A stretch of 64,000 nt of DNA from Candidatus Latescibacterota bacterium (lineage in GTDB: Bacteria > Latescibacterota > UBA2968 > GCA-2709665): assembly GCA_965226795.1 (NCBI GenBank), contig CBDDDZ010000005.1, forward strand, positions 1,568,001 through 1,632,000, given 5' to 3'. Under the pieces are notes generated by a model that searched no databases, was not told the origin of the DNA, and was given only the letters and a program-made list of their open reading frames with translations. Positions 1 to 64,000 of this stretch are shown here, one piece after another; the first letter of the stretch is position 1, and each line of letters begins with the position of its first letter. Position numbers and translations under genes: made by a program.

Positions 1-39
1 AGGCAGATATAAGACCAGACGACAAAGCCCGACGGTCAT
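1..39 (-). CDS. DUF503/YlxP-like protein, 5' end only (runs off window)
   Basis: ATG at 39 reads MTVGLCRLVLYLP; lies directly after infB, the usual position of DUF503. Confidence 0.6.
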   Translation of the reverse strand, partial: MTVGLCRLVLYLP

Positions 40-47
40 AGGTAAAG

Positions 48-2504
48 TTAGAGCGTACGCGCGGTTTCAACGTGTTCATAGGCCTCAATCACGTCGCCCA
101 GCTTGGTATCGTTGAAATTTTCCAGGCCGATACCGCATTCAAACCCGGACTGAACCTCCCTCACGTCGTCCTTGAACCTTCGCAGGGATCCAATCCGGCC
201 CTCGTAGACCACAACATTGTCTCTCAGCACGCGCACCATGGCGCTGCGTGTCATTTTGCCGTTGTCGATGTAACAACCGGCGATGATTCCGACCCGCGGC
301 ACCTGGAACGTCTCCCGGATCTGGGCCGATCCAACGATCTGTTCATCGATATTCGGGGTGAGCAACCCGGAAAGTGCCGCCCTGATGTCTTCAACCGCTT
401 CGTATATCACCCGGTAGGAGCGGACATCGACACGCTCCTGAGCGACCACCTCACGTGCACGGACGTCCGGCCGTACGTTGAAGCCAATGATGATCGCATC
501 CGAAGCGGAAGCGAGCAGGACATCGGATTCCGACACCGCGCCTACCCCGCGGTGGATCACGTTGATCCGGACTTCGTCGCTGGGCATCTGCATCAGGGAG
601 TCGTGAAGCGCTTCTACGGAACCGTCGACGTCGCCCTTGAGAATCAGGCGCAACTCCTGAACCTGTCCGGCCTTGATTTGATTGTGAATGTCAACCAGGC
701 TCACCCTGCGTATCCGATGGGCCTCCTGCTCGCGGCGCAGCTGTTGCCTTTTCTGGCTGATTTCCCGGGCGGTGCGTTCGTTTTCGACGGAGTAAAAGGA
801 ATCCCCGGCCTGAGGCAGTCCGGACAGGCCGAGCACCTGAACCGGCACCGAGGGTCCCGCTTCGGGGACCGGTTGGCCACGCTCATCCAAAAGAGCCCTC
901 GCCCTTCCGCTGTGGAGCCCCGTGACAAAGGTATCGCCAACTTTGAGCGTCCCGTCCTGCACAAGCACGGTCGCCACGTTGCCGCGGCCGCGGTCGAGGC
1001 GCGCCTCCACAATGGCGCCCTTGGCTCGTTTATCGGGGTTGGCCTTGAGCTCAAGCAGATCCGTTTCCAGGGCCAGCAACTCCAGCAAATCGTTGATATT
1101 CTCACCGGTCTTTGCGGAGATTTCACATGATTGAACCTTGCCACCGTAATTTTCGAGAATGACGTTGTGTTCCGTCAGTTGCCGCTTGATGCGATCCACA
1201 TCCGCGCCGGGGAGGTCTATCTTGTTGATGGCGAGCACGATGGGTACGCCTGCGGCGCGGGCATGGTCGATGGCTTCCACGGTCTGCGGCATCACACTGT
1301 CGTCGGCCGCCACGACAAGGACAACGACGTCTGTAACCTGGGCGCCTCGCGCGCGCATTGCAGTAAATGCTTCGTGACCGGGCGTATCGAGGAAAGTGAC
1401 CATCCGGCCGTCGTCCAGTTTCACGTGATAGGCGCCGATGTGCTGGGTAATTCCCCCGGCCTCGCCCGCGACCACGTTGGTATTGCGGACATAATCCAGA
1501 AGCGATGTCTTTCCGTGGTCTACGTGGCCCATAATGGTCACCACTGGCGGACGCGGCTTGAGATCTTCTTCCACGTCTTCTTCTTCCTGCTCGAGCACGT
1601 CTTCCGCGAATTCCTCGAGTTCTTCAACGCCAACTCCGAACTCGTCTGCGACCAGGGTAATGGTGTCCATATCCAGCCGCTGGTTGATGGTGACCATGAG
1701 GCCCAGGGTGAGACACTGTTTGATGACATCGGTGAGCGGTATATCCATCAGTGCCGACAATTCGCCCACGGTGGTAAACTCGTTCACCTTGATGGCACGG
1801 TCTACCTCTACCTCCTCGTCGGTATCTGTGTCGTCGCTGCGACGACGTCGACGTGACCGGGGCGTGCCGGACTCCAACTGCGCCATTGTACGACGTACGC
1901 TGGCTTCGATTTCCACCTGGTCGGCGCCGGGTTTGCCGCGCCTGCGTCGGCGTCGCTTGCCTTCAACACGATCGGGGGCGGGCTTATCCGGCGGTTTCGG
2001 CGTTCCGGCTTGGCGTCCAGGACCCCCCTTTTCTATAACCTCGACCGTCTGTTCTCTTCGGGATGTGTCTCGTCTTCGCCGCCGCGTTGCCTGGTCGTCA
2101 CGAATTTCGCGAATTTCGACAGCCGCCCGGACGGGCTCGACGGGCCCGGGGGCGTCCGTTGTCTTGGATGCGGGCTTTCTGGCGCCTCGCGCTCTGGCAT
2201 TGACCGGTGCCTTACGGGCTTCCTTCTCGGTTTCCTGACGTTGCTTTTTCTGCTCGGCCTTACGCTTGATTTCCTGGCGGGAGGCGTTCCGCTCCTCCTC
2301 GAATTTTCTCTGAATGCTCTTGAACATCTCCTTCGTACACACAGCCATGTGGTTCTTGGCATCGAACCCCAGCCCTCTGACAACTTCAACCATTGCAACG
2401 CTTGAAAGATTGAACTCTCGCGCCACCTCGTAGATGCGGCGTTTTTTGTCATCGGCGTCATCGGATGCCGGCTCAACCGTCATTGCGGGCGCCTTTCTGA
2501 TCAT
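48..2504 (-). CDS. infB: Translation initiation factor IF-2
   Basis: [20 protein letters not shown] GTPase motifs; C-terminal [20 protein letters not shown]; follows nusA. Confidence 0.98.
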
Positions 2505-2512
2505 TTTCCGAT

Positions 2513-4312
2513 TTACCTCCCGTCATGTTCCGATGGGCCGCCGACCTGATTGTCATCCGATGCCGTAGCCTCGACCGCCGCGTTTTCTTCTGAGAGATCA
2601 ACTTCCTCTTCCACCTCCGGCTCACTGCCGGCTTCTTCCTCGGCGACAGCAGCCGCAACGGCTTCTTCCTCGGCGACAGCAGCCGCAACGGCTTCTTCCT
2701 CGGCGACAGCAGCCGCAACGGCTTCTTCCTCGGTGACAGCAGCCGCAACGGCTTCTTCCTCGGTGACAGCAGCCGCAACGGCTTCTTCCTCGGTGACAGC
2801 AGCCGCAACGGCTTCTTCCTCGGCGACAGCAGCCGCAACGGCTTCTTCCTCGGCGACAGCAGCCGCAACGGCTTCTTCCTCGGCGACAGCAGCCGCAACG
2901 GCTTCTTCCTCGGCGACAGCAGCCGCAACGGCTTCTTCCTCGGCGACAGCAGCCGCAACGGCTTCTTCCTCGGCGACAGCAGCCGCAACGGCTTCTTCCT
3001 CGGCGATACGAGCCGCTTCTTCGGCGCGTTGCGTTTCCAGTTCCTCGCGGTAGGCCTGAACCTTAACGGATACGACCTTTTCCGCGGCACTCTGGATCTT
3101 TTCACCGGTGGATTCCCCTATTCCGGGCACGTCCATCAACCGGACAAGCGGGACTTCCACAAGATCATTGGCGGACAATATTCCCGCGGCATCAAGACGT
3201 TCGAGCATCACTTTACCCACCCCGGCGACTTCGGTAAGTGGAACAAACGTTGCCGCTTTCTCAACCTGCAATTCCTGGAACCGGGTCTCGGTGATAATTT
3301 CGACCTTCCAGCCGGTCAGTTGCGCGGCCAGGCGGGCGTTCTGCCCGGATTTGCCAATGGCAAGCGACAACTGGTCGTCGTCGACGATTGCCGTCATCGT
3401 TGTCTTGTTTCGATCCACCACCACGCGCTTGACCGTAGCAGGACTGAGCGCACGGGACAGGAAAATGGCGTCGTCGTCGCTCCATGGGACGATGTCGATT
3501 CGCTCGTTGCTCAACTCCCGCACAACCGCCTGGACCCGGGAACCCTTCATCCCCACGCAGGCGCCAACCGGATCGATTCGGGCATCGTTCGAATAGACCG
3601 CGATTTTCGCCCTTTCGCCCGGTTCACGGGCAACCGCCCTGATTTCGATAATGCCCTCATAGATTTCAGGGACTTCGAACTGGAAAAGCTTGACCAGAAA
3701 CTGCGGGTGGGTCCGGGACAGGACCACCTGAGGCCCCTTGGATGTGCGAAGCACGTTTACCAGATGGGCGCGGATGGGATCTCCCTGGCGGTAGCGCTCT
3801 TTCCGAATCTGCTCCTTGAGGGGTATAACTGCCTCCGTACGCCCCAGGTTAATCAGAATTTCGCCGTGGCTTATCTGCTGGACGGTGCCGCTGATGATTT
3901 CGCCAATTCGGTTCTGGTAATCCTCATAGATTTTTTCGCGTTCGGCTTCCCGAACCCGCTGGATCAGGATCTGCTTGGTGGACTGAATGGCATTCCGACC
4001 GAAATCGGCAAACCGGAGCAACTCCCTGATTTCCCCATTGACCTTGACGCCCGGTTCGATCTCGCGCGCAGCCGTGAGTCCGATCTGCATCGCAGGATCC
4101 TCAACCTCGTCGTCTTTGACGACGGATTTGGCGGCGAAAACCTCGATATTGCCGGAACTGACATCGATGTTTACCTCGACGTTGTCCGACGTGCCGAACC
4201 GCCTTTTGGTTGCGGAGAGCAGCCCGATTTCCAGGGTTTCAATGACCATCGCCTTGTCGACGTTCTTTTCCTGAGCAATCTGGCCCAGCGCCTCCAGGAC
4301 TTCGTAGTTCAA
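2513..4312 (-). CDS. nusA: Transcription termination/antitermination factor NusA with long acidic Ala-rich C-terminal tail
   Basis: AREPGERAKIAV, DPVGACVGMKGSRVQAV, LSLAIGKSGQNARLA motifs; between rimP and infB. Confidence 0.97.
   Translation of the reverse strand: MNYEVLEALGQIAQEKNVDKAMVIETLEIGLLSATKRRFGTSDNVEVNIDVSSGNIEVFAAKSVVKDDEVEDPAMQIGLTAAREIEPGVKVNGEIRELLRFADFGRNAIQSTKQILIQRVREAEREKIYEDYQNRIGEIISGTVQQISHGEILINLGRTEAVIPLKEQIRKERYRQGDPIRAHLVNVLRTSKGPQVVLSRTHPQFLVKLFQFEVPEIYEGIIEIRAVAREPGERAKIAVYSNDARIDPVGACVGMKGSRVQAVVRELSNERIDIVPWSDDDAIFLSRALSPATVKRVVVDRNKTTMTAIVDDDQLSLAIGKSGQNARLAAQLTGWKVEIITETRFQELQVEKAATFVPLTEVAGVGKVMLERLDAAGILSANDLVEVPLVRLMDVPGIGESTGEKIQSAAEKVVSVKVQAYREELETQRAEEAARIAEEEAVAAAVAEEEAVAAAVAEEEAVAAAVAEEEAVAAAVAEEEAVAAAVAEEEAVAAAVAEEEAVAAAVTEEEAVAAAVTEEEAVAAAVTEEEAVAAAVAEEEAVAAAVAEEEAVAAAVAEEEAGSEPEVEEEVDLSEENAAVEATASDDNQVGGPSEHDGR
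2630..3006. repeat. Tandem repeat: 12 full 30-bp units (cgg[c/t]gacagcagccgcaacggcttcttcct) inside nusA
   Basis: 2641-3000 is exactly 12 units, 3 with a C>T variant (2731, 2761, 2791); encodes EEEAVAAAV(A/T). Confidence 0.97.
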
Positions 4313-4324
4313 AAGGACATCTCC

Positions 4325-4774
4325 TCAAAATTCGAAATGGAGGTTGGCTTTTCTGACTTCGGCGGCGGGAACACCCCTGGGTTCGCCACCGACCGCCAAC
4401 ATAAGCTCCGACCTGTCGTATCGCGTCAACTGGCCAATCAGTACCCGCCCGCCTTCAAGTACAACCTTAACGGTCTGACCGACGGCCCGTTCGTAGTCGC
4501 GATCGGACTTGAGGAGCCTGTCCAGCCCGGGCGAGGAAACCTCAAGGATGTAGCGGCCGCTTATTGGGTCGTGGGTATCCAGGACATCCGCGATCCCGCG
4601 GCTGAGGCGCGCGCAGTCATCCACGGTAATACCGTTGGTAGATTCCACGTCGACGCGCAACGTTCTGCGCCTGGGACTACCGGTGAATTGCAGGTCGACA
4701 AGGTCCGCGCCCTGGAACTCCAGATAGCACGTGATCAACTTTTCGATGGATTCCTGCAGCGCCGGATCGTTCAT
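4325..4774 (-). CDS. rimP: Ribosome maturation factor RimP
   Basis: GITVDDCARLSR and YILEVSSPGLDRLL motifs; upstream of nusA. Confidence 0.95.
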   Translation of the reverse strand: MNDPALQESIEKLITCYLEFQGADLVDLQFTGSPRRRTLRVDVESTNGITVDDCARLSRGIADVLDTHDPISGRYILEVSSPGLDRLLKSDRDYERAVGQTVKVVLEGGRVLIGQLTRYDRSELMLAVGGEPRGVPAAEVRKANLHFEF

Positions 4775-4904
4775 AAACCGGGAACACGAATGGAGGTCCA
4801 GATATTCAAAAGAGCGGGCACCCGCCCACTCTCGCTGTTTAGAAGACTAAATATATGGTATTTCACGCTATAGCGCAAGCGTTAATTTCCAGCCTGACAC
4901 CCGC

Positions 4905-5267
4905 TTATCCACCTCCGTCGACCAGGATCTTGAGTTCCCTGAGCATCTCACGCATCTCCGTGACAACCGAATCCGGTCCAGGCTGTTGATTCGGCACGAC
5001 CGTCTCCTTTTCGATGGACAGGTCTCTCCATAGGGAGGGTTCTTCCCTAAGCCGGTCCCGGGCACCCTGAAGCGTGTACTTTTCGTCCTGCCTCAGCCGC
5101 TTGATGGCCAGTACGATTCTGAGATCCCGCTCCCTGTAAAGGCGGCTGCCGGACCGGCCTCGCCGGGGCCGGAGCATGGAAAATTCCTTTTCCCAATAGC
5201 GCAATACCTGGGGTTCAATGCCGGTTTTTTCAGCAACTTCACGGATGGAAAAGTAGATCTTGTTCAT
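4905..5267 (-). CDS. MerR-family HTH transcriptional regulator
   Basis: YFSIREVAEKTGIEPQVLRYWEKEF...RLY..RDL MerR HTH signature. Confidence 0.9.
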   Translation of the reverse strand: MNKIYFSIREVAEKTGIEPQVLRYWEKEFSMLRPRRGRSGSRLYRERDLRIVLAIKRLRQDEKYTLQGARDRLREEPSLWRDLSIEKETVVPNQQPGPDSVVTEMREMLRELKILVDGGG

Positions 5268-5273
5268 TCGAAT

Positions 5274-6593
5274 TCATCGCTTTTTCTTGAATACGATGCG
5301 TACAGGTGTTCCTTTCAGATCGAAGCGCTCCCGTATGCGGCGTTCAAGATAACGCCGGTAATGTTCCGGCACGTCGAGCGGTCTGGTCGTAAAAAAAATC
5401 ACCGTGGGCGGCTCGGCCAAGGGTTGAACGCAATAGTACATCTTTGACGCCCTCCCCCGCTTGGTGGGCGGCGGGTGGGCGGCATTGATTTCCTCGAGAA
5501 GGCGGTTCAAGGGGGAGGTGGCAATGCGCAGGCGTCGTTTGTCATAAACCTCCAGCGCCGTGTCCAACACTTTCCATGCCCGTTGACCGAATAGCGCCGA
5601 GGAAAAAAGGATGGGAAAATCCCTTAGAGAGGGAAATCGACCGGTAATATCCCGCGTTTGGACAATTGCCGTCTTGTCGTCTTTCTCGATCAGATCCCAT
5701 TTGTTCATTGCCAGCAGCGCGCCCTTGCCCAACTCGGCCGCGTTGCCGAGAATCTTGACATCCTGAAGTGTGATCCCTTCATTGGCGTCGGCAATCACAA
5801 TGGCGACGTCGCATCGCTCCAGACTTGACCTGGTGCGGACGGTGCTGTAATATTCGACCTGCTCTCTCACTCTCGTGCGCCTGCGAAGTCCCGCGGTATC
5901 GATCAGCAGGAAACCGCGGTCGTTTCGCTTCATCGGCAGATCGATCGCATCGCGCGTAGTGCCGGGAATCGGGCTGACCACCATCCGGTCCTCACCCGCC
6001 AACCGATTGAAGAAAGTGGACTTTCCGACATTGGGCCTGCCTACCACCGCAATGCGCGGCATGCCGGCCTCTTCTTCAGGGTCCGGATCGGTTTCCGGTA
6101 TATGTGCGATAACCTCATCCAGAAGATCTCCCGCCATCCGCCCGCTCAGCGCCGAAACGGGAACGGGATCGCCAAGGGCCAGACCGTAGAAGCCGGCCAC
6201 GTCCGGCACGTCGCGCTCCGAATCCACTTTGTTGACAACCGGAAGGCACGCTGTACCGTTCATGCGTACCAGACGGGCAATGGCCGCATCATCGTCGGTC
6301 GGCCCGGTCTTGGCATCCATGACCAGAAGGATCAAATCCGCTTCGGTCACGGCCACCTCCACCTGATCCACGACGGATTGCGCAATACCCGCCCCCGGAT
6401 TGCGCATATAGCCGCCCGTGTCCACCAGCGTAAAAACTCGCCGGTTCCAGGCAACCTCCGCATAGTTCCGATCCCGGGTCACGCCCGGCACATCGTCTAC
6501 AACGGCCCGGCGATGCCCCAGGAACCGATTGAAAAGCGTGGACTTCCCCACGTTGGGTCGCCCGACTATAGCTACGACTCGTCGCCTCGGCAA
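5274..6593 (-). CDS. der: Ribosome biogenesis GTPase Der (EngA)
   Basis: Two GRPNVGKST P-loops, DTGG/DTAG, NKVD/NKWD, C-terminal KH-like domain. Confidence 0.97.
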   Translation of the reverse strand: MPRRRVVAIVGRPNVGKSTLFNRFLGHRRAVVDDVPGVTRDRNYAEVAWNRRVFTLVDTGGYMRNPGAGIAQSVVDQVEVAVTEADLILLVMDAKTGPTDDDAAIARLVRMNGTACLPVVNKVDSERDVPDVAGFYGLALGDPVPVSALSGRMAGDLLDEVIAHIPETDPDPEEEAGMPRIAVVGRPNVGKSTFFNRLAGEDRMVVSPIPGTTRDAIDLPMKRNDRGFLLIDTAGLRRRTRVREQVEYYSTVRTRSSLERCDVAIVIADANEGITLQDVKILGNAAELGKGALLAMNKWDLIEKDDKTAIVQTRDITGRFPSLRDFPILFSSALFGQRAWKVLDTALEVYDKRRLRIATSPLNRLLEEINAAHPPPTKRGRASKMYYCVQPLAEPPTVIFFTTRPLDVPEHYRRYLERRIRERFDLKGTPVRIVFKKKR

Positions 6594-6618
6594 GAAATGG
6601 GCTCCCGTGTATACCGCG

Positions 6619-8034
6619 TCAGGCCACCTGATGCGGCAGAATATACGGATGCGGCATGCTCATCTGATCGTCGTCAACGCCCGCCCGGGCATCGCCGCGG
6701 GCGACGCGCATCGCCGTATCCACAAGATCGTATGTACCAACGCAGACCTGGCAATTCAAGGCATTTTCCAGATCCGCCGGGGTCAGATCGTCCAGAAAAA
6801 GGCCGTGATGGCTCACGCAGTTGGGTGGCAGGATGACCATATCGGTCTCCCGCCACTGCCGCTTCAGCGCGTCCATCATATCCTTTCCGGTAAGCAGTCC
6901 CGAGACCGTGATACCCTCCCCCAGGAAACGGTTCCTTACCTCTACTACATGCACTGTCAACCAGGGGATTCGGTTCAAACGCTCCGCCATTGGCCGGATA
7001 AACTCCGCACCCAACACGCTCGTGACGAGCGTCATCGAGAACCGCCCGCAATTCTCCGATTCCAGTGCCGAGACACCGGCCTCGAAACGATCGACGAACC
7101 GGCGCACCATTCCTACACCGTTCTCCACAAGGGGAAAGCCATCGTAGTGAGGGGCATCGGGGATTTTTCGGCCTGCCATGAGATAGAATTCGTCACCAAG
7201 ATAGACGAAGTTGACGCCAAACCGCCTGTGAAGGCGACGCTGCCATGCCGCAGCCAGGTCCAGGCACTCGACGGCAACCTCCGGCGTAACCGGGTCCAGG
7301 CGGGGCAGATTCTGGCGGAATCGGGTCAACCCCAGGGGCACGATGCCCACCGATTCCACGGCTGGGTACCACTGTGCCAGATCGAACACCGTGCGTTTGA
7401 GGTGGTGCCGGTCGTTAAGTCCCGGACATAGAACGACTTGCGCATGCATTTGAATGTTGTGGCTCGCCAGAAAACCAATGCGTTCCATCACGTCCACCGG
7501 CTCCGCCCTTCCCAATAACGTGGCCCGGAGTTCCGGATCGGTTGCATGGACGGAAATGTACATGGGGCTAAGGCGCTGTTCAACAATCCTCAGAAATTCC
7601 GCTTCCGAAAGGTTCGTGAGTGTGACGTACGCACCATGGAGAAATGAGAGACGATAATCGTCGTCCTGGTAGTAGAGGGTTTTTCGCATCTTCCTGGGCA
7701 TCTGGTGGAGAAAACAGAATACGCATTTGTTGTTGCACTTGATGATGGGCATGTCCGCCAATGTCACGCCAAGGTCGTCGTCCGTTTCTTTTTCGATGTC
7801 CACGACAATGACGTCGTCTCCCCGCCGTAAAACGACCTTCACCGTCTCTTCGGCGACGTGGAAACGATAGTCGATCGGATCCCGTACCGGTTCCCCATTG
7901 ATGGATTCTATGATATCTCCCGGCTGGATTCCAACGGCCTGCCCGATACCTCCGTCGGCCACGTTCTCCACACCAAGCCCCACGACCGCTTCGTCGACCT
8001 GAGGGAGCCCCTCTACTTGACCTGATTTCTTCAT
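6619..8034 (-). CDS. PDZ + radical-SAM-like Fe-S oxidoreductase (DUF512 family)
   Basis: N-terminal PDZ-like GIQPGDII, CNNKCVFCF (CxxxCxxC), QDDDYRLSFLHGAYVTLTN, ENGVG; this family commonly neighbours der. Confidence 0.9.
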   Translation of the reverse strand: MKKSGQVEGLPQVDEAVVGLGVENVADGGIGQAVGIQPGDIIESINGEPVRDPIDYRFHVAEETVKVVLRRGDDVIVVDIEKETDDDLGVTLADMPIIKCNNKCVFCFLHQMPRKMRKTLYYQDDDYRLSFLHGAYVTLTNLSEAEFLRIVEQRLSPMYISVHATDPELRATLLGRAEPVDVMERIGFLASHNIQMHAQVVLCPGLNDRHHLKRTVFDLAQWYPAVESVGIVPLGLTRFRQNLPRLDPVTPEVAVECLDLAAAWQRRLHRRFGVNFVYLGDEFYLMAGRKIPDAPHYDGFPLVENGVGMVRRFVDRFEAGVSALESENCGRFSMTLVTSVLGAEFIRPMAERLNRIPWLTVHVVEVRNRFLGEGITVSGLLTGKDMMDALKRQWRETDMVILPPNCVSHHGLFLDDLTPADLENALNCQVCVGTYDLVDTAMRVARGDARAGVDDDQMSMPHPYILPHQVA

Positions 8035-8232
8035 ATGAATTTATATGTACCTGTTAGAGAATAAAGTGCAGAAAAACCTTATACCATCACTTTGAAGTTA
8101 TAACAAATCGGGAAAAGGTCAAGAAAAATGTGGCGATGGGTACGCGTTTCGCGGTGGATCCCGTCAACAACCCCGGGCATTCGCCGGCATTCTGAGACTC
8201 ATATAACGCTTGTACAGGACCGATCCTTCCCC

Positions 8233-8773
8233 TCAAACTTCCGGCGCGGACATTAGTCGGGGACTGGCGCTGGCAACCTCGTTCAATATTGACGGATCCA
8301 GGTCGATAACGCGATGCAGGGTCTGTGCGTGAACAAGCTGCCGGACCGTCAGTCCCTCCGCTCCGGTGAACGTGGTACTGCAGAGGTTCGTGTTGCGAAA
8401 AACGGCGTTTTCCAGGTCCGTTTCCTTGAGGGAGCCTTCACTCAGATCGCAATCGGTGAAATCCGCGCCGGCAAGTACCGCCCCGTAGAGATTCACACAG
8501 TTCAAATTGGCCTGGAGGAAGGTGGCATTCCGGAGATGGCATCGCTCAGGTCCGTATGGTCCAGCACGTATGGTTGAAATTCGCACCGGTGAGCGTGGCC
8601 GAACTGAGATTGTCGTAACTCAGGTCCATTCCGCTGAAGTCCACGCCACTGAGGTCTTCGTAACTGAAATCGGCGCCCGACAGATCGGGCGCGAGGCCGC
8701 GATTCTCCGCCCGCCATCGATTCCAGGCCTGAACGCTTTCCCTGATGATGTTCAAATGGGTCTGATTGGCCAT
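8233..8773 (-). pseudogene. Pentapeptide-repeat protein broken by two frameshifts
   Basis: MANQTHL...WNRWR..DLSGADFS start at 8773; pentapeptide repeats continue over three frames, shifting near 8567 and 8538. Confidence 0.8.
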
Positions 8774-8816
8774 TCTGTCGACTGTCAGAGGCAACGCGAT
8801 CGTTTTTGCATGGCGT

Positions 8817-9716
8817 TTACGTTGTGAGCGTGTTGACGAAATAGCCCAGAAAGCGCTCCGAATCCACGTCCACGCACACCTCTGCGTTGGCCTCGCATCC
8901 ATCGGACCGGATCGGAACCGTTGCGCCGTTGAGCCGGTCGGAACGTGTTTCAACGTGGATGGCGCCGGGTCGGGTATCGCAGAATGTGGGGTCAAAAGCC
9001 ATCGCTACGGCAAGCGGATCGTGGAGTACGGGATGCGTTCTTCCGGAGTCCTTGCTCCACAGTTGGATGAGTTCGAAGCACAGCCGGTTGATGGGCCGGT
9101 CCACCGATCCGATCGCCTGTACCTGCGCGGCGTTCATGCGGCATTTTTCGGTTACGTCGAGGCCCACCATGGTGATCGGAGCCCCGGCGCCGAAAACCAC
9201 GTGCGCCGCTTCGGGATCGCACCGGATGTTCCACTCGGCCCTCATTTGCCCAACACATCCGCCCATAAGACAAATCCTGGTCTTCTGTGCGAGACCAGGC
9301 TCAAGCGTGAACGCGGCGGCGATATTCGTCAACGGGCCTATCGGCACAAGCGTGACATCGCCAGCGCCGCTCATTACCGTATCGATGATGAAATCGACGG
9401 CGCGACCGGCGGTAGGCCTGGTCGGTCCCGGGTATCGCTGAATCGCCTCCATCTGCCGCGGTCGGTGCGATTCTATGGCTGCCCGGCCCTTCGATGCGGG
9501 ATCAAACAGCGGCTTCCCGAGACCCGCAAATACAGGAACGTCGCTCTTACCAAGCGCGTCCAAGACGCAACACGCCAACTCGGCGCGCCGCGCCGTATCG
9601 CGGAACACCGTAGTCACACCCAGCAACTCGATCTCCCCGCAAAGCAGCGCGAAAGTCAACGCGAGCGCGTCGTCGACGTCGTCTCCAATATCCGTATCGA
9701 GGATGATCTTTTTCAT
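8817..9716 (-). CDS. Inosine/uridine-preferring nucleoside hydrolase
   Basis: IILDTDIGDDVDDALAL, IGPLTNIA, AEWNIRCDPEAA, LHDPLA; ATG at 9716. Confidence 0.93.
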   Translation of the reverse strand: MKKIILDTDIGDDVDDALALTFALLCGEIELLGVTTVFRDTARRAELACCVLDALGKSDVPVFAGLGKPLFDPASKGRAAIESHRPRQMEAIQRYPGPTRPTAGRAVDFIIDTVMSGAGDVTLVPIGPLTNIAAAFTLEPGLAQKTRICLMGGCVGQMRAEWNIRCDPEAAHVVFGAGAPITMVGLDVTEKCRMNAAQVQAIGSVDRPINRLCFELIQLWSKDSGRTHPVLHDPLAVAMAFDPTFCDTRPGAIHVETRSDRLNGATVPIRSDGCEANAEVCVDVDSERFLGYFVNTLTT

Positions 9717-9886
9717 TTGTATCCTTTCCAGCGTTTCCATATCCGTCGCGCAGGGAACCCGACCGGTGCTCCCTATCGGCATTTTTTCGGGGAGCTTGTC
9801 AAAAAAACAGCGGTCAGCCATCAGCGTGCAGCGGTCAGCTTTAAAAGCGGCCATTTCAATCTATGAATTTCCACTTCCATTCAAAA

Positions 9887-9913
9887 TGTGGACGCTGAGC
9901 TTGTCGAAGCGCC
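9887..9913. repeat. REP-like 27-bp element tgtggacgctgagcttgtcgaagcgcc (copy 1)
   Basis: Identical copy at 10396-10422; related cores near 40594 and 62757 in opposite orientation. Confidence 0.8.
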
Positions 9914-10211
9914 AGCGTTTCGGGACCCGTGAGATGGAATCTCCCCCACCCTTTAACGTCCCCTATTCCCTTGCCCTTTTTCTTGCATCGCCCAAGAAAA
10001 AGGGCGAAAAAGAAGGGCGCCGCTCAGACGCCGCGGGGCTGCTTTTCCGCGAATCGCCTCAGTGGTGAAAGCGGCTTCAGGTGGCCTACAGAGATCGCAG
10101 GTTTCACCGAGTCGTGATGCTAAACGGATAAGCGCGGAAAAGCCCCCTTCACCTGGACCGGACGCGTTAGAGGCGAGGCGCTTTGCTGGGCGTGGAAAAC
10201 CCCCATGTGCC

Positions 10212-10335
10212 CTGGTGGTCCTGGACCGGAAATATATCACCACTCTTCCGCCTGTCTGCGTGCGTGAGACAGCACGCACAGGCAGGCCGATTCATCCCGC
10301 CTCGAGGCGTAGTGTTCGGTGCCTGCGCTGCTTGC
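10212..10335 (-). mobile_element. Partial inverted copy of the ~170-bp MITE, interrupted by a 36-bp palindromic insertion (10251-10286)
   Basis: Reverse complement aligns with the right part of the copies at 40498-40677 and 62669-62841 once 10251-10286 is removed. Confidence 0.7.
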
Positions 10336-10395
10336 ATTGCGTGTGCTGCGTCTGTCGAAGCAAACTTGTCGAAATATTCCCTTGGCAAGCCAAAC

Positions 10396-10422
10396 TGTGG
10401 ACGCTGAGCTTGTCGAAGCGCC
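10396..10422. repeat. REP-like 27-bp element (copy 2)
   Basis: Identical to 9887-9913. Confidence 0.8.
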
Positions 10423-10492
10423 CACGGTTCGCTACCGTTCGTTCTTCAGTGCCCTTCGCCATCGCACCAGTAACCATTTCAGGTCCTGACAG

Positions 10493-11152
10493 TTACCCCA
10501 TCAAGTCCACTGGATTATCGGCGGGCACCGGCCGCGCGCCAAAGTCGATGAGGTGCGCATTGTCATCGGAAGCCAGCGCGAAAACCGGCTTTCCGTCCGA
10601 AAGCGCCTCTCTGCACAGTGCCTCGGTTTTTCCACCGACTTCGGCGTGGGCGATCAGAATACGGTCCACAAGCGCGGCGACACGTTCGTTACGCTCCACG
10701 GATGTGGCTGCCGTCGGGCGGCGAATACGGTCGTCGAAAAAGGACAGAATCAACAGGCGACCGTCCTCAAGCGGTTCTTTCCAGTGCTTCTGAATCCGCA
10801 TCCTGCCAAGCCCTCGGGCCGGACAGACAACGACACGCGCTGAACCCCGAAATAGAAGATCCAGAAATTCCCTTTCCATCGGGGACTGTAATCCCCCCAC
10901 AACCGTCACGCCGGTATCCCGCAGCGCCCGCGCGAGATCGAACGTCTTCAGGATCACGTCGCCAGGACAACGTATTGAACAGAAGAAACCGATCAACCGT
11001 CCCTCAAGTATCCCTGGATCCCCCAAAAGCGCGACCGGCGTCTCTCCCCCGGCGCCGGCGCATCGCCTAAACACCGCCGGCATATCCGGCGCGCCTTTAT
11101 CGAAACGTGTGATTTTCAATTGATCAGTTCCGGAGCCATTTAAGGGATTCAT
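10493..11152 (-). CDS. Short DprA/Smf-like (SLOG) protein
   Basis: LLGDPGIL..RLIGFFCSIRCPG, TVVGGLQSPME, ERNERVAALVDRILIAHAEVGGKT resemble the DprA Rossmann core; start uncertain. Confidence 0.75.
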   Translation of the reverse strand: MNPLNGSGTDQLKITRFDKGAPDMPAVFRRCAGAGGETPVALLGDPGILEGRLIGFFCSIRCPGDVILKTFDLARALRDTGVTVVGGLQSPMEREFLDLLFRGSARVVVCPARGLGRMRIQKHWKEPLEDGRLLILSFFDDRIRRPTAATSVERNERVAALVDRILIAHAEVGGKTEALCREALSDGKPVFALASDDNAHLIDFGARPVPADNPVDLMG

Positions 11153-11223
11153 TCTATTCGAGCGCGATGTCGGCTTGACGATTCTCGCCTCGGGCAATGG
11201 GGATCACATAAAATGCCCACTTT

Positions 11224-11448
11224 TCACGCGAACTCATAGAGCGGCACTATTGTTGCCGGCTGGCGGTCCTCCTCCAGCAGGCGTTCAATCCTTCGAACCG
11301 TGTCGAGATTCAGCAGCACATCGCCGCAGAAAGAACAAACCTCAGCCGGAACATGGTCGATTACGATCACCTGGCCATCGCGCCGTACGGTGTGCGTAAT
11401 GTCTCTCGTTTCGTATTCTCCGGGGCATCCGTCGATGCTGCATTTCAT
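11224..11448 (-). CDS. YgiT-type (MqsA-like) zinc finger protein
   Basis: MKCSIDGCPG...VIDHVPAEVCSFCGDVLL. Confidence 0.85.
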   Translation of the reverse strand: MKCSIDGCPGEYETRDITHTVRRDGQVIVIDHVPAEVCSFCGDVLLNLDTVRRIERLLEEDRQPATIVPLYEFA

Positions 11449-11738
11449 ACGTACAGTGCTTCCTGTTCGATGCGTTGAATGAACGGAGTTCGGAGGTTCT
11501 TACTCAGTCGGCGGATATCCACCTTACATCCAAGGGCTTGCTCTATGTAAATGTGAAGCCCGGCCAGATCGTCGAACCTCGGTTCTTTCAGCTCTGCCAC
11601 GAGGTCGACGTCACTATCTGCCTGTTGCATCCCGGAAGCATAGGGCCCATTTAGTCCGATCCGCCGGACGCCGAATCGACGCTCTAACTCAGGTTTGCTG
11701 TGGGCAAGAAACCTGAGAATGTCTTGCCTCGATTTCAT
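11445..11738 (-). CDS. Minimal nucleotidyltransferase (MNT) domain protein
   Basis: LERRFGVRRIGLNGPYASG..QADSDVDLV, KVDI, ends EALYV; the GS motif is degenerate (GP). Confidence 0.8.
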   Translation of the reverse strand: MKSRQDILRFLAHSKPELERRFGVRRIGLNGPYASGMQQADSDVDLVAELKEPRFDDLAGLHIYIEQALGCKVDIRRLSKNLRTPFIQRIEQEALYV

Positions 11739-11844
11739 TGTCGCTTCTCAAATTGTGGGTGGGCGCGTTCTGAATGGATTGGCGTTTGAAGAGAAAGAAG
11801 CAATTCTCTTGCCACAAGATCACCCGAATGGTTGAATTCAAATA

Positions 11845-14800
11845 TCACGTCCAAGGGCCTATGCCTTCAGTGATCTTGCGATACAGGAAATTCTGATCGA
11901 ACTCTTTCTCACGTTCCTTGCAGGCGCGTTTCAGGTCATCTCTGTTAGGGCGGATATTGGCCATCTTCAATTTAAAGAAACCGCCTTTTTCCGAAACGGC
12001 ATCGATTTCTTGTCGAATCCACGTCCAAATTCGCCGATCTGCTGAGCGTAGAAACAAAACCCACGCAGCGTACGCAGCAGCCGGATCCGTAGCGTCGAGG
12101 TAGACTTTCCACCAATGGCGAGCACAAGCCTCGATCCACCTTGAACGAGCTGACCTACGTTCGAGCCCCGCATTGGTGGTCTTTAGTTCGCCGTCAGGCC
12201 AAGCCTCGACAATAGGCAGTGGATTTTCCGCGCGGAAACCATCCAAGACCGTTGCACGCGCCTGCCTCCAAGCATACGGTGACGACCGGTCTTTCTGGAT
12301 GACCTCGTTGAGCCATTTTGTCTTGCCATTATCAGTTGCGGCAATCGCGATATTGAATAACGCAAGGTCGTCGGTGCGGTCGTACATTAGTTCTGCAACC
12401 TCATCTCTTAGTTTATTCACCTCAGGTGAATCCGGGACTCGGAAGACCATATGGACAAGGTCATCGACACCGGCAGCGCCTATGTAACTCGTTCTCAGGG
12501 TTTCACTCAGGACGCCCCACAACCGTACGCCTCGAGCGGGATCGTGTATCAGAAGGGCCTCGCAGCGCGTCAGAAATGCTCCCTCAGCCCGATGCACGCG
12601 GTTTTCGAATCCGCTGTTGGTTCGGAGTAACCATCAAGCCAGCGGTCGACATAATCCGATGCAAGTTCGATAACGGGCTCGAAATCCATATAATCAAGTA
12701 TTGCTTGAAAGAGTGTAACTCCGTTCCGTCGCGCTTCTTCTATTCGAGTAGCGGCAGTTTCGATTGCACGTCGATGCGCCTGTACGTACGCTTCTTGATC
12801 CAACGCGAGTTGCATAGCCTCGACTTCGTTGTCGCTCCGTCGGAGTTTCACTGAATACGAAAATGGCAGGAAGTCGACTCGAGTAACGTCGATAGACAAA
12901 TCCGATCCTGGATCAAGATCCCGTACTTCAACGCCGGTTAATGCCGCATCAAAGATGGCTGCCGCAGTCCGGACACCATGGGTATCGGCTTTGCGTCGTC
13001 GCGCAGCCTCAAGCAATCGCCACGGCGCTAATCTGGGTGCCAACTCTTCGAAAGAAACGGACGAGGAAACGTTGATCAGAGAATCAGTTCCATAGTGATT
13101 GACGTAGATGTGTCGGTTGGGATTCCACGACCAACCGTCCTTCAGGAGTTGGCAACCGAATCTATACGAGTCCGCCTGATTCAGTATAATGAAAGCGAGC
13201 TTCGCATAATCATCATCGTGATGCATTGCAAACATTTGAATCCACGACCACGCATAATCGTCGAGTGCGGCGGGTCGGACCGCCAGGAGTTTGAGCAGAT
13301 CGCGCTGCTGCTTTTGTGGGGCTGGGTCGTACCGTTTGACAAGCGCGGATACGTCGTCGGCCGTCAACGGCTTTAAAACGTGAGAAAAGTCCAATAGGAT
13401 GTCCTTTAGGTCGGCTTGAATCAAAGTTTCAATCTGCTTCTGGCCAGGCAGATTACGAATCTCCATCAACAAAAGCCGACTTGCGGCGTGAAATTCATTA
13501 ACTTCGTCAACATCGCGTCCCTTACGGCGAAGCGCATTTGCCGCGGTAGCTTCAGCGTCACCCGAAAGAAGAAAATGAGCCTTCGTCGGAAACGCGCTCC
13601 AGTATCGGATATCTATTGGGCATGCTTCAAGGATTTGCAGTTTGCGTCGGACCAGAGCCGCAAGCAGATCCGGTGCAAATCGAGCAAGCGCGGGCAAAAG
13701 TTGGTCAAAGTTAAGGTCATCTTTGGTCCTCCCTCGGGATCGGTCCAATTTCTCAACGTCAATGGTCCCCGCCAAGCCACGAAGTTCCGATACGAAGTCG
13801 TCAGATGGCACAAAGGTGGGATCGAGCCACAGCTCCCCTATTCTCTTGACCCTTGATTGGACCGCCAATCCACTATCCTGAAGAACGACATGAGCGTGTC
13901 TTCGTTCCAGCGGAAACATGCTTCGGCGTGGATTTGACAAATAATCTCGCTTGTAGTCGAAGGCGCGACCGATGTCTGGATCAGACGTGCTGCTACTCTG
14001 TCGTCCTGCTCGTAGCCGGTCAGCCAAAGCAGCAGCGCAGCGACTCGTTTCGGTAAATGCGGATGGATCCCATTTTCAGGATCGCGTCGCCGCACTCTGT
14101 CTGATAAACCACGCAACTCCTTAGCAGTTTCTTCGGGATCGGCTTCGTTAAACAGACAGAGCCATTTCAACGCATCCCAGCATCCACTATGATCTCCGGC
14201 GGCAAGGGCAGTGGCCGCTGCCTCAAGTGTCGGCATCCCTTTGCACAGTGAAAAGCCTTCAAGTATCGAAGGCACTGTCGATTTAACGAGACCTGGGTAA
14301 CGATCGACGAGGTTAAGTGGGACGCCGTCAACTGAAATTGGACCAGCGGAGTCGGTGCCGATCAGTTTCGCGAGTGCATCTGCCCTCCATTTTCTTTGCT
14401 CATCGCTCCGATTTCGTCGGGTATCAATGTCGCGGTAAACGGTTCCCATCCAGCGTCGTGTACGCTCAACAATTACTTTAAGGGCAGCATCGTCGGTCCT
14501 CGGAATTACACGCAGTGCTTTCACGGCCCAATGACGGGCCGACTCGTGAACATCGGTGTCCGAGTATTCAACAGCATCAAGCAGGGCTCCCGTGAGATTC
14601 GGCGCAAGGTCAACGACTTCCTGCCGATGCGCGTCGGTAACATTACTGTGCTTGTAACCACGCCGTTAGTAGAACTCCGGTTGCTGGCGTTGTCCCGCGG
14701 CCCTGTTCAATCAGGATTGACACTCCCGCACGAAGAATCTCCGCAGTATGATCGAATCCCGCGATCGGATCAAGCCATCGTGCCAATTCAACGTCGAGGG

Positions 14801-16484
14801 CTTCGAAGTCAATTGAGGATTGCTGATCAAGATGTTGCAGAAGGGTAACGCCAAGCGCATGTGCAACCACCGGCGGCGTAAGTTTGAGGTCGCCCGCGGG
14901 CGTCCGCATTGCAAACCGTCCATCGATGATATCACTCAGGCGTGCATACACTTCGAGTGCAGAAAGATCGGGTCGGTCGACTGACTCTCCAAGCGAATTC
15001 ATCGAATAGTGTCGAATGCCGTCTCGATAGCGCTGTGCAACGCTTTTCGACCAAGATAGCCACTCGTCTTCACTAAACGACCTTTCAGACCGTACGCCAA
15101 GTCTGTCACGGCCATATTCCCACAGCAGTCGGTGCAACGTTATTTGTCCAGCCTCGCCCAACCGTTGTCTGAATCGCACAACCAGTTCAAAAAGGCGGGG
15201 CGTGCGTGCCATTTCAAGCACATCCCGATGCAGGTCGTCACGTGCAAGTTCCTCGAATGCGAGCATCTGGTCGAGTTCACCACCAGATTCCGCATCGTAG
15301 CTGTTTATTTTAATTGGTACGGCCGGACAAATGAGGCCCTTCAGCTTAGACAGCCTATTTTCGAAATGGTGCCGTCGCGTGCTGACAATAACACGTATTC
15401 TGCCAGCAAAAGGCTCGGATTGCAGAACTTTCAGCAAATTCAACCATAAAACTGATGGCTGTTGATTCAAGCCATCGAACAAAATGGTAAATGCAGGACC
15501 TTCATGCTCTGGACGTTTAAGGAGACGGTCGAGGCGACGGTGCCAATGATTAGGGCCGCGTTCGTGTGTTAACGCATAGAGACGCTCAGCCAGCAAACGC
15601 CTTAGATCGGTATCGGATAACCGCAGATTGCCTACAACTGCCGACGATGGAATTGTCAATATGACAGATTGCTTGATCTTAGTTTCTAACAGCCAGTCCA
15701 ACGTCGCCCAGGTCTTGCCAACGCCTTCGAGACCCATCACGACCGCAGGGGCGTCATGCCGTGCGGGTCCATGCCACCAGTGGTTCAGCGAGTCGTGTAC
15801 ATTCTCGCGCCTGACCTTCTTTGTTGTGGCTCCTCCCGCGACGTTCTGTCCGAACACCGCAACGGACCGTCTCGGGCAGTTCCAGATTTCGTCTAGTATT
15901 TCGTGGGATTTTTGTCGCAACGATGCGAATCCAAGACACCAGGATTGGAGGTTGCTTTTCAATCGTTCAATGGCGTCATCAGATGCAGACTGCAGGTCAC
16001 GAGCAGCGTCAGCAGCGGAGGCGGAAAGGAACTCGCCAACCACCTCAGGAGAAAACGCGCACAGTGCAGCAAGCGGCGTCATGCCAAAGTCAGTCCAATC
16101 GATGATCAAAACGGGAACGCCATTCTTGCCACCATGCTGATCAAACGATTGAACGATCTTCTCGTTTACAGTACACGTCGCGCACAGAAACCAGCCTTCC
16201 AATGCCTCATCGCGTGCCAGGGCCTGGTCGACTTCGCCAAGTAGTTCGCGTTCGCTCAAGCGCGTCTTATTACCGTACCTTTTGCATTCCAGGCGAAACC
16301 GCCTTCCCTGTTGTCCCGCAGGTCCGGCATCAGCGCCGTGCTGAAAGCCGGAACTGGCGACTGCTATTGGCACGTCGAGCAGGCGCCCGATCAAAGCGGC
16401 TACTAGCTTCTCGAATCTGGACGAGTCCTTCTCGTTCCGAAGCTCATGTTTAAGTTTGTCTAATGCTTCGGAAACCGACAACAT
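11845..16484 (-). pseudogene. Large (~1550 aa) REase + STAND/NACHT-like NTPase (Avs-like), split by three single-base frameshifts
   Basis: N-terminal FEKLVAALI...GADAG...LECKRY PD-(D/E)xK motif, Walker A GLEGVGKT, Walker B ILFDGLNQ, RTPRLF; four ORFs join via shifts near 14645, 13983 and 12608. Confidence 0.75.
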
Positions 16485-16704
16485 TACGATGCCCAACGTG
16501 TAAATATCTCGTGAGCCAATCTCCCCACCGAGTTAAACGTTGTATATTGGGTGGAGAGGAGAGCGTGGGTTGCGGTCAAGAATCGATGTTGTAGAGAATT
16601 GCAGAGAGCGGTCTCTGGTTGTGGAAGTCCCGTACGGGATGTCTACAACGCCGAGGCCTGATCCCGATGTTCAGAAGTGCGCGAACATTGCCATTTTCGA
16701 ATAC

Positions 16705-17691
16705 CTATACTCCGACACCTCGTAATTCGTTTCCGAGGATGAGGTTTTCTGGGGCGGGAACCCAATTATCTTCAGTGGGAACAAGTAGTTGAGCCCTAAG
16801 TTGCCGCTTGTACCGTAGGAGTCCATCTGCCCTCCCCATATTTCGCAAATGTCTGGCCCTTGCAGAGTTCAAATGGATTGAGTAGTCGCCGTCAACATAA
16901 AGTAGTCCCGTGTCGTACGATCGATGATGTAGAGTGCAAAGGGCCAAGCCATTGCTGAGTGCATCGAGGCCTTTTGGATGAGCATGAGGAACAATGTGGG
17001 CAGCATCCACAAGATCCAATTGAATCCCGCACATTGCACACGTGTGAGCATATCCATCCAACACCATTTGCCTGAACTGAGCGCTTCGAGGATATGCAAT
17101 ACGGGTTATAGTGACTCTTTGTCGGTTTACCACAACTCGTCTGTAAAGGGGCTGTCCGAGCGGGGTTTTACAATGAACCTCGAACAACTCTCGGAGCTCT
17201 TCGTCGTCGGCTTGATGAAGCACCGATGAGTTTTCAACATACAAACCGATGAGGTCGGGCCGGAAGTTGATCACGTTTTGCCTGTCGGTATCGATATACG
17301 TAGAGAATCCCTTTGTCATAGCCGTACGCATCGATGATAAACGCGTATAAATGGAAAACCGTTGGGCTCGCGGGTTACGTTCCAGGAATCTATCTGGATC
17401 CCACGCACTAAACCCCTTCACATCTGCGGAAAATCCTAAGACCAATACTGTGTCGCCGGTTTGCTTGTCGTTGATTAATTTCGTAGGCAGATGGCCTGGG
17501 CACTGGATTCGGTATTCATCTGGATCAGTGCGTTTAGCAAAGTGGACGTTACCAATGAATACCGAAAGATATCGTCCTTTATAATAGAATCGGTACGGGT
17601 TATCTCCACCGGCGAAGTAGACAGCATGCGTGTGCAGGCGGAAGGCGTCGAATAACGCATGAAATAGGTCTGTCTTGCCGAGTAGAGTCAT
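16705..17691 (-). CDS. HNH endonuclease with N-terminal accessory domain (resembles methylase-associated X1)
   Basis: C-terminal CAMCG...DAAHIVP...NGLALCTLHHRSYDTG; N-terminal EYRIQ...LGF....FSAWD. Confidence 0.85.
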   Translation of the reverse strand: MTLLGKTDLFHALFDAFRLHTHAVYFAGGDNPYRFYYKGRYLSVFIGNVHFAKRTDPDEYRIQCPGHLPTKLINDKQTGDTVLVLGFSADVKGFSAWDPDRFLERNPRAQRFSIYTRLSSMRTAMTKGFSTYIDTDRQNVINFRPDLIGLYVENSSVLHQADDEELRELFEVHCKTPLGQPLYRRVVVNRQRVTITRIAYPRSAQFRQMVLDGYAHTCAMCGIQLDLVDAAHIVPHAHPKGLDALSNGLALCTLHHRSYDTGLLYVDGDYSIHLNSARARHLRNMGRADGLLRYKRQLRAQLLVPTEDNWVPAPENLILGNELRGVGV

Positions 17692-17710
17692 TTCGGATAA
17701 GCCTCGTTGA

Positions 17711-20700
17711 TCAAGCAGACGAAATCTTTTCGACAATTCGAGAATCGATCGAGTATGTCGACGATATCCATTCGTCAATTTCGCGCAAACGACGATCGGC
17801 GTACAGCTCAGTGAGGCTTGATGGCATGAATCGTTCCTTTATCGAAGTAGGTATATTCTTCTCACCGGCATCCCGGTTTATACCGCGCACGAGTGAAACG
17901 AATGAGAACAACTCTTTAAGATCAACCCAACTTGCACCAATTCCTGAAAGGAACACGAAGTCGGCCCTTCTCGTTAGCGACGATAGACGTTGGTAGTTGA
18001 AATTGCCGATGTATTTGCCGGCGTTCTTCTTGAAGACAAGTGCAGAATATCTATAATTGTTCAGCACCTCTCCGATGATTGCCAATCGATGCAAATGATC
18101 CTTTGGGATCGAAGTGACCGGTGCAACGAGATCCTCAAGTAACCAATTTGTGACGTGGAATCCATCACCCCTCGTTAGCCAATACCAGAAACCCGCGTCG
18201 CCCCCTGTGATCGCGAGAGCCGCGAAGGCCTCCTCTTTCGAACCCAACGTCACCCAGCCGGATTGCGACGGAACATGAACACTTCGGCCATCGGGGTGCA
18301 ATACTGGTGGCGGCTCAATATACGTGGAGATGAAATTGCGCGCGGTTGGCGAGAATCCCAACTTGAAGGATTCACCACGTAGACCGTGTCCGGAAGTTAA
18401 AACTGAAGTAGAAAACTGATTGTGCATTGCTAATAATTTCGCTCCAAAACGGTTCGTTAGGCGGGGAATGCCGAAAGTTTCGTTCGGCATCACATCATCG
18501 ACTTTGTTGTAGGATATATTGTCCAACAGATAATCACGATAGGCTGCGCGCCACCTGTATAGCCGGGTAGCAAACGAACCGATTTTTCGAGCGGTGGTAG
18601 TTAGCCAGATTGTGCATCTCTGGCTAACTCCAGAAAACAGTGCGGCCGGTATGTTATCGAACGAAGAAAACCAGTGAGTCCCGGTGTTAGCCAAAAGTTC
18701 ACGTAGACCTGAAAATTCAAAGCTAAATGTCGTTGAAAGAGGAACAATTAACCCACGGCGTCCGCACCGGCTTGTTATGCGGTGTGATTGTACGACCACG
18801 TAACCATATATATCGGGGAATCTTAAGCTCGTGGTAGACCGTACTCTATAACCAACCGACTTTCGGTTTACGTAGGGAGGATTTCCGACAAGCACGTCAA
18901 ATCCGCCCTGTCGCATGATGCCGTAGAATTCGACAAACCAATGGAATGGCTGGTGACTGATACGCCATTGCTCATAGGAAGCCGTGTCGCTTTCTTGAAC
19001 GCCGTACTCGCTTGCCAAATATCGATCCAATTGTTGACGCAGATCATCTAATCGTCTTCGCAATTCTAACTTCGCATTGACGAAAGCACCGGCGTCCATG
19101 TTCAAGCCGATCTGCATCGTGTGGAATATGCGAAAAGCCCGGTTTGCTAATTCGGTGCGTTCTTCGATGTCGGGAAGAGATTGGACCTTGAACAAATCAC
19201 CCGTTACTGCCAGTCTCACATCGTCGAGAGACGTAAAGCCAACCAGTGTGTTGCCGGCGCGTATGTTGAAATCGATGTCAGGTAGTGGCTCAATCTGTTC
19301 GTAGCTTTCCAGTTGCGCAACGAGTTTCAAAAAGAGGCGCAATTTACAGATCTCGACGGCTTCTTCCATGATGTCAACGCCGTAGAGATTGTTGATAATG
19401 ATGGACTTCAGTATGAAGTAGCGTTCGCTGGGGTGGGACTCGACCTGTTCCAGTATCTTTCGAAAGTCGCTCATTTTCTCGGGGCGGTGTTTACGCTTAG
19501 AGCGCTTCAGATCGTCCAGTAGCCCCCGCATAACCTCAAGGCAGGCAATGTAGACGGGCTCCAGGATGTTGAGCGCCGAGAACAGGAACGCGCCGGAGCC
19601 GCAGGTAGGATCCAGTATCGACACTCCGGTAATAGCCTTCCAGAAGGCGCGGATCAGTTCAGGGCCCTCGGTACCGGCGATGACGTCCTGAGCAAACTTC
19701 TCGACGTCGAGGTTGTACGTTATCAGGTCGTTGATTTCGGTGACCTCTCCTGAGGCGAGCTTGACGTAGACCTCCTCGTAGTGCCGACGGCGGGCTACGT
19801 GCTCCCGCCAGGTTTCCGTTGGCAGGGCATAGTCGCCTGTCGCGGGTTCGTTCCAGATGCCGCGTTTCGAGACGTCGTTGAGTCCTGCTGCAATCTCCGC
19901 TGGTAGTCCGCGCTCTTCCACGAGGGCTTCGTTCTTGTGAATATCGTACGTGATCCCGTGACGGACGGCCTCGTAGAAATACCGATCCGGATCGTCCTGT
20001 AACAGCCGCCATACCCCACCGTCGGGCTTGAATGCGATGGAACAGGCCTTTTTCGCCCTGTCGAAAAGGAACGGGATAACGGTATTGCGGCTGATGTATC
20101 CGGTGATATCCTCTTTGGTGTAGTAGGCACCCATCTGCTTCTGGTTGATGTATTTCTCGAAGATGTAACCGAGCACGTCGGGGTTGATTTCGTTGTCCTT
20201 GCGCAGCGTCCGGTCATCCAGGTGCCACGTATAGGCGTCGAAGAAGTCAAAGATTCTCTCGAACGCTTCATCGGGGATTTGGATATCCGGATTGTCCTGC
20301 TCCAGATCGTGCACGTCAAACAGGCCGCCGTTAAGAAATGGCACCTTACCGAGCAACGCTGCCAACTCCGGGGGGCGATTCTCCTCCGGTTGCCCAAGAC
20401 CGTCATGGAACAACCTCAATAAAAACAGCCGGTAGAAACTGTTGAATCGCCCGTTTCCATATTGCTGCCGCACCCTTTGGAGCCGGTCCCGGAGGTATTC
20501 GGTGTTGTTGTCGAGGAACCCGCGTTTTTGAATGAAGTAGATGAACATCATTCGATTCAACATCAGCGAAGCATACCACTCACGGTCAGCAACCGTCTCA
20601 ATGCCTTCGATAAACCTCAAGAAATCCTGATGTTCCTTCTTGAATCGGTCGTAGAACCGTCTTGTGACCTTTTCTACGTCGAAGGCCGCGCGAACACGGC

Positions 20701-21160
20701 CGGATACGTCGACGATGGTAAGGTCATCTTCTTCGTCCAGTGTAAAGGCGAGATTCTCCAGCTTTTGGATCAGTCGCTCCCCTGTATCCTCCTTGCGGAA
20801 GGATTCCGACCGCAGGCGGTCGGCCTGCCCGAGTTCCCGTTTTACCCATTGCCAGGATTGCTCGGTTCGGTCGTGGGTGGCGTAAACGATGATGTGTTCA
20901 CGGACTTCCTTCGCGACGGCCTTTTCGATTTTCGTGCGGGTGGAATGGTCGGGATACGTCGTCTCGGAGTCGGCGACGAACTGGTAGGCAACCATGCCTC
21001 GTTTGTGCGCGATGGCTTCGAGGGCGACCGACCGCTCACCTACTACAATGAAGGTATCAGCGCCTCCGTGGTCCCAGCCCAGTTCTTCGATGAAGAGCGT
21101 GCGCAGGTCGAAATTTTGCAGAAGCGATTTGACTCTGTTTCGATCTAAAATTGAAGGCAC
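17711..21160 (-). CDS. Large Eco57I/Type IIG-like adenine DNA methyltransferase
   Basis: VPFLNGGLF, LGYIFE, GAYYT, ILDPTCGSGAFL (motif I), LYGVDI, GFDVLVGNPPY (motif IV); C-terminal putative TRD. Confidence 0.92.
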   Translation of the reverse strand: MPSILDRNRVKSLLQNFDLRTLFIEELGWDHGGADTFIVVGERSVALEAIAHKRGMVAYQFVADSETTYPDHSTRTKIEKAVAKEVREHIIVYATHDRTEQSWQWVKRELGQADRLRSESFRKEDTGERLIQKLENLAFTLDEEDDLTIVDVSGRVRAAFDVEKVTRRFYDRFKKEHQDFLRFIEGIETVADREWYASLMLNRMMFIYFIQKRGFLDNNTEYLRDRLQRVRQQYGNGRFNSFYRLFLLRLFHDGLGQPEENRPPELAALLGKVPFLNGGLFDVHDLEQDNPDIQIPDEAFERIFDFFDAYTWHLDDRTLRKDNEINPDVLGYIFEKYINQKQMGAYYTKEDITGYISRNTVIPFLFDRAKKACSIAFKPDGGVWRLLQDDPDRYFYEAVRHGITYDIHKNEALVEERGLPAEIAAGLNDVSKRGIWNEPATGDYALPTETWREHVARRRHYEEVYVKLASGEVTEINDLITYNLDVEKFAQDVIAGTEGPELIRAFWKAITGVSILDPTCGSGAFLFSALNILEPVYIACLEVMRGLLDDLKRSKRKHRPEKMSDFRKILEQVESHPSERYFILKSIIINNLYGVDIMEEAVEICKLRLFLKLVAQLESYEQIEPLPDIDFNIRAGNTLVGFTSLDDVRLAVTGDLFKVQSLPDIEERTELANRAFRIFHTMQIGLNMDAGAFVNAKLELRRRLDDLRQQLDRYLASEYGVQESDTASYEQWRISHQPFHWFVEFYGIMRQGGFDVLVGNPPYVNRKSVGYRVRSTTSLRFPDIYGYVVVQSHRITSRCGRRGLIVPLSTTFSFEFSGLRELLANTGTHWFSSFDNIPAALFSGVSQRCTIWLTTTARKIGSFATRLYRWRAAYRDYLLDNISYNKVDDVMPNETFGIPRLTNRFGAKLLAMHNQFSTSVLTSGHGLRGESFKLGFSPTARNFISTYIEPPPVLHPDGRSVHVPSQSGWVTLGSKEEAFAALAITGGDAGFWYWLTRGDGFHVTNWLLEDLVAPVTSIPKDHLHRLAIIGEVLNNYRYSALVFKKNAGKYIGNFNYQRLSSLTRRADFVFLSGIGASWVDLKELFSFVSLVRGINRDAGEKNIPTSIKERFMPSSLTELYADRRLREIDEWISSTYSIDSRIVEKISSA

Positions 21161-21179
21161 TCGGAAGTCTCCTGAGGCA

Positions 21180-21644
21180 TTATGCCCGAACGAGATCGAT
21201 TAGCGAAACAGCGTCGATTTCATCGAATGGTGCGAAGTCGGTCTGGTTCTGCGTTACCAGCTTTCGGATGCCATGGGTTGCCATTGTGGCAACGATATTG
21301 GCGTCATGCAACCGTTTGCCGTGTAGGCCATGTTTCAATGCAAGTTGTCGCAGTCTACGAGCGACGTCCTGGGTTTCGTCAAAGAGTTGCAGGTGACGCC
21401 GAAGCTCATTCACGTTCCCAACCGCGTCGCGTACGTTCAGACCAAGTCCGTTCGCGTCGAGGGGACGCGATGCGACAACCATGTATTCCCTTAGAATTTG
21501 CCCACTTCCGGCAAGGCGAAGACCGCGCCTACGGGACTCGGCCAGTAGCCTTATTGCTTCACGGTGTTGGGGCCGCGATTCGTCCGTCGCGGTCAAGAGC
21601 ACGTTGGTGTCCAGAAACTGAATATTACCGGCCATCATCGCCAT
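21180..21644 (-). CDS. PIN-domain (VapC) toxin
   Basis: FLDTNVLL, QILREY, LHDANIVATM, LVTQNQTDF. Confidence 0.9.
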   Translation of the reverse strand: MAMMAGNIQFLDTNVLLTATDESRPQHREAIRLLAESRRRGLRLAGSGQILREYMVVASRPLDANGLGLNVRDAVGNVNELRRHLQLFDETQDVARRLRQLALKHGLHGKRLHDANIVATMATHGIRKLVTQNQTDFAPFDEIDAVSLIDLVRA

Positions 21645-21897
21645 AGATCTCATCCCGTTTCCACGACGTCGTGTTTCCAGTCTTGACTGTCACCAGTTCG
21701 AGCATTCGGGCATCCGCGCCTGTCGTCACTGTCCTGTCCAACGCATCAAGACGGGATTCATCAATAGACCTGGGACGAAAAATGAAGCCGTCAGGCGCTT
21801 TCTCAATCTCGAGATCGTCTCCGGGACCGACCCCCAGCATGTTTAGCACCCGTTTTGGTAGGGTGACCTGACGTTCTGAGCTTATCTTGACAATCAT
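21625..21897 (-). CDS. AbrB/MazE-family antitoxin
   Basis: MIVKISSERQVTLPKRVLNMLGVGPGDDLEI; overlaps the PIN gene start. Confidence 0.85.
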   Translation of the reverse strand: MIVKISSERQVTLPKRVLNMLGVGPGDDLEIEKAPDGFIFRPRSIDESRLDALDRTVTTGADARMLELVTVKTGNTTSWKRDEIYGDDGR

Positions 21898-22041
21898 GGG
21901 ATCCTCCTTTTAACCAGATGGTTTTTGACTTTGTTTCTGTCCAGTTTCGTTGGCATTCGGAACGTCCGGATTATAGAGTTGGTGCTGGCTTTAATCGGGC
22001 AATGATGTGGTCAGAGCGGGATTGGACCGAAACGCTTTTTT

Positions 22042-22440
22042 CTACAATTGACGGGCGTCGGGCATGGCGGCCATCTTTTGATCCAGCGTCAGGACTTGCA
22101 TGTCAGCGCGTGAATAGTCGTCGGCGATAAGCCGGTCAAACAGGCCCGCGCCGCCGGAAGCCTCAAGGGATTCGATAACCGAGCGCCCGTTCAGAGGGGA
22201 GACCAGGCCGCTGCGCAGCGCGTCGAGTAATGAGGTTCGTGCATCGGCTTTTGATACGCCATAGTGGTGCTGTACCGCAACGTAGGTCTCACCAACGACC
22301 TGGTTTGAAACGAAGATCTCGTGGCCATGCTCGTTGACCAGCGCACCAAGTTTGCTTACGCAATACGCGAAGTCTTCTTGCGGGTCTCTGGTGAGTAACC
22401 GCACGAGAACTGACGTGTCAATCCCGAAGCGAAGGGTCAT
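22042..22440 (-). CDS. PIN-domain (VapC) toxin
   Basis: GIDTSVLVRLL, VVGET, GLFDRLI, LTLDQK. Confidence 0.88.
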   Translation of the reverse strand: MTLRFGIDTSVLVRLLTRDPQEDFAYCVSKLGALVNEHGHEIFVSNQVVGETYVAVQHHYGVSKADARTSLLDALRSGLVSPLNGRSVIESLEASGGAGLFDRLIADDYSRADMQVLTLDQKMAAMPDARQL

Positions 22441-22660
22441 ACGATTGCTCCCGGAAGTCCTGGAGATCAAACGTCCCACGTCCGCGCCGGATCTTTTCGC
22501 GCAACGTACCGAGACGGGAGTGATCGATGCGTCTGGGCCTCAGGGCGAACCCGTCGGGCCCTTCTACGATTTCGAGTTGGTCGCCCGGGCCGACCCCAAG
22601 AGCGTCCAGCACCCGCGCAGGAAAGGTCACCTGGCGTTTTGAAGTTATTTTGACAATCAT
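22418..22660 (-). CDS. AbrB/MazE-family antitoxin
   Basis: MIVKITSKRQVTFPARVLDALGVGPGDQLEI; overlaps the PIN gene start. Confidence 0.88.
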   Translation of the reverse strand: MIVKITSKRQVTFPARVLDALGVGPGDQLEIVEGPDGFALRPRRIDHSRLGTLREKIRRGRGTFDLQDFREQSYDPSLRD

Positions 22661-22705
22661 GGCATACCTCCTTACTGATAATGATAATAAAGTAAGGTGA
22701 AAGCG

Positions 22706-25700
22706 TCAAGTCTGGCGTCTGATCAATCCCATAGAGCAGATGATTCGCGGTTCATCAGGTTCATCCTCACCGTGGATGATACAAAGCCGCCCATCCCCCC
22801 GCATTTCGATGACCAGTCCGACCAAGTCGTCATCCGAGATTCCACTGCGCAATTGGCGGTTCAGCGTATCCACCGCGGATTGGCGCAGCGGATATCGGTA
22901 TATCTCGCCCACTGCCCTGCGAAGTTGTTCTGTATCGAAGAGTGTGCCCTCGACCCTCTCGGCGTGATTCTTAAGCCGTTCATAGGTGCGGAAGTGCGCA
23001 CCCGAGGGTCGTCCCAGTTGGCCCCCGACCTGATTCTCCTCCTTCGCTATGCGCTCAGCGGCTTTTCGTACAAGATCGTGATGGGTTTCGTGCCGGGGAA
23101 GCGCCGGTGTATTCGGTTTGCATTCGGCGGCCCGGAGAATTTCGAACTGGCTTTCGGTGACGCTGCCCCCTTTCCGATCCATCCACGCGAGGGCATCATT
23201 GTCCTGTGTTGTGCGCATGTATACGAGTACACCGTCCTGCCGGGCCGGTGTATGTGAGCCGGCTTTGGAGGAATGGACGACGTCCGGCATCTGCTCCACC
23301 TTCTTCTCCAGCGACGGATCGGCAGTCGTGGCGTTTCTCCAGATCTGGTAGGCATACGACGCAAGATCCACCTCGGAATCGTCATCGCCATCGAGGACTC
23401 CGGTCTGTTCGTTATATAGATCGACCACCGCAAGAGTGTCCTCGTCCTCAAAAAAGGCTTCGTCGGTTCCGACCACTTCGGCGTTCTCTTCGAGGCGCTG
23501 CCGTACCCGGGCTCGCAGCCGAATCAGACGTTCGATGCCCTCCGCGGGAAGGAAGGAATAGCAGAGGATGTTCGGCGCCGATTGGCCGATTCGGTCCACG
23601 CGGCCGGCTCTCTGGATCAGCCGGATGATTGCCCAGGGAAGGTCGTAATTGACGACAATGGCGCAATCCTGAAGGTTCTGTCCCTCGCTCAACACATCCG
23701 TGGCAACCAGCACCCGGAGTTCCTCCTCCGGCGCGATCTGCCCGCCTTTGTCGTTGCTTTTGGGACTGAACCGCCAGGCCAAGCGAGTGGGATCCGCGGA
23801 GTCGCCCGTAACGCCCGACAGCCGTTCGACGCCTCTACCCATTAACCGACGTTCCAGGTATTGCACGGTGTCGGCGAACTGCGTGAACACCAGAACCTTC
23901 TCACCTGGATGTTTATCCACAAGGATCTTCTGCAGAGCGGCAAGCTTGGCATCCTGAGACGGAATCCATTCACCGAATCCCTCCAGCATTTCACGTAACG
24001 TTCTCGCATCCGTCACCAGGGCTTGCCGAAGTGTCTCGTCGAAATGACGCGGGCTGAGCCAGCGAAATCGCCTGCTGTATCGTTCGCGGTAGGCATCGTA
24101 GACTTGTGCGGCGTGCCGCCGGAAGTCTTCTTCGGTTCTCAGAACGTGTTGTGTATGAACTTCGCCCCTGCCGTCCTCTTCTTCTTCAAAAATGTCGCCG
24201 GCAGCGCCGTCCGGATCCGCGTCGAAAGATTGAGGGTCCAGAAGCCCGGCGTCGGTTGTGCCGACCGGCAGATCCAGACCGTTTTCGATGGCGTGGATAA
24301 AGATGAAGTTCCTCAGCACATGCCGCTCGACCGACAGCAGGAACGAATGACCGCTGCTTTCAAGGCGTTTGAGCAGGTTCGTCCGGCAGAATCCCATCAG
24401 GCGCCTGCCTGCCCGTGAAAGGTCTTGCAGGATTTGGCCTTCGTTCGGCGATGGCGGCGGATCGGCCAAGGAGGTCAAGTAGTTTGCCAGACCGTAGCGC
24501 GGGAGTTCCAACCCGTTGATTGCGGACACGACGTTTTCGTCAAAGAGCCGCGCGTACTGGTTGTCGATATCGAAGCCGACGGTCCTGGGAACGCGGACCG
24601 GGAAATAGGATCGCGTTCCGTCTTCGAATGTCAGATATCTTCGCCCGTTAGCTGGATCCAACGTGGCGTAGTTTTCTTGAATGAAACTGCGGGTTCGACG
24701 TACGAGGTACAGGCGCATCAATTCACGCCAGTCGTCGGTATATTCCGAATGGTCGAATGCCGCAAGTGACCGGACAGAAGCCTGGTGGCGGCGAATGAAT
24801 TCGGTCTCACCGATCTCTCGCAACAGGCGTTCAGGTCGGATGCCCAGGTCTTCATTCTCATGCACAAACAATCGGATCTGGTTTGAGAGATCCTGGTACG
24901 TCTTGTTATATGGCGTAGCCGAAAGCAGAATGCACTTGCTTTCGTTTTCCCGGATGTATTCCTGAATTGCACGGTACCGCTTTCCCTCACGGTTTCTCAG
25001 ATTGTGACTCTCGTCAATCACAACCAGCCTGTACCGGCGCATGTCAGGGAGTTCCCGGGGCGCACGGCTGATCGAAAGCACGCGCGCACGTAACCGATAC
25101 TCGTCACGATAGTCCTCCCACATCGGCACCAGGTTCTTGGGGCAGATAATCAGCGTTTCAACCCCATAATCGTCTTCAAACACCCGCGCTAAAGCCGTGG
25201 CCATCAGCGTTTTACCGAGCCCCACGACGTCGCCGATTATGACGCCGCCACGCTTGTTCAGGTGATGCGCGGCAATCTTGACGGCGGCCGTCTGGAAATC
25301 GAGCAGTTTGTTGCCGAAATCTTTCGGAATGCGGAATTCCGTCAAACCCACCCGGGCTTCCTGCGATAGATGGTATGCCATCTTCACATAAATGTGGTAC
25401 GGGGGGATCAACCGCACCCCCGCCCAACTCTCATCGATGATCTCCGCGAGTTCCTCAGAGATATCGACGCACCAGCGGTCGCACCAGCGATCTTCGAACC
25501 ATTGGGCGAGCTTCCCACATGCATCGTGCTCAAGAACGTCCACGTTGAGTTCGCCCTGGCCGGAAAGACCGGCTTGCGTAAGATTGCTGCTGCCCAGGTA
25601 CCCGACCGTTGGATTGATGGGATCCTGCCGGAAAAGCATGTAGAGCTTGGCATGGAGCGGATGTCTGAGGAAGAGTTTGACAACGACCTTTTTGGACTTG

Positions 25701-26068
25701 ATCTGCCTTGACAACCTGCGCAGCCCGGCCTCGTCCGCGTTGCTCGGCGCACCCGTGGCCAATTGGTCTCTGAATTCCTCGGCCAGACGTTTCTTCAGCC
25801 GAATGGCGGTCTGATTATCGAGTTTCCCATCCTGGGCGGTCAGACTCCTGGCGATTCGAAACTCCTCGTGCGGCAAGCGATGTATGCCCACCAGCAGGCG
25901 GCAACAGTGTCCCTCCCCACCCTTCCATTTTTCAACATATTCATCGATCGCCCGCCACCCGCGCAGGTTGAAATAACCCACGCAGAAATCCGCGCGGTCG
26001 GAAACCGCCAGGGTCTCCGCCAAAGCCGGCAAGAGACGCTGTTCGATATTGTCGAAAATACGTGGCAT
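22706..26068 (-). CDS. PLD (HKD) nuclease domain fused to SNF2-family helicase
   Basis: LHAKLY...GSSNLT..GL..QGELN; DVVGLGKT, VIDESHN, SATP, VFTQFADT, TDVLSEGQNLQ, QRAGRVDRIG. Confidence 0.92.
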   Translation of the reverse strand: MPRIFDNIEQRLLPALAETLAVSDRADFCVGYFNLRGWRAIDEYVEKWKGGEGHCCRLLVGIHRLPHEEFRIARSLTAQDGKLDNQTAIRLKKRLAEEFRDQLATGAPSNADEAGLRRLSRQIKSKKVVVKLFLRHPLHAKLYMLFRQDPINPTVGYLGSSNLTQAGLSGQGELNVDVLEHDACGKLAQWFEDRWCDRWCVDISEELAEIIDESWAGVRLIPPYHIYVKMAYHLSQEARVGLTEFRIPKDFGNKLLDFQTAAVKIAAHHLNKRGGVIIGDVVGLGKTLMATALARVFEDDYGVETLIICPKNLVPMWEDYRDEYRLRARVLSISRAPRELPDMRRYRLVVIDESHNLRNREGKRYRAIQEYIRENESKCILLSATPYNKTYQDLSNQIRLFVHENEDLGIRPERLLREIGETEFIRRHQASVRSLAAFDHSEYTDDWRELMRLYLVRRTRSFIQENYATLDPANGRRYLTFEDGTRSYFPVRVPRTVGFDIDNQYARLFDENVVSAINGLELPRYGLANYLTSLADPPPSPNEGQILQDLSRAGRRLMGFCRTNLLKRLESSGHSFLLSVERHVLRNFIFIHAIENGLDLPVGTTDAGLLDPQSFDADPDGAAGDIFEEEEDGRGEVHTQHVLRTEEDFRRHAAQVYDAYRERYSRRFRWLSPRHFDETLRQALVTDARTLREMLEGFGEWIPSQDAKLAALQKILVDKHPGEKVLVFTQFADTVQYLERRLMGRGVERLSGVTGDSADPTRLAWRFSPKSNDKGGQIAPEEELRVLVATDVLSEGQNLQDCAIVVNYDLPWAIIRLIQRAGRVDRIGQSAPNILCYSFLPAEGIERLIRLRARVRQRLEENAEVVGTDEAFFEDEDTLAVVDLYNEQTGVLDGDDDSEVDLASYAYQIWRNATTADPSLEKKVEQMPDVVHSSKAGSHTPARQDGVLVYMRTTQDNDALAWMDRKGGSVTESQFEILRAAECKPNTPALPRHETHHDLVRKAAERIAKEENQVGGQLGRPSGAHFRTYERLKNHAERVEGTLFDTEQLRRAVGEIYRYPLRQSAVDTLNRQLRSGISDDDLVGLVIEMRGDGRLCIIHGEDEPDEPRIICSMGLIRRQT

Positions 26069-26132
26069 CAGGCCGTCCTTCTATGGTCTCAGGTCAGCAC
26101 CGTCTTTAGATTGCAAGAATTCGACAATACCA

Positions 26133-26161
26133 GATATAGGCAAGAATACGGCGTATGTCAA
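26133..26161 (-). promoter_or_regulatory. Putative sigma70 promoter of the helicase/methylase cluster
   Basis: Minus strand TTGACA (26161-26156), 17 nt, TATATC (26138-26133), about 65 nt upstream of the ATG. Confidence 0.55.
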
Positions 26162-26164
26162 CCG

Positions 26165-27580
26165 GGGGGTGTCAAGAATATTGTGTAAGTGGCGTTGGTG
26201 GATCAATGAAAAGGGACGCGATCGTCGAACATGATGGCGAAGCGATTCAGTGCGGCTTTCCAGTTGATTACGGGTTTGGTCCAGCGTTTGCTGATGTTGC
26301 GAAGGGCCAGAAACAGGAGCTTGATGGCGGCTTCATCGGAAGGGAACGCGCCCCGATTTTTAGTGATCTTGCGCAACGACCGGTTCATGGACTCAATGGC
26401 ATTGGTGGTGTAGATGACTTTGCGGATGTCTTTGGGATAGGCGAAGAACGGGATGATATGCTCCCAGTGCTTGCGCCACGATTTTGAAATGGAGGGATAG
26501 TGTTCATCCCAGGTCGCTTCGAAGGCGCTCAGGTTCATCTCTGCTTCTTCGACGGTGGCGGCCTGCCTGCGCCGTGCTGTACTCGGCAGGCAGGCCTGGT
26601 AAATCGGCTTAAGATCGGCGGCGACGTTTTTCCGGTCCTTCCAGGTCACAAAGCGTAGCGCGTTGCGGACCAGATGCACGATGCATAAAGTTGTACCTGG
26701 GTCTTGGGGTATACCGTCTCAATGGCCTTAGGGAAGCCTTCCAGGCCATCGACGCAGACGATAAAGATGTCCTTAAGGCCCCGGTTCTGCAACTGCGTAA
26801 GCACCGACAGCCAAAATTTGGCACCCTCGCTTTTTGAGACCCACAGCCCGATGAGCTCCTTCTCACCGTGCAGATTAAGGCCTAAGGCCAGATAGATGGC
26901 CTTCTTCTGCACGGTGCCTTCGTCGCGGATTTTGACGAAGAGCGCATCCAGGTAAACGATGGGATAGACCTCGTCCAAAGGCCGATTCTGCCAGGCTTTG
27001 ACCTCGTCGATAACCCCATCGGTGATGTTGGAGATCAGCTGTGGTGAGACGTTGACGCCATACATCTCTTCCAAATGCCCCTGGATCTCCCGATCGGTCA
27101 TGCCACGGGCATATAACGAGATGACTTTGTCGTCAAAACCCTTCAGACGCCGTTGATGTTTGGGCACGATGTGCGGCTCAAAATCGCCGTTGCGGTCCCG
27201 CCTGCCTGCAGCAGGCAGGCGGCACAGCAAGGGTCACTTCATTCTGGTCGGTCTTGACCTTTTTGCACGTCTTGCCATTTCTTGAATTGCCGCTGCCTCG
27301 ACCTGCTGGATCGCCTTTCTCATACCCCAGGTGATCGGCCATCTCATCCTCGAGCATTCGCTCCAACACCCGTTTTGTCAGCTGCTTGAGGATCCCGTTT
27401 TCACCCAGAAGATCTTCGGCGCGTTTGCCGTCATCGACCAGGTCGTCAACCAACTCGTCCAGCAGCGCCTCACGGTCTTTTTCCTTGTTGGCCATATCTT
27501 CTCCTCTCGGAATGATCGTTTGCGTTACTATACGCATTCCTGAAGGTTATGACCTCTTACACAAACTAATTTACACTCTC
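26165..27580 (-). mobile_element. IS256-family insertion sequence (1416 bp)
   Basis: Imperfect terminal IRs (gggggtgtcaagaatattgtgtaag / cttacacaaactaatttacactctc); 8-bp TSD gtcaaccg at 26157-26164 and 27581-27588. Confidence 0.93.
26203..27495 (-). pseudogene. IS256 transposase, disrupted
   Basis: [40 protein letters not shown]; frameshifts at 27201-27219 (19-bp insertion) and near 26688; in-frame 33-bp insertion at 26562-26594. Confidence 0.92.
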
Positions 27581-27806
27581 GTCAACCGGCCAGTTTTACA
27601 CTCTCCTACCCTATAAAATATTATATTGTTGATAACAATATGCTTAGCGTGACTTTCACCAGGTTTCTTACTGTGTCCAGCGGTGTTCTGCACGTAGTGT
27701 CACCCTATAGGACGAATAGTTAGAATCTCCTTCTCTTGCCGAATCAGCTACATCTTCCGATGAAACGGTTCCGAGTGTAAGGTTCAAAAAAGCAGATCAA
27801 ACAATA

Positions 27807-27843
27807 AAATGGCCATTCAAACGAGAAATTTGAATGGCCATTG
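27807..27843 (-). terminator. Probable intrinsic terminator
   Basis: aatggccattcaaa / tttgaatggccatt hairpin followed on the minus strand by a T-rich tract. Confidence 0.65.
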
Positions 27844-28088
27844 TTAAAACAAAAGTTGGACGAAAGTCTCGCCTGCTCCTGCGCAGCGCCTTCATATGTG
27901 TTTTTCTTCTTGTCCACAAACTGACAGTTTGTTTTACGAGACGCTGCTGACCGAGCACAACATCCAATGGTATCGCGAACTGTCAGTTCGCGGGATGCAA
28001 GCAGCCTCTCCTTACAGGCAAGTCAGATCTTGATTCGACCTCTCATGGGGTTTGTCAGGCTAATTCAAACGATATTTAGAACAATGGG

Positions 28089-29150
28089 TCACGCGGATTG
28101 TTGGACAATTGTCTGGAGGCGTTCGTGAAAATGCGAGAGTATATCGCCCGTCTTCTCCGCGATCGCAATAGGTGTTTGCTTACAAAAGTCGAACTCCCAT
28201 TTATAGGCTGTCACCCACGTACCTCGTCGATTTCGGGTCACTTGGCCCTTTACTGGACACGTTGAACACGATTTTGTGACAGAAGGACGAAGTTCTGCCC
28301 ACCTTTCGGCGATTTCTTCATTCTTGATAGCGGCCTTTAGGCAAAACGTGTCCCAGTTGAATTCCCAGTAGAGTTCAATTGCATCGGTTTTGGGGCTACA
28401 CGCTATCCACCCCTTCTGCCAGTTCATGACCGGATTATTACTTCCACTATATATCGCCCAATTTTGATGGTGTCCGTTCTCAAGATGCTCCCGCAACTTG
28501 CCATAGTACATATAGAAAACTGAAAATCCGGGTCGATAACCCTCGTTGCGCAGGCGCGGGTCCCACGGATGATCTAGCAACTGAAGAACCTTGTCAATTT
28601 CGTTAGTGCGGGTTTGTTCCGCTTCTAGTGATGCAATCCACCCATCGTATATGTTGCACCTGCCCGCAATCGGAAGATTTGAGAAGACTTCCAGCGCGTA
28701 AAGTAGATCAATCGTGCGAAATCCGCAGCGCAGAAATTCCCTGCTCTTGTGTCCGATGGTGAACTGTGCTGCTCCAACTGCAAGCGAAATCACAGCAAAG
28801 TGCGCGTTCGGTACTCGCTCAGAAAATGCCTTTTCGCTCCGCTGCAATTGTTCGAGACTTACATCCGAATCAGTCTTGCATTCGATCAGTAGATATGTCT
28901 TTTCGTCATCTATCCTGTCCATTTCCAAAACGAGGTCGATACGAAGTCGCCGACCGAAAGAGTACTCTCGTATCGCCTTGCCCCGCCTGAGTCCTACACC
29001 TTGCAGGAGGTCGGGGGCGAGCCCTGAAATGACTGCCGTTCGTTCATCAAGTGGGAGACGCGAACTCTCACAATCAAGGAGCCAGGCGATCACACCGGTG
29101 TGGATCTTTTCGAGTTAGAAACCGACGATATCGACAAATGTCTTCGCCAC
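28089..29150 (-). pseudogene. PD-(D/E)XK nuclease family protein with internal TAA at codon 12
   Basis: GTG at 29150 reads MAKTFVDIVGF*LEKIHTGVIAWLLD in frame; REY...RIDLVL...LLIECKTDS motif. Confidence 0.75.
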
Positions 29151-29463
29151 CTGATGCGTTCACCTCCATCCACAACGCTGGAATTGTCTTCGCGTTAGTC
29201 CGGAATCTATTGACTCATTCGAGCGATGTCAAGATATCCAATAACGGTGATCGAATTCTTCATTCTCAACTGCATCACGATTCTTCAAATAAACGCCTTT
29301 AAGCGAATTGAATCCAGGTGGACTTAGCGATTCCTTTGAGTATCTTGGGGCCTAATTCCGCATAAATCTACTACGCCAACATATTGCGGATCAACAAGAT
29401 ATTCAGGAGATTTACAAAAAGAACGGAAATTTGGTTGGCCGCATCAGATGTCGATGCAATATC

Positions 29464-30633
29464 TCACGGCATCTGGCCAGACGGACGGTCCGGACCCGGG
29501 CGAAAGTCAGGAACATTCATGAGCTTGCCGCCCTCTTCAATCGAATCGAACGCCCGGATGGCCGGCGCGATCGTCTCCATCGCTCTGTAGACATCCAGCG
29601 CCTGCGGCTTGCCCTCACGCACGGCATCCCTGAAATGCGCGTGAACGTAGTAGTCGGCATCACCGTGGCCGCTGCCCCGGGCGTCTGAAGGCGCATCCGT
29701 GCGCTGATATTGCCAGTCCACCTCCGCCCAGTCGTTCATTTGCGCATCGGCGAACCACACCTTGGGCTTCTCCTGGAGCGACCGCCGCCATTCCATGCTG
29801 CCCTTCGTGCCGATGAACTGCCACCAGTGGTGGTCGCCGTGCGGCCTGGGCTGCGTAAACCCGCACAGCATGCGAATCAACGTGTCCTTCTCCGTCTTCA
29901 TTAATGCGACCTGAATATCGGGGCAGGCGATCTGGGGCCAGGCGTAACTTGGCTGCTTCGTGCCCATCCCCACCACCTCCACCACCCGGTCGTCCAGGAC
30001 CTTCAGCACCAAAGACATATCGTGCGACCCGATACCGCCAATGATCACTGGCAGAGTGTGCAGCACCGTCGGTTCGGCTTCGGGATGGTCGGGCAGCGCC
30101 CCGACCGGATACTGCCTGCCGGTCTTGAAATCCTGGAAAAACTGGTGGGTGCCGTACCACCCCACATACTGGCCCTCGGCGTAGGTAATCTTGCCGAGCC
30201 GTCCCTCTGCCACCAACTGCCTCCAGCCCTCCACAACCCCCCAGAAACGCGTCTGCTCCGCCAGGCTGTACACCAGCCCGGTCCGCTCCACGTCGGTCAC
30301 AATCCGCCAGCAGTCCGCCATGGTGAACGCCGCCGGGACCTCGGAATTCACGTGTTTTCCCGCCTCCAGCGCCTGCGCCGCCATTGCCCCCACCTCCATC
30401 TGCCTCACGCACAGGCCAACCGCTTCCATCCCTTCGAACGTCAGGAAATCCTCGTAATTCGCAAAAACCTTCACATCGCCGCCGTAACGGATCTCCCCTA
30501 ATGCCCGTTCCCGCAGCGGCTCAATCCAGTCGTAGATCGCGGTGATCCGGTAGCCCGGGATCTCCTGCAACAATCGGATCCAGTTCAGTGCCCGGTGACC
30601 CAGCCCGGCAATTCCGATCCGTATCTCATCCAT
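29464..30633 (-). CDS. Gfo/Idh/MocA family oxidoreductase
   Basis: RIGIAGLGHR, ALEAGKHVNSEVP, GHGDADY, PDFR. Confidence 0.9.
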   Translation of the reverse strand: MDEIRIGIAGLGHRALNWIRLLQEIPGYRITAIYDWIEPLRERALGEIRYGGDVKVFANYEDFLTFEGMEAVGLCVRQMEVGAMAAQALEAGKHVNSEVPAAFTMADCWRIVTDVERTGLVYSLAEQTRFWGVVEGWRQLVAEGRLGKITYAEGQYVGWYGTHQFFQDFKTGRQYPVGALPDHPEAEPTVLHTLPVIIGGIGSHDMSLVLKVLDDRVVEVVGMGTKQPSYAWPQIACPDIQVALMKTEKDTLIRMLCGFTQPRPHGDHHWWQFIGTKGSMEWRRSLQEKPKVWFADAQMNDWAEVDWQYQRTDAPSDARGSGHGDADYYVHAHFRDAVREGKPQALDVYRAMETIAPAIRAFDSIEEGGKLMNVPDFRPGPDRPSGQMP

Positions 30634-30688
30634 TGTTGTCTCTCCGTCGCCAATCAGGCACCCAGTAACCCCGGGATTCCCGTCCGAA

Positions 30689-31183
30689 CTATTCCAGTTC
30701 CCGCACGGTTAACGACCGGACGGTCACCGTCGATCCCCACGCCGGGCCGATGCCCACCGGGCCGAACAGGCCCCGATAATTGACCGGGTGAAAATCGTCC
30801 CCGGTCTCACCAGCGTTTGTATACCGAGGTTCATCGTCAACCAGAACCTGCATCTGGTTCTCCCGGATCACCCACGTTATCTTCACCCACGTGTCTTCGT
30901 GAACCCGTCCCTGGTCCTTCACGTGAAACGCATGGCCGTAAACCGGTTCGTAACACGCCATCTGCCCTGGCGCAGCCTCCCAGTTGAAGATGATATGACC
31001 CTTGGCAAAATGCAATCGCAGATTCGTGGAATCCGTCTTCGCGATCGCCTCGATCATAAGTGGGACGGCGTATGCCTCCGGTGTTCGGGCGTATCCGTAT
31101 CCGGACAGCCTGAGGTGTACTCCATCCGAACTGACGCTGCATTCACTGACCGGCAACATTTCAGAAAGTAAAATCTCTGCCAT
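30689..31183 (-). CDS. Hypothetical protein (possibly ConA-like beta-sandwich)
   Basis: Co-oriented ORF between neighbours; beta-rich, WVKITWVIRENQMQVLVDD. Confidence 0.55.
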   Translation of the reverse strand: MAEILLSEMLPVSECSVSSDGVHLRLSGYGYARTPEAYAVPLMIEAIAKTDSTNLRLHFAKGHIIFNWEAAPGQMACYEPVYGHAFHVKDQGRVHEDTWVKITWVIRENQMQVLVDDEPRYTNAGETGDDFHPVNYRGLFGPVGIGPAWGSTVTVRSLTVRELE

Positions 31184-31265
31184 CACTGATTCCTTTAACC
31201 GTTTCTGCGCGAACGGCTTCAGTTTAACGGTTACAACCGGATGACCCTTTCACACCGGTCCACCC

Positions 31266-32390
31266 TCAGCCTGTTCCGGATCCCCGAACTGGCCCGGCAA
31301 ACAGCGTCTCCGGCAGCAAGCTCGTCGTCGCGCTTGAATGGGGATGGTCGAAGCCGTCCGTGGTGACCTGAGCCATCGCCGTATAATACGCGCCCTCTCC
31401 ACTCACTCCGCTGCGGTTTCCTCCACTGTGTCCCCGAAGCCACTTCGGATCGACCAATTGCTCACCCTTCCACTGCCCCTGTGTCGCCAGCAAATGCCCG
31501 AAACGGGCGATATCCGACGGACTCATCACCACCCAGCCCGGACCGCTTCGCACCGGGTGTCCGTTGATTTCATAGGGCGGATCGAGATACGTATACGAAT
31601 CCGGAATATCCGGATAAAAGTACTTGCTTTCACTCATTGTCCTCCCGGTGTACCAGTCCCACCGCTTTGCCGGAATCCCGATCTTTCCGAACAGCCGCTC
31701 ATCCAGCACCTCTTTGAGGTCCCGGCCCCAAACAAAGGTCAGGGCCTGGCCCAGCCGCCAGAACCCCGCACTGCTGTATTGTTCAACAGTACCGGGTTTT
31801 ACGTGGGAATGGAGGTCGTAGAACGGGTCCCCGGTCCAGGTCGCCCACTCAGGCCACCATTTGTCCGACTCCTCTCCGGGGCGACCCTCACGTCCCTTGG
31901 CCCATTCGTTTCCCAGTTCCATGGGAAATCCGCCCTGATGCGTGCCCCCTGCCTTCGGGCCGATGAGATGGCGCCATGTGAGCGTTTGGTGGTGTCCCTG
32001 GTTTAAAAACTTGTGCGGATGTGAAAGCTCAGCTTCACCGGTCCAGGTCCTGTGAATCGGCTCATCAGGGTGCAGCATCCCCTCTTCCACCGAAAACCCG
32101 ATCAGCACCCACATAAACGCCTTGCCCATCGAAGCCGTCTGGAACCGGTAATGCCGGTCTCCCCATGCGTGCACCAGGTACCCTCCGCGCGTGAGCACCG
32201 TCCCCCATTTGGTCCCGTTATGGTCCTCGCCGCCAAAAGACGCGCCCTTTATGTCCAATCCGGACAGGAAGCGTTCGAACTTCTCCACATCCAACCCGGC
32301 TTCAGCGGTTGTAATCGCGATCCAGTCGTCCTCCGGATAAGTCACCCATTCCGGGATCTTACGTCCCACTTTATTGTCCCCTCCCGTCAA
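31266..32390 (-). CDS. Serine hydrolase (beta-lactamase-like fold)
   Basis: ASMGK (SxxK), LTWRHL, PGTVEQYSSAG, MSPSDIARFGHL; start may be GTG near 32369. Confidence 0.8.
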   Translation of the reverse strand: MTGGDNKVGRKIPEWVTYPEDDWIAITTAEAGLDVEKFERFLSGLDIKGASFGGEDHNGTKWGTVLTRGGYLVHAWGDRHYRFQTASMGKAFMWVLIGFSVEEGMLHPDEPIHRTWTGEAELSHPHKFLNQGHHQTLTWRHLIGPKAGGTHQGGFPMELGNEWAKGREGRPGEESDKWWPEWATWTGDPFYDLHSHVKPGTVEQYSSAGFWRLGQALTFVWGRDLKEVLDERLFGKIGIPAKRWDWYTGRTMSESKYFYPDIPDSYTYLDPPYEINGHPVRSGPGWVVMSPSDIARFGHLLATQGQWKGEQLVDPKWLRGHSGGNRSGVSGEGAYYTAMAQVTTDGFDHPHSSATTSLLPETLFAGPVRGSGTG

Positions 32391-32492
32391 ACTTCACAAG
32401 AGTCGGTTTACCACTGATGTCGATTCCTCCATCGGGCAAACTATGTGCCCTCGCCAGGAATCCAATTCACGCGGTCCATAGATTCTATCCGT

Positions 32493-32816
32493 TTAATCCA
32501 TGCCCGGCATCTGCGCCAGTTCCGATACCTCGAGAGCCCCGCCGATCTCCAGGAACGGACAGGCTTTCGCAATCTCCAGCGCCGACTCCATGGATTCTGC
32601 TTCGATGATCGTATAGCCCGACATCGACGTCGTGCCCCCGGCGGTGACGGAACCGTCGGAGTTGACCGTACTCGTGTTTTTGAGCGGATTCGCGGGGCTG
32701 ACGGCGGAATCGCCCAGTGAAGACAGCCATTCCATATATTTCGAAAAATGCCGCTGGCCTTCCTCGGGGGTGGACGGCTCGTTGCCCCCCAGATAGACGA
32801 GAACGAATTGAGGCAT
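32493..32816 (-). CDS. YciI/DGPF-like dimeric alpha-beta barrel protein
   Basis: SGYTIIEAESMESALEIAKACP..GGALEV. Confidence 0.8.
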   Translation of the reverse strand: MPQFVLVYLGGNEPSTPEEGQRHFSKYMEWLSSLGDSAVSPANPLKNTSTVNSDGSVTAGGTTSMSGYTIIEAESMESALEIAKACPFLEIGGALEVSELAQMPGMD

Positions 32817-33020
32817 CCGCATTACTCCTTTCTTGACAACCGTATTTCACTCTTGCATTAATTTGACTCAATCACAATGGATGGACAGGGCGCGCAGGAT
32901 CATATGGTCTCGTGTTTTCATCCTGTCTATCCTGTGTATCCATGTTGGCTGCCTTATGCACCCAACGATCCCTATGCTCGGGACATTGGTGGTCCGGGTT
33001 CATATCCCCGCTATCAATAG

Positions 33021-33057
33021 AAACGGCCATTCTAACAGGAACGTTAAATGGCCACTG
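33021..33057 (-). terminator. Probable terminator downstream of tRNA-Gly
   Basis: ggccatt...aatggcc hairpin about 27 nt after the tRNA CCA end. Confidence 0.6.
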
Positions 33058-33083
33058 GTTGCGCGGTTTGGGCGGATTTTAAG

Positions 33084-33159
33084 TGGAGCGGGAAACGGGA
33101 CTCGAACCCGCGACATCAAGCTTGGGAAGCTTGTGCTCTACCAGCTGAGCTATTCCCGC
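33084..33159 (-). tRNA. tRNA-Gly (CCC)
   Basis: Reverse complement GCGGGAATAGCTCAGCTGGTAGAGCACAAGCTTCCCAAGCTTGATGTCGCGGGTTCGAGTCCCGTTTCCCGCTCCA: 76-nt cloverleaf, anticodon CCC, encoded CCA. Confidence 0.97.
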
Positions 33160-33174
33160 CCCCGTAGGTTTCGA

Positions 33175-33203
33175 AATCTACCATCTCCCTCAGAACGTGT
33201 CAA
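33175..33203 (-). promoter_or_regulatory. Putative sigma70 promoter of tRNA-Gly, -35 box inside the miaA 3' end
   Basis: TTGACA-17nt-TAGATT on the minus strand. Confidence 0.65.
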
Positions 33204-34131
33204 GGATTTTAAGAATGGCATTCGACGTATTGTTCGGGCCCGCATCGACCCACCTCACGCGCCGCTCCTTTCGAAACCACGTGAGTTGGCGTTTGGCATA
33301 ACGTCTTGTACCCATCTTGATCTGCGCAGCGGTTTCAGCCAGATCCGATTTGCCATCCAGATGATCGAAAACCTCGCGATATCCGAACGTATTCAGCGAA
33401 TTGAGTTCACGGCCATAACCGAGACGATTCAACTCCCGGACTTCATCGACCAGCCCCGAAGCAAACATCCGGTCCACTCGTTCTCCAATCCTCCGGTACA
33501 GTAGCGCCCTGTCCATCCCCAGCCCGAACCACTCCGCGCACCAGTTTTTCGCCTTTTGCGGGGGCTCTTCGTGAAGCACCGAGAGCGGCGTCCCGGTGAG
33601 TTCGAATACCTCCAGTGCACGCACGACACGTTGGGTATCGTTGGCGTGCAACCGTTCGGCCGTCACTGGATCAACGTCCCGCAGCCTGGCGTAGATCCCG
33701 CCGGGGTCTTTCGCCGCTTCCGCCAGCAGACGTCCACGGACGGCCCTGGGTGTGCGTGGAAGCGGCGAAAAGCCGTCGAGAACCGCCCTGAGATAGAGAC
33801 CCGATCCCCCCACCAGGATAGGTACACGATTCCGTTCCAGAATCGACTCGATTTCCCTTGACGCGTCATTGGCGTAGTGCCCGGCGCTATAGTAAACATC
33901 GGGGCTCACAACGTCGATCATGTGGTGTTTCGCCAGGGCACGCTCATCCTTCGTGGGTTTGGCCGTGCCAATGTCCATATACCGATAGACCTGCCGCGCG
34001 TCGGCGGAGACTACTTCACCGCCAAGCGCCCTCGCCAGGTCGATGCCGACCCGAGTCTTGCCCGATGCGGTCGGGCCCACGAGTGCCAATACCCGGTGCG
34101 GCCTATCTGCTGAATTGCCGGTCGATTTCAT
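33190..34131 (-). CDS. miaA: tRNA dimethylallyltransferase
   Basis: GPTASGKT, SADARQVYRYMDIGTAKP, VGGSGLY, TRRYAKRQLTWF. Confidence 0.97.
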   Translation of the reverse strand: MKSTGNSADRPHRVLALVGPTASGKTRVGIDLARALGGEVVSADARQVYRYMDIGTAKPTKDERALAKHHMIDVVSPDVYYSAGHYANDASREIESILERNRVPILVGGSGLYLRAVLDGFSPLPRTPRAVRGRLLAEAAKDPGGIYARLRDVDPVTAERLHANDTQRVVRALEVFELTGTPLSVLHEEPPQKAKNWCAEWFGLGMDRALLYRRIGERVDRMFASGLVDEVRELNRLGYGRELNSLNTFGYREVFDHLDGKSDLAETAAQIKMGTRRYAKRQLTWFRKERRVRWVDAGPNNTSNAILKILDTF

Positions 34132-35935
34132 CCAGGGGCATCTTTACCACGGTTGGCCTGCCCTGCGGGCAGACGAACGGTTCCCGGGTGGCAAACAGGC
34201 GATCGATCAGCGCCCGCATCTCCCTTGGCGAGAGCTTCTCTCCCGTTGGGATGGCCGTGTGCCGGGCATAGGCGGCCGCCAATCGATGCTCCAGCGGAGA
34301 AACGACGTTCTGGCGGCTGACCGGGACCGAAGAACGGCGCTCTTTGTCGGTCAAATCACCTACGATCTCTCGAAGAAGCCGCCCGTCTTCCCATACTTTA
34401 AGTTCCACGGGAATGGCATCCACGACCACGGTATTACCGCCAAAATCCCGTACTCCGAAGCCCATCGCTTCCAACAGCGGCATTGCCTCCCGCACCGTCT
34501 GGATCTGCCGCAAGCCAAAGTCAAGCGTGACCGGAAACAGAAGTCGCTGGCCCAAGCCGGCGTTAGCTTTAAAGCAATCCAGTGTCTGTTCGTAGATCAT
34601 CCGCTGGTGGGCCAGGTGCTGATCGACGAAAATCAGGCCGTTCTTGATATGCGCAAGGACATATCTGTCGTGCACCTGCCAGACAGAAACCTGATCGACC
34701 GTTTCCTCGTCATTCAGTTCCGCATCGTCCTCCGCGCCCGCGTGCTTTTCGCGGCTCTCGGCCTTTCTGTTGACGGTCAGGGCAAGCGCCATTTGCACGT
34801 CTTCCAGGCCCAGGGGATCTGAAAGATAGGCCTCGCGTTCCACGGGCGCGTCCGCAACGCCACCGGCGGGATCCGGCTTAGCGGAAGTGGCCCCGTTTGT
34901 AAGGATCGCTGGTGCGGCAAAGCCACTGCCCACTTCCGGCACCAGATCCTCCTCCCTCAACCCCGCGCGAACGACTTCGGCAACCGCATCGTAAACCGAG
35001 GCCTCGTCCGAAAAACGCACTTCACGTTTGGTGGGGTGCACATTGACGTCCAGACGGGAGGGATCCAGCTCCAGTAGAAGCGCAAAGGTGGGATGGAAGC
35101 CCTTCACGAGCAGTCCGCCAAATCCATCATGCACAGCGTGCGTCACCGCCCGGTCGCGTACCCAGCGCCCATTGACGACCATCGCCTGTTGTGCGCCCGA
35201 TTTACGAGCCAGTTCCGGCCGTCCTGCAAACCCCCAAACCCGGATACCGTGCCGTTCACCGTCCAGGAAAACGGCGTCCCGGCCCAGTTGAACGCCAAAT
35301 ATCGCCTCCAGGCGATGTTGGCGTTCGGACCTTCCCAGGTTCAGGATTTCGCGCCCGTTGTGAGAAAGCAAAAAGGCAATGGTGGGATAGCCCAACGCCA
35401 GGCCGGTCAGAGCGTCCGCCACGTGTCTGAATTCGGTCTCGACACCCTTCAGGAATTTCCGCCTTGCGGGTACATTGAAAAACAGGCCGTGAACGGCAAT
35501 GGTTGTTCCCCGGTCCCGGCCTGTGGACGTGACATCGCGCACCCGACCGCTTTCGACGCGCACGCGAGTGCCCTGGATTTCTTCGACGTGGCGGGTCTCG
35601 ATAGCCATTCTGGACACCGCCGCGATACTCGGTAGCGCCTCCCCGCGAAACCCCAGCGTACGCAGCGTGCGCAGATCGGAGAGATTGGAAATCTTGCTCG
35701 TCGCATGCCGTTCCAGGGCCAGCAAAGCGTCGTCGCGAGACATCCCGCAGCCGTTGTCGCTGACCCGTATGGTATCTTTGCCGCCGCCGGCCACTTCAGC
35801 CACAATCCGGTCCGCACCTGCGTCGATGGCGTTTTCCACCAGTTCCTTCACCACGGAGCCCGGCCGCTCCACGGCTTCACCTGCGGCGATGCGATTGGCG
35901 ATTTCGTCGGGTAGAATGCGGATCCGATTGGGCAT
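34103..35935 (-). CDS. mutL: DNA mismatch repair endonuclease MutL
   Basis: IAAGEAVERP, HATSKI, GFRGEAL, DVNVHPTK, DQHLAHQR, CPQGRP. Confidence 0.97.
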   Translation of the reverse strand: MPNRIRILPDEIANRIAAGEAVERPGSVVKELVENAIDAGADRIVAEVAGGGKDTIRVSDNGCGMSRDDALLALERHATSKISNLSDLRTLRTLGFRGEALPSIAAVSRMAIETRHVEEIQGTRVRVESGRVRDVTSTGRDRGTTIAVHGLFFNVPARRKFLKGVETEFRHVADALTGLALGYPTIAFLLSHNGREILNLGRSERQHRLEAIFGVQLGRDAVFLDGERHGIRVWGFAGRPELARKSGAQQAMVVNGRWVRDRAVTHAVHDGFGGLLVKGFHPTFALLLELDPSRLDVNVHPTKREVRFSDEASVYDAVAEVVRAGLREEDLVPEVGSGFAAPAILTNGATSAKPDPAGGVADAPVEREAYLSDPLGLEDVQMALALTVNRKAESREKHAGAEDDAELNDEETVDQVSVWQVHDRYVLAHIKNGLIFVDQHLAHQRMIYEQTLDCFKANAGLGQRLLFPVTLDFGLRQIQTVREAMPLLEAMGFGVRDFGGNTVVVDAIPVELKVWEDGRLLREIVGDLTDKERRSSVPVSRQNVVSPLEHRLAAAYARHTAIPTGEKLSPREMRALIDRLFATREPFVCPQGRPTVVKMPLDEIDRQFSR

Positions 35936-36081
35936 GCCGAAATGTCTGCCTTTGCTGCGGTACCAGTAAACAAGCGGATTAGCGGGATTCAGATTTGCCT
36001 TCGCAGCATCCCTCAGAATCCTTAAAGACAGGAACCCGAAAGCCCCGATCCGTCTTACGAATGCGCATTCGAGCCCATGCC

Positions 36082-37455
36082 CTAACCCCCAATCAGGCCC
36101 TGGCGCTTCAATCGGTCCAGGGTGCGATCGAATGCGTCGACAACGTGATCCAGATCTTCTTCGGTATGCACGGATGCCGTTAACCCGGTCAATCCGTTCA
36201 GATCGACGCCTTCCAGTTGCATCGTGGCACGGAACGCATCCCTCAACGTCGGATCGGGCGCCTTCAGCCTGCGGTAGTCATAGGTTCCCACGGCTATGGC
36301 TTCCAGGCTCTGTTCCATGGGTCCGCTTTCGGGCAGGAACTTGACGCCAGAGAAATCTCCATATACAACCCAGTCAACGGCGTGGTTCGAAATCACGCCG
36401 TTGAGACGGTTGCGCAGGATTTCGCCGTTCCGGTTTGCGCGTGCGATGTGTATGCCGTCTTCGATAGCCTTCAGCGTGGCAATCCCGGCGGCCGCGGAAA
36501 CCGGATTGGCGTTAAAGGTGCCCTGGTGGGGCATTTTCCGGCAGGTATCCCATTCGCGGTCTCCCCGAAACGCCAGCAGGTCCATAATATCCTGCCGACC
36601 GGTCAGACAGCCTCCGGGGAGTCCACCCGCCAAAATCTTCGCCAGCGAGGTGAGATCGGGCTTGACGTTGTAGTGGGCCTGGGCGCCTCCTGTCGAGCAT
36701 CGAAAGCCGGTGACCACTTCGTCAAAAATCAAAAGCACGTCGTGCTGAATCGTTATGCGTCGCAATTCTTCCAGGAAACCCGGACGGAGGGGTGCCACGC
36801 CGAAAGTGGCTCCGGTAGGCTCCAGAATGACACAGGCAATATCGTCGTCCCGGTCAAGAATAACCTCAACCTGATCGATTTGGTTCGGCGGGCACAGGCA
36901 AACGGTATCCGCAACTTCACGAAGGACGCCGGCGGGCACGGGTTCGTCGAAAGGTGGCATCACGCCTACAATGAGGTTGTCGTGCCAACCGTGGAAGTGG
37001 CCGAAAAACTTGAGCACCTTTCGCTTTCCGGTAAACGTCCGCGCCAGTCGGAGCGCCATCATCGTCGCCTCGGTGCCCGAGCTGGTAAATCGAACCCGTT
37101 CGGCAGTGGGGATCAACTTCATGACCCACTCCCCCCATTCCACTTCCAGCTCGTGACACGCACCATAGTGGGTGCCACGCGCCACCTGTTCCGTAACGGC
37201 CGCCACCATATCCGGATAACAATGTCCCAGCATCAGTGCCCCGTGCCCCATCCAGAGGTCCACATATTCGCGGCCATCCACGTCCCATTTACGCCCTGCC
37301 TCGGCGCGGCTCGCGTAAATTGGAAATGGCGTACAGTAGCGCGAGTCGTGGGTGACGCCGCCCGGAAAGATACGCGACGCTTTTTCGTACAGCGTCCGAG
37401 ACCGTTTCAGCGCATCCCGGAATTCTCCATTAATTCCTTTAACTAATTCTTCCAC
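36082..37455 (-). CDS. Class III PLP aminotransferase (GSA aminomutase-like)
   Basis: SGTEATM, LIFDEVVTGFR, AKILAGGLP, GTFNANP. Confidence 0.88.
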   Translation of the reverse strand: MEELVKGINGEFRDALKRSRTLYEKASRIFPGGVTHDSRYCTPFPIYASRAEAGRKWDVDGREYVDLWMGHGALMLGHCYPDMVAAVTEQVARGTHYGACHELEVEWGEWVMKLIPTAERVRFTSSGTEATMMALRLARTFTGKRKVLKFFGHFHGWHDNLIVGVMPPFDEPVPAGVLREVADTVCLCPPNQIDQVEVILDRDDDIACVILEPTGATFGVAPLRPGFLEELRRITIQHDVLLIFDEVVTGFRCSTGGAQAHYNVKPDLTSLAKILAGGLPGGCLTGRQDIMDLLAFRGDREWDTCRKMPHQGTFNANPVSAAAGIATLKAIEDGIHIARANRNGEILRNRLNGVISNHAVDWVVYGDFSGVKFLPESGPMEQSLEAIAVGTYDYRRLKAPDPTLRDAFRATMQLEGVDLNGLTGLTASVHTEEDLDHVVDAFDRTLDRLKRQGLIGG

Positions 37456-37579
37456 AGTCGATTATCTCTCTTCTTTAACGTGGTAACCCAAGACGCCCGG
37501 AAACGGTTCATGCCCGCCATGAGCCGGAAGTGGGAAAAATAACGAACAGGTAGAAAAAAGCAACCGGCAAAATGCGCTG

Positions 37580-39640
37580 TCATGCCTGTGTAGGCATGGG
37601 GTAAGAAAACGTGCGATCAGCCTCGACGTCCGAGAGATCCGAAGCATCTTCCGACATGACCCAGAGATGTTGTTCGGTCCCCGCCTGCACCCTGAATCCA
37701 CCGGCCCCGCCGGGGCCGCCCGAACCGACCGCGTCCACGCGGCTGACCTCGGGGTCCGTGCCCCAGTGATGCACAAGCGCGACAAAAGTTGTCTTACGGG
37801 CAATCCTGCGGCGGATGAGCACATCGCCGGTTTCCGTCGCGGGCTGAAGCGGCGCTTCCCCCACGATTATTTGCGCCCCGGCGCCTTCCAGCAGGAATGC
37901 CCCCACCCCACCCATCGGCAAGCCCCATTGAAATGAAACCATTTCCCTGGGTACGAATTCGACCGGTTGCCGGATGTGGTTATATCCGTCGCCGGAAAGC
38001 GCAATCACCCCGCGATCCGACAGTCCGGCGTGCCTGCGCCGATCGCCTTGAAACCTGCAGACCCAATCCATCTGGCATTCCCGTGGCGCCTCAACGTGGA
38101 ACACATCCCAAAAGTACGAGTCCGTCCACAAAATCACCCGCCGCATTGCTACTTTCGAGTAGGGGGCTTTCTCCCATGAAACGCAGGCGTCGACCACTTC
38201 GAAGCCATCCGCGCGCCGTACATCGAAATTTACGAGCCGGCCTTCCGCCGGAGGCTGGGAGCTGCCGTCTATCATCACGGTGTTATGGCTGAGCGTCTGT
38301 CGATACCAGGTCTCGTTCAGGTCGACGCCATAACCCGGCGTGCCCAGGTCCGTAGCCACCGGAAACCCTCGCGCGTAGAACGAAATCGAGAGTTTGTCCG
38401 GATGTCCGTGGCCGCCGCCGTGCGGGCCGTACTTCAGCAGCACGCAGCTTTGCCGATCGAGCGCCTCCTTCGACCTCAGGATGGCAATTCCCGACGGTTT
38501 CAGAACGGCACTCTCAGCTACGAATCTGCCGCCCGAATCGGACAGATGTTCTCCGTACAGAAGCGCCTCCACGACCGTTCGGGGCCTGCAGGAATAGTTG
38601 CGTTCGAGTATCCGTGCAAAGACGGGCTCTTTATACCACCCGTACGCCACCTCGTAAAAGGACTCCGACGGCGGCACGCCGTGGCAGACATCGGACAACA
38701 GCGAAGAGAAATACCAGCAATCGTTGGTGGCGGGCAGCCTGAAATCGGGAAACGCCAGCGACACCGGCATCCGGAACATCGCCCTCAGCCGGTCGTCGTC
38801 ATGCAGACCCGCACCACTGTTCTCCGAAACCTGGACCTGAGCAATCAACGCGGCGAGGGTGTAAAAGTGGTAACTGGATGATCCCTCCCACCACAATCCA
38901 TCTTCAAGAACCCCCTCCCGCAGCTGGTGGTAAAACCCGAAGTTGTCCTCCAGGGCCACCTTCTGAAACTCACCTTCGTTCAGGCAGATTCCAACCGCCG
39001 CGATAGCAGCATTGTGCCAGCATTCGATGTTGTGAATGCGGTGGAACTTCTGGTCCCGAATGTGCTCCGCCGCCACAGCGAGCAGGTTCGTTTCTATCAA
39101 CGTCCGCTGGCCGGGGGTGAGGGCCTCCCGGACAAGATCGTACGCCCTTGCTATCGGGATCAACCACACCGACTCGTCGAGCGAATGGTTTGCCACCTTG
39201 CCCCAGCCATAGGGCAGTTCACGCTCGATCGGATACCCCGGATAACGTTCCGCGTAGGCCAGCAGAATCTCTCTGCATCTGGCCAGATATGCTCCGTTCG
39301 CATCCAGTTGCCACATGAGCGCCAGTCTATATGCCATAGTGGACAGCCGATTGTTGACGAACCAGCGCCATGCCGAATCGTATGGCTCGCCCGAAAAGAC
39401 CCGTCCGTCCCTGGGACATCGATGGGCGTGCGGCGATCCGGCGTCGAACACAAGCTCCACGGCGTGATCCGGGCAAAAGTAGTTGTGGTAGTACCCTGCC
39501 GGGCGGTCCTGAGGCTGCATTTCTTCGCCGAGGAAGGTCTTCGCCTCGGTCTCAAGTCGGCGGTAGGCATTGATGAATGCCGGATGGGTCCGCCGTTCCC
39601 TCGCTATCGACATACGACGGTCGGATATCAGTTTCAGCAC
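37580..39640 (-). CDS. Heparinase II/III-family (alginate-lyase-like) polysaccharide lyase
   Basis: HNIECW, EGSSSYHFY, GPHGGGHGHPDKLS, TLSHNTVMIDG. Confidence 0.85.
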   Translation of the reverse strand: MLKLISDRRMSIARERRTHPAFINAYRRLETEAKTFLGEEMQPQDRPAGYYHNYFCPDHAVELVFDAGSPHAHRCPRDGRVFSGEPYDSAWRWFVNNRLSTMAYRLALMWQLDANGAYLARCREILLAYAERYPGYPIERELPYGWGKVANHSLDESVWLIPIARAYDLVREALTPGQRTLIETNLLAVAAEHIRDQKFHRIHNIECWHNAAIAAVGICLNEGEFQKVALEDNFGFYHQLREGVLEDGLWWEGSSSYHFYTLAALIAQVQVSENSGAGLHDDDRLRAMFRMPVSLAFPDFRLPATNDCWYFSSLLSDVCHGVPPSESFYEVAYGWYKEPVFARILERNYSCRPRTVVEALLYGEHLSDSGGRFVAESAVLKPSGIAILRSKEALDRQSCVLLKYGPHGGGHGHPDKLSISFYARGFPVATDLGTPGYGVDLNETWYRQTLSHNTVMIDGSSQPPAEGRLVNFDVRRADGFEVVDACVSWEKAPYSKVAMRRVILWTDSYFWDVFHVEAPRECQMDWVCRFQGDRRRHAGLSDRGVIALSGDGYNHIRQPVEFVPREMVSFQWGLPMGGVGAFLLEGAGAQIIVGEAPLQPATETGDVLIRRRIARKTTFVALVHHWGTDPEVSRVDAVGSGGPGGAGGFRVQAGTEQHLWVMSEDASDLSDVEADRTFSYPMPTQA

Positions 39641-39711
39641 ACGTCCCCCACGTTAATAACGGCCGGTTGCCACATTGCCGGTCGGACCTTATCTTACGAG
39701 CTATCAGGCCG

Positions 39712-39770
39712 ATAGTGTTCTGTCCCGGAACCAGATTGCCGAATGGTGACATATTTCTGGGACAGGACTC
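39712..39770 (+). mobile_element. Internally deleted (~59 bp) copy of the MITE retaining both ends
   Basis: tagtgttctgtcccggaa...gaatggtgacatatttctgggacaggac matches both termini of 62669-62841. Confidence 0.7.
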
Positions 39771-39865
39771 GAAGTCACCGAGGCCTGAAACCGCGCAGGG
39801 GCCGGCCAGGCCCCACCGGATGCGAGCCGGCCACCATTAAAATCGCGCCTTCACCTGGTTTCCCT

Positions 39866-40579
39866 ATGCCCGACCCAATATCGGAGATTCTGATACCCGC
39901 CAATGAAATTCAGGATACGGTTCGTCAGCTCGGCGCCCGGATATCGTCGGACTTTCGCTCGGACCACGCTGCCTGTCCGGATAACCCGAAAGCACGGGAG
40001 GATCGACACGCGGACGGGACTCTGCGACCGCTCATCCTTACGGGCGTTCTCAAAGGCGCCCTCTTCTTCCTTGCCGATCTGTCCCGGGAGATTTCCGTTC
40101 CCGTCGAGATCGAATATATGTCGGTATCCAGCTATGGTAAATCGACGCGGAGTTCCGGCGTTGTCAGGATCCTGAAGGATATCGATCGGGATATCGCCGG
40201 CGCCGACGTGCTCCTTGTGGAGGATATCGTCGATACAGGCCTCACTCTGGACTATCTTCTACGCATCCTCGAGCCAAGGCGTCCTCGAAGCCTGAAAGTC
40301 TGCAGCCTGCTGGAAAAACCCGCCCGTCGAATGGTGGATGTGCCAATCGACTACGTCGGCTTCTCCATCCCGGACGAATTTGTCGTAGGATATGGCCTGG
40401 ACTACGACCATCAATACCGTAATCTTCCTTACATCGCGGCATTGAAGAATTCCGATGCGCCGCGCCAACGCTCCTGCCCGGTGGCCGGCAAGTGGGACCA
40501 GGGGTCTGCCCCGGTGATAGATTCCCCAAAGCCGACCGACGAGTCGCCCGGCTCACAAGGCGCCTGCGACCTGCGATAG
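39866..40579 (+). CDS. hpt: Hypoxanthine phosphoribosyltransferase
   Basis: GVLKGA, VLLVEDIVDTGLTL, FVVGYGLDY; C-terminus extends into a MITE. Confidence 0.93.
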   Translation: MPDPISEILIPANEIQDTVRQLGARISSDFRSDHAACPDNPKAREDRHADGTLRPLILTGVLKGALFFLADLSREISVPVEIEYMSVSSYGKSTRSSGVVRILKDIDRDIAGADVLLVEDIVDTGLTLDYLLRILEPRRPRSLKVCSLLEKPARRMVDVPIDYVGFSIPDEFVVGYGLDYDHQYRNLPYIAALKNSDAPRQRSCPVAGKWDQGSAPVIDSPKPTDESPGSQGACDLR

Positions 40580-40677
40580 GTCGAAAGGCTCGTTTCGACA
40601 AGCTCGGCGCAGGCAACGCATCCAGACGGGATGAAACGGCGGAAGAATGGTGACATATTTACGGAAGAGGGAACTAG
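40498..40677 (+). mobile_element. MITE copy between convergent hpt and UDG
   Basis: Aligns end to end with 62669-62841; ends in CTAG. Confidence 0.75.
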
Positions 40678-41417
40678 GATCCGAGGCTCCCACATGGTTC
40701 CGCCAGCACACGATTCACGGTCTTGAACAGACTCTCTACCATCTGCTCCGTGAGCGTTCCCGTATTTATATTGTAACGGCTGAAGTGATAACTGGCAACC
40801 AGAATCCGGGGATCGCGGTCGAAACGATAGGTCCTGCCGTGCACGAACCGGTAGCATCCCACCCTCTCGATGATACCCTCTGCCCTCAAGAGGCGCAGAT
40901 AAGCCTCAAACGCGTCTCTCCCCATCGACAGTACAACCCGAATCCGCCTTAACTGCTCCATTTCCATTCGCAGCCAGTCCAGGCAGGCGCGTTTCTCGTT
41001 ACCGTTCGGCCTATTTGCGGGTGAGACGCACTTTACGGCGTTTGTAATGTAGACGTTATCGAGCTTCAGGCCATCGTTCGGGTGAGTGGATTTCGGTTGA
41101 TTGCCGAACCCGTGACGGTATAGTGCCCCGTAGAGCACCCGTCCGGCATCGTCCCCGGTAAACGGCCTGCCGGTGCGGTTCGCCCCATGGGCGCCCGGTG
41201 CGAGACCGATGACGAGCAGTTCGCCGGACGCATCGCCGAAACCCGGCACCGGTTTTGCCCAGTAGCCATCGACATTCTCCCGTTGATTGTCGGCGGAATC
41301 GAACGTGGCGCGGTAGTCAACCAGCCGTGCGCAGCTGCCGCAGTGTACAATCTGCTCGAAGAGCAGCCGTTCCGCTCCCGCCTCTTTCCACGTGACGCGC
41401 TGCGATCTACCGCCCAT
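40674..41417 (-). CDS. Uracil-DNA glycosylase (family 5/UdgB-like, Fe-S)
   Basis: CGSCARL, GLAPGAHGANRTGRPFTGD, ITNAVKC, SYHFSRYN. Confidence 0.92.
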   Translation of the reverse strand: MGGRSQRVTWKEAGAERLLFEQIVHCGSCARLVDYRATFDSADNQRENVDGYWAKPVPGFGDASGELLVIGLAPGAHGANRTGRPFTGDDAGRVLYGALYRHGFGNQPKSTHPNDGLKLDNVYITNAVKCVSPANRPNGNEKRACLDWLRMEMEQLRRIRVVLSMGRDAFEAYLRLLRAEGIIERVGCYRFVHGRTYRFDRDPRILVASYHFSRYNINTGTLTEQMVESLFKTVNRVLAEPCGSLGS

Positions 41418-41619
41418 TGTGTCGCCTTCCGCTCGTTGCATTCAACGCCCCGACAGGACGATGCATCGCGAGTAACCATGCTGCCATTTGCGGTGGGAGT
41501 GCAACTCGATAAGGGGCATACCGGACAAACGTTAACGGCCGGCAGCTATCGTCGGCACCTCGTCCGGGACTCTATAGGGAATTCCACTCCGCGGGAAATC
41601 GTCCGTGCCGGCCATGCAA

Positions 41620-41648
41620 AAGAGGCGGTCCGGTGTGGGCCGCCTCTT
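41620..41648 (-). terminator. Probable terminator after the glutaredoxin-like gene
   Basis: aagaggcggtc / ggccgcctctt hairpin with T-run on the minus strand. Confidence 0.55.
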
Positions 41649-41675
41649 CCAACATGTCGATATGAACCTGGTCTG

Positions 41676-42038
41676 CTAGTTTCCCACCCCTTTGTTGAAG
41701 AATACCACCTGCCGCGACCGGGCCATGGCCTCGTGTTCCTCGTCGGTGCACGCCCTGTCCGTGGGCACATTGGGGTCGGGACCCGCCGGCTGGTACCCGT
41801 TGTGGACCAGATAGGCTTCCAGATCCTCCCCGCTGATATCGGCCAGGATCTGCCCATCGAAATCCAGGGTCGGCTGCAGCGGCTGCCCGCTCTTGCGCAC
41901 CATTTCTTCGTAATTTGCGGGATTATTGATGATGTCTTTGTCCTCGTATCTGAGTCCGTACTTGTCCAGCACCGCCCGTATGCCGCGGCTCCATCCACAG
42001 TGGGGTTTGAGATATGCGGTAATCGCGGGATTACCCAT
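41676..42038 (-). CDS. Glutaredoxin-like protein (CGWS)
   Basis: YLKPHCGWS, EMVRKSGQPLQPTL. Confidence 0.8.
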   Translation of the reverse strand: MGNPAITAYLKPHCGWSRGIRAVLDKYGLRYEDKDIINNPANYEEMVRKSGQPLQPTLDFDGQILADISGEDLEAYLVHNGYQPAGPDPNVPTDRACTDEEHEAMARSRQVVFFNKGVGN

Positions 42039-42378
42039 CGGAGATTCTCCTTTTCCTTGAATTAACCATCGAAACGCATGATTTCATCCATGAACTAACA
42101 TAACGAACTTTTCCGAGATTTGCAAGGCCAATCGCCATTCGTACGGACCGAATGGAATCTTTCGGGAGTCCGGAGTGGGAGGAATGTGACAACGGTTTTT
42201 CAACCTGGCCCCTGGCGGCCACGAACACGGATGGCAATATCCGCACATGTCGGGAAACCAGAGTCTCTCTCGATATCGGTTGGGGATAAATCGCGCCCGT
42301 GCGGGCTGTCGACACACCGCGAACCTCCCGCGGGCACGTAGAGTCGGGGCAATTCGCCGTCGTTTGGTGGCTTGCGGA

Positions 42379-42681
42379 TTATGCCGCCGCATTCACCGCA
42401 TTGGCAAAATCGAGGTCGGCGTGGGTGACGGCGTTTTCGCTGTGAGTCGTCACCGTAACCGTGAGGGTCTTGCTCCTGCTGTCCAGATTGATGTCCGAGT
42501 GATGGTTGTTGCTGTCCATTACCTGTGTCAGCGTGCGCACAAAGGCCATCGTCGGTACGAATTTCTCGAACTTCCATACCCTGTGAAGCGCCTTGTTTTC
42601 CCGGTCGTATTCCCATCCCTCCAAATCCTTCAGCGCTTCCCGGATTTCCTCCTCCGTAACCAGTGTCTTATCCTCGTGCAT
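42379..42681 (-). CDS. Pterin-4-alpha-carbinolamine dehydratase
   Basis: LEGW, WKFEKF, NHHSDI, TTHS..VTHADLDFA. Confidence 0.88.
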   Translation of the reverse strand: MHEDKTLVTEEEIREALKDLEGWEYDRENKALHRVWKFEKFVPTMAFVRTLTQVMDSNNHHSDINLDSRSKTLTVTVTTHSENAVTHADLDFANAVNAAA

Positions 42682-42831
42682 AGCCGCCTCCCTTAAAAAT
42701 TACATTTTTGAATGTGTCGAGTTGAAACCACGCTCACAGCGCCGGTTGACGTGGCTGCGCGTCGAACGAGCATCGCGCTGCCCGGGTACAGCCACGTTTC
42801 AACATCAATATACCAAGAATTCGCGGGCTGA

Positions 42832-43443
42832 TCAATCCCCGTGGTGGACACCGGCATCCGCCAGTGCGCTATCGTATTCCTCGGAGGTGTTGATATTTCG
42901 AAGAGATTCCAATTCAGGATCCACTTCCCGTAAAACCGACCCGGGCACGTGTCGGCAGCAACATCGTTCCGTTAACGTAGTGAGTTTGAGGACGCCGGTA
43001 TCCAGCATTTCCAGAATCACAGGGAGTACGGACACGCGATAAACGGCCGCAAGCGGATGCAGGCGGCCTTCTTCTTGCGGCATGACGATATCGGCTTCAC
43101 CCGCCAGATGCGCAAGGCGGCGCACAAAGCCAGGGCGCAGGAAAGGCGCATCGCATCCACAGACGAACGCGGCATCGGCTTGCCGGGAAATGGCTTCAAG
43201 ACCCGCCGCCAGCCCCTGCAACGGGCCCCTGTCCGGAACCCGATCCTGTATAATCTCCACGTTGTCGGGAAGGCGTGGCAGGCGCTGCCGGGGCGCGGAA
43301 ACCACCAGCATGGGATTCAGCGTACCGCTGAGCAGACGAACCACACGCTGCAGAAGGAATTCTTCCCCGAAACGCAACCAGGCCTTGGACGATCCCATCC
43401 GTCGGCTGCGTCCGCCGCTCAGCACGATACCGCCGATTCTCAT
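42832..43443 (-). CDS. mobA: Molybdenum cofactor guanylyltransferase
   Basis: LSGGRSRRMGSSKA, GPLQGL, CDAPF, HPLAAVY, NINT. Confidence 0.9.
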   Translation of the reverse strand: MRIGGIVLSGGRSRRMGSSKAWLRFGEEFLLQRVVRLLSGTLNPMLVVSAPRQRLPRLPDNVEIIQDRVPDRGPLQGLAAGLEAISRQADAAFVCGCDAPFLRPGFVRRLAHLAGEADIVMPQEEGRLHPLAAVYRVSVLPVILEMLDTGVLKLTTLTERCCCRHVPGSVLREVDPELESLRNINTSEEYDSALADAGVHHGD

Positions 43444-43444
43444 T

Positions 43445-43876
43445 TCAGATATCCAGGACAACCAACGCCCGCCACTGCCCGTCGATGCGTTCCACTAGGA
43501 ACCGGTGGAGCGTGACGGCCTTCACGTCCACAACAAGCTCGTGGCGTTCCATGTCCAATTCCTCGCCAACCAGGTCCGCCGACACCTTGAAGGTGCCTTC
43601 ACGTTCTCCGACGAACACGTTCAACGGCCGCAGCAGAAGCCGCTGGGCGTCCTTGTAATAGATCACCTCCTGTAAAAAGCCGAACAGCAACAGGTCAAGC
43701 TCTTCCGCCTCAAGTTTCACGTATCGCCGGTCTCTGATCGTTAGCGTATTCAGGTCGGCTACCATCACGTTGAGCGTGGCCTCGGCGGCTGCGGTAAAAA
43801 GAGCCCCAAGGTCTTTACCCCAGGCTTCAAAAGCCACATCCGCAATGGCGATATCTTCTAAATACCGATAGGACAA
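43445..43876 (-). CDS. Archease
   Basis: YRYLEDIAIADVAFEAWG...DVKAVTLH...LVVLDI; TTG start at 43876. Confidence 0.92.
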   Translation of the reverse strand: MSYRYLEDIAIADVAFEAWGKDLGALFTAAAEATLNVMVADLNTLTIRDRRYVKLEAEELDLLLFGFLQEVIYYKDAQRLLLRPLNVFVGEREGTFKVSADLVGEELDMERHELVVDVKAVTLHRFLVERIDGQWRALVVLDI

Positions 43877-43905
43877 TGTTGCATCCCTTTCAGGTACAAC
43901 CAGTT

Positions 43906-44796
43906 CTACACCTGACACGCTTCGAGTTCCGTTAGAACGCGCACCCGCGCTTCCGCCGCGCCCCGGCCAATAAAGACGAGCTCTGTACGATCCGCTCCGA
44001 AGGGTTCCAGCGCCCACCTGCCGCCCGCGAAATTGAATAGAAACGCCCCTTTGGCACACCGCAAGAACCCCTTCGCGCGGTAGACAGCGTCTGGCAGGTT
44101 CGCCACGAGGCGTTCGAATTTTTCACGATCGAATAGCCTGTCGGAAACGAAGTCAAAGCTGTCGATTTCCTCCCGGACACTGTGCTCCCTTACCGCGCGC
44201 ACGGACCGCTGCGCTCTGCCTCCAAAGCCGAAGATAAGCCCCGTGTCGACCCGGCATTTCAAGGTTCGCACGACCGTAGCTTCGGGATTCACCCGACTCA
44301 GTTGCGCTTCCACCGCCTCCAGTTGGCACGGTGTGACCAGATCCACTTTGTTCAGCAGCAGAATGTCCGCCGCTTCAAACTGAGTGGTCGTCACGTATCC
44401 CAGATCCGGAAACCGGACCATCAGATCCGCGTCGGCGACGACAACCACGCTGTCCAGTCGAACGCCCGGCAGATTGTCCTCCACGTCGAAGATAACCGCA
44501 TCCGGCTCCGCAACGCCGGTGGTCTCGACCACAATCAGTTCCGGACGCACGGTTTTCACGATCTCCTTAACTGCTTCCTCGAACTCCCCCGCCAGCGAAC
44601 AACAGACACAACCTCCGGCCAGTTCTGTCATTCGAATATGTTTACCCTCCACAACCTTGCTGTCGATGGCGATCTCTCCAAATTCGTTCATCAGAATCGC
44701 GATCCGCCGGTCTGCGCGCGCCACCAGGTGGCGAAGCAACGTGGTTTTGCCACTGCCCAACGAACCTGCTATTAGAATCGTCGAGATCTTTATCAA
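43906..44796 (-). CDS. CobW/COG0523-family P-loop GTPase metallochaperone
   Basis: GSLGSGKTT, NEFGE, GGCVCC, VETTGVAEP, NKVD, YRAKG. Confidence 0.92.
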   Translation of the reverse strand: MIKISTILIAGSLGSGKTTLLRHLVARADRRIAILMNEFGEIAIDSKVVEGKHIRMTELAGGCVCCSLAGEFEEAVKEIVKTVRPELIVVETTGVAEPDAVIFDVEDNLPGVRLDSVVVVADADLMVRFPDLGYVTTTQFEAADILLLNKVDLVTPCQLEAVEAQLSRVNPEATVVRTLKCRVDTGLIFGFGGRAQRSVRAVREHSVREEIDSFDFVSDRLFDREKFERLVANLPDAVYRAKGFLRCAKGAFLFNFAGGRWALEPFGADRTELVFIGRGAAEARVRVLTELEACQV

Positions 44797-44890
44797 CCCA
44801 TGTCCCCCAACGGGCCGTCCCTCGTCGGGGCCGGTTCAGGCGCCGGCATGACCTTCAGAATAAGACGAATGAGCGCGGTTTCCATCGGAG

Positions 44891-46351
44891 TTACCCCTTC
44901 ACGTTTCCAATGGGCGAAAACCGGGCCACCCGTCGGCTTAGACCCGCCCGCTGTGTCGCTTCTATCACTTCGTCGATATCCTTGTACGCGCCTCCGGCCT
45001 CTTCGGCGAGGCCCGCATAGGACACGGATTTCACGTAGATTCCGCGGTCCTCCAGTTCCTTTTGAAGCCGCTTGCCGTGAAACCGTTTGCGAGCCTTCGT
45101 ACGGCTCATCGTCCGTCCGCTGCCATGAGCCGTGGAGAAAAACGCCTGGCTTCCGGCTGGTGATCCCGCCAGCAGATAAGACCCGGTCTCCATGCTCCCG
45201 CCGATAATTACCGGCTGGCCGTAGGGCTTGTATCGGTCGGGGACGCCGTCCATACCGGGTCCGAATGCCCGGGTTGCCCCCTTGCGGTGAACGAGTACCG
45301 TCCTTTCCCTGCCATCCACCACATGGCGTTCCAGCTTGGCGGTGTTGTGCGCCACGTCGTAGACCTGGCGCATCTCCATATCCTCCGGACTGCGTCCCAG
45401 TACGTCTGAGAACACCTCCCGAATGCGGTGAAGAATGACCTGTCGATTTGCGAACGACATGTTGATCGCACACTTCATCGCTGCGAAATAGTCCTGGCCC
45501 TCCAGGGAGTGAAAGGGCGCGCATGCAAGTTCGCGATCCCGAATTGAAATCCCGTACTTTTTCTGCATCACCTTCAGAAACACCTGCAGATAGTCGGTAG
45601 CCACCTGGTGCCCAAAACCTCGACTTCCACAGTGGAACATCACGACAACCTGATCGGGAATGGTAATGCCGAACGCCCCTGCTGCCGCCTTGTCGAACAC
45701 ATGGTCGGGCTTTGCCACCTGAATTTCAAGATAGTGGTTTCCCGATCCCAGCGTTCCGATCTGGTTGAAGCCCCGCTCCACCGCCTTGCGACTGATTTTC
45801 GTCGCATCCGCACCTGAAACACAACCACTTTCTTCGGTCAGCTCCAGATCCTCCTGCCAGCCGTAATGGTTGTCCACGCACCAGCGCGCCCCCTCCTGTA
45901 CGACTGTTCTGAACTCGTCGTGGGAGATCTTCAGAAAACCCGTGCTGCCCACGCCCGCGGGCACACGTTCAAACAGACGATCCACGAGCTTTTTCACATG
46001 GGGCCTGACCTCGTCGTGCGTCAGATTGGTGGTAACCAGGCGCATCCCGCAGTTGACATCGAACCCGATGCCTCCTGGCGAGATCACGCCCTGTTCGGCG
46101 TCCATTGCGGCCACCCCGCCGATGGGAAACCCGTATCCCCAGTGTCCGTCGGGCATACAGAAGGCGTAGTTCAGGATGCCGGGCAGCGTGGCCACATTGG
46201 TCACCTGCTCGATCACGCCCCGGTCCATTTCCGACATCAGTTTTTGTGTCGCGTAGATACGCGCCGGGACGAGCATCCCTTTTTTGTACGAAGTCGGGAT
46301 CTCCCAGACGGTCGGCGATACCCGGGTTGCCTCGGGCGGCGTGACGGGCAT
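44891..46351 (-). CDS. rtcB: RNA-splicing/repair ligase RtcB
   Basis: MPDGHWGYGFPIGG, GFDVNCG, GTLGSGNHYLE, HCGSRG, HRKGAT, HGSGR, EEAGGAYK. Confidence 0.96.
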   Translation of the reverse strand: MPVTPPEATRVSPTVWEIPTSYKKGMLVPARIYATQKLMSEMDRGVIEQVTNVATLPGILNYAFCMPDGHWGYGFPIGGVAAMDAEQGVISPGGIGFDVNCGMRLVTTNLTHDEVRPHVKKLVDRLFERVPAGVGSTGFLKISHDEFRTVVQEGARWCVDNHYGWQEDLELTEESGCVSGADATKISRKAVERGFNQIGTLGSGNHYLEIQVAKPDHVFDKAAAGAFGITIPDQVVVMFHCGSRGFGHQVATDYLQVFLKVMQKKYGISIRDRELACAPFHSLEGQDYFAAMKCAINMSFANRQVILHRIREVFSDVLGRSPEDMEMRQVYDVAHNTAKLERHVVDGRERTVLVHRKGATRAFGPGMDGVPDRYKPYGQPVIIGGSMETGSYLLAGSPAGSQAFFSTAHGSGRTMSRTKARKRFHGKRLQKELEDRGIYVKSVSYAGLAEEAGGAYKDIDEVIEATQRAGLSRRVARFSPIGNVKG

Positions 46352-46360
46352 GTCGTGCTC

Positions 46361-47311
46361 CTATGAATCGTGTTCACAACTTGCATAGTGTTTCTGCAAC
46401 GGATCCAGGCCGAAATCGTTCTCCAGGTCGCGCAGTACGGAGTGGATGTGGTTCGCGTCATTCTGGGTATTGTCGTATTCCACCAGATGGGTAGGGCCGT
46501 GGATCCGGTAATAGTGCTTCTCCCCCGGCCGGGTCCCGCCAGCCCACGCGAAGTGGAGCCGGTCCATACCGGCCCTTCGAATACGTTCGAGATGGGCTTC
46601 GGCAAGGTCCGCCCGGAGGTTCGTTGCATATAGCTCCAAGAGTCGCAACAGCGCCTCCTTCTGCGACGGCGGCATTTCAGATGCGGGCAGACCCGCGGGA
46701 TCGCCGATCCGCACCCCCTTGCTGTTTCGGGTGAGGATATCGCTCGGCGCTTCCGCCGCGATCCGGACCACGGCCTGCAGATCCTCAGGCAGTGCTTTCA
46801 GAAGCCCTCGCGCCATGTCCTCTTCGTTGCGCAGGACGCGCCAGCCCTGCCGGTCGCCTGAAGGCACCCGCGCCGGGTTCGCGCCCCAGAAGGCCGGCGT
46901 GGACGCCATTGTGTTTTCGCCGCCCGCCGAAAACGTTATTGACAAGTGGTGGCCGTCGATTCGCCATCCCCACATCCCCTGCTCCGAAGAAAGTTCTCCG
47001 AAAAGCGTCAGGAAATAACCGTCGGAGTCCCTGTAGGTGTCCGACGGATCCAGCCCTTCAACCTCAGCAAGAATGCCCTCCAGAACCATGATATCCACCG
47101 CTTTTTGATATCCGGCGTCGCTGAGCGCGCATTTCAACAGACGATGAGCCGCGTCCCGCTGTTTCTGCGTCATCACCCTGAATGGCACGCCGTTTCGCTT
47201 TACGGGTACGTAGTTCCAGTTAAAACGTTCCTCGTGTTCGAACGCGTACAGAACCCGGTTCTGCTGGTCCGAACTCAGTTCGTTCATGAAATCCTGAGCT
47301 GCACGAAGCAT
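46361..47311 (-). CDS. DUF3500 domain protein
   Basis: WGWRIDGHHLS, TPAFWGANP, FAWAG, YYRIHGP, EYDNTQNDANHIHSVLRD. Confidence 0.88.
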   Translation of the reverse strand: MLRAAQDFMNELSSDQQNRVLYAFEHEERFNWNYVPVKRNGVPFRVMTQKQRDAAHRLLKCALSDAGYQKAVDIMVLEGILAEVEGLDPSDTYRDSDGYFLTLFGELSSEQGMWGWRIDGHHLSITFSAGGENTMASTPAFWGANPARVPSGDRQGWRVLRNEEDMARGLLKALPEDLQAVVRIAAEAPSDILTRNSKGVRIGDPAGLPASEMPPSQKEALLRLLELYATNLRADLAEAHLERIRRAGMDRLHFAWAGGTRPGEKHYYRIHGPTHLVEYDNTQNDANHIHSVLRDLENDFGLDPLQKHYASCEHDS

Positions 47312-47368
47312 GGTATTCCTCCCCGTCAGGGTGCAAGTGGATATGTTTACTCTTTATAATTGGACTTT

Positions 47369-49428
47369 TTAATTGGGCGAATCGCGAATGGCCGCGCGGA
47401 ATTCTGCGACCGTCCGCTGATTGTTCGTCCGTTCGCCCGCTTTGAGCGCCACCAGGATCGGAGCCGGATCCGACTCCGAAGCAGCAGACGAATCCGCGGC
47501 CACACCCGTCGTCACATCCACCGACACCTCGTAAACGTCGTCCGGCTTCCAGAAATCTCGCGAGGCGCGGCCTGCTTTCGCGCCGGACATGCGTCGCGCC
47601 CGCCCGTGATCCGGGGTTGTCTGCCGGTCTTCCGGTCGAAACCTACCCAGACACTCGTCGCGAGATCCGGAGTGAAGCCGGAAAACCAGGCGTCCGTATG
47701 GTCGTTTGTCGTGCCTGTCTTTCCCGCCGCGGGCAGGACGAATCCCAGGGATCGAACGCCGCGGCCGGTACCACGCAGGATAACGTTCCGAAGCAATCGA
47801 ATCATCACATAGGCATCCGCGGCACTGATGACGGGAACGGGTTGCACCCGGTGCGCATACACAACCCGCCCCCCTGAATCTTCAATCCGCCGCACAAAAG
47901 TCGGCTCCACGCGGACCCCGTAGTTGGCGATGGTGGCATAGACCGAGGCCATTTCCAACGGTGAGACTTCGCTTGCACCAAGCGCGATGCTCGGAAATGC
48001 ATCAAGCGGACTCCGGACACCCAAACGTCGGGCCATTTCCACGACCCGTTCCGGGCCGATACGATCCATAACCTCCACACTTGCCGCATTTGCGGAATTC
48101 ACCAGGGCCCACGCCGCCGTCGTCACACCCAGATATCGGTCTCTGAAATTTTCGGGCGTCCACGGCTTCCCGTTTACGGTATAGGTCCGGGCCTCATCCA
48201 CAAACAATGACACGGGCGATATCTCGCCCGCCGCCAGCGCCGCCAAATACACGACCGGCTTGAAACCCGAACCCGGCTGGCGCCGCGCGGTTGTTGCGCG
48301 GTTGAAGTAACTGATGAAGATATCACGGCCGCCCACCAACGCGCGCACGTATCCCGTCGCCGGTTCCACACTGACCAGAGCCGCCTGGATGTATTCCTGC
48401 CTGTCCTTTCCGCCAGCACTCTCGTAATCACCAAATCCAAGCCGCGAATCTATATCTGCAAGTCCTTCAGCTACAGATTTTTCAGCAGTCTTCTGCATGT
48501 GAAAATCCAACGTCGTGTAGATATTCAACGCGCCAAAACTGAGGGCGGACCGCCCCCAACGCCGAACGACCTCGTCCTTGATGATCTCAACGAAGTACGG
48601 CGTCCGATTCCGGTCGCGGAGCTGCTGCGCCAGAACCGGCGATGCGGCGAGCGCAAGTTTCAGCGCGTCGCTTTCCAGGAAACCTGCCGAGTGCATGCGG
48701 CGCAGAACGTGTGCGGTACGCGCCGCGGCTTGCCGCCCGCCGTCACGGAACGGATTCAACGCGCTGGGCGAATTGGGCAGCCCGGCCAACATGGCCGCTT
48801 CCGTCAGATTCAGGTCCGAGGCTGCCTTTCCGAAAAACGTCTGCGACGCATCCTCCACGCCGTAGGCATTGGTACCGAAAAAACTACCGTTGACATAAAT
48901 CTCCAGCAATCTGTCCTTGGCCGTTTTGCCGTACAACATTGAGAACATAGCCTCCAGCTGCACGGCCAGCAGCACCTCCCTCGCCTTCCTAAGATAGGAC
49001 TTCTCACGGGTCAAAAACAGATTTTTGACGATCTGCTGGGTAATCGTGCTTCCCCCTCTGACTTTTCGGAAATGCGTCAGGTTTGCCAGGAACGCACCTG
49101 CGATGCCCTTTAGGCTTATGCCCCGGTGACGGTAGAACGATTCGTCTTCGGTTGCAATGACCGCCTTGATAAACCAGGGACTCACCTGGTCCAGCCGCAC
49201 CTGCTCGACCCGACGGTTGAACGTAAAGAGCAATTCCCCGGTATCCGCGAAGATATTCACGCCCGCCTGGCTGCGAAACGCGTCGGGGTCGGGCGGAATT
49301 CGGGGCAGGGTTGTCACGAGCCAGACGAAGCCAAGGCACGTGAGGAGGAACACGTCGGCCCCCAGAAGTATTCCTGTCCGGATCCAGTAATTTCCAATAG
49401 AAGTTCGGCGCATCAGGGATGTCCTCAT
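47369..49428 (-). CDS. Class A penicillin-binding protein (PBP1A-like), C-terminus frameshifted near 47595
   Basis: EDESFYRH, GGSTITQQ, RKARE, QPGSGFKP, SAN, AGKTGT; the tail continues in ORF 47369-47590. Confidence 0.88.
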
Positions 49429-50255
49429 TTATCGCCGAACAGGGCCGCTATTCCCCCGGGCTCCACCTCGAATCTGACCGAGGCACGTTCCGGATCGACA
49501 TAAACCAACTCGCCGTGATAAATGCCGAGCCCGCTCTGGATCAGAATCTGGCTCACAAGTCCGGATTTGTATTCTTCCATTAAACGCTGCCGCTCCTCGG
49601 ACCGGAACTGTTCGACGAAATCACCTGCCAGCCGTTCACGCACGTCCGCTCGAATCGAATCCGCGATGGCCATGGAGTCTGCTTCGGCGCGCCATTCGGT
49701 CTCGCCCGCGTGTCGGTACAACGCATCGACCCGCCTCCGTATCCGGGCCCGATAACGCACGTCGGGCAGACCTGCCTTCCTCAGAAGAGAAAGGCCCAAA
49801 TTGAAAGCGCTAGCGCTTCCGATCAATTCTCGCGTTTCCCGGCTCGCGTTTACGGAGAGTTCCGTACGCCAGACTGCGACAAAGGAAGGCAGACCGGTCT
49901 CCGGCACGCGATCCATGTCGAAGCGAGCGTCCGCCACGGCCTTGGGCAGGCCGCCGGCCACCGGCGCTTCCACCGTCCCGAACGAATCCCTAGCCGCTGC
50001 CCGGGCGTCCAGCCGCTTCCATATAGCCCCCGTCCTGGCGCGCCTTTCGTTGTTTCTATCAAGCGCTTCCCCCACCCATCCGGCAATCCAGTTGTTCCGG
50101 TATTCCAGATAGACCGAGAGCATTGCTGACATGGACAGCAACAGCACCCACCCGACAGAATACGCGAGGTTCCTGAATCTCAACGGTGACCATCGTTCCT
50201 GGATCACCCTCCGGATACGACACGCGCCCCGATTGATACGGTACGGGAGATTCAT
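49425..50255 (-). CDS. Hypothetical membrane-anchored protein
   Basis: Single N-terminal hydrophobic segment; 4-bp overlap with the PBP start. Confidence 0.6.
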   Translation of the reverse strand: MNLPYRINRGACRIRRVIQERWSPLRFRNLAYSVGWVLLLSMSAMLSVYLEYRNNWIAGWVGEALDRNNERRARTGAIWKRLDARAAARDSFGTVEAPVAGGLPKAVADARFDMDRVPETGLPSFVAVWRTELSVNASRETRELIGSASAFNLGLSLLRKAGLPDVRYRARIRRRVDALYRHAGETEWRAEADSMAIADSIRADVRERLAGDFVEQFRSEERQRLMEEYKSGLVSQILIQSGLGIYHGELVYVDPERASVRFEVEPGGIAALFGDK

Positions 50256-50336
50256 ACTGTTTGCTTGTCGTCAAAAAAATCCCGAAACAACACGCCTGCC
50301 GCTGTTACGGGATCGGGGGGGGAATGTCGGAAGAAA

Positions 50337-51359
50337 TCAGGCGGCAACACCCTCCATCTCCAGAACATATCTGCCGTAACGTGCGGCGCCGTTGCAGCTT
50401 GCCCTGTGATAAAAAACTCTCTGCGCCGCCACCACGTTGGCGGCCTGTCCTTTCCATGCGGCCCGGGCCGGATCCTGTAACGCCCTACCGTACGAATAGC
50501 TGAGTTCCCAGGGGAAGCCGCCAATCCGATTCATGGCGTTCAGGTGCTGTGTAGAAAGCTCCGGGCTCTGTCCTCCCGAAAGAAATACCACGCCCGGAAC
50601 CGAAGCGGGAACCGACCGTCGCAGGGATCGCACGGTCGCTTCCGCCACCTCCTGAACACCCGCCTGCACCGGGGTATCGGCGCCGGACAGGACCATACTG
50701 GCTTTCAGCAGGGTGCCTTCCAGGATCACCCCGTGCTCTCCCAATTCCGAAAACACGCTGCGCAACACCAACTCCGTCACCTCTTCGCACCGCTCGATGG
50801 TATGATCACCGTCCATCAGCACTTCCGGTTCCACAATGGGCACCAACCCCACCTCCTGGCACTGGGCGGCGTAACGGGCAAGGGCGTGGGCATTGGCATG
50901 GATGCAGGCCCGTGTCGGAATCCCATCGCCGATGGTAATGGCGGCCCGCCATTTGGCAAACCGGGCGCCTTTCTTGTGATACGCTTCCAACCGACCCTGG
51001 AGCCCGTCCAGACCCTCGGTTATCTGTTCGCCAGGAAAGCCGGCCAATTGCACGAGCCCGGTATCCGCCTTGATGCCGGGAATCATCCCCCGGTCAGCCA
51101 GCAGCCGGGGAAACGGGACGCCGCCGTTCGCGGCCGTGTTCAGTGTCTCCTCGTATAGAATGACGCCGCTGATAAAGGCCGCCAGATCCGGGGTCGTGAA
51201 CAACATATCGCGATACGCCCTTCGGGCTTCGGCCGTGGGTTCAACGCCGATGTCCGCAAATCGCTTCGTGATGGTTCCCATACTCTCGTCCGTCGCCAGG
51301 ATTCCTTTACCCGCGGGTACAAGCGCGCAAGCCGTGGCTTCGAGTTCCGCTGATAACAT
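50337..51359 (-). CDS. Fructose-bisphosphate aldolase class I
   Basis: GKGILATDES, FAKWR, VPIVEPEV, FLSGGQ, SYGRALQ. Confidence 0.95.
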   Translation of the reverse strand: MLSAELEATACALVPAGKGILATDESMGTITKRFADIGVEPTAEARRAYRDMLFTTPDLAAFISGVILYEETLNTAANGGVPFPRLLADRGMIPGIKADTGLVQLAGFPGEQITEGLDGLQGRLEAYHKKGARFAKWRAAITIGDGIPTRACIHANAHALARYAAQCQEVGLVPIVEPEVLMDGDHTIERCEEVTELVLRSVFSELGEHGVILEGTLLKASMVLSGADTPVQAGVQEVAEATVRSLRRSVPASVPGVVFLSGGQSPELSTQHLNAMNRIGGFPWELSYSYGRALQDPARAAWKGQAANVVAAQRVFYHRASCNGAARYGRYVLEMEGVAA

Positions 51360-51458
51360 CGATTACGACCTCGTTTCTTGGTGTTAAACGGTATACTGGT
51401 TTCACGCCATAGAATATACGCTATCTTCAGCCTTTGTCCAGCAGATTCCAGGCTATAT

Positions 51459-52283
51459 TCAAGGATCGCCGTTGGAATCGGCGGGCTGGATCCAGACACG
51501 TACTTCCGCCCGTGAAGGCTTTCGTGCGTCGAATTTCATCTCATTTATTCTTGCATAGAGCGCTTCTGCGTCTGCATCCGCCAGGCGGGCAACACCATCG
51601 ATGCCGGCCTTATGAAGGAGCGGCGCCGCCTGGCAGCCCATTCCTTTATGAATGGCGAGTTCGGCGTGTCGGAAGGCGCGTTCCAGCCGCAAGGTATAGA
51701 CACCGGCGGCGACGAGCGCCGGGGCTTCCAGAGATCTGGCGGCCCGGTAGAGTCGCTCCGGCGTGTAAATACCCGCGGCACGAAGCCCGTGTCGATCCTG
51801 TGCGTCCAATCCGGCCAATTCGGTCGTCAGAGGGCGCCTGGACTTCAGCGTCTTCTTATGGCCCATACGAAAAATCCGGATACTGAATAATATCGCCAGG
51901 GCGACCGCAATCCGGTAGCGATATCAGCGAGAAGGACGGTACGCGCTCCCGTCTTCCCGGCTCAGCCATCCCCGCTGGGTGTGCCACAACAGCCCGTAGC
52001 AGGCAAACCCGTTGACGACCAGAGCGGGACGGACCAGAAAAGGCAAAGCGACCGTCTCTCTGCGACGGCCGCGCAAAAACGAGTGCCCCTGACTGTGAAG
52101 GATCATCCCATCCAGAACCAGCAGATATCCATACCAGGCCGGTACGTACCAGACTGGATTCCAGATGGGGACGTCGGCTGCCACCAACCACACGCCGGCC
52201 TCGAAAACGCCGATGCCAACATATCCCCACCAGGAAAACGCCCGCCGGGATGCGGAATCGGATTCAGATCGGGTCAACGCCAC
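51459..52283 (-). pseudogene. Degraded membrane protein + DUF4332-like HhH domain
   Basis: Hydrophobic N-terminal fragment (WYVPAWYGYLLVLDG) out of frame with C-terminal ELAIHKGMG...LLHKAGI...EVRVWI. Confidence 0.55.
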
Positions 52284-52294
52284 GTGAGGAAGCC

Positions 52295-53251
52295 TCAGGG
52301 GGCCGTGAGGTCATCCGTGGCCCCACTGCCGTAATCTGGTATTTCAAGGGTCCAGACATCGTTGTAGACAACGCTACCCGCGATGGACCCACTGTACCCC
52401 CCGAGCAACCATATCTTCTGTCGAAAGTCGAGGCAGGGAAACGCGTGGCGCACCCCCCATGGCGCTGCACGATGACAGCGCTCCCATGTTCTGCCATCGC
52501 CGGAACACCAGACGTCGTTCATATTGATGGACGGTTCGATGGCCCCGCCGGCGATCCACATCCTGCCGGCGTGGACAAAGGAACAGTGGAACCGTCGCGG
52601 GCCCCATCCGGCATCGACCGTCTCCAGCTGCCACGTTACGCCGTCCGACGAGCACCAGACATCGTTGTAGTTGATCCGACGATCGTGGTAGTTCCCCCCT
52701 CCGAGAATCCACATCCTGTTTCTGTGTTCGACGGCGGGAAACATGGCGCGCGGCGCCCATGGGGAGCGCTTCGCAACCAGGTCCCACCGATGCCCGTCGT
52801 CCGAGCACCAGACGTCGCCGTAGTGCGCCTTTTGCTCCCAGTTGAGCCCGCCGAGAACCCAGATCCGGTTATCGTAAACCAGGCTGCCGAAGGCGCCGCG
52901 ACAACCCCACGGGGCGCGATGCGTCACGCAGTCCCAATTTCGGCCGTCGCTCGAACACCAGATGTCGCCGAGCGTATGGACGCCGTCGAATCCGCCCATC
53001 AACCATATCCGATCACGCAGGACCACACAGCCCGCAAGATTTCGGGCGGGCCACGGCGCTGTCGGCAGCATGTATTCCCACGTCAGGCCGTCGGTAGAAC
53101 GCCAAACGTCGTTGAGGCGCGGGAATCTTTCCGGGCCCAGCATCTGCCAGCCACCGAGCAGCCAGACCTGATCCCTGAAAATCGCGGCGCCCGGCGAATC
53201 TCTGGGCGGCCAGGGCGCACATTCGGTGATACGGTTCCAATTCGCGGTCAT
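52295..53251 (-). CDS. Kelch-repeat beta-propeller protein
   Basis: Six repeats of APW..R....V....IW..GG......NDVW.S.DG..W. Confidence 0.88.
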   Translation of the reverse strand: MTANWNRITECAPWPPRDSPGAAIFRDQVWLLGGWQMLGPERFPRLNDVWRSTDGLTWEYMLPTAPWPARNLAGCVVLRDRIWLMGGFDGVHTLGDIWCSSDGRNWDCVTHRAPWGCRGAFGSLVYDNRIWVLGGLNWEQKAHYGDVWCSDDGHRWDLVAKRSPWAPRAMFPAVEHRNRMWILGGGNYHDRRINYNDVWCSSDGVTWQLETVDAGWGPRRFHCSFVHAGRMWIAGGAIEPSINMNDVWCSGDGRTWERCHRAAPWGVRHAFPCLDFRQKIWLLGGYSGSIAGSVVYNDVWTLEIPDYGSGATDDLTAP

Positions 53252-53397
53252 CTTGTACGGGTACGGCCCAACAATCCCCTCGGTCTCCCCGTCCTCCCTT
53301 TTTTGTTTTCCTACACGACGCTTTTCCGATATATTTGACACCGGTTGCCGTGTCAAGTCCCAAACCCCAAAACACCCACAGGAACTGTCGCGATCTT

Positions 53398-54216
53398 ATG
53401 TACCGTACGCTCGTTTACCTCGTCTTCAGCCAACTCGCCGTTGGCGGGTTGTTATCGATGCTGGTCGTCCCCCTCGAAGCCGGCAAACGCTTTTTCCGAT
53501 TCTGCGCCCTCGCGTGTCTGGTATTTCTCCTCCTGGCCCTGTGGGTAGGGCCTTTCGCTATTCTAACGCCTTTAGAGGATGGCGCGACGGAACTCTTGCT
53601 TCCCCGCCGGCTATTGACGGTCAGCGCCCTGCTCGCTTTTGTCTACCTTCTTGCGGTCGTCGCCGAACGCATAAAGCCCCAAAAACCGCTGCTTGGCGCC
53701 GTGGGTCTGACCGGTGCGGCCGGCCTTCTATCGGACGGGTATCTTGCCTGTGCGGCCTGTTCCCCTTTTGCAGCCGGCGTGTTTACCGCCGCCAGTTACC
53801 TGATCTCGGCCCTTTTCCTGGGCAGCGTAATTTTCGCGATGATCCTGGGCCACTGGTACCTTGTGGTACCTGCGCTACACATCCGGCCCCTGCGCGCCCT
53901 CACGCAATTGATGCTTGGCGCCACACTGGCTAAAGCGATGCTGACCGCGCTCACGCTATACGTCTTCTGGGCGGACGGCGACATTCAGATAAGGGAAACG
54001 CTTCGATCATTTTTGGGACTGGGCGGTCTTTTTCTTTGGGTACGCGTGCTCTTTGGCCTGATCGGTCCGCTCATCGTGGGTTTCATGGTCTGGCAAACCG
54101 TCAAGATTCACTCGACCCAGTCTGCGACGGGTCTACTTTACGTGGCCACGATTTTTGTTTTGATCGGGGAATGCGTTTCCGGCTATATTTTTTATACGAC
54201 AACCATACCGGTTTAG
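53398..54216 (+). CDS. Multi-pass membrane protein of unknown function
   Basis: About 8 hydrophobic segments; AMILGHWYLV and TQSATGLLYV motifs. Confidence 0.75.
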   Translation: MYRTLVYLVFSQLAVGGLLSMLVVPLEAGKRFFRFCALACLVFLLLALWVGPFAILTPLEDGATELLLPRRLLTVSALLAFVYLLAVVAERIKPQKPLLGAVGLTGAAGLLSDGYLACAACSPFAAGVFTAASYLISALFLGSVIFAMILGHWYLVVPALHIRPLRALTQLMLGATLAKAMLTALTLYVFWADGDIQIRETLRSFLGLGGLFLWVRVLFGLIGPLIVGFMVWQTVKIHSTQSATGLLYVATIFVLIGECVSGYIFYTTTIPV

Positions 54217-54220
54217 GCCC

Positions 54221-54667
54221 ATGGAAATCAGTTTTCGCTGTCCCGAATGTCAGTCCGTGAACCAGTTCCAGGCTTCACGGACCGAAACATCCTGTACGGC
54301 CTGCGGCCTGAATTTTCCAATGGCCTTCTCGGACAAAATCGTACATAGTAACCAGGTCGACGTCTGCCCCTGCTGTGGAAAGTCCGACTTTTACGTCCAG
54401 AGAGACTTCAATGGAAGAATCGGCCTGGCAATCGCCGTTCTTTTTGCCCTGGTCGGCCTGGTTTTCGTGGCATTGGACCGACCGATTTACTTCTACGGCA
54501 GCCTGGGCGCCGCTGCAATTATCGATCTTGTACTGTACCTGAGTCTGCCGGAAATCACGATTTGTTACAGCTGCAAAACCGCCTTTCGGGGCGTCCGAAA
54601 GAACCCGCAGCATCAGTCATTCGACCTGCATACGGCAGACATGTACGACAATCGCGCCAAGGGGTGA
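54221..54667 (+). CDS. Zinc-ribbon membrane protein
   Basis: Four CxxC motifs (CPEC, CTAC, CPCC, CYSC) and two TM segments. Confidence 0.75.
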   Translation: MEISFRCPECQSVNQFQASRTETSCTACGLNFPMAFSDKIVHSNQVDVCPCCGKSDFYVQRDFNGRIGLAIAVLFALVGLVFVALDRPIYFYGSLGAAAIIDLVLYLSLPEITICYSCKTAFRGVRKNPQHQSFDLHTADMYDNRAKG

Positions 54668-54718
54668 CCAGGTGCCTGGAGCTGTCATCGCCGGCCGGTA
54701 AACAGGATTGATCCGTCC

Positions 54719-55294
54719 TCAACCGTCCCTTCGCCGCTGCAGCAATTCGAGAAACTCCTCGCGAGTTGTGCGATCCTTGAAAGCGCCCCGGACGGCGGAT
54801 GTGGTCGTCCAGGCACCCGGTTTTTCCACGCCTCGCATTTCCATACACAGGTGCCGGGCCTCAACCACCACAATGGACCCTTTGGGTGCCAGTTCACGTT
54901 CCAGATATTCTACGATCTGGTGGGTCATCCGCTCCTGAATCTGCGGCCGTCGGGCGTAATACTCCACCATCCGCACCAATTTGCTCAACCCCACAATTTG
55001 CATCGTCGGAATATATCCCACGTGAGCCCTGCCCCAGAAGGGCAATAAATGGTGTGCGCACATCGAGTAGAACGTGATATCGGTCATTGCCACCATATTG
55101 TCGAACCCGTCGTCATTGGGAAACATCGTGATGTCGGGTTCGTTGTCTTCGTCGAGGCCCTGAAAAATTTCCAGGTACATCCGGGCGAAGCGCCGCGGCG
55201 TGTCCCTCAGGTGGGGATCCTTCATGTCCAGGTTGAGCACCTTCATGATTTCAGCGATATGATACCCGATCCGCTCGATTTTGTCTTCCGCCAT
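54719..55294 (-). CDS. folE: GTP cyclohydrolase I
   Basis: TPRRFA, SMCAHHLLPF, GLSKL, QIQERMT, HLCMEMRGV. Confidence 0.96.
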   Translation of the reverse strand: MAEDKIERIGYHIAEIMKVLNLDMKDPHLRDTPRRFARMYLEIFQGLDEDNEPDITMFPNDDGFDNMVAMTDITFYSMCAHHLLPFWGRAHVGYIPTMQIVGLSKLVRMVEYYARRPQIQERMTHQIVEYLERELAPKGSIVVVEARHLCMEMRGVEKPGAWTTTSAVRGAFKDRTTREEFLELLQRRRDG

Positions 55295-55414
55295 GGCCGC
55301 TCCTCAATTTCCATTTACGCGGGTGTTTTTGGGCCCGTTGCTTCGAATTCAACTCCCGGCAGCCTGCAGATACTCCGCCGAGAAAGCCGGTGTTCGTCCT
55401 GCACAGGTTGGGGG

Positions 55415-55984
55415 TCAGTCTGCCGCGCCGAAAGCCAGTCCCAGGCTGATCCGGAACGAGGAGTCCGCTTCCTCGTCGGCGATCATCATCTTGAGTTCAC
55501 CGAACCAGAGAAGACCCGGCCCAACCCGTCTGCGGAACCCGAGTGGAATATTCAGCGTAACCTTCGTGTCCTCCGGGACAGTCACGTTGATCGTGCCTGC
55601 CTGTCCGCCGGGCTCGATAATGTCAAATCGTCTCAGGTGCACGCCGATCCCGCCGCCCACGTAACCGAAGGTTTTGCCCTCGCCGAAAATGAACTGCGCG
55701 TCTCCGTTCAGGGAATATATCTTCATATTGTCCTGAATAACCAGATCCAAACCCGGAACGAGATGGAGACGAGGTATGAAAATGGATCCGAAATCGACGT
55801 GCCCGCCAAGCGTCAGCCGGGCTGAATCGAACTCGTATCCGAGGTATTCATCGGATTCCTGACGCGTAAGGTCCACGCCAACCTTAACGCCAAGTCCGCG
55901 CAACCCGAGCGCGTCCGCATGGCCGTGGCCCAGCACCAGGCAGGCAGCAATCACACCGAATGTCCAGCGTGTACATTTACACAT
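55415..55984 (-). CDS. Exported outer-membrane beta-barrel-like protein
   Basis: Signal peptide ending ADA; alternating beta-strand pattern; YVGGGIG. Confidence 0.6.
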   Translation of the reverse strand: MCKCTRWTFGVIAACLVLGHGHADALGLRGLGVKVGVDLTRQESDEYLGYEFDSARLTLGGHVDFGSIFIPRLHLVPGLDLVIQDNMKIYSLNGDAQFIFGEGKTFGYVGGGIGVHLRRFDIIEPGGQAGTINVTVPEDTKVTLNIPLGFRRRVGPGLLWFGELKMMIADEEADSSFRISLGLAFGAAD

Positions 55985-56062
55985 AGGGTTACCCCTTATT
56001 TCTTTGAGTGCCCGTTGGTTGGCACCGCCCCGGCGATGCTTCACGCCGCCCGCAACGCGTCA

Positions 56063-57154
56063 TCATACGTTGAAGAGGAATCGAATAACGTCGCCGTCCT
56101 GAACGGCGTATTGCCTGCCTTCGGCGCGCATCCTGCCCGATTCACGCAACCCTGAGATGCTGCCGACAGCCAGGACGTCCTGGTAGGCGGCAACTTCCGC
56201 CTTGATGAATCCTCGCTCCATGTCCGAGTGAATCCTGCCGGCGGCGGCTGGAGCCCGCGTGCCCTCAAGAACTTCCCAGGCCTGCAGTTTTTCATTTGCG
56301 GTGGTATAGAAAGTAATCAGCCCCAACAGGTCGTAGCCTGCACGAATCAGCCGGTTCACGCCCGGCTGACTCAACCCCATATCCTCGAAAAAGACCGTCC
56401 GGTCGGCGGGTGGCAACTCGGCGACCTCCGCCTCGATCTGCGCGGCCAGCGGAAGTACCCTGTCGGCGCCGACCAGCGCCCGCAATCCTGCCGTTCGGGC
56501 GCCCCCGTCTGGCAGGTCCGTCTCCCCAACGTTCGCCACATAAAGGACGGGTTTGGCGGTGAGAAAATTGAAGGGCCTCAGGGCTTCCAATTGCGCTTCC
56601 GGCAGGTCCTGTTGACTTACGGGAAGAGACCGTCCCAGCCCTTCGACGGCTTTTTTCAAGGCTTCGTATGCGAAGCGTTCCGGGGCGCGGGGATTTGAAC
56701 GCAGAACTTTTTCAAGTCGGTGCGCGATTCCCTCCGCCGATTCGAGATCGGCCAATTCCAGTTCGGTTTCAACGGTTTCGACATCCCGCACGGGGTCCAC
56801 GCGGCCTTCCACGTGCGGTACATTCCCGTTTTCGTAACAACGCACCACATGAACCAGCGCGTCGACCTCCCGAATGCGCGCCAGAAACAGGTTGCCCAGG
56901 CCCTCGCCACGGCTGGCGCCCCGAACCAGACCGGCAATATCCACAAAGTGAATGAATGCGGGAACACAGGACTCGGGTCCGAACAGTTTATACAGCCGCT
57001 GCAGGCGCTCGTCCGGTACTTCCACAACACCGACATTTGGTTCAACGGTACAAAAAGGATAGTTCGATGCTTCAACGCCGGCCCTGGTGAGTGCATTGAA
57101 CAGGGTCGATTTGCCCACGTTTGGCAGGCCGATAATGCCGATATTCAAGGCCAT
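56063..57154 (-). CDS. ychF: Redox-regulated ATPase YchF
   Basis: GLPNVGKSTLFNALT, NYPFCT, DIAGLV, IHSDMERGFIKAE. Confidence 0.96.
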   Translation of the reverse strand: MALNIGIIGLPNVGKSTLFNALTRAGVEASNYPFCTVEPNVGVVEVPDERLQRLYKLFGPESCVPAFIHFVDIAGLVRGASRGEGLGNLFLARIREVDALVHVVRCYENGNVPHVEGRVDPVRDVETVETELELADLESAEGIAHRLEKVLRSNPRAPERFAYEALKKAVEGLGRSLPVSQQDLPEAQLEALRPFNFLTAKPVLYVANVGETDLPDGGARTAGLRALVGADRVLPLAAQIEAEVAELPPADRTVFFEDMGLSQPGVNRLIRAGYDLLGLITFYTTANEKLQAWEVLEGTRAPAAAGRIHSDMERGFIKAEVAAYQDVLAVGSISGLRESGRMRAEGRQYAVQDGDVIRFLFNV

Positions 57155-57253
57155 ACTTTCCGGCAGGTCAGGCGGACGTATTTGCGCCCGACAAGAGAAA
57201 CAGCCAGCGGATAGACGTAAACCGCTGGCCGACAACGGCTTGACCAATTATTA

Positions 57254-57520
57254 TTAAAGGCCTCCGCTAATGGCGGTGACAAAGTGGACCTCGCTCTCCC
57301 CGGCTACCTTCTGACGCATCCCTTCGTTGCTTACAACACCGTCAATGGCAACCGCCAGACCGGGCCTGACGCGGTCTCCGTCGCAGATCCGATCCTTAAT
57401 TCCCGGAAACCTCGCCTCAAGGTTCTCGATGACCTCCCGAATCGTCTGACCGGGCACCTGAACCTGTTCCTGACCGTCGGTCAGACCACGCATCAGCGAC
57501 GGTATCCAGACCTCCGGCAT
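57254..57520 (-). CDS. MoaD/ThiS ubiquitin-like protein
   Basis: 88 aa beta-grasp pattern ending AISGGL. Confidence 0.85.
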   Translation of the reverse strand: MPEVWIPSLMRGLTDGQEQVQVPGQTIREVIENLEARFPGIKDRICDGDRVRPGLAVAIDGVVSNEGMRQKVAGESEVHFVTAISGGL

Positions 57521-57523
57521 GGC

Positions 57524-59827
57524 TCACCCCTTCCCTTTGCCCCCACCATTTTTGTTAAAGAGTGTCTTCAGAACACGCCCCGGAGACATGGGCAGGTCAC
57601 GCAAACGCACCCCAACTGCGTGGTAGATCGCGTTTGCCACAGCGGCAGGCGGAGGAACAATCGGCACCTCGCCCACACCTCGCACCCCGTAAGGGTGGCC
57701 GGGATTGGGCACCTCGACAATCACCGTCTCGATCATCGGCAGATCCAGGCAGGTGGGCATCCGGTAGTCCAGCAGGCTGGCGTTGACCAGGTCGCCTTTT
57801 TCGTTGTAGTAGTATGCTTCGTTCAATGCCCATCCGATTCCCTGGGCTACGCCGCCCTGCATCTGTCCTTCCACGTAGGCCGGATGAATGGCTTTACCCG
57901 CATCCTGTACAATGGTGACCCTGAGAATGTCAACCTTGCCGGTTTCAGGATCGACTTCAACGTCCACGACCATGACGGCGTAGGCCGGCCCCGCCGTCTT
58001 TCCCGACACTGCCGCCCGCCCAACCACAGGTCCGCCCGTAGCACCCAACTTACCCGCCAGTTCGGTAAACGTGATGGACTTCTCGGGAGCCGATCTGGAC
58101 TTGAACACACCCCCCTCAAAGACCACATCGTCCTCTGAAATCTCCCACAATCTGGCCGCCCTGGCGACCATCTGGCGTTTTGCGTCCTCCGCCGCCTCGT
58201 AACCCGCCCACCCCGTGGCAAAGGTCACGCGGCTGCCGCCTGTACCGTCCGTCTGCCCGATGGCATCGGTATCCACCACCATGGGTTTCACCTGCGCGGC
58301 GGGGATGCCCAGCACCTCGGCAACCTGCATCGCAATGGACGTACGTGTGCCCCCGATATCGGGCGAACCCTCGATCAGACTGACCGTGCCGTCGGCACTT
58401 ACGCTGACCACAACCGTCGAGGTCCCGCCCCCGTTGAACCAGAACCCCGAAGCCACACCGCGACCCCTATTGGGACCTTCGAGCCTGGATTGGTAATGGT
58501 CTGATGCCATCGCCGCTTTCACGCATTCATCGTGTCCGATACGCGGAAAAACCGGACCGTCGGCCCGCCGGCTACCTTCCCTGGCGGAGTTCTTCAGACG
58601 AAACTCGAGCGGGTCGGTGTCGAGAATTTCGCAGATCTCGTCGATAACCGTCTCGGCTGCGAACGCGCCATTGGTGGCGCCAGGGGCGCGGTAGGCCGAG
58701 GTCTGTGGCTTATTCACGACGACGTCGTACCCGTCGATGACCACGTTGGGAATGTCGTACGGAGAAAAAATACAGCCGGCTCCGGCACCTACGGGTGAAC
58801 CTGGATAGGCCCCTGCCTCGTAGGCAAGATACGCCTGTGCGGCAACCAGCCTGCCATCGTTTCTCGCGCCCATCTTCACCTTCATATAGGAACCCGGAGT
58901 GGGGCCCGTTGCCTTCAGAACTTCGGTGCGGCTCATCACCATCTTTACGGGCTTGCCGGTCATCCGGGACATCAGAGCGGCCGTCGGTTCCTGGTAGACG
59001 CGAAACTTTCCTCCGAATCCGCCGCCGATCTCGGCCGGTATCACCCGGACGCGGGAGGCGGGCACGCCCACCACGTCGGCAACCTGGTCGCGCACCTCGA
59101 ACGGCCCCTGCGTGCTCGTCCAGATCGTGATCTGACCGTCCAGATTCCAATAGGCCGTCACGTTATGGGGTTCTATATAGCCCTGGTGCACCGTCTGGGT
59201 GCTGAATTCCCGCTCAACGACCACATCCGCTTCAGCGAATCCCCTATCGATGTTGCCCAACGAATGCTGGAAGTGGCTGGCGATATTTCCCGGCTTGTCC
59301 GTAGTTTGCCCCAGGGACCTCATTCTCAAGGATTCATGCAGGAGAGGCGCACCATCTTCCATAGCGGGACGGACATCCAGCACGGGCTCCAGGACTTCGT
59401 ACTTCACGCGGATCAAATCCAGGGCCTCTTCGGCTATATGGGCCGACGTTGCGGCGACTGCCGCTACCGCATGCCCCTCGTAAAGCACTTTGTCGGACGC
59501 CAACACGTTTGTAACCAGGTGGGGAAGACTTACGGAACCCTCTCCGATGTTCGCCATTTTGTCTTCGTAGTGCAGCGCGAGGTCTGCGCCCGTCATCACG
59601 GCCTTCACGCCCGCAAGCGCTTCGGCCGCTCGCGTATCGATGGACAGAATGCGGGCGTGCGCGTGCGGGCTGCGGAGGGTCTTTCCGATCAACACGCCTG
59701 ACGTGTGGGTATCCGCACCGTACTTCGCGCGGCCCGTCACCTTATCCGTGCCATCGTGGCGAATCGGTCGCGTACCCACCACGTTGTAGCTTTCAACGCC
59801 AAGATAGTCTTCAGTCTTTGTCGCCAT
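57524..59827 (-). CDS. Xanthine dehydrogenase family molybdopterin-binding subunit (paralog 2)
   Basis: KVTGRAKY, LRSPHAHA, IGGGFGGK, AYRAPG, EGQMQGG, GVRGVGE. Confidence 0.93.
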   Translation of the reverse strand: MATKTEDYLGVESYNVVGTRPIRHDGTDKVTGRAKYGADTHTSGVLIGKTLRSPHAHARILSIDTRAAEALAGVKAVMTGADLALHYEDKMANIGEGSVSLPHLVTNVLASDKVLYEGHAVAAVAATSAHIAEEALDLIRVKYEVLEPVLDVRPAMEDGAPLLHESLRMRSLGQTTDKPGNIASHFQHSLGNIDRGFAEADVVVEREFSTQTVHQGYIEPHNVTAYWNLDGQITIWTSTQGPFEVRDQVADVVGVPASRVRVIPAEIGGGFGGKFRVYQEPTAALMSRMTGKPVKMVMSRTEVLKATGPTPGSYMKVKMGARNDGRLVAAQAYLAYEAGAYPGSPVGAGAGCIFSPYDIPNVVIDGYDVVVNKPQTSAYRAPGATNGAFAAETVIDEICEILDTDPLEFRLKNSAREGSRRADGPVFPRIGHDECVKAAMASDHYQSRLEGPNRGRGVASGFWFNGGGTSTVVVSVSADGTVSLIEGSPDIGGTRTSIAMQVAEVLGIPAAQVKPMVVDTDAIGQTDGTGGSRVTFATGWAGYEAAEDAKRQMVARAARLWEISEDDVVFEGGVFKSRSAPEKSITFTELAGKLGATGGPVVGRAAVSGKTAGPAYAVMVVDVEVDPETGKVDILRVTIVQDAGKAIHPAYVEGQMQGGVAQGIGWALNEAYYYNEKGDLVNASLLDYRMPTCLDLPMIETVIVEVPNPGHPYGVRGVGEVPIVPPPAAVANAIYHAVGVRLRDLPMSPGRVLKTLFNKNGGGKGKG

Positions 59828-59889
59828 TGTGATCTGATCTCCGGAAATTAACGCGCAGCGCCGCTCTTTGAGCACGCGCACGGTGTCCC

Positions 59890-62169
59890 TTATGTACCGT
59901 TCTTATTCCACAGCGCCTTCAGTACGTTGCCTGGAGACATCGGCAACACGTTCATCCGAACACCCGCGGCGCGGTAGATGGCATTGGCTAGAGCCGCCGG
60001 GGGCGGTATAATGGGCGCCTCCCCAACACCGCGCACACCGTAGGGATGCCCGGGATTGGGAACTTCCACTATTATGGTTTCAATCATGGGCAGGTCCAGG
60101 CACGTTGGCATCCGATAGTCCAGAAGGCTGGCATTGGTCAACTTGCCGTCTTTGCTGTACCAATACTCTTCGTTCAAGCCCCAACCGATCCCTTGAGCCG
60201 CGCCCCCCTGCATCTGACCTTCCACATATGCGGGATGGACGGCCTTGCCCGCGTCCTGCACCATTGTGACCCTTAGAATGTCCACCTTTCCCGTATCCGG
60301 GTCGGTTTCGACGTCGGCGATCATCAGCGAAAATGCGCCCCCGACCCCTTGCGGGTCGACGGTCGCACGCCCGACAACCGGACCACCCGTCTCATTAAGT
60401 TTTCCAGACAATTCCTTGAACGTCAGCGACTTCGATGGATCAGACCTGGATTTGAACGTGCCGTCTTCAAAGGCCGCATCGTCTGGTGAAATTTCCCAGT
60501 ATTTCGCGGCCCGTTCGACCATTTGTACAATGATATCCTGAGCCGCGTTGTAGGCCGCCCAGCCCGTGGCGAACGTGACCCGGCTGCCGCCGGTGACGTC
60601 GGTTTCCCCCACACCGTCGGTATCCGCCACAACAGGATTGACGTCTTCGGCGGGAATACCCAGTGGCTCGGCGAGTTGCATCGCCACCGAGGTCCGGGTA
60701 CCGCCGATATCGGTGGATCCTTCGACCAGGCTTACGGTGCCGTCTGTATTCACCGACGCGCACGCGCTGGACTTGAGCCCCACGTTAAACCAGAAGCCGG
60801 ACGCCACGCCGCGGCCCCTGTTTTTACCCTCGAGGGGCGCATTGTAGTGGTCGCTTGCCATCGCCGCCCTCAATACTTCCTCGTGGCCAATGCGGGGAAA
60901 CGTAGGCCCGTCCGCCCGTCGCGTGCCTTCCTTCGCCGAGTTTTTCAACCGGAACTCGAGGGGATCCTCGCCCAGCCTCTCGCAAATCTCGTCTACAATG
61001 GTCTCGGATGCAAAGGCCGCGTTGGTGGCGCCCGGGGCTCTGTAAGCCATCGTCTGCGGTTTATTCACGACGACGTTGTACCCGTCGATGGACACGTTTT
61101 CGATATCGTACGGCGCGAAAATGCACATTGCTCCGGGTTCGGCCCACGCTCCCGCGAATCCGCCCGACTCGTAGGCCAGGTAGGCCTCGGCGGCCACCAG
61201 TTTACCCCCGTTTGTGGCTCCCATCTTTACCCGTATGTAGGATCCGGGAGTGGGTCCGGTGGCCTTCAACACTTCCTCGCGGCTCATCACCATCTTCACC
61301 GGATGGCCCGACTTTCTGGACAGAATTGCCGCAACGGGCTCAAGGTAAACCCTGATCTTTCCGCCGAATCCCCCGCCAATTTCGGTAGGGATTACGCGGA
61401 TATTCACAGGCGATATCTGCAGCAGGCCCGCCAATTGCTCGCGTACAGTAAACGAACCCTGGGTACTGCACCAGACCGTAAGGCGTCCGCCAGGATTCCA
61501 CAGCGCCGTGGCATTCTGCGGTTCGATATAACCCTGGTGCACCGTGTCCGTGAAGAACTCCTTCTCTATCACCACGTCGGCCCGGGCGAAGCCCTGCCCG
61601 GTGTCGCCCAGCTTATGCTGAAAGTGCGTGGCGATGTTGCTCGCCGTCCCCGTGTCTTCGCCCAGAGATTCGGTGGTCAGCGTATCGTGCAAAAGCGGCG
61701 AATCCGGCTTCATTGCCTCCCGCACATCCAGCAACGGCTCAAGGACCTCGTACTCCACCTCGATCAGCCCCAAAACCTCTTCTGCGATATGCGCACTTGT
61801 CGCGGCCACGGCGGCTACGGCGTGGCCGTCGTAGACCACCTTTCCGTCTGCCAGTACGTTTGCTCGCAGATCCACCATATTGGCCGCGCCCTCGCCCAGG
61901 TCTTCGACCTTGTTCTCCGGGACGGGAATGTCGGCGGCGGTAGCGACTGCCTTCACGCCGTGGATTGCTTCGGCGTTGCCGGTGTGTATGGACACAATGC
62001 GTGCATGGGCGTGAGGACTGCGCAACACTTTCCCGTAGATCAGGCCGGACATGTTGACATCGGCTCCGTATATTGCCCGACCGGTGACCTTGTCTACCCC
62101 ATCGTGCCTGATGGGCCGTGTGCCCAGCACCTTATACTCTTTGATCCCGAGAAAATCCTCGCCCGGCAT
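59890..62169 (-). CDS. Xanthine dehydrogenase family molybdopterin-binding subunit (paralog 1)
   Basis: Same motifs; start MPGEDF at 62169 overlaps the 2Fe-2S stop codon. Confidence 0.93.
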   Translation of the reverse strand: MPGEDFLGIKEYKVLGTRPIRHDGVDKVTGRAIYGADVNMSGLIYGKVLRSPHAHARIVSIHTGNAEAIHGVKAVATAADIPVPENKVEDLGEGAANMVDLRANVLADGKVVYDGHAVAAVAATSAHIAEEVLGLIEVEYEVLEPLLDVREAMKPDSPLLHDTLTTESLGEDTGTASNIATHFQHKLGDTGQGFARADVVIEKEFFTDTVHQGYIEPQNATALWNPGGRLTVWCSTQGSFTVREQLAGLLQISPVNIRVIPTEIGGGFGGKIRVYLEPVAAILSRKSGHPVKMVMSREEVLKATGPTPGSYIRVKMGATNGGKLVAAEAYLAYESGGFAGAWAEPGAMCIFAPYDIENVSIDGYNVVVNKPQTMAYRAPGATNAAFASETIVDEICERLGEDPLEFRLKNSAKEGTRRADGPTFPRIGHEEVLRAAMASDHYNAPLEGKNRGRGVASGFWFNVGLKSSACASVNTDGTVSLVEGSTDIGGTRTSVAMQLAEPLGIPAEDVNPVVADTDGVGETDVTGGSRVTFATGWAAYNAAQDIIVQMVERAAKYWEISPDDAAFEDGTFKSRSDPSKSLTFKELSGKLNETGGPVVGRATVDPQGVGGAFSLMIADVETDPDTGKVDILRVTMVQDAGKAVHPAYVEGQMQGGAAQGIGWGLNEEYWYSKDGKLTNASLLDYRMPTCLDLPMIETIIVEVPNPGHPYGVRGVGEAPIIPPPAALANAIYRAAGVRMNVLPMSPGNVLKALWNKNGT

Positions 62170-62651
62170 CAGACTGTCTCCTTCATCGCGCGCGCGGTAT
62201 CCATTACCGCTCTGACAATCTTGTCGTACCCCGTGCACCGGCAAAGGTTCCCCGCCAGCCACAGGCGAATCCGGTGCTCGTCGGGATCTGGCTCCCGGTC
62301 CAGCAGCGCCTTCGCCGCCACGATGAATCCGGGCGTGCATACCCCGCACTGGAGCGCCGCATGCTCCAGGAATTTCTGCTGTAGGGGATGCAGCCCCTCG
62401 GCGGTGGCCACCCCCTCGATGGTGGTGATGTCGCACCCCTCCGCCTCAACGCCCAGCGCCAGACAGGAGTTGGTCACGCGGCCATCTACAATCACGCTGC
62501 ACGCGCCACAGTTGCCGTTGCCGCAACCCTCCTTGGCCCCGGTGAGGCCCAGGTTGTCGCGAAGTACGTCCAGCAGCGTATCACGGGGTTCACACAGGAA
62601 TTCGGTTTCTTCTCCGTTGATCGTTGTCGTCACATGAACTTTACCAGCCAT
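62169..62651 (-). CDS. Xanthine dehydrogenase family 2Fe-2S subunit
   Basis: GCGNGNCGAC, QCGVCTPG, NLCRCTGY. Confidence 0.95.
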   Translation of the reverse strand: MAGKVHVTTTINGEETEFLCEPRDTLLDVLRDNLGLTGAKEGCGNGNCGACSVIVDGRVTNSCLALGVEAEGCDITTIEGVATAEGLHPLQQKFLEHAALQCGVCTPGFIVAAKALLDREPDPDEHRIRLWLAGNLCRCTGYDKIVRAVMDTARAMKETV

Positions 62652-62668
62652 TGTATGCGGACTCCTAT

Positions 62669-62841
62669 CTATTGTTCTGTCCCGGAAATAGTTCGCCGAA
62701 ATTCGGCCGTCGTTTCGACCGGCTCGCGAGGCGCCTAAGGTCGGCGAGCGAAGGCGCTTCGACATGCTCAGCGCAAGCAGCGCAGCAGAATGGCATGAAC
62801 CGGCGGATGAATGGTGACATATTTCTGGGACGGGACACTTT
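62669..62841 (+). mobile_element. ~170-bp MITE inside the xdh operon
   Basis: Imperfect TIRs tgttctgtcccggaaata (62673-62690) / tatttctgggacgggaca (62820-62837); homologs at 10212, 39712 and 40498. Confidence 0.75.
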
Positions 62842-62877
62842 ATTCACGTATGAGCGGGATATTAAAGCCACCTCGTC

Positions 62878-63747
62878 CTAATTAGCGCGTTCCACCGCAC
62901 CGCGGACCGCGCGGCGGGTCAATACCCCAGACAGGTGAATTCGTTGCTCAATGGTACCACGCATATCCGTAATGGGTCTGGCGGCTCGTCGGGCGATCTC
63001 GGCTGCCTCTTCGATCGTTTGATCCGTCACCTCGTTGCCTGCGAGAACCGCTCCCGCTTCGGGCAGGTAAAGAGGGGTGGGCGCCACTGCGCCCACGGCG
63101 ATCCTCGCGGACTCGAACGCGTTTTTTTCGGCGTTCAACACCACCGACGCCGCGGCGTTGACAACGGCGATATCCATTTCGTTCCGGGGAATAAACCGGA
63201 GGAAATAGGCCCCGGAGTTGGCTGCGGGCGGCGGAAAATGGACGGAAATCAGGAACTCGCCGTCCTGCAACACGGACTGCCCGGGTGCCGTGCAGAAGTC
63301 CTCCACAGCGACGTCTCGCGCACCGCCGGGACCGGCGATTTTCGCGGTGGCCCCCAGGACGATCAGCGTCGGAATGGTATCCGCCGCGGGGGACGCATTA
63401 CACAGGTTTCCGCCGATAGTGGCCCGGCCCTGTATCTGAATGGAACCGATGAGTGCGGTGGAATCCACGAGAGCCGGGTAATTTGACGCCACATCCTCGT
63501 TTTCGTAGATGTCGCAGCACGACACTCCGGCGCCGATCGTCAACCCCTGTTGAGAATCGAACGAGAGTTCGTTCGCCTCAGGTATCTTCTTGACGTCCAC
63601 CAGAACCTTCACCCGGCGTCGCCCCTCTTTCAACTGTGCAATAATGTCGGAACCGCCCGCCAACATCCTGGCATCCGAGCCGTTTTCCGAAAGCACTGCG
63701 ACGACTTCGTCGACGGTTTGAGGCGCTACGTAATCGAACGCTTGCAA
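62878..63747 (-). CDS. Xanthine dehydrogenase family FAD-binding subunit
   Basis: LAGGSD, ATIGGNLCNASPAAD, VGAVAPTP, PITDMRGT. Confidence 0.94.
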   Translation of the reverse strand: MQAFDYVAPQTVDEVVAVLSENGSDARMLAGGSDIIAQLKEGRRRVKVLVDVKKIPEANELSFDSQQGLTIGAGVSCCDIYENEDVASNYPALVDSTALIGSIQIQGRATIGGNLCNASPAADTIPTLIVLGATAKIAGPGGARDVAVEDFCTAPGQSVLQDGEFLISVHFPPPAANSGAYFLRFIPRNEMDIAVVNAAASVVLNAEKNAFESARIAVGAVAPTPLYLPEAGAVLAGNEVTDQTIEEAAEIARRAARPITDMRGTIEQRIHLSGVLTRRAVRGAVERAN

Positions 63748-63824
63748 GGTTCGCTCCTCCTGTACAATGTTGGGGGATCGTCCAGCAGCTACGATACACC
63801 TGAATGGACTTGGGATTGCGCGTA

Positions 63825-63853
63825 AGAATAAGCTTTCGTCGGCGTGTTGTCAA
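63825..63853 (-). promoter_or_regulatory. Putative sigma70 promoter of the xdh-like operon
   Basis: TTGACA-17nt-TATTCT on the minus strand. Confidence 0.6.
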
Positions 63854-64000
63854 GGGTTTTCGGGGTACCGTCCGCGGCCGCCTTCCCGCCTGCCCTTGCC
63901 GGAAAGGAACCCCATTTCCAGGCGCGATTCCATGTGATCCGTGACACATCAATCCGCAGGGGTACCCGCTTTCGGGCGACTTGCACCTAGAATGGTATAT

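Follow-up and report, generated by a model that had tools for sequence, protein, structure and literature searches.

A Family of 19- to 36-bp Hairpin Insertions Without Target Duplication in a Latescibacterota Genome and Other Bacterial Phyla

Introduction

REPs, including the GTAG- and CGTC-tagged families and intragenic members, are treated by Di Nocera et al. 2013 (PMC3733652) and Bertels & Rainey 2011 (PMC3116915). According to the accessible parts of the former, the CGTC-type REPs have, like the hairpins described here, no known transposase. The window analyzed in this work is a stretch of 64,000 nucleotides from Candidatus Latescibacterota bacterium (assembly GCA_965226795.1, contig CBDDDZ010000005.1, positions 1,568,001 to 1,632,000). 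It contains three short palindromes whose family resembles REPs and REPINs: imperfect palindromes in the range of 20–40 bp with copy numbers from tens to hundreds, distributed patchily among species, some of them intragenic and translated. However, the unpaired GTAG or CGTC end tag of REPs, as given in part of PMC3733652, is absent here, and the exact R^Y junctions without duplication documented below have no counterpart in the accessible parts of PMC3733652 and PMC3116915. The stem has two tiers with an internal bulge, and the copies are mostly single units instead of inverted pairs. REP systems are mostly extragenic, often form inverted pairs and have their REPs on either side of the RAYT gene; here, the RAYT-like gene goes with a different hairpin, transposase genes account for at least 8 of the 34 sites, three copies are in frame in host genes, and the termini are identical over ~12 phyla.

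The small dispersed repeats (SDRs) of the Nostocaceae, reportedly described by Elhai et al. in 2008, are said to be 21–27 nt long, to share a conserved fold, to occur nested both in small transposons and in one another, and to have been judged recently mobile. RNA-mediated spread has reportedly been suggested for them, and we know of no enzyme that moves them. The accessible text of PMC5861425 reports SDRs as confined to the Nostocaceae. The present family, with its many phyla and its 19-bp minimal member, is set apart from them by description and taxon. Among the Rickettsia palindromic elements (RPEs), RPE-1 measures ~100–150 bp. RPEs are palindromic repeats that interrupt genes in frame, the protein products probably remaining functional (PMC3733652, in part). 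In-frame palindromic inserts in host genes are common to both families, but those described here are 19–36 bp long, also frameshift their hosts and cross phyla, whereas RPEs are lineage-restricted.

IS200/IS605 elements carry two different subterminal hairpins, recognize a fixed 4–5-nt left target and need TnpA. They and their gene-less derivatives share with the present hairpins the dependence on a hairpin, the lack of target duplication and the possibility of precise excision; here, however, the two-hairpin layout does not apply, the left flank varies beyond its purine at −1, and Y1_Tnp is missing in some high-copy genomes. MITEs combine terminal inverted repeats with a target duplication, while only the inverted termini are found here. 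Integron attC sites consist of R''/R' boxes (RYYYAAC ... GTTRRRY) with a crossover at G|TT; these boxes are absent from the hairpins, whose junctions are R^Y beside CCTG/CAGG. For targets or derivatives of IS110, a DEDD transposase would be expected with abundant copies, but it gave no hit in five genomes with many copies. Background on the IS200/IS605 group is available in part from PMC6006769. A preliminary description of the window knew of no formal account of such elements; none was found in the literature for this sequence, although the kind (REP, RPE, SDR) is known.

Inserts in the Window

The pattern CCTGYCTG-N0-30-CAGRCAGG matches the window exactly three times, at 10251–10286, 26562–26594 and 27201–27219 (no strand assigned), and not once in 100 dinucleotide-preserving shuffles of it. 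The insert at 27201–27219 is the minimal member of the family, 19 bp with an 8-bp stem and a 3-nt loop. It frameshifts the transposase gene of an IS256-family (Transposase_mut) pseudogene at 26203–27537 on the minus strand. Positions 81|82 of the Pfam Transposase_mut profile meet across the insert; six intact homologues read AVPRDRN without interruption, whereas the window gives TLAVP, the frameshift and then RDRNG. The 33-bp insert at 26562–26594 adds 11 residues in frame to the same gene, at a point where the homologues are contiguous (LKPIY|KAAT). The 33-bp insert recurs in a fragment of this IS at C2:375782 (C2 to C5 denote contigs of the source genome, G000). For this gene, the empty state is that of protein homologues, in place of DNA-level alleles, of which 0/30 were found in relatives. 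The pseudogene also shows an unrelated small frameshift near 26680–26700.

The third insert, 36 bp at 10251–10286, lies within a host repeat that is short and dispersed (...ttccg^ccgattcatcc...). The genome also holds 30 empty copies of this repeat, with the sequence ...tcatccg|ccgattcatcc..., and in some further copies the identical position is occupied by a 33-bp variant. A second host repeat is represented in the window by an empty copy at 9960–10066 (C5:1577960-1578066; no strand assigned), with its junction near 10019|10020; over 107 bp, it is 100% identical to the flanks of the filled copy at C3:567094. The intact IS256 homologues and the empty repeat copies confirm the three clean insertions that had been proposed from the letters of the window alone.

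Copies, Junctions and Structure

Genome-wide, G000 has 106 matches to the pattern, so the three inserts are not alone. These correspond to 101 non-nested copies at ~34 independent sites, with 34 distinct hairpin sequences when reverse complements are merged; roughly 15 degenerate copies come in addition. One host repeat holds 46 of the 101 copies, and 17 of the 34 sites have paralogous empty copies. Repeated DNA contains 11 of the 34 sites for 8.9% of the bases (p = 1e-4) and transposase genes at least eight; the remaining sites are intergenic or in frame within host genes. Copies of an IS1380-family element contain 0, 1, 2 or 4 inserts, distributed over four fixed sites.

The lack of target duplication noted in the preliminary description holds for every filled/empty pair, among the paralogues of G000 as well as in a gammaproteobacterial MAG (G041). 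For example, the filled copy at C4:924876 and the empty one at C4:796141-796260 are 100% identical over 120 bp. In the same pairs, the junctions are exact, free of small deletions, tails or truncations.

All three inserts of the window sit between G and C, as originally described. At the 34 independent sites of G000, this G^C is a preference and not a rule: position −1 is G 26 times, A six times, and C and T once each, and position +1 is C 28 times and T six times. In other words, a purine precedes the element in 32/34 cases and a pyrimidine follows it in 34/34. R^Y is also found at 53 of 70 contexts in G041, against a background of ~25%, and a +1 pyrimidine at 75 of 84 cross-phylum 19-mers. 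Apart from the −1 purine, the left flank in G000 is variable, and positions +2 to +4 show no conservation. The base preferences of the left flank and of the complemented right flank are unequal (chi-square p = 4.8e-5).

The termini CCTGYCTG/CAGRCAGG are fully paired. This outer 8-bp stem is common to all 34 sequences of G000, with a 2-nt bulge in most of them. The inner stems vary among these sequences, yet pairing is retained; other genomes have other inner stems.

Secondary structure of the target does not exceed that of random G^C sites (P = 0.22). An origin of the hairpin interior by copying from the flank, or its pairing with the flank, was not significant (P = 0.19 and 0.40). In the cross-phylum set, 7/84 insertions fall at the center of a flanking palindrome (p = 9e-8; three of them from one host repeat), an enrichment not seen in G000 (P = 0.10). 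Insertion of the IS608 type, on the lagging strand, would predict a replication-strand bias; none was seen in G000 (counts 6/5/8/2, low power) or in the G041 sample, whose weak GC skew allows no judgment.

Gain and Loss

The presence of the insert varies between paralogues, between orthologues and between genomes. One host repeat is represented by 36 filled and 19 empty copies, always with a single site and one orientation. On its tree, 17 state changes are counted, and supported branches require at least seven of them; the mean with shuffled labels is ~16, and a single filled clade is rejected (AU p = 2e-6). Gain or loss has thus recurred at one site, in one orientation. Gene conversion between copies could be part of this pattern. 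The filled and empty copies, however, share variant bases 4–5 bp from the junction, which counts against such conversion.

At a methyltransferase locus, the contigs of two RNA-library runs and two probable DNA runs are all filled, with no joint across the element that would point to an empty allele or to its removal from RNA; as contigs lose rare variants, this check of one locus speaks for presence only and not for ongoing activity. In an E2/E3 spacer, the 19-mer is found in G000 alone among 14 aligned loci, but the divergence of the spacer precludes calling a clean empty site.

Distribution

The hairpin family is not confined to one lineage. Forty relatives carry 0–293 copies each (0–2 for the reversed-pattern control), and copy number is patchy even among close relatives. 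The exact 19-mer occurs at no fewer than 125 loci in roughly 56 assemblies, under ~12 phylum labels, and identical termini are found in many phyla. Such ends could serve as a tracer of horizontal DNA flow. Five distant genomes have 681, 223, 181, 53 and 46 copies. The richest is G041 (681), in which 105 of 107 sampled copies are 19-mers and 400 kb yield 57 flank clusters; the genome with 53 copies is G045. Cultured carriers include Perlabentimonas gracilis M08_MB (45 copies) and Robertkochia flava (18 copies). In viral contigs, the 19-mer was met in only eight stretches.

Mechanism

With a probability of roughly 0.55, we consider these elements to be gene-less hairpins of 19–36 bp that insert cleanly at R^Y without target duplication and whose movement, in single-stranded hairpin form, depends on a putative structure-recognizing enzyme acting in trans. 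The moving form would be a folded single strand, as suggested by the conserved fold, the strand-asymmetric flank preference and the 19-bp size, judged too short for a double-stranded circle. This enzyme would carry out the cutting and joining, and passage between genomes may be aided by riding in insertion sequences and small repeats. Since no larger element with these termini was found in G000, movement in trans is favored; together with the polymorphic inserts, this agrees with the minimal mobile hairpin family first proposed. If the signal within a 19-base hairpin does suffice for its movement, the hairpin defines a lower size limit for transposable elements and points to an activity that cuts and joins hairpin DNA, beyond the catalogued transposases. 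As cultured carriers exist, the mechanism is accessible to experiment.

A broader reading is offered more tentatively, at clearly less than even odds. The hairpins would be one undescribed family of 19–36 nt with fixed (CCTG)2/(CAGG)2 ends, an active pan-bacterial mobile element among the smallest known. Its mechanism would lie outside the known transposase classes and leave no target duplication; it would cross phyla inside insertion sequences, attain in some genomes a density of one copy per 5 kb, and add short peptide loops to proteins.

It is rather unlikely that host machinery suffices, with general enzymes of repair or replication joining abundant hairpin oligonucleotides into nicks or blunt breaks, without a dedicated transposase, and patchiness reflecting the history of invasion via carrier insertion sequences. 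The identical 19-mers in ~12 phyla are consistent with this, as is the failure of every candidate enzyme family to follow copy number, and frequent nesting in insertion sequences and small repeats would ferry copies between genomes. Nevertheless, it explains neither the orientation-specific, repeated use of one site, nor the conserved 8-bp termini and bulge, nor the source of free hairpin DNA, and the small deletions that such repair usually produces are missing.

REP-like elements with a tyrosine transposase of the HUH/Y1 type as their mover (RAYT or IS200/IS605 TnpA) would likewise involve a hairpin with unpaired bases, movement in trans and no target duplication. This mobilization, suggested in the preliminary description, is not supported by the comparison of profile hits in 41 genomes, where Y1_Tnp does not follow copy number. 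There are three weak hits in G000, and within the genus hits occur in 5/6 genomes with at least 66 copies vs. 3/9 low-copy genomes. On the other hand, no hit was obtained in G041, G045 or G007 (139 copies), and G024 (133 copies) has broken fragments only, while the 32 hits in G017 and 75 in G038 go with three copies and one copy. The sole free RAYT-like gene of G000 has its own REP, a different hairpin that occurs seven times in its flanks. Moreover, no fixed tetranucleotide stands left of the element, and the GTAG/CGTC tag is absent. The phyletic pattern and the RAYT's own REP speak against Y1_Tnp as the mobilizer, and the explanation as a whole is improbable.

The other candidate enzymes fare no better. 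The IS110 DEDD transposase (PF01548), promising in five genomes, failed across 41: it gave no hit in G000, G008, G013, G015 and G024 (66–248 copies), whereas G034 has 57 hits and no copy. TnpB shows no pattern with copy number. The mover is likely an enzyme outside all the transposase families tested.

About as improbable as HUH/Y1 mobilization is an origin from a larger autonomous element, such as a small nuclease gene within the same termini, of which the hairpins would be footprints or joined ends. The conserved 8-bp termini do resemble transposon ends. However, among 268 terminus pairs of G000 spaced 58–6000 bp apart, none is a genuine element with an empty site, and solo termini are near a rough, composition-based chance estimate. 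A recurring candidate of 114–344 bp turned out to be a different outer hairpin family. GIY-YIG (PF01541) gave no hit in G000, where the absence of even a UvrC-type hit is odd, and nearly all sampled copies in G041 are bare 19-mers.

RNA-mediated spread, by transcription, reverse transcription and insertion, would fit the conserved fold and the presence of the element in RNA-library contigs, but it is very unlikely: reverse transcriptase (RVT_1) was not found in G007 and elsewhere does not separate carriers from non-carriers, and the junctions are exact, without tails, truncations or duplications. Finally, the absence of any transposition, a few old insertions having been multiplied by host-repeat duplication and gene conversion, is hardly credible and is contradicted for the family as a whole, since in spite of the single repeat with 46 copies, the 17 sites with paralogous empty copies and the enrichment in repeated DNA, there are the unrelated sites of G000, the flank clusters of G041, inserts in single-copy genes that are missing in orthologues, unrelated phyla carrying the element and the variants within 5 bp of the junction that filled copies have in common with empty ones. 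For the host repeat, this could still explain part of the pattern.

Effects on Host Genes

In metagenome-assembled genomes, the family would account for many genes that seem broken or unusually extended, and its copies mark dead mobile elements. Of its initial portrayal as a hyperparasite that inactivates transposons, the enrichment in repeated DNA and the location of some sites in transposase genes stand. Inactivation is limited, as gene breakage comes only from non-3n copies and other copies are intergenic or lie in host genes. In an IS1380-family copy, an open frame of 469 aa persists despite two in-frame inserts. Neutral survival in dispensable DNA accounts equally well for this distribution.

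Copies of 3n length add 7–12 stop-free residues, which the host proteins tolerate. Stop codons are scarce in the copies, 10 of 264 frames vs. 15.6% in shuffles. Three such copies lie in frame within intact host genes; HsdM and a methyltransferase are proteins given short loops in this way. In the homocysteine S-methyltransferase gene, the insert is 33 bp long and is missing in 9/9 aligned orthologues of the same genus.

Insertions in the Window and Their Hosts

The pattern CCTGYCTG-N0-30-CAGRCAGG matches the window exactly three times, at 10251-10286, 26562-26594 and 27201-27219, the places where a preliminary description had put three small insertions, and not once in 100 dinucleotide-preserving shuffles. 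The last two lie in an IS256-family gene (26203-27537, minus strand) that is split into three open frames. The 19-bp element does interrupt the AVPRDRN motif of the transposase, as had been proposed: in six intact homologues (404-413 residues), the motif is contiguous, and positions 81 and 82 of the Pfam profile Transposase_mut abut across the site. The 33-bp element adds 11 in-frame residues at a point where the same homologues read LKPIY directly followed by KAAT. The 36-bp element sits inside a short dispersed repeat, of which the genome (G000) contains 30 empty copies.

The IS256 copy also has a small frameshift near 26680-26700, unrelated to the hairpins, so it has been disabled several times. 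A JGI metagenome contains a 291-residue protein (P0026) that matches this broken form in both its frameshifted start and its 11 extra residues; hence, the same insertions are present in another public data set. A 1120-residue ORF (22706-26068, minus strand) adjoins the copy.

Size and Anatomy of the Family

Other genomic copies exist: in the G000 assembly (5.41 Mb in five contigs, 58% G+C), of which the window is C5:1568001-1632000, the pattern gives 106 matches, corresponding to 101 non-nested copies, and a relaxed search adds about 15 degenerate ones. Clustering by flanks leaves about 34 independent sites. The lengths are 19, 21, 25, 27, 28, 30, 32, 33, 35, 36, 38 and 46 bp, and the 34 distinct sequences (reverse complements merged) share one plan: the termini form an outer stem of 7-8 bp, usually with a 2-nt bulge (CG/GC) on one side, around an inner hairpin whose sequence varies between variants while its pairing is kept. 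The 19-mer consists of the outer stem and a 3-nt loop. Stops occur in fewer reading frames than expected: 10 of 264, compared with 15.6% in shuffles. One 46-bp variant of the 33-mer (G000, C5:143529-143574) has about 15 unrelated bases in place of the bulge; something inserted into the bulge or replaced it.

Junctions and Target

When the two flanks of each copy were joined and sought in G000, contiguous empty counterparts were found for 17 of the 34 sites, some with flanks 100% identical over 107-120 bp. The absence of a target duplication holds at every filled/empty pair of this genome. Insertion between G and C, on the other hand, is a strong preference and not a rule: at the 34 sites, the base at -1 is G in 26, A in six, C in one and T in one, and that at +1 is C in 28 and T in six, which amounts to a purine^pyrimidine target. 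No unusual structure was found in a test of the G000 targets, and no relation of the element interiors to the flanks.

The commonest host repeat is present in 36 filled and 19 empty copies (one degenerate copy scored as empty was left out), and the orientation of the element is identical in all filled ones. The repeat falls into sub-variants that differ at linked positions less than or equal to 5 bp from the junction on both sides, and each of these includes filled and empty copies. A maximum-likelihood tree built from the flanks requires 17 changes of state, at least seven of these being forced by well-supported branches, and the states cluster no better than shuffled labels (mean of about 16 changes). 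Grouping all filled copies in one clade is rejected (lnL difference 218.8, AU p = 2e-6). Gain or loss of the same 33-mer has therefore occurred many times at this exact site. Gene conversion may contribute to this pattern, with a poor fit to the near-junction variants.

Mobile and Genic Hosts

The family had been described as sitting inside other mobile elements. Enrichment in repeats is indeed clear, both flanks being repeated at 11 of the 34 sites versus 8.9% of G000 (p = 1e-4), but about half of the sites are outside recognisable mobile DNA. The enrichment is equally explained by survival of insertions in dispensable DNA, without any targeting. Transposase genes hold at least eight sites (four IS1380, two IS256, two DUF772). 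An IS1380-family element (PF13701) is present in six copies, which carry zero, one, two or four inserts at four fixed sites (30, 19, 21 and 30 bp); an open frame of 469 residues survives in the copy that has the two in-frame inserts alone, and those carrying the 19-mer are broken.

Five hairpin-bounded inserts of 114-344 bp (G000, C2:255931-256044, C2:560508-560850, C3:548994-549267, C4:725822-726095 and C5:1925408-1925751) lie between the halves of another hairpin (GGGCAGACA..TGTCTGCCC), with one common empty site (C2:640135-640214). They resemble small cassettes in a site bounded by a hairpin.

Three copies with a length divisible by three are in frame within apparently intact host genes of G000: 30 bp in HsdM, 33 bp in a homocysteine S-methyltransferase and 33 bp near the C-terminus of an SBP_bac_5 protein. 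The methyltransferase insert is missing, with clean junctions, in all nine aligned same-genus orthologues, and contigs of both RNA and DNA runs retain it. The HsdM position (within C5:355000-357800) is empty in five of nine orthologues; the other four (L043, L045, L047 and L050) hold another insert there, about 50 bp long, with stem CCCTCTCCC/GGGAGAGGG. This spot in a type I methylase is thus a hotspot of small insertions, and the inserts of the four orthologues represent a second family of small hairpins. Most of the other sites are intergenic; among 14 loci, only that of G000 has a 19-mer in the spacer separating E2 from E3, which has diverged too far for a clean comparison.

Distribution across Phyla

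Among 40 relatives, the pattern count is 0-293 within the genus and at most 133 in the sister family (reversed-pattern control, 0-2), and the dominant inner hairpin differs genome by genome. The exact 19-mer has at least 125 loci in a species-genome collection, versus a rough chance estimate of 2-10. The matches listed (80 loci) come from about 56 assemblies, whose titles name about 12 phyla, including the cultured genera Algoriphagus, Pedobacter, Robertkochia and Perlabentimonas. Whole-family counts reach 681 in a gammaproteobacterial MAG (G041), 223 in a Brocadiaceae MAG, 181 in a Desulfobacteraceae MAG, 53 in a Dehalococcoidia MAG and 46 in a Kapaibacterium MAG (controls, 0-1); five cultured Bacteroidota have 45, 18, 7, 4 and 1 copies.

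A 400-kb sample of G041 contains 107 copies in 57 flank clusters, 98 being the identical 19-mer. The target is purine^pyrimidine in 53 of 70 contexts, and empty counterparts match at 100% over 80 bp and show no duplicated bases. Two stretches (G041, C1:808500-816000 and 899000-904500), beside an IS110-family gene, carry the 19-mer at intervals of 150-250 bp, with 12-13 copies per stretch of 5-7 kb, and look like shredded mobile DNA. A pyrimidine occupies +1 in 75 of the 84 copies examined across phyla. In this set, base preference in the flanks varies with element orientation (p = 4.8e-5), and a perfect flanking palindrome is centred on the insertion in seven, versus 0.43% of control positions.

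Known Elements and Mobilisation

The known elements most alike in behaviour are probably the cyanobacterial SDRs. By the tests that define them, the family belongs neither to REP-RAYT systems nor to MITEs, IS200/IS605 derivatives or attC sites, and association with IS110 fails as well. The hairpin sequence was not found in the papers searched; a paper on sponge-associated Latescibacterota has "palindromic" only within the full name of CRISPR, and no "transposase", "mobile genetic", "insertion sequence" or "MITE". The kind itself is already known, namely RPEs and REP families, among them intragenic REPs and CGTC REPs that lack a transposase (PMC3733652); unusual here are the minimal size, the documented junctions and the cross-phylum reach.

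No larger element with CCTG termini was found in G000, which argues for the movement in trans that the preliminary description had suggested. Its HUH/Y1 mobiliser fared worse: Y1_Tnp does not track copy number, with three weak matches in G000 (one free-standing) and none in G041 or in a 53-copy genome (G045). IS110, present in four of four carriers and absent from one non-carrier, then failed across 41 genomes. TnpB and RVT_1 show no pattern with copy number. GIY-YIG (PF01541) has no match in the whole of G000 at E <= 0.01, including none of the UvrC type; in the control search, 13 of 14 reference genomes gave a match.

As no tested enzyme family accounts for copy number, we can only infer the mechanism. 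The moving form would be a folded single strand recognised by its structure, as suggested by the conserved fold and bulge, by a size judged too small for a double-stranded circle, and by the exact junctions together with the strand asymmetry. A replication-strand orientation bias was not seen in G000 or the G041 sample, at low power.

The free RAYT-like gene of G000 (L003, C2:152696-155917, ORF 1075-1830; 251 aa, HVH motif) was rejected as the mobiliser. Seven copies of a different REP hairpin, its own (stem CGAGGGCA/TGCCCTCG), flank the gene, which is a classic REPtron. A CCTG 33-mer at C5:3051343 sits in the loop of this RAYT's own REP.
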